Assembly (NCBI RefSeq): GCF_009914755.1
Contig: NC_060931.1
DNA length: 64,000 nucleotides
Direction: 5' to 3' (one strand)
From: the human T2T-CHM13v2.0 reference genome, Homo sapiens
A program made the translations under genes and the position numbers. This document shows, in pieces, positions 1 through 64,000 of the stretch. Each line of letters begins with the position of its first letter. The first letter of the stretch is position 1. The notes under the pieces were generated by a model. The model saw only the letters and a list, made by a program, of their open reading frames with translations, was not told the origin of the DNA and ran no database searches.

Positions 1-358
1 TTAGGCAAATGGGAATTTTTGCACTGTTTTCCCATCAGGATAAAGGAAAATGTATTTAGATGAAGTCTAAATGAATGGATGCTATATTTGCATATGGGAT
101 GCAAGAAAATGAGAGATGAGCTTGGATCACCTATTCCTGTGGAGTTTGAGTGATATCTCTTACTGATTTTTTGTTGAATCTGGGAGCCACAAATGGAAGT
201 CTTCTCATATTTAATGCTGTGGGGCTAGGGGGAGAGTGAGAGACAAGGTGCAGACTCCAAATAAAGGATAAAAAGGAAATCAAAGATGCCAAGGTGGAAG
301 TGAAGCAAAACAGGTGAATGGATGATAAGTTTGGAAAAAAAACTTAAATAGGATATGA

Positions 359-678
<320 letters not shown>

Positions 679-1189
679 AGGAGCAACTGCGATGGTTTTA
701 TACACAATTCAAGGGCCAGATTAGGGTTGAATAACCTTACACCATTGCCAAAATCATTTCCTTCAGTGCCAAGAGCTACTCAATCTCCTCCCTGTACTTC
801 AAGGTCCAATTTATTACCTTCTCCTCTAAGAAGCCTTGATCATTGTGAGATGCAAGTGATATCACTGCCTTTGCATACTTATGCATACTCTTCTTCCTAG
901 ACTCAAGGACCCATTACTTTAAACACTCTCTTTACAATATTTTCTAATCCCGTATCCCTGTATTCATGTGCTCCAAGTGCCCTGCAAATGTTTTGAAGAC
1001 AAAGGTAGTGAAATTGTCCATCCAATGTGGAGAATAAGAGTGGTAGCTGAACAGGCATTGAGAAAAATGTAGAATGACATTTAGATCTCAGCAGAGGTTA
1101 AAAGCAATACATTTTTAGGGACATGAAAAGGGCTGGCTGTGTCTAACAGAGATCTCTGCTTGAACCTAACAGGCTTTAGGAACCTCCTT

Positions 1190-1295
1190 ACCTGGTTTTG
1201 AATTCTGGCTTGATCAGTTACTAGCTTTGCGGACATTTGAGTCATTTTACGTTCCTATTCACATGTTCATCTCGAAAATGGGGATTATAGTAGGT
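1190..1295 (+). mobile_element. MIR core fragment
   Basis: cctggttttgaattctggct...catctcgaaaatgggattatag resembles the MIR core. Confidence 0.6.
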
Positions 1296-1297
1296 AG

Positions 1298-1603
<306 letters not shown>

Positions 1604-1759
1604 AGTCTTTTTTATCTGAAATACAAATTGTTCTGTGACCTTGCATCTCTCTCCAGCCAGCCCAACATCTCTTCTTTTTTCTCTGTCATCCGGTTTTTGA
1701 AACAGCACTTTATACTTTCTGCTTTTGTTTCTCTATCTCTTATTTGCTCTGTAAACAGC

Positions 1760-2071
1760 TACAACCTAAGGTCGCTAATAGTCTGCTCAAATGCCACCTT
1801 CTCAGTAAGACCCTTCTTAATCCCTCAATTTATAATGCCAACCGGCTCCAATTTAAAATAGCTTCACTCCTGGGCACGCTTCATCCTTCTTTTCTGAATT
1901 GTTTGTCTCCGTGGCAGTTACCAACTTCTAAAATACCATGTAATTCATTTATCTGTTTTGTCTATTATCTGCAATCCCCATGAGAATATAAGCTCTATGA
2001 AGGCTGGAGGTTTGTCTCTTCTGGTCAGTGCCAACAGCATCATTGATGTTAATAAGTATTTGCCAAATGAA
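1760..2071 (+). mobile_element. L2 3' end fragment
   Basis: ctcaaatgccaccttctcag..., gaatataagctctatgaagg..., ending aataagtatttgccaaatgaa (L2 tail motif). Confidence 0.7.
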
Positions 2072-2441
2072 CATGTGTCCATCAGTCCTTAAGTTACTGA
2101 ACCTCTGAAACATTCGATGCTATGTGTGCTTCTGTTAATGTCTCGCTATTGTCTTCTCTTTTAGATTCTGTGACACCCTCTCCCAGGTTTTCACCGTCAC
2201 CTTGATGGCCACTTGCTCCCAATCTAGGCTGTCCCTTTCTCCTTTCACATGTTAAAAATCAAGATACCCCCAGGGTTGCATACTTGCTCCCTTCCTTGCT
2301 GTTTATTTTTTTCCTTTAGTCTGATTCATTCCATCCCAGTAGTCCCCAAAGTCAACTCATTACAGTAGTAATTCAAAACTTCAAAGTCCATATGTATTAG
2401 TCCTGCTATGTTCAGGGCTGCTACGTTCAGGTCTGTTCTAG

Positions 2442-2758
<317 letters not shown>

Positions 2759-2841
2759 TGTTCTAGGCGCTTTCTATGGATCAATTCGTAATCCTCACAG
2801 TAAACTGTGAAGTAGGTATTTACCCTCAATATCTCATTTTA

Positions 2842-3153
2842 GGCCCAGGCATGGTGGCTCATGCCTGTAATCCCAGCCCTTGGGCAGATCAAGGCAGAAG
2901 GATTTCTTGAGCTCAAGAGTTTGAGGACAGCCTAGGCAACATAGTAAAACTGTCTCTCTACAAAAAATAAGTAATAAAAATAAATTAGCCAGGTGTGGTG
3001 ATGCACTCCTATGGTCCCAGCTACTCAGGAAGCTGAGGTGGGAGGATCAATTGAGCCCCAGGAAGTCAAGGAGGCACTGAGCTGTGATCATGTCACTGCA
3101 CCCCAGGCTGGGTGACAGATCAAGGCTCTTTCAAAAAAAGAAAAAAAAAAAAA
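2842..3153 (+). mobile_element. AluJ inserted in a minus-strand MIR (~2760-3290)
   Basis: Diverged dimer with AluJ-type ttgagcccc; MIR (gatgagaaaattgaggcacagaaagg) resumes after the tail. Confidence 0.9.
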
Positions 3154-3416
3154 ACTCATTGTCTGGATGAGAAAATTGAGGCACAGAAAGGTTAATATCT
3201 TACCCAAGGTCGCGAAGCTAGGAAGTGATACAGCAATGATCACTCTTGGGCAGCCTGGGTTCCGAGATCGTGCATCTCTTAACCATTTGATAATGCTGGC
3301 CCTCCAGATAGACTCTGAACATGTCCACATCTGTATTTCCCAGCCTAGACCACTCCCCTGAGCTCCCAACCTAGGTGGTCCTTTTCTCCACTCACATGTT
3401 AAAAGTCAAAATAGAT

Positions 3417-3745
<329 letters not shown>

Positions 3746-5536
3746 TCAGACATACCTGAAACTCTATATAATAAAGGCTCAACTTCCCCCAAACCAGGAA
3801 TTCCTTCTACTTTCCCCATTTTCATCAACAGCAACTCCAGCCACTTGAGCATCCACACCATAAGTTAGAAAATCAACCCGGAGGCTCTCCAGTCCCTTAT
3901 CCCTAGAGCCATCCAATCAAGCAAGAGTTGATGTTAAATCTACCTCTTAACAACTGTAGAATTATTGACAAGCACTTCCATTGATCAGATCTGCTAATTC
4001 TCGGTAATCACTTCAGCGTCCTCACCACCTTTGATCCTGTTCTCCACACGGTCACTCTATACACTGGTGCTACAGTGAGCTTCCTAAAGTGCACATCTGA
4101 TCACAGCCTTCTAGCGTCTTTCCTCTATCCAATTCCTTATTTTTGCCCCCAACGCAGAAATCTGGCTCTTGTAATCTGGCTTGGAATTCTGGCTCTTGTC
4201 CACCATAATCTCTCTCCTCTCTTTTCCTCCCTGCTCCCCTAAAAGTCCCGCTCCGAATCTCTGAGCAGGACAAGTTCTCACCTTGTATTTGGATATATTT
4301 AGGATTAAACTGATCTTCTTCACTTCTAGCTAGAAATTAACACATGCCCGGCACATAGTAGCTGTTTGTTCAGTAAACGAATAGTCACTTCTGCAGCAAC
4401 GTTGCCTTTCCCCTACTTTCTGCTCCTCTAAGTCATCTATCTTTTTTCTTTCTTATCCTTGTAACCTGCACATCTATAAGTCATCTATCTTGGTAACCCC
4501 CATTTATTCTTCACAACTTAGTTACCCTCTCCAGGAAGCCATCTCTAACACTCTCTCACTCTCCCAAACTTGAGTGGTTAGGAGTCCTCGTCATAATTTG
4601 ATACAAAGCTTATGGTTTGGATGGCAATTGCTAGTTTGTTTTTCTGCCCTTCACCCACACCACTACTCCCCAGATTAATCTATAATGAATTTTGCTCTAC
4701 GAAGGATTGGTTGGTCTAAGAGAGACTTGCAGATGACACAAGTTTCCTAAGGATATTATAAAATACATTTGCAGGAAGTTGTATTTGTTTAGCAGGGCTG
4801 TCTTCGTGAGGACACTTTGGAGAAATGTCTTTTGTATTTTGGTGTCAAGAATAGCTTGGCAGTGCAACTTGTTAATGAACCCTGTGAATGCTACAGTTGA
4901 TTAAGTTCTGTCTCCCCATGGGCCCTCTAGAAAACTTAGAGCTCATTGTAGTACATGTGTACAATTCCAGGGTTTACCTTTACTATTATTATAATAGCTA
5001 TCATTTACTCAGGTTTACTGAATGCTTTATTTCATATTAATAATAAAGGCAAACATTTGTTCAGTGTTGACAATTGTTGAGTGTTTGCTAGGCTCTGTGT
5101 TAAGGAAATTAGCCTTGTGTCATATTTACAGTAACCACCAAGTTGGAAAGTTGTGTTTTGTGCACCCCTGAGTTGGTGGTTGCAAGTTGCACACCCCAAA
5201 CTCAAGAGTGCACAAGACACATTTCTTCTTCTTATGTGTTCTTTGCTTTTCCAGGACTATGTGTATGTTTTGAGAGGCTTACTTGGTACCAAAGTACCAG
5301 CAGACAACCTGAGCTGGGGCTGGAGCCTCTGCTCCTAGGTGATTTCATCTGTCGTGGCTGCTATCCCACTAAGAAGTCTTCCTTTCTATGTAAACGTCAG
5401 TCACCTGTCCACAGATGACATTGTGTCTGGCCAATCTCCTGAAGCCCCCATTCTGCTACATGAACCCTGGGTTCTGATACCTCATTGGGTTCCACCAAGG
5501 GTGATGCCTGGTCCTCTTGCTTCCAGATCCCCCACT

Positions 5537-5871
5537 TTCTTTTTCCTTTGTTTTGTTTGTTTGTTTGTTTGTTTGTTTACAGATAAGTTCTCTCTTTGTT
5601 GCCCAGGCTGGAGTGTGGTAGCATGATCCTGACTCGCTGCAGTCTCAAACTCCTGGGCTCAAGCAATCCTCCCACTCCAGCCTACTCAATAGCTAGGAGA
5701 ACAGTTGTGCCCCACCATGTCCAGATTTTTTTTTAATTTTTATTTTTTTTTGTAGAGATGGAGTGTTGTTATGTTGTCCAAGCTAGTCTTGACCTCCTGG
5801 CCTCAAGCGATCCTCCCACCTCAGCTTCCCAAGTGCTGGGATTATAGATGTGAGCCATTGCACCCTGCCCC
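5537..5871 (-). mobile_element. AluJ with (TTTG)n tail
   Basis: Diverged dimer; TSD cagatcccc on both sides. Confidence 0.9.
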
Positions 5872-5915
5872 AGATCCCCTTCATCTACGTGTGTCTTCTC
5901 ATTACCTGCCACTGA

Positions 5916-6320
<405 letters not shown>

Positions 6321-6519
6321 ACATTTGAGTCTTGATCGTGGGGTCTTGGGGGGAGGAAGAGCTGAATATATGTGTTTATCACTCTATGCATCTGGTGCTC
6401 TCAGCCTTGACTTTTGAGGCAATTACCAACAACTGATTGTTAATATTTGCTGTGCCATCCCTCTGAGTGCACATATGTGGAAAATATTCTAGCTGGCTGT
6501 GCACTGGAGGAGAGGCAGG

Positions 6520-7039
6520 AAGGTCCCCAAGACCATCCCCAGGCTTGATGATTTACTGGGAGGATTCATATGACTCAGATTCATGGCCATGATTTATTAT
6601 AATGAAAGGATTCAAAGCAAATGGCACGAGTAAAGTCCGAGGAAATCAGTTGCAAGCTTCAAGAGTCTTCTACTGGGAAAGTCACAAAGGAGGCACTTAA
6701 TTCTCCCAACAATGGGTTGTGACAGTGCGTGTGAAATGCCAACAGGGAAGTTCATTACAGACTCAATGTTCCAAGGTCTTTACTGGGGGCTGGTCACGTA
6801 AGCACCCTCTGCTTAACATGTACCAAAATTCCAGATGCCCAGCAGGAAAGCTGGCGTTCCTCATCAACCACATTGTTTGTACAAACAACTTAGACATAGT
6901 GAGCCACTCTTATCTGTTAGGGACAGGTGGGAACCCTTGCAAACTCCAAGTTCCCAGATGCCGCCAAGGGCCAACCTTGTAAGCATGTCTTTCAAAGGAC
7001 AGCAGTTAGGCCTGCTAAGGGGACTCTGTTCTGCAGACA
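6520..7039 (-). mobile_element. MER21-like LTR, partial
   Basis: ggtccccaagaccatcccc...caagttcccagatgcccgccaagggccaaccttg...ggcctgcta matches recalled MER21B/C. Confidence 0.7.
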
Positions 7040-7369
7040 AACTAAATGGGGAATGTGAAGAGTCCAGGAAAGTGTTATGTCTGTGTTGGGGTGTGGAGTG
7101 GAGAGGAAAGAAGGAAAGCCAGGGGACAGACCTCAATTACTATTTCAAAATATTTTCATGCCACAGATTTGTTTCTTCTATTTTATAGATAAGCCAATGA
7201 AAGCTCAAAGAACTTAAGGGAATGCATATAAAGCTAGGAGGCATAGGCTTAAATCTAGGCCTGTCTGAACTCAAGTCCATATTCCCAACTGCTCACCATT
7301 CCTGTCTCTATTCCATGTCCTTCCCCTTCCTATCCTTATGATCCATCCTGAATCTCCTATATTATCTTC

Positions 7370-7505
7370 CTGCACAGTGGCTCACACCTGCAATTCCAAC
7401 ACTTTGGGAGGCTGAGGGAGGATGATTGTTTGAGCCCAGTAGTTTGAGACTTGCCTGGACAACACAGCAAGATCCCATCTCAAAAATATAAAATAAAACA
7501 AGAAA
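7370..7505 (+). mobile_element. FLAM / free left Alu monomer
   Basis: Left arm only, followed by an A-rich tail. Confidence 0.8.
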
Positions 7506-7956
7506 TAATTATTCTTTTAAATCACCTTAATTTTTTTGTAAAACATGGTGGAAAATACACTAAATTCCTTGAGTATTCTCATTAGACTCTCTACCCAGAT
7601 TATAAGCTCCTTGAAGGTAGACATCATGTCATCTTTCTCATCCTCATGATTTAAATAAAGGAATGATAGCACTTGAGAAATGGAAGAACTCAAGACAGAA
7701 ATACAGTGCATCTGAAAGCACCAGCAATAGAAAGGAGGATGCTGGGATGTCCTCGATGCCTGGTGATGCCACCTCTCCCACCTGACCCTGCTTCCAATTT
7801 AGTCACCTTGACCAGGCTCCATCTACTTATGTAGGTGGGGTTCAGTGAGACCATTAATAAGCCATCTATTTATATCAGAGACCTATCCTCCTTAAATGAG
7901 AAAACCATTTCACACTTACCTACATTAGCATTGGCCACATCCAGGATAAAGGCTCA

Positions 7957-8318
<362 letters not shown>

Positions 8319-8969
8319 CTACAAGTAGCAAGAGCTGCCAGTGAGTGTTCTCTTGGCTTGGCCTTGGCACCTGCTACCTCTAGCATCCTGTGTTTGTATG
8401 CTGCAGGCATAGGGAATATCCAGTTCATGTATTTGAACTTGCTATCACATTTTTGCATACAGATAACACACAGAGCCTCTGATTTCTCAGCAAAGAAAAA
8501 CTAGGAAACTGGGAGCAAAGGTCTACCTTCCCAAACTATAGGCAGTCATCCACAATGACAAATTATTTGAGGAATCTGTAATCAGTAGATTGAAAGGAAC
8601 CATCAGTAATGTATATAGCACGCGCCCAAGAGAGGGAGCAAATTGTTGGCTGGAGAATTTTGTTTTTAATTAAACAGGTAATGTATGCTTGCGTTTAGTC
8701 CTATAAATGAAAACGTATTCACTACAGAGGCATGAATCCTATTAGGCCTTCCTGTACATAAACTGTATGGGTGATTACCACTGATTACTGTACTATTAGA
8801 GACCTGTGCATGGAGTGGCTTGATTGTAGCCTGCCTGGCTCCTGAAAGGGTTCCCGTGTGTTTTGTCTGAATTGTAGAGAATCAGTAGGGCTGCAGATTG
8901 CCTGGCAATTCAATTGCGGGTTTGGATAGTTGTGCGTAGGGGTTACAAATGCATACCATCAAATAGAAC

Positions 8970-9034
<65 letters not shown>

Positions 9035-9381
9035 TTTCCTTTTTCCTTCTTTCTTCTTTTTTGTTCTTTCTTCTCTCTTTCTTCTTTTTTTTAGACAGAG
9101 TCTTGGGTCTTACTCTGTCACGCAGGCTTGAGTGCAGTGACCCGATTATGGCTCACTGCAACCTCAAACTCCTGGCCTCAAGCGATCCTCTCACCTCAGC
9201 CACCCAAGTAGCTGGGACTACAGATGCACCACCATACCCAGCTGATTTTTGTATTTTTTGTAGAGACAGGGTCTCGCTCTCTTGCCCAGGCTGGTTGCAA
9301 ACTCCTGGGCTCAAGTGATGCTCCCATCTTGGCTTCCCAAAGTGCTGGGATTATAGGCACGAGTCACCCACCATGCCTGGT
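8970..9381 (-). mobile_element. AluJ whose tail has expanded into a (TTTC)n microsatellite (8970-9090)
   Basis: About 15 TTTC units then the Alu reverse complement; TSD tagaa(c/t)tcttt. Confidence 0.92.
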
Positions 9382-9854
9382 CTAGAATTCTTTCTTTATA
9401 CAGGCCAAAGAAAGAGAAAAGAGGTCTATCAGGGAGAAAGTGGTATCCAGGAGGCTCCAGGAGCCTCTCACCTTGAGCATAAATTGGATAAGCAGACTTC
9501 TCCTGGCAGGTACCTATCCATATCATTTGACATAGTCATCCTAGTGGTCTCAGTGGCTATAGTCACTTCTACTTTGTAGAATTCCTAAAACTCACGCCTT
9601 CAATACAGGATGTTCACTCTAGACATTTGTGTCTCATTTTGGAAATCATGAAAGGCAATAGACCTGTGAACTAAACTAAATTTATCTGTTTTTTCCCCTC
9701 ACATACCTCTCCTTTCTGACCCTTCAACTGGCTCTACAAGCTGCCTCTGACCACATCACATCCCCTGAAAACCCACCCATCTCATCTATGCTCCTCTTTC
9801 CCATAGACATTGGCTCTTTGGCCCTTACATGTGTGTTCATCAAAAAACACTTGC

Positions 9855-10150
9855 ACTACACAAAAAGCCACATTTTGGATGATTCCCTTCACAGGAAATA
9901 GCCAAAATAGGCAGGTCCATTGAGACAGAAAGCAAATTAGTTTTTGCCAAAAGCTGGAAGAGAGAGGAATATGGAATGACTGCTTAATGGGTGCAACATC
10001 TCCTTTTGGGGTGATAAAAATTTTCTGGAGTTAGATCGTGGTGATGGCTTCACATTTTGAATGTACCTAATGACACTGAATGGCAGACTTCAAAATGGTT
10101 ACAATAGCACATTTTATGTCATGTATATTTTATACCACCACCACCACCAT
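9855..10150 (+). mobile_element. L1MB-type 3' end fragment
   Basis: gagacagaaagcaaattag...ttttggggtgataaaaattttctggag...; flanked by aaaaacacttgc at 9843 and 10151 (TSD). Confidence 0.8.
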
Positions 10151-10402
10151 AAAAACACTTGCTCCAACGTGAGGCTAGTTTATACAAAAACAATTAGAAT
10201 TGAGCTGCGACTATACTTCGTAATCCCATGCTTTTAATCAAGTTCTTCAAATCCTGAAGTCAAAGGAGCGATTGGTAGTGGAAATTTCAGACTATAACAG
10301 GAACTAGAATAGATAGTCCAGAGTATCTGTGGTCCTTGACCTTCAATTGCACAACTGTGGAGCATTCATTATTTGTTTTGCATATAAATTGTGTGAGAAT
10401 GT

Positions 10403-10445
<43 letters not shown>

Positions 10446-10448
10446 CTC
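10403..10448. repeat. (CT)n microsatellite
   Basis: Direct reading. Confidence 0.9.
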
Positions 10449-10857
10449 AGATTTCCAAGTTGGGAGGAAGAGCGTTTGCATGGAAAATTGTTGCTGGCTA
10501 ATCCAACAAACTCAAAAGCTTGGCAGGCCCGGTCCTCTTCTACTGAATTACTAAATCGAGGTTCTGTCTCCAGCCAGCCAGCAACACCTGCTCTGCTTCT
10601 CCTTGGCTGAAACTTACCCCTTTGTACACAGACGTCTACTCCCCTCTCCCTCTCTCTCCCCATAGCCTCCTGCATACACTGTGAGCCCCCCTCACCTGCT
10701 CCCCACTTCTGAATCTGTCAGAGAGAAATTCTCAAATCATTAAAAACATAACTTTCTTACAAATGGATAATGAATACATGTCAGAGTTTTATTTAACTCT
10801 TTGTTGAAAAAAACAGCAGAATGACAGAACTGATTTGATGGAGTAGGGAAACTGGGA

Positions 10858-11158
10858 TTTATTTTTTCTTTTTAAGAGACAGGATTTCCCTCTGTTGCCC
10901 AGGCTAGAAGTGCAGTGGTACAATCATAGCTCAATGCAGCCTCAAACTCCTGGGCTCAAGTGATCCTCTTGCCTCAGCCTCCCAAGTAACTGGGACTACA
11001 GGTGTGTGACATCAGGCCTGGCTAGATATTATTTTTTTGTAAAGACAGCGTCTTGCTATGTTGCCCAGGCTGGTCTCGAGCTCCTGGCCTCAAGCAATCT
11101 TTCCACCTCAGCCTCCCAAAGTGCTGGGATTACAGGCATGAGCCACTGTGTCTGACCA
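10858..11158 (-). mobile_element. AluJ
   Basis: Dimer; TSD gaaactggga. Confidence 0.93.
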
Positions 11159-11229
11159 GAAACTGGGAATTTTACAATCTGAAAGGAAACTAAGGCTAAG
11201 GAAGACTGCCAAGTTAGGTACAAAACTAG

Positions 11230-11867
<638 letters not shown>

Positions 11868-12559
11868 TCAAGAATATATGCTTTTAGCTGTTTCCATCGG
11901 GTCCCTTTATGTCTCCATCAGAACGAGAAGTGTGGCATTCTCAATACCTCTACCATGCTAGGAGCCGAGGGTATGCTCCTTAATAATGATGACACCAAGC
12001 CTCTATTGACTGTTCACTCTTGCCAAGCTCTGCCTTAACTACTTTGCAAGGATTGTCTCCTCCCTCATTCTGCACACGTTTTAGTAATTCCTGCTTGCAA
12101 CTTACAGCATGAGCTAAATAGCTTCATGTTATATGTCTATTGATATTCGCAGTCTGGGAATTCACTCACTTTTTGTTGCTGACAACATCAGTAAAGTGAA
12201 CATCCATGTTGATGGTATGACAGTACTTGGACTTTCTCAACTGGAAGTAGGTCAGGTTTGCCTTTGGTTCCTTCAGCCACACCTACGAGGCCCCTGTTTC
12301 CCATTCTAAGGATCATTCTTTTCAGGAATCATGAGACTTCAGGATCTTGCTCCTGTTGAACTCCAACTAAAGGAACCTGCTGCAAGTCTGCAGTTACCTG
12401 AGTGTGAATCTCAGCTCCAGGAGTTTGTGTTGGAATCCACATCTCTCACTGAGGTTGTTAAGGCTTGGTTTTCTTCTTTATGAATTCCAGGTACCCAATA
12501 ACAGGCTTGAGGAAGGTATGGTCTTAAAGGTGTGATAGCAAGACTTTGCCAGGGCATTT

Positions 12560-12899
12560 GAAGCCCCACTCTATACATTCGTCTCTGAAGGCTGACTTCC
12601 ATGTAGAGCACAGACATCATAGATGAACAAGCTGAGATATGAATACATTTAGAAGAAAAAGGAGGAATTGCTGTGTCCTGTGCGGAAATGGTTAGTTCCT
12701 TTCCCTTCCCGACTTTTCATACCTTATTAAGTTCCTTTTAGTAATTTTTATTCATTGTCTCACCCTACCCATTGGCTATACACCCCTACTTGTCACTGTT
12801 ATATTGCAAGTTGAGTTCAATATCTCCCCCTTATTGTAATAGTCTTTAATAAAGCTTTCCTTGCCATTTTTACCAACTATCAGAATAATTTTCTTTCAG
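12560..12899 (+). mobile_element. ERV LTR 3' part (MER31/MER34-like, family uncertain)
   Basis: gagttcaatatctcccccttattgtaatagtctttaataaagctttcc...tttca; AATAAA and CA terminus. Confidence 0.45.
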
Positions 12900-14227
12900 T
12901 GATGCTCATGGCCTGTAATCCCAGCACTTTGGGAGGCTGAGGTGGGCAGATTATATTTACGCTAAAGCTTTTACCCCAAGAACTATCTTGATGGCATGGC
13001 CTGGGTGCAGCCGATTTGAAACAAAAGGAAGCTGGAGAAGCAAGAGCTGTTCTGTCACTTGCTACTACCTCTGAATGTCTCTGGGACAATGACCATAGAG
13101 ACTTTTATGGCCCTGGCAATGACATCTGCAGCCAAGGGCTAAGAGGACACCCCAAGCCCCACACACCTGAGAGACCATCTGTAAAGCAAGCAGAAGGTCA
13201 AACAGGAAATATAATTTTAGCTCATAATGACGAATCCCATCAATGACAGCAGTTCCTCTTGCTTGCCAGACAGAGCCTCAGGTCCTGCATTGAAGAGATC
13301 ACTAAACAGTCCAAGATGATCAGCCACTTGCCAGCAAGTGTTCTTGAAAGCTTTTCTTCCTGGGGCTGGAAAGGCTCCCAGAAGCACAACTAGAGCTGTG
13401 AAGCCTGCTTTCTAACAAAGGCTGCTAAGGAAGACAGAAAGCCAGGTGGGCCTGTCCAACCCACTTAGTCCAGGTGGGACAGGTACCAAGCATGTCACGC
13501 TTTCTTAATTAACCATTCACTGCTGCCTTGCACAGACTAAAGCTGTAATTTCCCAAGACTATCCAAGGTGACATAGGCTCCTCTTCTAAAGGCATTAATT
13601 GGGAACATCTCATTCCCCGTGGCAGGGGTGGAGCAGATCTTTCCGACTGGAGTGTGTATTTATTTAGAGCTATTACCACATAATATTTACAAGATACTTA
13701 ACATGCATTAATTACCCTGTAATGAACTCTGTGGCTACAATATCAATGTTCTGTCAGGACTGTAAAATGTCCCTACACATACACATGCACACTTTTTTAT
13801 CACCTCAGGGAATAAATGAAAAATTAAAATTAATTGCATGCCTATTAAATGCTTATTTTTAATAGAAAATGTGCAAATGATGTGAAAATGCAAAATAGGG
13901 TACACAGTAAATGAAAAGCAGATAACACATACTTCTAGACACACTCTACTGTTTTTATGAGCATGTTTTACAATCCATTCATTATTCTGTCTGTCCTTCT
14001 GAAAGCTAGTTATTATATTGCTCATACAAAGAAACATGTGAATGGCTGTGCAACAAACCATGAAAATCAGAACAAAACTGAACATTTCTGCTGCTATTTG
14101 AACCCGCCTCCCTCAAATCTCTGCCAGGAGAATTCTTACAGGAGGTTTATCCCAACAACACCCACTCAAAGCCTGTAGAAGAGAGAGAAGGGGAAGACTA
14201 GCTATGGTAGCTCAAGATTCAAGTTAC

Positions 14228-14931
<704 letters not shown>

Positions 14932-15094
14932 GTGGTTAATCAAGGAATGGTCAGCAACCATCTTATTTCTTCAGATGACAGAATTTTCTCTGGAGGCAAG
15001 GAGATGAGGTAAGAGAATAAGAGTTGTACAGAATAATCCGCATCATAGAATCACAGGTGATCACTGCTACATATCCCTCCCCAAATATAAGTAA

Positions 15095-15376
<282 letters not shown>

Positions 15377-16267
15377 TAAGTCATTTTTATATTACCCATG
15401 GCATGTCACCATCCAGGCTATATTTCAATGATATGGGCACCTTAACTGAATGAACAGAGTTTAACTGATTTAGTTTTCAGAAAAATCTTTCTTAATTAAG
15501 CCAATATCTTATGTCTAAAATTTGTACCCATTTGTTCTAATGTTGACCTCTGGGACCACAGATAGCTATAAAACATTTTACTCCTTCAATTATTTGACCA
15601 CCTTTTTAGTAGTTGCTAACAGGCATCTCATTCCTGAAAGGGTTAAACTTTTTGGTGATGTGAAGAATGTCCTTACTTTGTACTAAGGCCATGCACCAAA
15701 CAGGCAGGTTTATTTGGAAGTTTATCTATGGACAAATACAGAAGCCCTGGGTTCCAGATCACGGTCTTCCCATGGTTTTTTATAGCATCCCTGCTTTAAT
15801 CATAGCACCCCTGTTTCAATCTACCCACCTATACGATTGAAGTGTCTGTCTCTCTTTTAGGCCAAAGGGCCCTTCAGGTTCTCAGTTTGCTTCTCATTGG
15901 TAGTCATCAGCTTGGACTCTATCCCAGTACACTTGTGCATTTCCTAATTACAGTTTCCAGTTTTATGATAAATGCAGAAACCTTCTTTTATAGAGCTTAC
16001 AACTCGTGACAAGCATGCAATAAAAGTATGAAATGAACATCTTACTCTGAGAGGCGGATTACAGACAAGGGGACTAGTTGACACGAATACATGCTGGAAA
16101 TGATCCAGACAAGAGGAAAATTGAATACATTTCCTAGGTAATGGCCAAACATTGCTTACTTTATGCTACTGAAAATTGTGAAATTATATATTGAATTGTC
16201 TCTTACTTGCACAGAGAAATACCATTGACATCTCTTTGGGTTGCATTTCTTGGAGCATAGAAATGAC

Positions 16268-17150
16268 AGCATTCATTCAACAAACATATATTGACATCCA
16301 CCTTTTGCCAGATACTATGCTAGACACTGGGGACAGGAAAGTTGGAGACACTTCTCTAGAGGTATCCATGAAGGACACAGATATAAAATAGTGATTGTAA
16401 TATGTTGTGTGCTGCTAGCAAGCCACTTCTGATTTGCCAAGAAACCACAGAAGGGAGAATAACCAACTCAACTTTGCACAACTGAGGAAGCCTTTACAGG
16501 GGCACTGATAAGCTAGCTGGGTATAAAAGGGCAAATAAGATTTATAGAGCAGACAAGGGTAGGAAAGACACTCCATTTGAAGGAAGTAACTAGTCAAGGC
16601 CAGTAGGGTAAAGGAACCTGGCAAATTCTGCAATAATATTATTTTGGTATGATTGAAATTAGGGGCATATGAGAGAAAAAAGGAAGAAGAGGCTGATAAA
16701 GTAGTCTGAGTTTGTGTCATGCAAGGCCTTTGATACCTTGCTAAGAATTTAGGGTTTATTTTAGATATATAAAGCAACTTGAAATTTTTGAGCTGGAAAA
16801 TGTTTAATTATGTTTTATGGTAGAAAGAGAAGTTGTGTGGCATTTATAGAAGAGTGGCAGGGTGACACAGGAAGCTGAGAAGTTATTTCAGTAGTCTAGG
16901 AAGGTGCTGATAAGGACCTGGGTGCCAGGCATGGCCATAGGAACAGAGAAAAAGGAGACAGACACAAAAGATGGTTAGGTTGTAGAGTTATCAGGGTCTG
17001 AAGAATTAGTGTACAGGCACAACAAGAGAATAAGAGAATCCAGAAGGATGATTAGGGTTCTTGATTGGGCAATTAGGAGAATAAAGCCATCATTAACCAA
17101 GACATATGGCAAGTTCCAGGGGTAAAATAATAAGTTTTTAAAGGGTATAT
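16268..17150 (-). mobile_element. L2 fragment
   Basis: Starts cattcattcaacaaacatatattg (L2 3' end, reverse complement); purine-rich L2 body follows. Confidence 0.7.
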
Positions 17151-17404
17151 AAATGTTATTTGCCCTTTTATACCCAACTGGTCTATCATTGCCCTGTGAA
17201 GACTTCCTCAGTTGTGCCAAGTTGAGTTGCTTATTCTCCCTTCTGTGGTATCTTGGCAAATCAGAAGTGGCTTGCTAGCAGCACTACAACACATTGCAAT
17301 CATTGTTGTATACATTTATCTCCCCAGATGCCCTGGATCTTCCTGTTTTATATCAAGGCACATTGATATGCGTGATATGTGCATGCAGGCACATTACTGC
17401 AAGC

Positions 17405-17594
17405 CAGTGATTCTCAAAGTGTGGTCCCAGGACCAGCAGCTTTGGCAACTCTTTTTGGGAATACAAATTCTTTTTGGAAATACAATAGGTCCCACCTCAG
17501 GCTTATTAAATCAGAAACTCAGATGGGAACCAGTAATCTGTGTTTCCATAAGATCTCCAGGAGGTTTTGATGCCTGTTCAAGATTGAGAGCTAC
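17405..17594. mobile_element. MER5A hAT-Charlie MITE
   Basis: cagtgattctcaaagtgtggtccc...aagattgagagctac. Confidence 0.85.
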
Positions 17595-17959
17595 AAAAAA
17601 AAAGCTGCTTTTCTATCGTTATAAAATGATACATGGATAGATGGATAATGGATAATAAATTACCCATAGATAATGGATAGATTCAGTTCAAAATGAAGAT
17701 TCTGGTGTTTTCTTTTTAAATTACATTATACTTTAATCATACATAATATCTGGAGTCTAATCTACACAATGATTATCTCCAAGTCTTTTAGTTCTTATTA
17801 TTAGTTAATTGAGGGGAAATTGGCAGATGGTAGAGTGATTGGCTGTCCAATTATCAGTCACTGTTAAAGGAATAGTAGCTAAATGCCAAAGTCATGTAAC
17901 AGGAATCTTTTTCTTCATCTTTTGGCAACATGATGGCTACAATAAGCCTTAATGTTTCT

Positions 17960-18265
17960 ATATTTTACATTTACATACATGTAAATGTATGTACAAAAAA
18001 TTATACATTGTATTTACATTGGTCTATGCAGTGTACAATGTATGTACAATACATACATTGTATTTTTCAAAGAAATATACATTATATATAATATGTAATA
18101 TATTGTATATTATATAATGTGTATATTATATATATACTATATACTATGCAAATGCAATACATAATGTATATTCAATATATAATGTATAATGCATGTATAA
18201 TGTATATTATTGTATAATGTACAATACAATGCAAATGCAATATATAATATATATTTCTTTGAAAT
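17960..18265. repeat. AT-rich low-complexity tract with several inverted repeats
   Basis: TATA/TACA/TGTA-rich; inverted repeats are listed in findings. Confidence 0.85.
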
Positions 18266-18929
18266 AATTAGAAATCAATGTTTTATATTCATTTATTAGT
18301 ATCCAATCTCATTCTGCAAGAGACCAGAAGCAGCACAAAGAAAATACATGTATTGAAATAGTAAATGAAAATGTAAGCTTCAGATGAGATGCCAGTCTTA
18401 GCACAGAAGGAAGCCTGGAAGTTTCCTTCTGTGCTAGACATTAACCTTTTAGCTACTAGAGGTAGGATAACTGGGAAACAGTCCAAGGGAGGAACTATAG
18501 TAACAGAAACAGTTCTAATTGGATGGAGCAGTGACTATCCGTCACCCCAGGTGATTTATCATCTTCTCCAAAAGAAACCTTAAGATTATCATAATTCCTT
18601 GACATTAATATAATTCGTTAAAAATGAGATCATGCACGTTGCACTATTTGTGTGCACCTGATTGACCCTAGAGTGCCATTCCCTGCGTTTCCTGTGTCCA
18701 GAGAGCCTTATGCCTGAACACAACCAGCTTGGCCAGACCACCTTAAAATCTTCATCATCTTTTGACTATGTTATTGTATAAAGTATGCATTCTTTAATGA
18801 TATCTCTATATATACATTTTTTACAATTTTTGGTTTTTCCATTCTCACAAATCAATCTCCAACTCCTTATACCTGACACATAGTATGCAATAATAGTATT
18901 TTCTGAAAAAATACAAGTGCAGCAAGGTG

Positions 18930-19070
18930 CAAAGTCACTGCACTAGAAAATTGAGTGATCTGGGTTGTGGTCCAGACAACTGCACAAACAGATTTTTTAT
19001 TTTGAGTGAATTGTTTCATTTCCCTAAGCCTTAGTTTCTTCACCTCTGAAATGAAAATATGTAAAACCTT
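18930..19070 (+). mobile_element. MIR fragment
   Basis: ctaagccttagtttcttcacctctgaaatgaaaat. Confidence 0.6.
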
Positions 19071-19732
19071 CATTATTCTCAGCCTTGGGTACCACGGATT
19101 AGAAGCAGAAAAGAGAGTGAGAAAACCACCTGTCTGGAAATTTTCCAGGACTGACCAACATGTCTGCTACATTCTTCGGAAGTTTCTGGAAGATCCCCGG
19201 GGAGGTGATGGTGGGGGGGTTCCATTTCAAGTGAGCAAGAGTTGATTTATGATTTAGTCCAAGGGCCATGAGAAACTCAAGGATCTAAATTGCTGTTTCC
19301 TTGAAATTATTCCATTCCAGTGAACTCAGATGAAATGAGGCAAAAGCAGGATCTTATAGGAACCCTGGAGAAGCAAAACTGCTGATTTCTGTGAGCCTCT
19401 GACCTGCCCCTGATAAATCTGCTGACACTTCTACACCAGACTCTCCCACAAGGTTCACAGTAGCCCCATCCACAGGAAGGAAGATGTAAAAGTATCTCCT
19501 GACCTAAATTCTGGGAGCTAACCCAGGCCATTTTTCTATCAGTCTTTGAAAACAGACCCAGCCTGATGTTACCGCCTTGTGTGAACCTCTCCAAAGTGAG
19601 AGGTGACACTTGTGTGCTTAGAATATATGTTTAAGGCTATTTAGAGCATCTCAAATGATGCCTACAGTCAAGGGTATCCCAAGGCCTCCAGAGAAGGGGA
19701 ATTATCATGAGAAGAGCTGTAATAACTCCCAT

Positions 19733-19912
19733 TTCTTTGTGTTTTTGTTTTGTTTTGTTTTAAAGACAGGCTGTCACTATCACCCAGGCTAGAGAGCAGT
19801 GGCACCATCATAGCTCATTGTAGCCTTGAACTCCTGGCCTCAAGAGATCCTCCCACATAGTCTCATCCTCCTAAAGGGCTAGGATTATAGGCATGAGCCA
19901 TTGTGCCGGCCC
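19733..19912 (-). mobile_element. Alu monomer (FRAM-like)
   Basis: Single-arm Alu-like sequence with T-rich tail. Confidence 0.8.
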
Positions 19913-19986
19913 AGTGCCCTTTCATGGGAACTTAATGTCACACAAAGGATATGTTTTACATAAGACATCTCATTTAAAATCACACT

Positions 19987-20450
19987 TGAGAACCCCTCAA
20001 ATTTGAGACAGGTCTCAGTTAATTTAGAAGGTTTATTTTGCCAAGGTTGAGGACATGTGTCCATGACACGGCTTCAGGAGGTCCCGATGACATGTGCCCC
20101 AGGTCATCAGAGCACAGCTTGGTTTTACACATTTTAGGGAGATTTGATACATCCACCGACATATGTGAAATGAACATTGGTTTGGTCCAGAAAGACGGGA
20201 CAACTCAAGCAAAAGCAGGCAACTTGAAACAGGGAATGGGGTTTACAGGTAACAGGTAGGTGAGAGACACATGGTTGCTTTCTTTTGAGTTTAGCCTTTC
20301 CAAAGAAAACAATCAGATATGCATTTATCTCAGTGAGCAGAGGGGTGACTTTGAATAGAATGGGAGGCAGCTTTGCCTTAAGCAGTACCCAGTTTGAATT
20401 TTTCCTTTAGCTTAGTGGTTTTGGGGGAACCAAGATATTTTCTTTTTACA
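19987..20450 (-). mobile_element. MER4A1-type ERV1 solo LTR
   Basis: tcagttaatttagaaggtttattttgccaaggttgaggac...cctttagcttagtggttttggggg; TG...CA ends; 4-bp TSD cact. Confidence 0.85.
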
Positions 20451-20643
20451 CACTCAAAGTCATTGGTTTACAGGTGAGAAAAGTAAGGCTTAGAGAGACC
20501 TTCGTATGTTTATCTTCTAAGAGATTCTCAATTGCCTTAATTCAATCAAGAGCAGCTAGTATCTTGCAGAAGAGCCAGATTATTTTAGAGTTAGATATTT
20601 TGTTATTAGGAGTGGATGATTTAAAATGTCAGGGAAGATTTTG

Positions 20644-20850
20644 TTCCCTTCCCTTCCCTTCCCCTCCCCTCCCTTCCCTTCCCCTCCCCTGCCCTCCCTT
20701 CCCTTTCCTTCCCCTCCTCTCCATTCCCTTTCTTTCCCCTCCCCTCCATTCCCTTTCTTTCCCCTCCCCTCCCCTCCCCTCCCTTTCCCTCCACTCCCTT
20801 CCCCTCTCCTACCCTCCCCTCCACTCCCCTCCCTTCCCTTTCTTTCTTTT
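20644..20850. repeat. (CCCTT/CCCCT)n polypyrimidine tract
   Basis: About 200 bp almost entirely C/T, abutting the L1 tail. Confidence 0.95.
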
Positions 20851-21380
20851 TTCTTTTGTGTTTTCTTTTAAGTTCTGGGATACATATGCAGAACGTGCAG
20901 GTTTGTTACATAGGTAAATGTGTGCCATCGTGGTTTGCTGCCCCTATCAACCCATCACCTAGGTATTAAGCCCAGCATGCATTAGCTATTTATGCTGATG
21001 CTCTCCCTCCCCCACCCTACCCCCTGGCAGGCCCCAGTGTGTGTTGTTCCCCTCCCTGTGTCCATCCATGCATTCTCATTGTTCTAGCTCCCATTTATAA
21101 GTGAGAACATGTGGTGTTTGGTTTTCTGTTCCTGTGTTAGTTTGCTGAGGATAGTTAGTTAGTCATCAGAGCGAAAAGGCAACCTACATACAGAATGGGA
21201 GAACATTTTTGCAGTCTACCTATTTGACAAAGGTCTAAAATCCAGAATTCACAAGGAACATAAACAAATTTACAAGAAAAAAAAACAAACAATCCTATCA
21301 AAAAGTGGGCAAAGGATCTGAACAGACACTTATGAAAAGAGGACATTTATGTGGCCAAAAAACATATGAAAAAAATGCTC
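20851..21380 (-). mobile_element. Short L1PA (~PA8-10) insertion with 5' inversion
   Basis: L1 3' UTR on minus (20851-21153) joined via gttagttag to a plus-strand ORF2 3' piece (21163-21380). Confidence 0.88.
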
Positions 21381-21388
21381 TTTTCTTT

Positions 21389-22528
21389 TTGCTGGTTAGG
21401 ATGGTTAATTTCGTGAGTCAATTTCAGTGGGCCGTGGGGTACCCAGATTAAACATTATTTCTGAATGTGTCTGGGAGGGTGTCTTTGGATGAGATTAGCA
21501 TTTGAATGAGTGGATAGACTCAGTAAAGTAGATGGTCCTTCCCAATGTGGTTGGGCATTTTCCAATTCATTGAGGGCTTGAATAAAACTAGAGGAGGAGA
21601 AAAGAGGAATTTATCCCTTTCTTTGCTGCCTCATTTCTTGGATTTCAGAATGGGATTCACACTGTTGGTTCTCCTGGTTATCAGGCCTTCATACTTAGGC
21701 TCAATTATGCCACTACTTTCTTGGTGATAAAGGAGTTAAAAAGAAAGTATTTAGGCAGAGAGTGAGGATAAGGAAGTCCTTGGTAAGGTTTTCCTTTTAA
21801 TGAAAAGCAGCCCCCAAATCAATTTTTTTTTTTCTAACAAAGAACAGCCTGTAAAATTGAGCTGCAGACATAGACAAGCAAGCTGGAGGCTTGCATGAGT
21901 GAATGCCAGCAGTTGTGCCAACAGAAAAAGGCTACCTGGGACTAGGCATGTCCAACATGGCGGCTCTATCTTCCCTTTTCCTTTCCAGCCAGGTGTGCAG
22001 TAGAGAGCAGACAACATGGCGCCAGCCAAGTGGAAAGCCTATTTGCATAATAAGATTAGAGTGGGGCAGCCAGCTTCCCTGCACGCTATGGCTATGTAAA
22101 CGTCACATCTGGTCCAACCAATCTGTGAGCCCTATGTAAATCAGACACTGCCTCCCCCAGCCTGTCTATGAAATCTGATGCACTCTACTGTGGGCCGGAA
22201 GTCCCATTTGAGCACCCCTCTCTCTCCAAGGAGAGAGAGCTGTTCTCTCTTCTCTTTCTTTTGCCTATTAAACTTCCACTCTTAACTTCACTCTACATGT
22301 GTCGATGTCCTTGATTTCCTTGGCATGAGGCAAGGAACCTCAAGTACTTACCCCAGACAATGACACCACTTCACTGGGTCTCTAATTTGCAGTTGGCAGA
22401 GATGGCACATTGTAGTACTTCTTAGCTTAGTAATTATGTGAACCAACTTTTCATAATCAATCGTGTGTGTGTGTGTGTGTGTGTGTTTCCTATTGGTTCT
22501 ATTTTTCTGGAGAACACTGACTTATATA
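21389..22528 (+). mobile_element. MLT2B-type ERVL LTR, split by an ERV1 LTR; contains (GT)n at 22463-22486
   Basis: gatggttaatttcgtgagtcaa...cctattggttctatttttctggagaacactgact. Confidence 0.8.
21725..22373 (+). mobile_element. ERV1 solo LTR (LTR9-like)
   Basis: tgataaaggagttaaaaagaaag...ccccagacaatgacaccacttca; TG...CA ends; TSD ttgg/ctgg; attaaa signal. Confidence 0.8.
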
Positions 22529-22943
22529 GTAATATAACTGAATAAGATCACATTTTGCAAACTTTCCTGGAGGTTAGCAACATTTCAGAAGTGTTTGCCA
22601 AAGATCTGTCATGTTACTTGGAGGAAATAAAGAAAGAAGCCTGAACGTCCCTGATAACATCTGAACTCCGAAGAGAAATGGAAAATAGGAATTTGGCTTT
22701 CGGGAGAGAGGAAATTCAGTGGTGAAATTATCACAAGAAAGGGTATGGTGGTAAAAATCATGAAACTGTCAGAAAACAGTTATTAAAAGGACACGTCCTT
22801 GGAAACCTTGATTTTAGAAAAGCTGTGAGTCTCTTTGACAACCAAACCACATCTGAGAGAGGAAAATAAAATAGAAATGTGATGTTAAGATAGGGACATT
22901 TTAACCTAAAAAAAAAATGGAAGTTAGAAAAGTGGCTCTTCAC

Positions 22944-23179
<236 letters not shown>

Positions 23180-23571
23180 TCAGAATGACTTACGAGAGGG
23201 GAGATGGGAGCCATGCCCCTGTGGTGGGACACGTTTATCTTCTATGATTTACTACACACACTTAGTCCATGATCCAGGAGAGAGGTTTCCAAAAAGATGA
23301 CAGAGAAGAGGTGTCCTCTATCATGGGAAGAGGAGGACTCTCCTCCCTTCCTGCAAGGTTTGAGTAAACCTGGAAGGAAGGCTTCTGAGCTGCTAATGAG
23401 CTTTTGCTTAGGTAGTGCTAGTGTAGAGAAACACATCTCCCTGGCTACCCCACGTTCTTTTAAAAGGGACCTTAGCTGAGACAAAGTGGAGGCAGTTTTG
23501 AAGAAGCTCAAAATGTGCTTTGTGGGTTGTTGATAATAGTCTTGGACCATTAGATAATAGTCTTAATCCTT

Positions 23572-23897
23572 AGAGAAAGAGGAGGAGAAGGAGAAGGAAG
23601 AGGAGGAGAAGAAGGAGGAGAAGGGGGAGAAGAAAGAGAGGGAAAATGAGAGGGAGGAGAAGAAGAAAGGGGAGAAAGAGGAGGAGGAGGAGGAGAAGGA
23701 GAAGGAAGAGAAGGAGGAGGAGGAGAAGGAGGAGAAGAAGGAGGAGGAGAAAAAGGAGGAGGAGGAGGAAGACAAAGAGGAGAAGAGTAGGAAACATGGA
23801 AGGAGAAGAAGGAGGAGGAAGAGGGGAAAGAGGAGGAGAAAAGGGAGGAGGAGAAGAAGAGGAAGATGAGGAGAAGAAGGAGGGGGAGAAGAGAGCA
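23572..23897. repeat. (GGA/GAA)n polypurine tract
   Basis: About 325 bp almost entirely G/A. Confidence 0.95.
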
Positions 23898-24189
23898 GCT
23901 ATGTCAGCTTTGCCAAGTTAGGATGAAACCACCAAAAGCTGAAACCTAAGAATGAGTAGAAGAAGGTGGATAACACATCAAAATCAGGTTTCTGCAGGAA
24001 GAGAGCAGGCAGAAGTATAGCCAGCTTTATCAATGAAGCTGGCATGATGTATAACGGAGGGTGCAAAATCTGAGCACACTGTATATGGATGCCCAATTCT
24101 GGTAGCCAAATCTTAAGTTAAGGGCAAAGTGATACTTTGTCAGGAAGACAGCAGGTTGTAGTAGAAATGATTTGTGACTACTCTATGAT

Positions 24190-25135
24190 GCCTAGGGCCT
24201 CATCTAGGAAGATCAGATAGCTGGAGGGTGACATCTGGAGTCTGGAACCGTTTGGAGACTTCTTCATTCACATATCTGTGTCTGGTCTGGGATGATTCAG
24301 AGTGGCCTCAGTGGAGGCTGTTGGTCTACATGTAGCCTCTCCTGTGCTTGGGCTTCCTCACAGCATGGTGGCCTTGTAGCTATAATAGATCATTTGCTAA
24401 TGCACAGAGCAAGTTGATACACTGAGACACCAATTTGCAGCAGAGAAAGAGGTTTAATTGTAGGGTCACCAAAGGAGGAGATGGGAGAAAACCTCAAATC
24501 CTTCTCCCTGAGCAATTTGGGGTTAGATTTTTTTGAGGGTTTTGGAGTGGATTGAAGTGTGGAGATTATTAATTGGTGGAAAAGTGTGGGGTAAAGGCAT
24601 GGGGCAGAGAGATAAAGAAGCTATATTCCATGCTGATCCTAATCTTCTGTGGGGGTCTCCAAACTGGTTGCTGAAATTTGTGGTTTGAAAAATATCTTAA
24701 GCAATACTTAAACAAAAGCCTTATGATTCTAACGTCAGAGATCCTCTCTATAGGAACAATGGGGGTGCACGTACTCAGGATCTAGTGCTACATGACTTCC
24801 AGCAACAAGGAAGTCAGCCAAAGTGCAGCCTAATTGATGCTTAATTTTAATTATGTTTCTGTACAGAACCTGGCATGCAATTCTGGTCAATCCTGTGGGG
24901 ATGGTTTCAACCTCAGGACAGTCAGTGGTGGCTCAGGCATCCAAGAGCAGGCGTCCCAGAAAACAAGGTGGAACCTGCTTGTCCTAGCATTGAAACACCC
25001 CACAGTGTCTCGTCCCTTATACTCTACAGGTCAAAGCAGTCACAGGTCTGCCCAGATTCAACAGGGGGGGACACAGAGCTCACATCTCAGTGGGAGAGTA
25101 TTGAAGAATTGGTACCCATGTTTAAAAATTGCCAC
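24190..25135 (-). mobile_element. Old MLT1 (J/K-like) MaLR LTR, split by an ERV1 LTR
   Basis: gcttgggcttcctcacagcatggtggcct...aaagcagtcacaggtctgcccagattcaa. Confidence 0.7.
24375..24909 (-). mobile_element. ERV1 solo LTR (MER66-like)
   Basis: TG...CA ends (reverse complement begins tgaaaccatccccacagg); TSD gcct/acct. Confidence 0.75.
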
Positions 25136-25271
25136 TCTCATTTTCCTGAGCATCTCTCTCCTGTCTTGCCTTTTCATGTCAAGGTTATTGACTCATCTCT
25201 GGACTTATTCTCCTTAATGTATCCAGATAGGTGTCTCTTGCATTCTTCCACACATAGTTTGGGTTATTGTA

Positions 25272-25660
25272 TTAGGTTGGTGCCCATGTAATTGCGACTT
25301 TTGCTCTCACTTTTAATGGAGAATTCTTCACTTACATATCTGTGTCTGGTCTGGGGTGACTCAGAGTGGCCTCAGTGGAGGCTGTTGGTCCACATGTAGC
25401 CTTTCATGTGCTTGGGCTTCCTCACAGCATGGTGGCCTTATAATTGTAATAGGTGTGTTTGCTAATGGACAGAGCAAGTCAATACACTGAGACACCAATT
25501 TCCAGCAGAGAAAGAGGTTTAATCATAGGGTCGCCAAATGAGGAGATGGGAGGAAACCTCAAATCCATCACCCCAAGGAATTTGGGGTTAGACTTTTTAA
25601 GGGTTCTGGAATGGCCATTATTTTAATGGCGGAAATCGCAATTATTTTCCATCAACTTAC
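25272..25660. mobile_element. MADE1 (Hsmar1 mariner MITE) carrying a ~300 bp internal insert
   Basis: TA + ttaggttggtgcccatgtaattgcgacttttgc...ttttaatgg (left half); ccattattttaatggcggaaatcgcaattattttccatcaacttac + TA (right half). Confidence 0.88.
25317..25614 (+). repeat. Direct-orientation duplicate of 24253-24550
   Basis: Hand alignment ~88% identity over ~298 bp, including the MLT1/LTR junction. Confidence 0.95.
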
Positions 25661-25784
25661 TATTTCCAACAGCTAAGGTCAAACAGTTCTTAGGTTTTGT
25701 AGGACTTGGGCTGGCTTCATGGTGAATTAGAAATAACACAGGTTTGGCTGGAGACAGAGAAACCCAGGTTCCAATGGTTCATCA

Positions 25785-25975
25785 GTCCCTATGCTAACTT
25801 CTATGCATGCATGATCTTCCTGGATCCTTACAAGAACTCCTTGATGAAGGTATAATTAGTTCCCTTATTTAACAAGTGAAGGAACTGAAGCCCAGAAATG
25901 TTAATGAATTGGCCCAGGGTTCCACAGCTAAGTGACAGAACCACAATTTAAACCCGCAGTCTTAATCACCATGCT
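25785..25975 (-). mobile_element. MIR
   Basis: cccttatttaacaagtgaaggaactgaagcccagaaatgttaatgaattggccc. Confidence 0.7.
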
Positions 25976-26261
25976 CTTCACCTCTCCTGCCAATGTCATT
26001 TAGTGAGTATTTCTAGCTGTATGTACTTGGGCATGCAGTCAGTATATGGTTGCATTTTCTACACCTTCCTTCCCTACGTCATGGTTGGTTAGGGTCATGT
26101 AACCAGTACCAGCCAATGAATGATAAGCAGAGGTAATAAATGTAATTTCTGGGGCAAGCATTTAACTGCTGGTGCAAGACCTTGTTCCAGAGCTCTCTCT
26201 CCCTTTGGGGACTGTGACTGGCATTATTTGAGATGGTAGCTGTTTAATCAGCCTGGGTCCC

Positions 26262-27036
<775 letters not shown>

Positions 27037-27242
27037 GTCTCATAACCCTCTACCAACCCACAGTGGACATGCAACATGAATGAGAAATAAGTATGTGTGG
27101 ATTTAAGCCACTGAATATTTGAATTATTACACAGTATAATTGGAACTATTTTGACTGACTATATCATGTCTTTAATCTTCAGTTTCCTTGGCTGCAAGAT
27201 GGGAATAATAATTACTACCTAGAGGGACTATTAAAGCTTTTA

Positions 27243-27587
<345 letters not shown>

Positions 27588-28515
27588 TCAGTGTTTAGCC
27601 TAAAGCAGGACATTATCACTATCACATATATGAAGGACGCATGGCATTGAGCAGAATGGTAATTAGGCACCAGCCTGCCCACATGAGTGAAGCTGAACTT
27701 GCCTAATTCCCATTTATTCTTTGTAAACATCTGTTTGGCACCTGTAAGATTTCAGCAGGGTGGACCCTGAATGTAGAGAAGTCAGAGAGAAGAAAGATAG
27801 ATAGTCACCGGGAGAAGCAGAGTTAATAGGGCTTCTTATGAATGTGATGTTTGCTAGGATTATAAACTGGCAGTTGGTTAGAGTTAAGCCAGTCAGTGAA
27901 ATACAGAGACAGAACCAATCACGACTCTGCTATTTTATCCTGGTTACAGTGACAAGAATAACTTTATGGAACAGAAGCTCCCAAAATAGATTTCTTTCAT
28001 AACCAAATAACAACCAGGTATAGAAAAATCATGTTTTCAAAACGGAGCTTCAATTTCCCGTTAGAGGAGGAATTTTGAACACTTCCCCTAGCGGGAACTG
28101 AGGAAGTGCCTCTTATTCAAAAGGATGCCAGTCTATGATTGTCCAATTATTCACTGCATTTTGTCTTTGATGGCCCAGATGTTCTCAATTTCTTGTAATA
28201 AGTTCTTTCATCTGAAAAGTCGTTCTACTCAGAAATGCAAAATCCTCTACAGCTCACCAGCTTTTTTTGATGAGCTGGTATAATTGGCCTTCAATGTGCT
28301 CATTGTTGTGCAATAGAAAGCCCAAGTTTAATTTCATTTCTGTAAACCTGTAGATAAGAGCCAACCACTGCACCATTTAAGTCACTCTCATTACGATCCA
28401 CTTGGGCTCTGCCCACCACCCCATCTCCACTGGCAGGATGAAATTGTGCAAAAGCCTTTCTAACATGTCTCCTTATTCTTCTGCTTTAAAAAAAGAAAAA
28501 AAAACACATAGCAAA

Positions 28516-28830
28516 TTTTTTATTTTATTTATTTTATTTATTTTTTTTGAGACAGAATCTCTCTTTGTCACCCAGGCTGGAGTGCAGTGGTGTGATCTCA
28601 TCTCACTACACCCTCCACTTCCCAGGTTCAACCAATTCTCCTGCCACAGCCTCCTGAGTAGCTGGGACTACAGGCGCCCACAACCACACCCAGTTAATCT
28701 TTGTATTTTTATTAGAGATGAGGTTTCAACATGTTGGCCAGGCTGGTCTTGAACTCCTGACCTGAAGTGATCCACCAGCTTCAGCCTCCCAAAGTGCTGG
28801 GATTACAGGCATGAGCCACCGTGCCCTGCC
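28516..28830 (-). mobile_element. Alu (AluS)
   Basis: Full reverse-complement dimer. Confidence 0.95.
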
Positions 28831-29092
28831 TTAAATTTGATTTATTAACATTCATTGATCACTTCTTGAAAAAGCAACGTAACTTACACCCAATGATTAA
28901 TCAATAGATTAACATCATTAGTCACCAATCTAACCATATCAATCAATACATATTGAGCTCCTTCTGATCCCATAAACCATGTAAGGCCCATGAGAGAGAC
29001 AGATATGTATGAGAAAAGTTCTTGGTCTGAGAGTTCCTTATCATCTACTTGTGGAGGCTGGGTATATTCATAAAAAAAAAAATAGATTAGTA

Positions 29093-29434
<342 letters not shown>

Positions 29435-29470
29435 TCAAAAAGCACTCATTAAATTCTTCAACATGGTTGA

Positions 29471-29905
<435 letters not shown>

Positions 29906-29979
29906 CTGGAGATTTCACTTTATAGGGATGAGAAACCTGAACTGTCTGAGGAGCTTCTGCTATTCTTCTGGACCGGGGC

Positions 29980-30130
29980 ATAGAGAGACAATGTCTCATA
30001 GTGGTTACAGCATCGGCTCTGGAATCAGGCAGCCTGGGTTCAAATCCGAGGTCACCTGCTTGCTGCATGACTAGTCAAGTAACTTATCTCCTCAGGCCCC
30101 AGTTTCCCCTTCTATTGGGATAATAGGACC
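29980..30130 (+). mobile_element. MIR
   Basis: gtggttacagcatcggctctggaatcaggcagcctgggttcaaatcc. Confidence 0.8.
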
Positions 30131-30297
30131 TATATTTTTAAATGGCATGATAGAGAGAGTACTTGGAACAGCATTGGGCGCAAGTTCATGCCTCTGTGCT
30201 CACTCACTGCTATTAATCTCAAGCTATAGTGCATAGAGGCATAGAGCTTTCTGGCCATTTGTACCTCATAATTGTCGCTCCTTTGCCAATGCCCTAA

Positions 30298-30634
<337 letters not shown>

Positions 30635-32270
30635 TAGAATTGACACTTTTTTTGGTACCTACCTGATTTATTCATTTTCCCCCTTTGTATATCTTGCTTG
30701 AAATCACATTATCTCCACTCAGTGGAAAATGATTCTGTTGGGTCATACACAGATTCAAACAGAGAAACTAGAAATAATCAGAAATTACTTACACCAGTGA
30801 AATGTCAGGCGGGTCTGCATGCCCCATTCTTCCAAGAACATTTTTGGTAATTCTGTAGAAGAAAGAGGATTGTAAAGGTTTTGTAAGCCTTTTTTTTATT
30901 CTTTTCCTTCTTCTTCCAGATGAGAGGAGCCCTCAACAGACCTTTGTTGAAGAATAATTTTCCAAGGCTACCAATTTGGATCTCAAAAGCCCAGATTCAA
31001 AGGGAACCTCAGTTTGCTATCTAAAATAAGTGCCTGAATAGCTATCAGTTAAGGTACACACAGAGCAGATGGGAAATAGATAGCTACATCATAGATTGCT
31101 CTGTGAATTCAAGAGGTCTTTGTCTGAGGACAATAGTAACACGAACAAATATTCAGGTTTTCAGTTACAGGCCAGCCAGAGGATGGAGCGAAAAAAAAAT
31201 CAAATTAAATCTAATTGAATCAGCAATGCCAGCACCATTAATACAAAATGCATCACCACCAGATATGCTTCCCCTGGTTTCCTGGCCCAATTCTTGGAAA
31301 TGAGGCTGGATTGTACCCGATATAATACTTCCAGGTATCTTTCTGGTTAAGTACAATGGGGTTTTATTGTTTCTAATTAAATAGGGTTGATTCACAATCC
31401 TCAAATCTTTCCCCTGTGCCTTTCACCAAATGAGAATCCTCACAAGACTCTAGACACGTTATCAATAGGAAATGTACCCTATTAGTTATCTGAATGCTAC
31501 TGAATGTAAGCTCTATGAAGAGAATGACCTGGAAAATAATCATCTGTCATCCATAATTGTGCTGTCAATCAATTTAAACCACTTAACAGTGAGGTTTGGT
31601 TTTGCCCATAACTGCTAGTGACTGCATTTTACTAAGTGAGGGGAAAACATCTATCTGTATCTATGTATCTTTTTGCTCAGATCAGTTGTCTCCTCAAATG
31701 TCCTATTTCAATTGAAGGCACCAACACATACCCAATCCATCATCTTTGACACCTCCTTCTCCCCCTCTGTCACAGACATGTCCAACCAGTCACTAATCCT
31801 ATTAATTCCATTACCTATGTAGCTGTCATATTTATCCCTTTCTCTCCTTGGCACTGCTGTTTATCCTGTTCTAGTGGGAGTCGTCATGGCAGGTAACCCC
31901 AACAGAAAGGCATTCTGGGACATTCCCAGCAGAGAGGGAAGAACAAGTTAAGGGCAATAGGTTAGTAGTTTTGGAATTGGATTTAGGTGAAAAAGAATAA
32001 AACTTCTCAGAGATGGGATAGCAGTTTAAGTCGCTAAATGCCACAGATGTAACAGAAATGAATCCCATCCAGATGATAATGTTTAACTGAATTATCTAAT
32101 TCAACAGGACTGGGCCAAGAAGAAGGCATGATTCTGCACAGTAGTCATGCACGAGTACTAAGTGAAAGTCTAAACCATGGCTTCAGATGTCCCTGTTTGG
32201 GTTCAAGTAAGACTAAACATGCAAAGCAGAATCCGGCCGATATAACAGCAAACAAGTAAATCTAGATGTT

Positions 32271-32578
<308 letters not shown>

Positions 32579-33090
32579 ACAGCTAGATGTCAAACTCAGA
32601 TTTAATGGTCTCTTTCCAAAGGACAAGCATTGAAACTATTTTATATACATAGAAGCTCCTAATAAAGATCTCAATGGTCATTCATTCCCCAAGGGAGAAA
32701 CGATCAACAAATGTATGCATGATCTTCCTGCTTTCATATCTAAACTGATGCACGCAAGGCACTGAATCTTGGTGTGGACAATTATTGATTACGTGTAACT
32801 GGAATTGTATTTAAATTTCTCATCTCACTTTTATTCTAAGGAAGGCATTCTACTAACCCTCTCAAGTGCTGATGACTATAATCAAGCCATCATAATAATA
32901 ATAATTACAATAATGATAATAACAATATACTTGTATCACACTTTACAGTTTATAAAATGCATTCCAAGATGCGTTCACATGTATTATCTCACACATAAAA
33001 GGGTATTTTCCTACATTAACAGGGATTGGTCTTGAGAGTAAAAAGCATAAACAAAGCGCATGATCATTTATGAATTAGCATTTCAGGGTC

Positions 33091-33540
33091 TTTGTGGCAG
33101 GTTCTGTCTGTGTGCCTCCTGCATCTCTTTGGATTATATGACTATTTCTGTGCACACCAGCATCTTTGCTGACTGGCTGACCTGAGGCTGCCAGAACACA
33201 CTCAGCCCATATGTAAGAGATGAAAGTGACTGGAAATTGACATCTTCCGAAATGTTCATATTTTGTAACCAATAGCTGATGGGTAGGGGATATAAATACC
33301 CCAGTTCCTTTACCCCTCAGCTAGGATAATCCTAAAGTGTGTGTTTTACGGTATTTTCTGAAGCTTCCTTGCAGGATTATGCTTCAGGTGCCAACAACAG
33401 TAGCTAGGGTTTCTGGCTGTTTCTTTCCCTCCCTGTGTCTCCTCCATGTTATCCTTTTATGCCTCTGCAACTCCCAAATAAACTGGGCATCCTCAATCCT
33501 CCTCTTACGAACTGCTTCTGATAATAATGATCTTAAGACA
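33091..33540 (+). mobile_element. LTR16-type ERVL solo LTR
   Basis: tgtggcagg..., ggatataaataccccag, cccaaataaact, ...taagaca. Confidence 0.7.
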
Positions 33541-33552
33541 GTGTATATATCA

Positions 33553-34405
<853 letters not shown>

Positions 34406-34630
34406 TCAATGCATGGTGTGTGGCATACAAACAAAAAAGTCATCTAAACTGAACAACATTAATATCCATTGAGAAATCAATTTTATTCTTAAGAAGGTAT
34501 ACCACCTATCTGTAATAAGGTAGTTGCTGCTATTATCATGCATTTGTCATCACAGTTCAAGTACCGAGCCCTGAATTGACAATATGCTGGACACTGTGAG
34601 TAAAAATTAAGTGACTGACCTTGCCTTTCC

Positions 34631-34810
34631 AGTGACCAGAAATTAACATCTTCCCAAAAGTTCCCATTTTGTAACCAATGAATGATGGATGTGGGGATAT
34701 AAATGCCTCAGCTCCATTCACCCCTTGGCTAAGATAATCCTAAAGTGTGTGTTTTACACATTTCCTAAGGCTTCCCTGCAGGATTGTTTGAGTTGCCCAC
34801 AACAGTAGCT
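34631..34810 (+). repeat. Local direct duplicate of 33225-33405
   Basis: Roughly 80% identity; shared exact gataatcctaaagtgtgtgttttac. Confidence 0.8.
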
Positions 34811-34820
34811 TTACATTCTG

Positions 34821-35130
34821 GGCTGGCAGTGGGAGCTCATGCCTGTAATCCCAGCACTTTGGGAGGCCAAGGCCAGGGGATCACTTGAGCCCAGGAGCTT
34901 GAGACCAGGCTGGGCAACATAGGGAGATTTCATCTTAGTCTTCATAAAATAAAATAATAAAATAAGATAAATTAGCTGGGAGTAGAGGCATGCTCCTCTA
35001 GTCCCACCTACTCAGGTGGCTGAGACAGGAGGATCACTCGAGCCCAGGAGTTTGAGACTGCAGTGGGTTACAATTGTGCCACTGCACTCCACCCTAGGTG
35101 ATAGAGTAATAGCTGGTCTATAAAAAAAAC
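34821..35130 (+). mobile_element. AluJ
   Basis: Diverged dimer. Confidence 0.92.
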
Positions 35131-35131
35131 A

Positions 35132-35430
35132 GGCCGGGCACAATGGTCCACGCCTGCAATCCCAGCACTTTTGGAGGCTGAGGCGGGTAGATCACCTGAG
35201 ATCAGGAGTTTGAGACCAGCCTGGCCAACATGGTGAAACCCCATCTCTACTAAAAATACAAAAATTAGCTGGGTATGGTGGCGGGCACCTGTAATCCCAG
35301 CTACTCAGGGGGTTAGGTAGGAGAATCACTGGAACCCAAGAGGCAGAGGTTGCAGTGAGCCGAGATCAATGCCTTTGCACTCCAGCCTGGGCAACAAGAG
35401 CGAAACTCCATCTCCAAAAAAAAAAAAAAA
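35132..35430 (+). mobile_element. Alu (AluSq/Sx) inserted in the tail of the preceding AluJ
   Basis: Full dimer, caacaagagcgaaactcc. Confidence 0.95.
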
Positions 35431-36744
35431 GGAGAGTTTATGTTCTGCTGGTTAAAGAAGGACATTGAAACAAAGCATCTATTCACTGTGCAACAATGAT
35501 TTCAAGCTGGTGTTATAAAGAGAAAGGAAAGACTTATTACTTTCCAGTGATTTTCTTAAGGTGTGATCAGATTTGGAAACACAAGAAAACAGCTCAGCCG
35601 GGGAAATGGCCACCTCCCCCAGATTGCATTACAGCCAAGGAAAGGGCAACTGTTTGGGGGTTTAATGCACCATCAGAAGAATGGGTGTCAGTAAGAAGTC
35701 ATCTTGCAATCGAAAACAAAAGGAGAAAAACAGGCGTGCTGATCTTAGCAAATCCTTAGAGATCTCAGCTTTTGTCACAAACCTTGTTTGTTGTATCAGA
35801 AAAATTGATGCCTTGCAACCAGTTCTTGTAAGATCTGTCTCTGAAGACAGAGTGGAAATAGATAGATCAAGTTACAAGCATGTTTTGTTGAAAAATAACA
35901 AACATTTTTCACAACAAGGAACCAAAGAACAAACAAAAGAGTGTTCCCTCCAATCTCCATATCTCTGATTCACAGAATGGGTGTTGAGATGTTCACTTAA
36001 GTGTAAAATCAGCTGTCCCCGCCTCCTCTTTCCATTTTCAAACATGAGCAAGATAATCAAAGAACAAAAGCAAAAAGACAGCATTTCTTAATACCCTTGA
36101 TAACAAACAGATACAACTTCTTTCTCTAAGGAGTTCTACAGGACAAATATATTAAGAGTTTCCAGAAGAATTGTGGTAAGTTGATGGCAGACTCAACACT
36201 GATTATGAATAGGTTTTGTCTAAGATCAGTCAACCACATAGGATAAGAGCAGAAATTTAAATAGCAGGCTGGAATTCTTAAGAGCTATCCGCTCATTTTC
36301 TAGACAGCCACGTTCTGCAAACCTCCTTTTGGGCAGTGTGATTCCTTTTAGCCCTCAGAATGGTTTCTACTACAGATATATAGGCAGACAGCAAGATCTC
36401 AGAGAGCAAGCAGGCTGTGAGATCCTTCCAGCCAGCAAGGGGCTATTGATCCCCACAGAACTTCCTTTGGTCTGGCAGGATGATGCTCATGTGCCCTAGG
36501 GGTGACCCAGGACATGTGGAAAGAGAAACAAGCCTTCAAAATTTTGAATACCAAAACCAAACAAAGACATTATAAGACAAGAAGACTACAGACCAATATC
36601 TCTTATGAATATGTATGCAAAAATCCTCAACAAAATATTAGCACACAGAGTTCAACAATGTCTGAAAAGCATTATGCACCGTGACCAGGTGGGATTTCTC
36701 CCAGCTATTCAAGGTTAATTCAGCATTCAAAAATTAATTAGTGC

Positions 36745-37043
36745 GGCCGGGCATGGTGGCTCACACCTGTAATCCCAGCACTTTGGGAGGCCGAGGCAGG
36801 TGGATCACCTGAGGTCAGGAGTGCAAGACCAGCCTGGCCAAGATGGTGAAACCCCATCTCTACTAAAACTACAAAAATTGGCCAGGCATGGTGGCTCACG
36901 CCTGTAATCCCAAATACTCAGGAGGCTGAGGCAGAAAAATTGCTTGAACCCAGTAGCAGTGAGCCGAGATTGTGCCACTGCACTCCAGCCTGGGCAACAG
37001 AGTGAGACTTCGTCTCAAAAAAACAAAAATAAATAAATAAAAA
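36745..37043 (+). mobile_element. Alu (AluSx-like)
   Basis: Dimer; TSD aaaaattaatt(a/t)gtg. Confidence 0.93.
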
Positions 37044-37121
37044 TTAATTTGTGTAATCCATTGCATCAACAGACTGAAGAAGACAAATCATGTGATCATA
37101 TCAACAGATGCAGAAAAAGCC

Positions 37122-37345
37122 CCACCCTGGCTAACACAGTGAAATCCCGTCTCTACTAAAAATACAAAAAAATTAGCCAGGCATGGTGGCGGGTGCCTGT
37201 AGTCCCAGCTACTTGGAGAGGCTGAGGCAGGAGAATGGTGTGAACCCGGGAGGCAGAGTTTGCAGTGAGCCCGAGATAGCGCCACTGCACTCCAGCCTGG
37301 GCAACAGAGTGAGACTCTGTCTCAAAAAAAAAAAAAAAAAAAGAA
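37122..37345 (+). mobile_element. 5'-truncated AluY
   Basis: ggctaacacagtg, gagaatggtgtgaacccggg; TSD agaaaaagcc. Confidence 0.92.
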
Positions 37346-37689
37346 AAAGCCTTTGACAGCAGGTAACATCCATCCATGATAAAAGCTCTTGGTAAACTAG
37401 GAACAGAGGGGAACTTCCTCAAGTTGATACAGGTCATCTACAAAAAACCTACAGGGAGCATATACATAATGAGAAGAAACTCAAAACTTTCCCAATAAGA
37501 TCAAGAACAAGGCACCACTGCTTTTAAACATCACATACTGGTATATATGTTGGCAAATAAGAAAAAAATGACTTTGTTTACAGATGGCATGGTTGTCTAT
37601 GCAGAAAATCTGAATTTTTTTTCTAAAACAACATCCAGAACAACTTCCAGTCCTGCAAACTCCATTTATGGTATGTTCCCTTTACAGAT

Positions 37690-37977
37690 CTACCATTTTT
37701 TATTTTTTACAACACATTTTCATTGTACCTTTTCTACATACAGATATGTTTAGATACACAAGTGCTTACCTTTGAATTGCCTGCCGTGTTCAGTACAGTC
37801 ACATCTTGTACAGGTTTGTAGCCTAGGAGTAATAGGCTAGACAATATACCCTAGAAGCATAGTAGGCTATACTATCAAGGTTTGTATAAGTACCTTCCAT
37901 GATGTTCACACAGTGACAAAATCACCTAAAGCCACATCTCTCAGAACCTGTTCCCATCATTAGGTAATACATAACTG
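37690..37977 (+). mobile_element. Tigger3-derived MITE, 3' part
   Basis: gtacaggtttgtagcctaggagtaataggcta...cataactg + TA. Confidence 0.85.
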
Positions 37978-38383
37978 TATTTCTTCAAATAACCTTGAAA
38001 AACTCATATCTACCCCAAAACCTGCATGTGGTTGCTTATAGAACTTTATTCATAATTGTCAAAACTTGGAAGCAACCAAGATGCCCCTCAGCAGGTGAAT
38101 GGATAAATAATCTGTGATACATCCAGACAATAGAATATTATTCAATGCTAAAAAGGAACTGAGCTATCACACCATGAAAATACATGGAAGAAACTAAAAT
38201 GCACATTGCTAAGTGAAAAAAGTCTATCTGAAAAGGCTATATTACTATATGCTTACAACTCTATGACTTTCTGGAAAAGGTGAAATTATGGAGCCAGTAA
38301 AAAGATCAGTTGTTTCCAGGGGCTAGGGGGGAGGAAGATATGATTAGGCAGAGTAGAGAGGCTTTTTACGGTAGTGAAAGTAC

Positions 38384-38679
38384 TTTTTTTTTTTTTTGAG
38401 ATGGAATTTTGCTTTTGTTGCCCAGGCTGGAGTGCAGTGGCATGATCTTGTCTCACCACAACCTCCTCCTCCTGGGTTCAAGTGAGTCTCCTGCCTCAGC
38501 CTCCTGAGTAGCTGGGATTACAGGCATGCGCCACCACCCCCGGCTAATTTTGTATTTTTAGTAGAGACAGGGTTTCTCCATGTTGATCAGGCTGGTCTTG
38601 AACTCCCGACCTCAGGTGATCAGCCTGCCTCGGCCTCCCAAAGTGCTAGGATTACAGGTGTGAGCCACTGCTCCCGGCT
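38384..38679 (-). mobile_element. Alu (AluSp-like)
   Basis: ggtttctccatgttgatcagg, aactcccgacctcagg. Confidence 0.95.
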
Positions 38680-39334
38680 GAAACTATATGTATGATACTA
38701 CAATGGTGGATACATTACACATCCTTCAACACCCACAGGATGTATAACACCAAGAGTTAATCTTAATGTACACTATGGTCTCTGGGTGCTAATGATGTGA
38801 CATTTTAGGCTCATCAACTCTAAGAAATGCTCCACTGTGATAGGGGATGTCAGTAGCAGGGAGGTAATGCATGGGTGGGATAGAGGCCTATGGTACCTCT
38901 GTGTCTTTCATTCAATTTTGCTGTGAACTTAAAACTGCTCTAGAAATAAAGTCTATTAAAATAGAAAAGGAGTTTTGCACACAAACATGCAGATCTCTCT
39001 CCAAAATTATCCCCACCCGAGAATTTTGACTGTAGTCCATGACTCCAATTCCTCACCTCCAATTCTCCACTAATTTATTCCAATTAGGCTTTTACTTCTC
39101 CTCTTCTGCAGAAACTTCTCTTCTCAAAGTCATGAATGACCTCCATGTTACTAATTACAACGGCCCATTCTCAGTCTGCATTGTACTTCATGAATCAACA
39201 GCATTTGTCAGTTATTCACTTCCTTCTCATCAATTTACTTTCTTTACTTGGCTTCCAAGACACCAGATGCTCCAGGTTCCCTTGTACTTTGCCCCTTCCA
39301 CTTCCTTTGTTGGATTTTGTGTTTTCCCAAATTT

Positions 39335-39628
39335 TTTAAAATAATTTTTTATTTTTTGATTTTCGTGGGTGCACAGTAGGTATATATATTTATGGGGTAC
39401 CTGAGATGTTTTGATACAGACATGCAATGCATAATAATGACATCATGGAGAATGGGGCATCCATTCCCTCAAGCATTTATTTTTTGTGTTATAAACAATC
39501 CAGTTATGCTCTTAGTTATTTTAAAATGTACAATTAAGTTACTGTTGGCTATAGTCACCCTGGTCTGCTATCAAATAGTAGGTCTTATGGTAGGTCTTAT
39601 TCATTCACACTATTTTCTTTCTTTATTT

Positions 39629-39671
<43 letters not shown>

Positions 39672-40472
39672 TTTTTTTGAGACAGAGTCTTGCTCTGTCA
39701 CCCAGGCTGGAGTGCAGTGGCGCAATCTCAGCTCACCTCAACCTCCGCCTCCTGGGTTCAAGTGATTCTTCTGCCTCAGCCTCTTGAGTAGCTGGGATTA
39801 CAGGTGCCCGCTACCATGCCCAGTTAATTTTTGCATTTTTAGTAGAGATGGAGTTTCTCCAACTATTTTCTTTTAGTACCCAATAACCATCCCCACCACC
39901 CCCTCAGCCCCCACTACCCTTCCAAGCCTTTGGTAACCAACCTTCCACTCTCTATGTCCATGAGTTCAGTTGTTGTGATGTTTAAGTACCACAAATAAGT
40001 GAGAACATGTGATGCTTGTCTTTCTGTGCCTGTGCTTTGCTTATTTTATTTAACATAATGATGTTATGTTGCAAATGACATGTTGTTGCAAATGACAGGA
40101 TCTTGTTCTTTTTTATGGCTGAATAGTACTCCATTGTGTAAATGTACCACATTTTCTTTATCCACACATCTGTTGATGGACACTTAGGTTGCTTTCACAT
40201 CTTGGCTCTCATGAACAGTGCAACAAACGTGGGAGTACAGATATCTCTGTGATACACTGAGTTTCTTTCTTTTCAGTATATGCTTAGGAGTGGGATTGCT
40301 GGATCATATGGTAGCTCTATTTTTATATTTTTGAGGAAACTTGAAACTGTTCTCCATAGTGGTTGTACTAATTTACATTCCCACCAACAGTGTACAAGGG
40401 TTCTATTTTCTCCACATCCTTGCCAGTATTTGTTATTGCCTGTCTCTTGGATATAAGCCATTTTAGCTGGGA
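39335..40472 (-). mobile_element. L1MA 3' end
   Basis: Minus-strand ORF2 C-terminal remnants (WIKKMWYIYTMEYYSAIKKN; [15 protein letters not shown]) plus L1MA 3' UTR. Confidence 0.9.
39621..39861 (-). mobile_element. 5'-truncated Alu with (TTTA)n tail
   Basis: TSD actattttcttt at 39609 and 39862. Confidence 0.92.
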
Positions 40473-40737
40473 TACCAAACTCATAAGATTAGAACACCCC
40501 AAGTCTCAGTCTTTTTAGTCTCTTTTCTCTACAGTTAGTCCAGGCCTCAGAGATTTAATATGCCAACAACTCGCAAATGCAAAACTCTTATCCAAACCTC
40601 TCTCCAGAATTCCAAATTTTTCTGTATATCCTGTTGGATCTACCACTTCATTATGTCTAGAATCTGATTGTTTCTCACCACCCAGTCTGAATCATCATCA
40701 TCTTAGCATTGTAACTGGCCTTCCTGTTTCCAACCTC

Positions 40738-41445
40738 CGTAGAGCACCCTTGACATAAGTAACTCCATCTTAGAAGAAGACTCCATCTTACGTTGCAAAA
40801 GGCAACTTGCCATCAGGGACCAGATGTTTTGCCTAATCAGTAAAGACTGCATCTAACCAGGTAAAGACATAATCAACCACACTTTCCACTATCAGTCCTC
40901 ACCAGAGGCCCCTGCGGCCATAAAGAGTGCAGGACTTCAACAGCTCAAAATGACCATCTTAACAGACATGGTCTTGCTGTCACTTGAGATATTCACACAG
41001 CATATGCTAGTGAAGGCTCTGACTACATTGAAGACTCTTCCTTGTAAGACCATTGGACCACCCAGCCCAGGCCAAAATATTATTTTTATTCGGGTCATTG
41101 TCCCTGGACTGATTTGATAACCTATTGTCCTGTCTCTTTTCTCTCATTGTTAAATGTCACTTTGTTTGTGGTGCAATGTTGACTCTATAACATTTATATA
41201 TTGACTAGGTATGCTATTAGGTGTGGTTTGCAATATTGATTGACTTGTGGGGTGGCTTGAGCCCGTGTGCCCATGGCTCTGACTACTGAGTGGATGGGAA
41301 TTACTAAGTGGAATTTCCTCCTTGGGAATTCCACATAGCCCGTGGCTTTTGTGATTGAAATAGCATCAATAAAAGCCTGACATGGTGGAAAGGCACAAAC
41401 CTGAATAAATCTGATTATCTCTGACCCCATGCTGCTCAAGATACA
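40738..41445 (+). mobile_element. ERV1 solo LTR (MER72-like)
   Basis: cccttgacataagtaactccatcttag...aatagcatcaataaaagcctgac. Confidence 0.72.
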
Positions 41446-41681
41446 CCTTTCCTCTACATTTTATTTTCCAAATAGAGATAGAATTTTCCTTTTAAAATCT
41501 ATGTCATATCGTGTTTGTACTTTGACTCAAATTCTCAATAGCTCCCATTTCACCAGAAGAGAAGTCAAAGTTCTCCCAAAGTCTTCTTGAGGCACCACCA
41601 CTGCCTCTCTGCTCTCTTTATCCATTTCCCTCCCATCCAGCTATCTAGGTATATATCCAGGTGTATAAAACCTGGATAAAG

Positions 41682-42676
<995 letters not shown>

Positions 42677-42794
42677 TAGCTTTTAGATGATGATCTAGGA
42701 GTTGAGCTTGGTGCAGTCAAGCCTCGTATCTCACAATCACAAGCACTAGGCTGCTTGAGAACTCTCCAGTTGCTATCCTGCAGTAAATTCAGAG

Positions 42795-42977
42795 GTGGTA
42801 TTCAAAGCACATCTCGTTACTTGAGGTGTGGCCCACAGGCCAGCAGCTTTGGGACCATCAGGAGCATGTTAGACAGGCAGAATCTTTTCCTCACCTCCTC
42901 TGGCCCCCGCTAGTTAGACTCTGCATTTTAGCAAGAGTCAAACCGATTAGCATAAACATCAAAGTTTGAGAACACTG
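42795..42977. mobile_element. MER5-type hAT MITE
   Basis: ggagcatgttagacaggcagaatc...ctctgcattttagcaag...aaagtttgagaacactg. Confidence 0.7.
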
Positions 42978-43133
42978 AAAGATTTGCCAACTCAAACTGT
43001 ACTAGTAACAAATACCCAAAAGGAATAAGGTGAGGAAAGGTCCCAGGGAGGGGCTGGAAGTCAGAGTGGGAGTAGAATTTTGGGTGAATAAAGTCATGGC
43101 TTTTTATTGTTCACTGCAAAAGTATTTCAGTAT

Positions 43134-43424
43134 TTCTTTTCTTTTTTCTTTTTTGCTCTGTCACCCATACCGAAGGGCAGTGGCACCATCTTGGTTCGCT
43201 ACAACATCCACCTCGTGAGTTCAATTGATTCCCTTACCTCAGCCTCTTGAGTAGCTGGGACTACAAGTATGCACCACCATGCCCTGCTAATTTTTGTATT
43301 TTTTGTAGAGATGGCATTTCACCCTGTTGGTGAGGCTGGTCTTGACCTCCTGGCCTCAAATGATCCTCCTGCCTCGGCCTTCCAAAGTCCTGGGATTACA
43401 GGCCTGAGCCATCATGTCCTGCCG
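43134..43424 (-). mobile_element. AluJ
   Basis: TSD gtatttcagtat. Confidence 0.9.
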
Positions 43425-43638
43425 TGGTATTTCAGTATCTCAATAACAGTAGGAGTAGCAGGTATTTACCAGCTGGAGATTAATCTCTGGGTCTACTAAT
43501 GTGCTATGAATGAGTTACATTGTGTTCTATATTAATCACCTTAACCTTCTAGCATCCAAGTGAACTTGCTGCCACCAGAGACCTAAGGCCTGTGTGTAAA
43601 AGCCATGAGTAGCTTAATGTGGACTAAGAAAGTGGCTT

Positions 43639-44682
43639 TGTAACTGCCCAGTGGGTTCACCTTGCCTGCTGCCTAGACAGAGCTGATTTGTCAAGACAGG
43701 GGAATTGCAGTGGAGAAAGAGTAATTCACGCACAGCCAGCTGTGCAGGAGACCAGAGTTTTATTATTATTCAAATCAGACTCTCTGAAAACTCAGGAATC
43801 AGAGTCTTAAAGGATAATTTGGTGGGTAGGGGGCCAGTAAGTTGGAAGTTCTGATTGGTTGGGTCAGAGATGAAATCATAGGGAGTTGAAGGCGTCCTCT
43901 TGTGCTGAGTCAGTTCCTGGGTGGGGGCCACAACACCAGATGAACCAGCATATTGATCTGGGTGGTGCTAGTGGATCCACTGAGTGCAGGGTCTGCAAAA
44001 TATCTCAAGCACAGATCTTAGGTTTTACAACAGTGATGTTATCTCCAGGAGCAACTTGGGGTGGCTCAGACTCTCACAGCTGGAGGCTGCATGGTCCCTA
44101 AACCATAATTTCTAATCTTTGTGGGGTTTTTTTTTGTTTGTTTTTTTTTGTTTTTGAGATGGAGTCGTGCTCTGTTGCCTAGGCTGGAGCACAGTTGTGT
44201 GATCTTGGCTTGCTATAACATCCACCTCCTGGGTTCAAGCAGTTCTCCTGCCTCAGCATCCCGAGTAACTGGGATTACAGTACACACCACCACACCCAGC
44301 TGATTTCATATTTTTAGTAGAGATGGGGTTTCACCATGTTGGCCGGGCTGGTCTGGAACTCCTGACCTCAAGTGATCCACCCGCCTCGGCCTCCCAAAGT
44401 GCTGGGATTACAGCATGAGCCACCACTCCCAGCCTGTAATTTCTAATCTTGTAGCTTATTTGTAGACTGGTCCCTAGGCAAGAAGGGTTTTTTTCAGAAA
44501 AGGGCTATTATCCATTTTGTTTCAGAGTTAAACTATAACTAAATTCCTTTCCAAGGTTTGTTCAGTCGACACCCAGGTGTGAAAAAGGACAAGGTAAAGG
44601 TTAGAAGCAAGATGGAGTCGGTTAGGTCTGATCTCTTTCACTGTCATGATTTCCTCAGCTGTGATTTTCGCAAAGGTGATGA
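43639..44682 (-). mobile_element. LTR8-type ERV1 solo LTR, split by an Alu
   Basis: tgtaactgcccagtgggttcaccttgcc...agaagcaagatggagtcggttaggtc. Confidence 0.87.
44126..44433 (-). mobile_element. Alu (AluSx/Sz)
   Basis: TSD taatttctaatctt. Confidence 0.95.
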
Positions 44683-45129
44683 ATCTGACAATGAATCCCA
44701 AATGTCATCAAACATTGAACATAATAAGTGACACGCAACACCTCCACCTTGCCACAATTCTCCAAGAGCAGTCAGTGAGTTTCTTTGTGTCTTGGACACC
44801 TATAGTATGGCCAGCAATGTGGTATACCCCAACAAGTATGCCCCATAAACAAGGGGTCCATGGACCTGCTAGTATAGTTTGTATTCCAAACACCTAAAGA
44901 GTCAGATGCACAGGTGAATCTGCAGGTGTTAGAGTTGAAGAGGCTGAGCTATCCGCAGGTGCTCCTGGCAGAGCAGCTCCAGGGGGCCCTGAATCTCTGC
45001 CTTCACATATATCAGATGCAATTGCTGCTAATATGCCCTTTTAGTGGCATACAGGATAGCTGCAGGGTGACTGCTCTAACAATGCATGCATTTTCTACTA
45101 ATTAGAGCATCATCATTATTTTGAAATAC

Positions 45130-45425
45130 TTGATATGAAAACATTCTGTTAGATTTGAAACCCATTTGCATTATCACAAGAAATTTCAACATTACACTTG
45201 TCAGTGCAAAAATAGAGGAGCTGTTAGCTCCTTTAAATATGCTTCAACTATTGCAAACTTGTGAATAGCTGTAAAGACGATTTTAAATTTTTTATCACCT
45301 GCCAGTATGAATACATTTTCTTGCCAATGGTGAATATCAAAAATTTGAAAAGATCATCATTAAAAGGTCATGATCAGGAATTGAGTATAACCTTGACAAG
45401 CATAAAACCTGATATGAAAATTATT
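45130..45425 (+). mobile_element. hAT-Charlie transposase C-terminal (dimerisation domain) relic
   Basis: ORF 45261-45449 FITCQYEYIFLPMVNIKNLKRSSLKGHDQELSITLTSIKPD resembles the Charlie motif F.TTYLCE..FS..V.IK.K.RS.L.....M.V.LS.I.P. Confidence 0.6.
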
Positions 45426-45528
45426 ATGTTCATGGAGGATAATGGCTGAGTAAGGTCCAACCAGACTAATCCACCTACAGATAATCACTATAAACTGTGG
45501 ATATAATACAAAACAAATAGCTACCTTA

Positions 45529-46022
<494 letters not shown>

Positions 46023-47383
46023 TAGTTATTACAACTATTAATTCTTCTCTGTGAAGTAAAAGAAAACATGCTGGTGGTGAAAAACTAGGGAGAAAGTGAA
46101 AGCAGAGAAATAAAAACAATGAAAATAATGAAATCGAGTGTATTATAACTAAAAATATACAGCAATTGAAATAAAAAAGGCACTTAACATATTTCATTTC
46201 AACAATTGAAATAAAAAAGGGCTTAACATAATGCCAATGACATGGGAAAGAGTAAGTGAACTTGTTAGTACAAATTAGCCAACGTGAAGAACAAAGAGAA
46301 AAAGATTGAAAAAAAAATGAACAGAGCTTAAGGAACTCACTGAGTGATAGAAACTACTCTAATATATGTGTAATTGAAGTCCCAAAAAGAGAGCAGACAA
46401 CAAATGGGGCAGAAAAGAAATTTTTGAAGAAACAAGGGTCAAATATTACAAATTTAATGAAAGAAGTAAATTTACAGATTCAAAATGCTTAACAAACACC
46501 AAGTAGAATAAAAATTGAAGCACATAATAGTCAAATAATTGAAAGTCAAATGATGAACAGCAAATATTGAAAGCAGCAAGAAAAAAACCGACTCACTATT
46601 TGATTAATAATAGACTTATTGCTAGAAACTAAGAGGCCAAAGGAGAGTAGAACAATACTTTTTTAATTGCTGAAAAAAGATGTCAACACAAAATGGTATG
46701 TCCAGTACAAAATGTTTCTTAATAAAGGAGAAATAAATTCATAATCAGATAAAAGGAGACTTTGTTGAGTTTGTTGACAGCAAACCTATCCAAACATGTA
46801 CTGCTAAAGGAAGCTCTCAGACTGAAGAGATATTATACCAGATACTCAGATTCTCATAAAGAAATAAAGAGCATTATAAATGATTAGCATCTTGGTAAAC
46901 ATAAAGCAATTTTTCTTTTTTTCTTATAATTTCACCATAATACATATGAGTCTCTAAGGAAAAAACAACAACTTGGTTTTTATATTTGTAATATACGTGA
47001 CTAGTATAAAGATAGTGGCCAAGATGGACCTATACATTGGCAAAGTTGATATATTTTCCCTAAAATGGTACAAATATTAACTGTAAGCAAAGTGTTAAAA
47101 GTTAAAGGGTTATATCGTAATTTTAAATCAATCACTAGAATAAAATTCAAGAAATAAAGCTAAAATACAATAGAAGAATTAGTATGAAATTCCAAAAAGA
47201 GCCAAATAGTATCTCCCCTTCCTCCTCCCCCACCAAATTAAAAACAAACAAAAAAAGGGACAGAAAAGAAGAACAGAGGAACAAGAATAAAAGGAACAAA
47301 ACTTGAAAACAAATAATAAAATGGTAGCCTAATACCAAATCGTATAAATAATTAAGTCAGCATTATCAACTATCTTGATTCAA

Positions 47384-47517
47384 CACATTTATGCCTGAAG
47401 TTGCAGTGTTTGGAATTTTTGCAATCAGACCTTGGCGATGACCTTGAGCAACAGAATATAAATAACTTCCACATACATACTTAGCGTTCCATTATTGGAA
47501 TGCTAAGCATAGATGTG
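47384..47517 (-). mobile_element. MER85 piggyBac (PGBD3-family) MITE
   Basis: catttatgcctgaagttgca...gaatttttgcaatcagaccttggcgatgaccttgagc...cttagcgttcca; matches recalled MER85 reverse complement; degenerate TTAA (tcaa) on the left. Confidence 0.9.
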
Positions 47518-48448
47518 CTCTATAAATTGTGCTCTATAAATTAATATTTATAGAAGATATATATTAAGCATATATATTTAATTTTCTTCCAAAAATGGAA
47601 GAAATTTTCAACAAAATATCCAGGAAAATTCCAAATATTCAAAATTAAACAACATACTTCTAAATAATCTATGTGTCAAAAAATTACAAAATAAATTAGA
47701 AAATGCTTTAAGCTAAATAATAATCAAACTTCATCGTGTACAGATTTTAGGGGTGTAGCTACAGTAGGCTTTAGAGGAAATTGCGTAGCTTAAATGCTTA
47801 CATCTGAAAACATGAAAGATCTAAACTCAATTTTGTACATTTCCATATTAAAATCCAAAAAAACAAAATTAAAAAAAATTATACCCAAGGTATTTTTAAA
47901 AGGAAAAACAATAATAATAAAAAAAAACCCACAGTTGATTATTTGAAAAGTTCAATAAAATCGATGTACCTCTGCCTGATAGATGAGGGGAAAAGGGGGA
48001 GAGAGAGAGAGAGAAAAACTGCAAATTATCATTGTAGGAAATGACAGAGGGGATGTCACTATTGTCACTATAGATCATACAACATAAAAAGGAAAATAAA
48101 GGAGTGTTATGGACAACTTTATGCCAATAAATTTAACAATGGAGATTAAATGGCCAAATTCTTGATAGATACAAAATACCAAAAGTGACCCAGGAAGAAA
48201 TTAAAAAAAAAAAAAACTTGAAAAGCTTTATATATATTAAGTAGGTACAATTTAAAATTAAAAATTTTCTACTAGGAAAACTTCCGGTCCAGATGTCTTA
48301 ACTGATGAATTATGTCATACATTTAAGAAAGAAATGACGCCAATCCTACACACACTCTCTCAGAAGATAGTGACTTTATTTCTCAACTTATTTTATGAGG
48401 CAGGATTACACTGATAAAACCAAATAAGTCACAATAAAACTACCTACA

Positions 48449-49028
48449 TGCTATAATTTAAATGTGTGTGTCCCTCCAAAATTTGTATATTGAAATCTTA
48501 GCTCTCAACGTGATACTATTTGAAGGCAAGGCCTTTGAGAGGTGATTAGGTTGTAAAGATGGAACCCTCATGAATGGAGATCAATGCCCCTATAAAAGAG
48601 GCCCTAGAGAGATCCCTAACCCCTTCTACCATGTGAAGACACAGCAAGAACGTGCTATCTATGAACCAGAAAAGGGGCCCTCACCAGATACCGCATCTGT
48701 CAGTTGTCTGAACCTTGAACTTCCCGGTCTCCAGAACTGTGAGAAAAAAAATATACATTTATATATTTTAACTATATATGTTTTTAACATATATATTTTA
48801 ACTATATATGTTTTTAATGTATATATTTTAATAAATATGTTTTAACATATATTTTAGTAAATATATATTTTAAAATAAATATAAATTATATTTTAAAATA
48901 AATATATATTATATAAATATATCTTTTTAACAAATATATCTTAATAAATATATTTATACATATGTATTTTGTTTGTGAGGTACCCAGTTTAGGGTATTTT
49001 GTTACAGCAGCCCAAAAGGATTAAGGCA
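48449..49028 (+). mobile_element. MLT1A-type MaLR LTR containing an AT-rich expansion
   Basis: tgctataatttaaatgtgtgtgtccctccaaaatt...ccctcaccagatacc...ggattaaggca. Confidence 0.87.
48745..48965. repeat. AT-rich tract with ~3 copies of a 30-bp unit (atatattttaactatatatgtttttaacat)
   Basis: Units start at 48761, 48791 and 48821. Confidence 0.9.
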
Positions 49029-49290
49029 GTATATCTACATACTTCTGTCATAATAGAGATGCTAACCTCCTCCTTACCAAATTTTAGCAAATGTAGTTCA
49101 GCAATATATAAAAGGATGATAAATGTTGACCAAGAAGTGTGTCTACCAGGAATGAAGGTTGGTATAATATCTAAAAAGGAATCAATGCAATTCACAGAAT
49201 CAATAGCATAAAGAAAGAAAAAAGAGGACATTTTAACTGATGCAGAGAAAGTATTTGAAAACATAAAAACTCCCAGAAAACTAGAAATAG

Positions 49291-50443
<1,153 letters not shown>

Positions 50444-50590
50444 AACTAGAAATAGAAGGAAATTTCCTCAACCTGATACAGGGCATTTATGGCGAACTCC
50501 TAGCTAGCAACCTGGTCAGTGATTAATTGCTGGATATTTCCGACCTAAAAGCAAGAGCAAGGTAAGAATGTATATTATTATCATCACTTC

Positions 50591-50741
50591 TTTTTTTTTT
50601 TTTTTAATTATTTTTAGTTTTTGTAGAGACAGGGTCTTGCTCTGTTGCCCAGGCTGGCCTTGAACTCTTGGCCTCAAACAATCCTCCTGCCTTCGTCTCC
50701 TAAAGTACTGGGCCTACAGGCATGAGCCACTGTACTTGACC
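50591..50741 (-). mobile_element. FLAM / left Alu monomer
   Basis: TSD tcatca(c/t)ttc. Confidence 0.85.
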
Positions 50742-52206
50742 TCATCATTTCCATTTAATATTGTACTAGAGGTGTTGATCAGTGTCATAGTTAAGAAAAA
50801 ACTTTAATATTCAGTTTAGAAAGAAAACATTAAATTTGTATTCATAATGATATGACTTATAAAATCCTAAGCAATTTTTTAAAAGTCACTAGAACTAATA
50901 AGTGAATTTATAATGTCCTAGGATAAAAGTTCAATATAAAAAATTAATTGTTTCTATAAACTATTAATGAACAATTAGAAAGTGAAATTGAAATCAATTT
51001 ATAATTAGAACTAAAAAATAAGTAAATTAGCTATGAATAAATTTAATAAAAAGTATACAAGACTTTTACACTGAAAACTTTAAAAAATATTGCTGAGGAA
51101 AATTAAACACCTAAATTACCTAAAGAAATGGAGGTAATTACCTAAATAAATGGAGAAATATATGATGTTAATGTGTTAATTTAAATATTAGTGTGGGGAT
51201 TCTTCCCAAATTAGTCTGTAAATTCAAAATTCTCTGATCAAAGTAACAGTGAAATCTTTAGAAGAAATTTACAAGCTGATTCTAAAATTTATATGGAAAG
51301 TCAAAGGGCTTAGAGTAACAAAAAGAATTTGACTTACATTTTCTCATTTTAATACTTACAAATTTACTGTAATCATGACACTGTAGAACTAGCAAAAGGT
51401 CGACATCAAGATTAATGGAACAAATTAGAGTTAAGAAATAAACCAGACATATATGGCCAATTGATTTTTGACAAAGATAATTTGTCGAAAAGATAATTCA
51501 ATAGTGAATAGCCTTTTCAACAAATGTTGCTAAAAACATTGCGTATCAGTGTGGAAAAATGAACATCAATACCTACCAAACATCATATAAATAAATTAAT
51601 TAAATTTGGGTCATAGACCTTAACATTAAATGTAAAACTATATAATTTCTAGGAGACAAACATAGAAGAACATCTTTATGGCACAGGGTTGGGGAAAAGC
51701 ATGAGAAAGTTGATTAAAGAGGCATCATTAGAAATGAAAACTAATGCTCTTTAAAAGACACATGTAAAAACACACTCACTATGGAAAAAAAAATATTATG
51801 TGTGTGTATATATATAAATAATATATGTCTATTTTTACATATAAGAATATAAAAGGTAAATAATTCTTTTATTTATATAAACACACACAGACACACACAC
51901 CTGACAAAGACCTTGTATTCAAAATAGTAAAAGAACTCTTACAAGATAATAAAACCCAAGAAAAAATATTCAAATGTATTCAAATGATTCAAACAAACAC
52001 TTCACAAAAGAGGACATATGAATGACTAATAAGCCCATGAAAAAATGTCAACCATCATCACTCATTAGGGAAATGCAAATTAAAAGTAACATGATATTCT
52101 GCTACACACTTAGATTCCACACACATTTCCTAGAATGGCTAAGACTGAAAAATACTGACTACACCAAATGTTGGTGAGAATGTGGAGCAACTGGAATAAT
52201 CAATCA

Positions 52207-52598
<392 letters not shown>

Positions 52599-52951
52599 CA
52601 TGCCATGACCAAGTAATCCCATAGGGAAATTAAAGACCTAAATAAATAAAAATGCATGTTAACACAAAACCTTGTTATAAATGTTCACAGCAGCTTTATT
52701 GATGATAGCCAGATATTTGAAACAACCTAAATGTCCACTGACATGTTAATAGATAAATTATTATATTTTAGTGCAATGCAGTAGTACTGAGCAATAAAAA
52801 AGAAAAAATTGATCCACATAATAATAGAAGTTTATGTCATCAACATTATGCTAAATGAGACAAAGTCAATATGGAAATTATCATATACTGTATAGTTCAA
52901 TTTCTATAAAAGGCTAGAAAAGGCAAAACTATAATGACAAAAATCAGACCA

Positions 52952-53866
<915 letters not shown>

Positions 53867-54057
53867 CTGTCAGAGTCCATTCTCAGCAGGACCCTGAACA
53901 GTGTCCCAGATGCCAGTGAAGACCCAAGGAGCTCCTTGGAGATGGGACTGCCATCTCCAAGCTCTGAACACTACTGTCCCAGCTAAGTGTGCAAGAATTT
54001 AAGGGTAGGGGGGCTCTAGGCCCTTCAACAATCTATAATAAAAGTTACAGAAACTGG

Positions 54058-54360
<303 letters not shown>

Positions 54361-55751
54361 GAGTATAATAAAAGAATATGGACTTTCAGTTCTTCCTTTT
54401 CTTAACCATGTGAACTTCAGTGAATTATTTAATCCCTCTGTAATATCTGTCACTCTTATTACTATGAATAATAAGGATTACATGGTGATGAAAGTCATAC
54501 AGAAAGGCACTGGAGACTGGAATCTGTCTCAGGATCATAAGTAATCTTAATTCTAGGCCCCATCATGCACTGTTCTCCACACCTTGGTCATAAATAACTC
54601 AGAGATGAATGAGAGAGCAGTGAGGCTGCTTATACAAATTTTTGTCGCTGCTTGACAGAGGCTAGTGAAATCAATGACCAAACAGAAGCATTTTCTGGAA
54701 ATGATTTGTTTCTTCTTCTTAGTGGACAAACACTATCTAAGGGAAACAAAGCAATTCCAGCCTCATTTTTATTCAGAAGACCTCATGGCTTTGCAAAGCT
54801 TCATTTGAAGAGCTGCAAGTTAAATTGCAACTTGTGTTGATGGAAGATCTGTCTTCCAAAATAATGATGTATGTAAAAGGAGGCATATTGCTCTTCTCCA
54901 GATCTATACACTCTATTCTTCTTCTCAGAGGCACAACGTAACATCGCCGTTTCAACGACAATGTCGATAATTATTTAATTCATGTAGAACACGTAAATAT
55001 TTAATTCATGTAGAACACGCCGCCTTCATTGAGAAACCAGCAGCGAGCCATCCTCGGCCACTACAAACAACACAAGCCTCCTGGGTGCAGGAATACAGCT
55101 GATTGAAGACACGGTAGACGCAGAAGACAACCAGTGGCAGACAAGTAAGGTAGAGCAGAGTTGAATGTCTTGTCACTTGCACGGTGTATTTGTAACTAAC
55201 GCCTTGATGGAATCAATTAGAAAGAGACAAGCTCAAAAAGAAGAGCGAGGGAGTAGGTGCTGTAGGAAGGAAGAAAAGAATGGAAGCATTTTCAGAGAAA
55301 GTCATTTACTTTTTATCTTACGAAGACCAGAAGCTCTCCTTGGCAGCTGGATATGCCTAAGATGAATAAAAATGAGAAAAATAAATTAATACATGACTTT
55401 AATGTACTGTATTTAGGAGATAATTTTTTTAAAGGTATGACTTCCGCAGAAGAAAATAACAGAACATCAGTCTGATGGCATAGAGGATGGGGTAGCACCG
55501 GTGCGGATCTCTGTTCATTTTTAGTTCTGGGACAATGAATCAGAAAACTCAGTTTTTCAATTAAAAAAAAAAAAAGAAATAAGTCTCTGTAGCTTTGTCT
55601 TGCTTCCTTAGGGTCCCATTATTTTCCTGTTCATCCCTAACTTACTTCCAAATGCCCAATATGTCCAGGCCATCTCCAATGATCAAGGGACTCCCTTGCC
55701 GATGGGGTCCCATTTGACTCTTCATTCTACGTACATTTTCCTCTTCCATAG

Positions 55752-56207
<456 letters not shown>

Positions 56208-56704
56208 TAAACACTTCTTATTTACAAAATTCCAGAACCATGGGGAACCTGAAAATGAAATGAAGGCATCATCTCATGAGGAAGGGCTACAGGAAGGACC
56301 ATGGTAAGTGCTCAAGAGGAGAGCTGTGGCTAACACTAAGTGGGCACTGTGTTTCAGGACCATGCTAAGTGCTTATTCACTTAACCCCTCCCATGACACC
56401 ATGAAAGAAGATGGCCATTTAGTTGAAGGTGACACTAAGATGCTCAGAGATGAAGCAAATAACTAGTAGGATAAGGATCTGGTCTCAAATTACTAACTTT
56501 AAGACATATGTTTTTTCCACCTCCTCTTACACAACATAAATTTCAGCTGCAGGAAACTCTACTACCTGGATGAACAGCTTGTTGTGGCCTGAATAGGCAT
56601 GGGCATGGGTTTAAAATATGGATGGAAGTCGTGATCTTCCTTGAAAGAGACTTTCTCCAAAATGTGTTGGTTTACATTTATACCCAAAAGCAATCCTTCT
56701 TAAT

Positions 56705-57068
56705 TGTATTAGTTTATTTTCATATTGCTATGAAGAAATACCTAAGACTGGGTAATTTATAAAGAAAAAGAGATTTAATGAACTCACAGTTCTACATGGC
56801 TGGGGAGGCCTCACAATCATGGCAGAAGGTGAAGAAGGAGCAAAGGCATGACTTACATGGCAGCAGGTAAGAGAGCTTGTGCAGGGGAACTTCCCTTTAT
56901 AAAACCATCCGATCTCGTGAGACTTATTCACTATCACAAGAACAGCACAGGAAAACCCACTCCCATGATAATTACCTCCCACTGGGTCCCTCCCACACAA
57001 CAGATAGGGTTTTATGGGAGCTACAATTCAAGATGAGATTTAGGTGAGGACACAGCCAAACCACATCA
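56705..57068 (-). mobile_element. THE1 (C/D-like) MaLR solo LTR
   Basis: tgtattagt...catggctggggaggcctcacaatcatggcagaagg...gccaaaccacatca; TSD ttaat/ctaat. Confidence 0.92.
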
Positions 57069-57347
57069 CTAATTAATAATAATAGCAACAATAATACCTT
57101 GCATGATCTTTTAAAATATTTTTAAAGTGTGTTTATGATCTCATTTTAAGCACTTAAAATCCTTTTAAGGCAGGAAGGGGGTAATATTATGCCCATGTTA
57201 CTGAGAAAGTAACTGGTGCCCAGACACACAGTGAGTGAGAGGTAAAGAGACAAAATTCAAAGAAGATTTTTCCATTTGGTAGAACAGTGTTTTTAAAGCT
57301 AACCCAAATGCATCTTGGGTAAGAGAAATGTTTAAAATAAAATATTC

Positions 57348-57470
57348 AGGCCAGGTACAGTGACACATGGCTGTAATCCCAGGGCTTTGGGAGGCTGAGG
57401 CAGGAGGATGGTTTGAGCCCAGGAGTGTGAGGCTGCAGTAAGTAATATCATGCCACTGCACTCCGGCCTG
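57348..57470 (+). mobile_element. FRAM/FAM Alu monomer
   Basis: Single-arm Alu-like sequence. Confidence 0.75.
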
Positions 57471-57590
57471 GATTTTATTTCTCCCTAGCTTATGATGAGA
57501 GCAAAGCAATATTCGAGTAAGAAAATAACACTAGATGGTAACTCAAATCCACAGGACCAAACGAAATGAACCAAAAATATAAATATGTAG

Positions 57591-57881
<291 letters not shown>

Positions 57882-60264
57882 TGAACATGATGGGATGCAC
57901 TTACACAAATCTAGATTGTACAGCCTACTACACACTTAGACTAGATAGTATAATTTATTGCTCCTAGACTACAAACCTGTACAGCATATTCCTGTACTGA
58001 ATACTGTAGACAATTGTAACACAATGATATGCATTTGTGTATCTAAACATAGCCATGCATAGAAAAGATACAGTAAAAATATAGTATAAAAGATAAAATA
58101 TTGTACAGCCACATAGAGAACTCACCACAAATGGAGCTTGCAGGACTAGAAGTTGCTCTGGTTGAGTGAGTGAATGAATGATACAAAAATGTGAAGGCCT
58201 AGGACATTACTGCCCACTACTTTAGACTTTACAATCACTGTACACATAGGCTACCCAAAATTTGTAAAAGCTGTTTTCTTCAATAATAAATTAACCTTAG
58301 ATTCCTGTGACTTTTTTACTTTATAAACTTCATAGAATTTTTCTAACTTTTTGACTCTTGTAATAACATTTGTCTTAAAACACAAACTTGTGTGTATAAC
58401 TGTACAAAAATATTTTCTTTCTCTATGTTCTCATTCTGTAAGCTTTTTTCTATTTTAAAAATTATTTTTAAATTTTTAAATATTTTTCCTAAAAATGACA
58501 CAAACACACATATTAACCTGGGATTACAAAGCATAAGATCATCAGTATCACTGTCTTCCATCTTGAAATCTTGTCCCACTGGAGTGACTTTGGGGCAATA
58601 ACAGACATGGAGCTGTCATCTCCTAGGATAACAGTGCCTTCCTCTGGAAACCCTCCTGAAGGACCTACCTGAGGCTCTTCTTGAGAAGGTGTAACTCTTT
58701 CCAGAAATATGTCCAATGTGGTTGGCTTGGTTTGTTTCTTTTTTTCATTATTGATTTACTTCTTGGCAGATAATGCACCACGAACATTCCTCTGTATTAA
58801 TGGAAACCTTTCAATGTTGGCATCCATGTTCTCAAATGTTTTAAGGAGCTCGTTAAGGTCTTCAAAAGCTTCTGCTAAACTCTTCATTGTGAATTTTGTT
58901 TCCTTTTTCTTTTTTTTTCTCTCTTTTCTTTTCTCTTGCCTCTTCTTTATCTACATGTTTCTGTTCCAGTTCTGACAACTCCCCCTTAGTCAATTCCTCA
59001 GGAACCACCCCTAGGAGTTCCTCAATGTCATCCTCATCCACAGAGTTGTTTGCCAACTCAAGGCAACCAGAGCCTTGTATTTGTGCAACCTCCTAATCCT
59101 TGGCAAATCCTTTGAAGTCATGGACAAACCCCTTGAGTGCCTTCTTCTAGATGACATTAAAACACTCCTTGGTGACATCACTCCAAGATCAGGTTCTTGA
59201 TGCAGTCATAAATGTTGTAACCTTTCCAGAATTGCATTGGTATCTTCTCGGTGTCTTTATCATTTGCAGCAATGCCTCAGCAAAAGTCCTCCTCAGGTAA
59301 CAGGTCTTAAAAGTTGGTATAATTATTTGATCCATTGGTTGGGTCAAAGAGATGGTATTTGGAGGGGGAAATACTACTTTGATATTGGGATGAAGATCAC
59401 CAATAAAAGGAGAATGTGCAGGAGCATTGTCAACAACAAGCAAAATCTTGAAAGATATATTATCCTCCAAACCATCTCCATTTCACTGGGTCATCCGTAA
59501 CTCCTTATTGCTCCTGTAGTAGACAGGCAGTGTGTGCTTACTGATATGCTTGAATGTCAATATGCTTGGGGGTCTTACTGTCCCAGATTACAAAATGTTT
59601 CTATTTGTAGCCTGCAACATTGGCCCCAAGCAAGACTGTTATCTTGTCCTAAAAAGCCTTGAAACCTGGCATTGACTTGGCCTCCTTATGGATGAAAGTC
59701 CTTTCAGGCAACTATTTCCAGAACAGAAAGGTTTTATCCATATTGAAGATTTGCTTTGCAAGTAATTTTCCTCCACAATCAGCTTATCTACAGTTTCCAA
59801 AAATTCTTCAGCTGCCTTCACATCAGCACTCTCAGACTTGCCACTCATTTTCACATTATGTAATGGATAATGATTCTTTTAAAATGAACCATTTAAACCA
59901 CTCAGAGTGAGCAGTAAATTCACCATGATAGTCAAGTCCAGCCTTTTCTTTCAACATCACGAACTTTTTGCTTCAGCTGTGATTGTCATGGTGCTGAGAG
60001 GAATACACTTGTGTCTGATCTTCAATTCAAGTTATTAGAAGTTGCTCCATGTCTTATAGGGGCCCTTATTAAGAGTCTTATTGCCTTTAATGAAGCAAAT
60101 CCTTTAACAACTTCCATCATTTTGTTCTTGTTCTTCAAGACTGTAGCTATGGGGGAATGGGACATGGCTGACTGGCAAGCAATCATCATTACTGATTTTC
60201 CATCTTCATAGTCCTTAATCACTTTTAGTTTTGTTTCCAGGTCAATCATTTGATGTGGTTTCTT

Positions 60265-61877
<1,613 letters not shown>

Positions 61878-62318
61878 TAAGATTAAATTATGCACAAGAG
61901 AAAACGATGCAATCAAGAGACATGATAAACAGGAGATGTATGAGGCTGTGGCTACTGCAATATGGCATATTATATAACAGTAAATACTTTTTAATAAGTA
62001 GAAGGAGTACACTCTAAAATAATCATTAGAAGTATTGAATAGTAAATACCTAAACCAGGAATACAGATGTTTATTATCAATATCAAGTATCATGTATTGT
62101 ACAAAAGGGGATGTCCTAGACTTTTATATGACTGGCAGAGCAGTAGGTTTGTTTATACCAGCATCGCCAACAAATACATAAGTAATGCACTGTGCTATGA
62201 TGTTCCAAAGGCTACCATGTCACTAGGTGATAAGAATTTTTCAGTTCCATGATAACCTTATGAATCCACCCTCATATATGCAGTCCATCATTGAAATGTT
62301 ACACTGCACATGGTTGTA

Positions 62319-64000
<1,682 letters not shown>

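What the first reader, a model, noticed from the sequence alone, without database searches (positions are those of the whole stretch)
25270..25662. MADE1 mariner MITE with ~300 bp of neighbouring DNA captured in its palindrome centre
Seen in sequence: both halves of an 80-bp MADE1, with outer TA target duplications (25270-71, 25661-62), flank a direct copy (25317-25614) of 24253-24550, ~1.06 kb upstream, at ~88% identity by hand count. The copy spans the MLT1/ERV1-LTR junction (ggtggcct|tgta), so it was copied from this locus and is not an independent repeat insertion. The MADE1 centre (..cacttttaatgg / ccattattttaatgg) is present on both sides, and both junctions have short microhomology (tgg; tg). 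Established: MADE1 is an Hsmar1 derivative whose TIRs are bound by the domesticated SETMAR protein, and Pack-type capture is well known in plant DNA transposons. Inference: a break at the hairpin apex, or gap repair during transposition, was patched from local DNA, giving a TIR-bounded cargo element. The divergence places it early in anthropoid evolution, possibly while Hsmar1 was still active.
Basis: partly seen in the sequence, partly recalled or inferred. Interest (0 to 1): 0.8.

Follow-up and report, generated by a model that had tools for sequence, protein, structure and literature searches.

The report
Old MADE1 palindrome patched with neighbouring DNA
An ancient 80-bp mariner-type mini-transposon (MADE1) was split at the tip of its palindrome by a roughly 295-bp copy of DNA lying 1 kb upstream; it is a single-copy fossil of DNA repair, not a mobile cargo-carrying element.

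Summary
Window 25272-25660 is a diverged MADE1 with TA on both sides. It is split by a direct copy (25317-25614) of 24253-24550, which lies 1,064 bp upstream (264 of 297 aligned bases identical, 88.9%). The copy crosses a nesting junction between two unrelated repeats (24374|24375). In the whole genome only the source and this copy span that junction, so the DNA was copied locally.

MADE1 positions 1-48 lie left of the insert and 33-80 lie right of it. The 16-bp apex is therefore directly duplicated. Junction microhomology is 3 nt on the left and 1 nt on the right.

The same 16-bp apex duplication occurs without any insert in three other MADE1 copies. In one of them that I folded, the hairpin tip falls exactly where the focal insert sits.

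Best reading: instability at the palindrome tip (a break or a nascent-strand hairpin slip) was repaired by template switching onto nearby DNA. This happened in one step or in two.

The composite has no second copy in the genome, so mobilisation of the Pack type is not supported. The insert has no poly(A), so an L1-mediated origin is unlikely. Primate orthologues could not be examined here. This is a known kind of event of modest interest.

The parts
24111..24374 (+). The start is approximate.
   Evidence: Eight uninterrupted relatives (71-73% identity over their long matches) align to window 24111/24208..24367/24374 and then continue directly into window ~24865-24966 onward.
24375..24909 (+). 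It begins TG and ends CA. The 3' end is approximate.
   Evidence: Alignments of 5 of 6 family copies start at window 24373-24376 (the sixth at 24401). 4 of 6 end at 24905-24914 and 2 stop earlier. Family copies match only query 162-351 of the composite.
24910..25168 (+). 3' part of the old LTR-like repeat. The limits are approximate.
   Evidence: the right-hand alignments of the uninterrupted relatives end between 25025 and 25168.
24253..24550 (+). Source segment that was copied. It spans the nesting junction 24374|24375.
   Evidence: The repeat context continues on both sides of it, so this one is the parent and not the copy.
25270..25271 (.). Left TA target-site duplication.
   Evidence: Read from the sequence. 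All 11 reference MADE1 copies are flanked by TA or a near variant.
25272..25319 (.). MADE1 positions 1-48: the left inverted repeat plus the whole apex. The last 3 nt (TGG) are shared with the insert.
   Evidence: 39-42 of 50 identical (with the TA) to 11 intact copies.
25304..25319 (.). Apex copy 1 (element positions 33-48, 16 nt).
25317..25614 (+). Inserted direct copy of 24253-24550: 295-298 bp, depending on how the microhomology is assigned.
   Evidence: 88.9% identity; the old-repeat part is 93% identical to the source, while the long matches to other family members are at most 73% identical (two short ones of about 45 nt reach 89-91%).
25615..25629 (.). Apex copy 2 (element positions 33-48, with one base missing, 15 nt).
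25615..25660 (.). MADE1 positions 33-80: the apex plus the right inverted repeat.
   Evidence: 39-44 of 51 identical (with 3 nt before it and the TA after it).
25661..25662 (.). Right TA target-site duplication.

Best explanation
A MADE1 (the 80-bp palindromic derivative of Hsmar1) inserted at a TA in unique DNA. Later, tens of millions of years ago, its palindrome tip failed. Either a hairpin or cruciform tip broke, or a nascent strand that had just passed the apex folded back and left its template. The free 3' end, ending in TGG, primed on a TGG 1,064 bp upstream on the same strand. It copied about 295 nt across the old-repeat/LTR junction and was then rejoined to the element at position 32/33 with 1 nt of homology.

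The 16-bp apex on both sides is the same duplication that other MADE1 copies carry without an insert. It arose in one of two ways. In the one-step version (a double template switch) it was made in the same event. In the two-step version it arose earlier; the earlier slip moved the hairpin tip to exactly the point where the patch now sits.

Shown: the anatomy, the local origin of the insert, its single-copy state, the recurrence of the apex duplication, and the predicted tip position. Inferred: the trigger, the order of steps and the enzymes. Today the element is an inert fossil. Its arms have decayed and it no longer matches the mir-548 hairpin model.
For: - Local origin and direction of copying.
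- The insert sits at the apex of a sequence that folds, when intact, as an almost perfect DNA hairpin: -39.5 kcal/mol, z = -13, with 0 of 200 shuffles folding as well.
- The left junction shares TGG with the source and the right junction shares G.
- A tandem duplication of the identical 16-bp apex unit occurs in 3 other MADE1 copies: L051 x2 in a complete element with TA flanks, L050 x3, L052 x2. The reversed-pattern control gives 0.
- Related apex units are repeated elsewhere: 21 bp x3 in L047/48 and 18 bp x2 in L037. L040 carries a backward switch within the element after position 48.
- The 96-nt apex-duplicated element L051 folds as one hairpin (-35.4 kcal/mol) whose tip is the junction of the two apex copies.
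- Mismatches between source and copy are shared about evenly: 19 on the copy lineage, 13 on the source lineage, 3 unresolved, binomial p = 0.38. This is what an old neutral duplication should show.
- Literature, passages only: template switching at microhomology gives templated insertions (PMC8421209); cruciform resolution and 'center-break palindrome revision' (PMC3300023).
Against: - No orthologous sequence could be examined, so the order of events, the trigger and even the one-event assumption are untested.
- Microhomologies of 3 nt and 1 nt are weak evidence on their own.
- The templated insertions described in the MMBIR paper I read are short and copied from within about 100 bp. Here the insert is about 295 bp copied from 1 kb away.
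- In my restricted survey no second MADE1 carried a copy of nearby DNA. That survey covered 15 loci whose exact apex 17-mer is followed by non-MADE1 sequence, with 4 of them re-examined over about +-5 kb. The focal case is so far unique.
- The survey selected for a break exactly after position 48, so it cannot show that this position is a hot spot.
- The MADE1 halves carry about 17 differences in 96 nt. That is more than the insert's per-lineage divergence predicts (Poisson p = 0.002-0.02), and I cannot explain it.
Confidence: 0.55

Rival explanations
1. Abortive gap repair after transposase excision. Hsmar1 transposase excised this MADE1 and the gap was recopied from the sister chromatid. Both nascent ends stopped just past the apex, and one switched template to nearby DNA before the ends were joined (filler DNA). 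The composite formed in place while Hsmar1 was active.
For: Both inverted repeats and both TA flanks are complete. The two MADE1 pieces each reach 48 nt in from their end, which is symmetric. [quoted passage not shown] The loose date of 28-61 Myr overlaps the 40-58 Myr given for SETMAR exaptation.
Against: Abortive gap repair usually deletes internal sequence; here nothing is lost and 16 bp is gained. The same 16-bp gain occurs without filler in three other copies. The two nascent ends would have had 16 complementary nt and should simply have annealed. The old-repeat part of the copy is only 6.6% diverged (8 of 122), which hints at a younger date.
Confidence: 0.15
2. Two unrelated steps. First, a 1,064-bp tandem duplication (24253 to the MADE1 apex). 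Then a deletion of about 766 bp that removed the rest of the second unit up to MADE1 position 32.
For: The start-to-start spacing (1064) equals the distance from the source start to the insertion point, by construction. TGG microhomology lies at the would-be duplication junction.
Against: It needs two events, both ending within 8 nt of the same palindrome centre. It leaves no other trace. It does not explain why the retained overlap equals the recurrent 16-bp apex unit.
Confidence: 0.1
3. L1-mediated (or other RNA-templated) insertion of a local transcript at the L1 endonuclease site in the MADE1 apex, with the 13-17-bp duplication being its target-site duplication.
For: The apex holds a TTTT/AA motif. 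It is truly used by L1 machinery elsewhere. An antisense Alu with a poly(T) and a roughly 16-bp duplication sits in the centre of the MADE1 at C1:99365247. Seven of the 15 surveyed loci have an Alu right after position 48 (Alu recognised by eye). The size of the duplication fits the class 1 features in PMC5110952.
Against: There is no poly(A) or poly(T) at either junction and no AATAAA near either end. On both sides the MADE1 sequence runs at least 2 nt past the TTTT/AA nick site, so the implied nick is not at an endonuclease-type site. The donor is 1 kb away in the same orientation, which is expected for DNA-templated repair but not for retroposition. The same duplication exists without an insert.
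Confidence: 0.05
4. A true Pack-type mariner element: the composite was formed and then transposed, perhaps by a local hop, as a cargo-carrying unit.
For: The structure alone fits: inverted repeats and TA duplications bound DNA that has a parental copy nearby.
Against: There is no other copy. The 389-bp composite matches only itself at full length; the second hit is the source, and the other 38 scored hits cover only the LTR part. The flank 25140-25271 is unique in the genome (1 of 1 match). The cargo is repeat DNA and no gene is annotated within 100 kb (hub table).
Confidence: 0.03

Closest known systems
MADE1 / hsa-mir-548 hairpins (the Hsmar1-derived MITE)
   Same: Both inverted repeats, the apex and the TA duplications match intact copies. 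The family definition comes from PMC1784062 passages: 80 bp, two 37-bp inverted repeats and 6 internal bp.
   Different: It is 389 bp instead of 80. The apex is duplicated and a 295-bp foreign block lies in the middle. The arms are now complementary at only 30 of 48 columns. No Rfam mir-548 match appears even at E <= 10.
Templated insertions by template switching at microhomology (MMBIR / FoSTeS, DSB-repair 'patches', class 2 templated sequence insertions)
   Same: A cis donor, direct orientation, short microhomology at both junctions, no poly(A). Descriptions are in PMC8421209 and PMC5110952 (passages).
   Different: The insert is longer and the donor more distant than the events of about 100 bp range described in PMC8421209. 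The recipient shows a 16-bp duplication, which class 2 events are said to lack. The site is the tip of a palindrome.
Palindrome centre-break revision and cruciform resolution (PATRR-type instability)
   Same: The rearrangement sits at the symmetry centre of a strong palindrome and destroys it, which stabilises the locus. The concept comes from passages of PMC3300023, which cites Cunningham 2003 and Inagaki 2009.
   Different: Those cases are large or AT-rich palindromes that yield deletions or translocations. Here an 80-96-bp MITE received a templated patch. The primary paper (PMC262683) is not held, so its details are not checked.
Filler DNA in DNA-transposon derivatives (abortive gap repair) and Pack-MULE / Pack-TYPE transduplication
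   Same: Host DNA lies between intact transposon ends, with a parental copy in the genome (PMC3814204 passages; the Pack-TYPE paper PMC8903248 and PMC2572040 seen only as search listings).
   Different: There was no amplification, no gene fragment and nothing deleted from the element. Rubin and Levy 1997 is not held.

Membership tests
MADE1 (Hsmar1-derived MITE) | Terminal inverted repeats of the Hsmar1/MADE1 type at both ends | tested here: met
   Left 39-42 of 50 and right 39-44 of 51 identical to 11 intact genomic copies. The canonical 23-mer of the repeat is not matched at <= 3 mismatches (0 hits in the window), because the focal left repeat has 5 differences in it.
MADE1 (Hsmar1-derived MITE) | TA target-site duplication | tested here: met
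   TA at 25270-71 and 25661-62.
MADE1 (Hsmar1-derived MITE) | 80-bp near-perfect palindrome (two 37-bp repeats plus 6 bp) that folds as a mir-548-type hairpin | tested here: not met
   The present form is 389 bp and has no mir-548 match at E <= 10. This is a derived state of a true member, not evidence against its origin.
Pack-type / transduplicating DNA transposon | Transposon ends and a target duplication enclosing host DNA that has a parental copy | tested here: met
Pack-type / transduplicating DNA transposon | Mobilised: further copies of the composite at other loci | tested here: not met
   Only 1 full-length match (itself) among 40 scored of 556 candidates in the 3.1-Gb assembly. Other primate genomes were not searchable.
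Pack-type / transduplicating DNA transposon | Cargo is a gene or exon fragment | tested here: not met
   The cargo is the junction of two interspersed repeats. The hub table lists no gene within 100 kb upstream and only an RPL21 pseudogene in the window.
L1-mediated templated sequence insertion (class 1, PMC5110952) | Target-site duplication of at least 5 bp | tested here: inconclusive
   A 13-17-bp duplication is present, but the identical duplication occurs without an insert in 3 other MADE1 copies.
L1-mediated templated sequence insertion (class 1, PMC5110952) | Poly(A) tract and an upstream polyadenylation signal | tested here: not met
   No A or T run and no AATAAA at either end of the insert on either strand.
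L1-mediated templated sequence insertion (class 1, PMC5110952) | First nick at a 5'-TTTT/A-3' site | tested here: not met
   The motif is in the apex, but the duplicated block extends at least 2 nt beyond it on both sides.
Template-switch / DSB-repair templated insertion | Donor in the genome, junction microhomology, no retroposition marks | tested here: met
   The donor is 1,064 bp upstream. TGG and G lie at the junctions. There is no poly(A).
Palindrome centre-break revision | Breakpoint at the symmetry centre or hairpin tip | tested here: met
   The insert lies between two apex copies. In an apex-duplicated MADE1 (L051) the predicted hairpin tip is exactly that junction. Measured from the original centre (40|41), the two breakpoints are symmetric at 8 nt each in the 33-48 reading.
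Palindrome centre-break revision | Hairpin or cruciform extrusion and cleavage in vivo | not testable with these tools
   Only in-silico folding was possible.

The most novel reading that the evidence does not exclude
The tips of MADE1 palindromes are recurrently unstable in the primate germ line. They produce a graded series of backward template switches: tandem apex duplications of 16-21 bp (L050, L051, L052, L047/48, L037), a switch within the element (L040), and at the far end this 295-bp patch copied from 1 kb away. If so, the few thousand MADE1 / mir-548 hairpins would be a natural genome-wide record of how short palindromes break and are repaired. Apex duplication would be a first step that lengthens the palindrome and invites a second break.
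Probability: 0.25. Interest if true: 0.5.

Novelty: new member of a known kind. Interest (0 to 1): 0.3.

Why it matters
The element itself has no sign of function. It lies in a gene-poor stretch, is single-copy, and its SETMAR-type repeats are decayed. By my count from the alignments they are about 82% and 79% identical to a typical 28-bp repeat, while the ITR set in PMC6326780 was defined with an 80% cut-off.

Its value is as a clean natural example. The donor, the recipient, both junctions and the direction of copying can all be read without ambiguity, because the donor spans a unique repeat-in-repeat junction.

Together with the insert-free apex duplications found in other copies, it suggests a testable idea: short MITE palindromes are revised at their tips by template switching. 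It also warns annotators that two half-MADE1 hits around a repeat fragment can be one rearranged element.

Tried and rejected
- Rfam scan of 24000-26000 at E <= 10: only three chance-level hits (E 4-7.2) and no mir-548.
- A listing of exact 21-mers of the inverted repeat gave 693 forward and 724 reverse hits. Only the first 100 (chromosome 1) are shown. They contain 5 convergent pairs within 2 kb: 3 plain MADE1, 1 MADE1 with a central Alu, and 1 Hsmar1-length element with an Alu. This sample is too small to use.
- Restricted survey: of the 15 loci with a break right after position 48, none had a copy of DNA from within about +-1.5 kb. The 4 loci that showed no right arm were re-examined over about +-5 kb. 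Again there was no right arm, and the only local similarity was Alu to Alu.
- Test for error-prone synthesis: there is no significant excess of changes on the copy lineage (19 against 13, p = 0.38).
- No paralogous empty site exists, because the flank 25140-25271 is unique.
- Cunningham 2003 and Rubin and Levy 1997 are not held.
- Literature searches listed no paper on captured or templated DNA inside MADE1. The palindrome catalogue PMC7680136 does not mention MADE1, mariner or transposons. Supplements, such as the ITR table of PMC6326780, were not opened, and its coordinates could not be mapped to this assembly here.

Full report
**1. The observation**

The window sequence and the repeat finder show a direct repeat with a start-to-start spacing of 1064-1065 bp. 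A local alignment puts it at 24253-24550 against 25317-25614. It has 264 identical positions, 33 mismatches (25 transitions, 8 transversions) and two one-base gaps. That is 88.9% identity with a K2P distance of 0.122. The homology stops abruptly at both ends of the downstream copy.

**2. Are the flanks MADE1?**

No tool here names repeat families, so I took references from the genome itself.
- Rfam mir-548 (RF01061), which models MADE1-derived hairpins, gave 56 scored matches in the window's own 3.1-Gb assembly. Of these, 51 were above the family cut-off.
- Eleven of the loci were read. They are 80-bp palindromes flanked by TA.
- Against each of these 11, the left flank 25270-25319 (TA plus element positions 1-48) is identical at 39-42 of 50 positions. 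The right flank 25612-25662 (positions 33-80 plus TA) is identical at 39-44 of 51.
- The element is old and worn. Its left repeat has 5 differences in a canonical 23-mer, so a search at <= 3 mismatches finds nothing in the window. The two arms are now complementary at only 30 of 48 columns. No mir-548 match appears in 24000-26000 even at E <= 10.
- The family definition comes from passages of PMC1784062: 80 bp, two 37-bp inverted repeats and 6 internal bp, derived from Hsmar1.

**3. Where did the middle come from?**

The source lies in a nested repeat.
- Uninterrupted relatives of an old LTR-like repeat align to the window up to 24367-24374. They then carry straight on from about 24865-24966.
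- Copies of a younger LTR-like family align from 24373-24376 (5 of 6 copies) to 24905-24914 (4 of 6).
- So 24375 to about 24909 is an insertion into the older element. The junction 24374|24375 is a one-off historical accident.
- A 120-mer centred near that junction has 24 matches in the genome. Only 2 of the 24 span it, the source and the MADE1-embedded copy. The other 22 end at query position 73 or earlier.
- The old-repeat part of the copy is 93% identical to the source. The long matches to other family members are 71-73% identical.
- The repeat context continues on both sides of 24253-24550 but not of 25317-25614. The upstream block is therefore the parent.
I could not verify them.

**4. 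Mobilised or not?**

Searching the genome with the whole composite (25272-25660) gives one full-length match, itself. The source is second (88% over query 46-343). The other 38 scored matches, out of 556 candidates, cover only query 162-351, which is the younger LTR family. The flank 25140-25271 is unique (1 of 1 match). There is thus no sign that the composite ever moved as a unit in the human lineage. Other primate genomes could not be searched.

**5. Junction anatomy**

- Left of the insert the element runs through position 48, and its last three bases (TGG) are also the first three of the source.
- Right of the insert the element resumes at position 33, preceded by a G that the source end and element position 32 share.
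- Nothing of the MADE1 is missing. Positions 33-48, the 16-nt apex (a 6-bp mini-stem and a 4-nt loop), are present twice with the loop in the same orientation.
- Depending on how the microhomology is assigned, the duplication is 13-17 bp and the insert 295-298 bp.

**6. Is the duplication a target-site duplication?**

The apex contains a TTTT/AA motif, and L1 machinery does use it.
- The MADE1 at C1:99365247 has an antisense Alu with a poly(T) and a roughly 16-bp duplication in its centre.
- 7 of the 15 loci selected for non-MADE1 sequence right after position 48 carry an Alu there (Alu recognised by eye).
- The focal insert differs in three ways. It has no poly(A) or poly(T) and no AATAAA. 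The MADE1 sequence runs at least 2 nt past the nick motif on both sides. Its donor is 1 kb away in the same orientation.
- Measured against the class 1 criteria in PMC5110952 (passages), two of the three features fail.

**7. The apex duplication recurs without any insert**

- A pattern made of the 16-mer twice in tandem (<= 3 mismatches) finds 3 places in the genome and 0 with the reversed control.
- L051 is a complete MADE1 with TA flanks and positions 33-48 twice. L050 has the unit three times. L052 has it twice.
- Related cases turned up in the other survey: a 21-bp apex unit three times (L047/48), an 18-bp unit twice (L037), and a copy of the element's own positions ~7-21 placed after position 48 (L040).
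- An intact MADE1 folds as a DNA hairpin at -39.5 kcal/mol (z = -13). The 96-nt apex-duplicated L051 folds as one longer hairpin at -35.4 kcal/mol. Its tip is exactly the junction between the two apex copies, which is the point where the focal insert sits.

**8. Mechanism**

I commit to tip instability of the palindrome followed by template switching. A 3' end ending in TGG primed 1,064 bp upstream, copied about 295 nt and was rejoined at position 32/33. There are two versions.
- One event: the nascent strand leaves after position 48, makes an excursion and realigns at 32/33. Without the excursion, this same realignment gives the plain apex duplication.
- Two events: a slip duplicates the apex first, which creates a longer palindrome whose tip then breaks and is patched.

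I cannot tell the two versions apart. The trigger (cruciform or hairpin cleavage against replication stalling) is inferred, not shown. Supporting concepts come from passages of PMC8421209 and PMC3300023.

Rivals:
- Abortive gap repair after transposase excision (passages of PMC3814204) explains the intact ends. It does not explain why nothing was deleted.
- A tandem duplication followed by a deletion needs two independent hits at the same centre.
- The L1/RNA route and true Pack-type mobilisation are the weakest, for the reasons given above.

**9. Age**

- K2P 0.122 gives 28-61 Myr with neutral rates of 2.2 to 1.0 x 10^-9 per site per year (rates recalled). This overlaps the 40-58 Myr given for SETMAR exaptation in PMC6326780 (passages).
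- The two halves of the copy disagree: 8 of 122 mismatches in the old-repeat part against 27 of 176 in the LTR part (Fisher p = 0.027).
- Outgroup copies assign 19 changes to the copy lineage, 13 to the source lineage and leave 3 unresolved (p = 0.38). Repair synthesis therefore left no detectable mutational excess.
- The MADE1 halves have about 17 differences in 96 nt from typical copies. That is more than expected (Poisson p = 0.002-0.02), and I have no explanation.

**10. Limits**

- No orthologues could be examined, and no repeat-family library was available.
- The surveys require near-exact apex sequence and a break at one fixed position. They therefore show that such events exist, not how often they occur.
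- In those surveys no second element with a copy of nearby DNA was found. The 15 loci were checked within about +-1.5 kb and 4 of them within about +-5 kb.

**11. Verdict**

This is a rearranged MADE1 carrying a locally templated patch at its palindrome tip. It is a new example of known repair processes, with a modestly interesting lead on recurrent apex instability of MADE1.

Noticed in passing
L051 (G000:C12:97551214-97551245), L050 (C8:105225401-105225432), L052 (C18:71722668-71722699): Other MADE1 copies carry the 16-bp apex (element positions 33-48) two or three times in tandem with no insert. The reversed-pattern control found none.
   Followed up: partly
L047/L048 (G000:C18:2638317-2638360), L037 (C2:206919018), L040 (C7:73510421): Further apex rearrangements: a 21-bp apex unit three times in tandem; an 18-bp unit twice, with an Alu inserted in it; and a copy of the element's own left-arm positions ~7-21 placed after position 48.
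   Followed up: partly
L031 (G000:C1:99365247-99365658); L037, L038, L042, L043, L044, L046, L049: The TTTT/AA motif in the MADE1 apex is repeatedly used for Alu insertion. There is one antisense Alu in the element centre on chromosome 1, and 7 of the 15 loci selected for a break after position 48 carry an Alu. Alu was identified by eye.
   Followed up: partly
L033 (G000:C1:107544089-107544149): Two MADE1 left arms lie in the same orientation 40 bp apart. The first stops near its centre and the second is truncated after about position 55. This looks like a nested or partly duplicated MADE1.
   Followed up: no
window 25317-25438 versus 25439-25614: The two parts of the copy differ in divergence from the source: 8 of 122 against 27 of 176 (Fisher p = 0.027). 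Several TG/CA double mismatches lie in the LTR part. Possible causes are faster CpG decay in the then-younger LTR or partial gene conversion; neither was resolved.
   Followed up: partly
window 25272-25319 and 25615-25660: The MADE1 halves have about 17 differences in 96 nt from typical copies, partly in clusters (element positions 13-16, 26-27, 34-37, 50-51). This is more than the insert's age predicts.
   Followed up: partly
window 23561-23969: A purine-rich GGA/GAG-type imperfect array of about 350-400 bp lies upstream of the source (families D1 and D2 of the repeat finder).
   Followed up: no
L035 (G000:C10:81557431), L041 (C9:136137776), L045 (C14:22303198), L039 (C4:137030506): Half MADE1 elements end exactly after position 48, with no right arm within about 5 kb and no local copy of the adjoining DNA. 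L039 is followed by what looks like an L1 3' end (by eye).
   Followed up: partly
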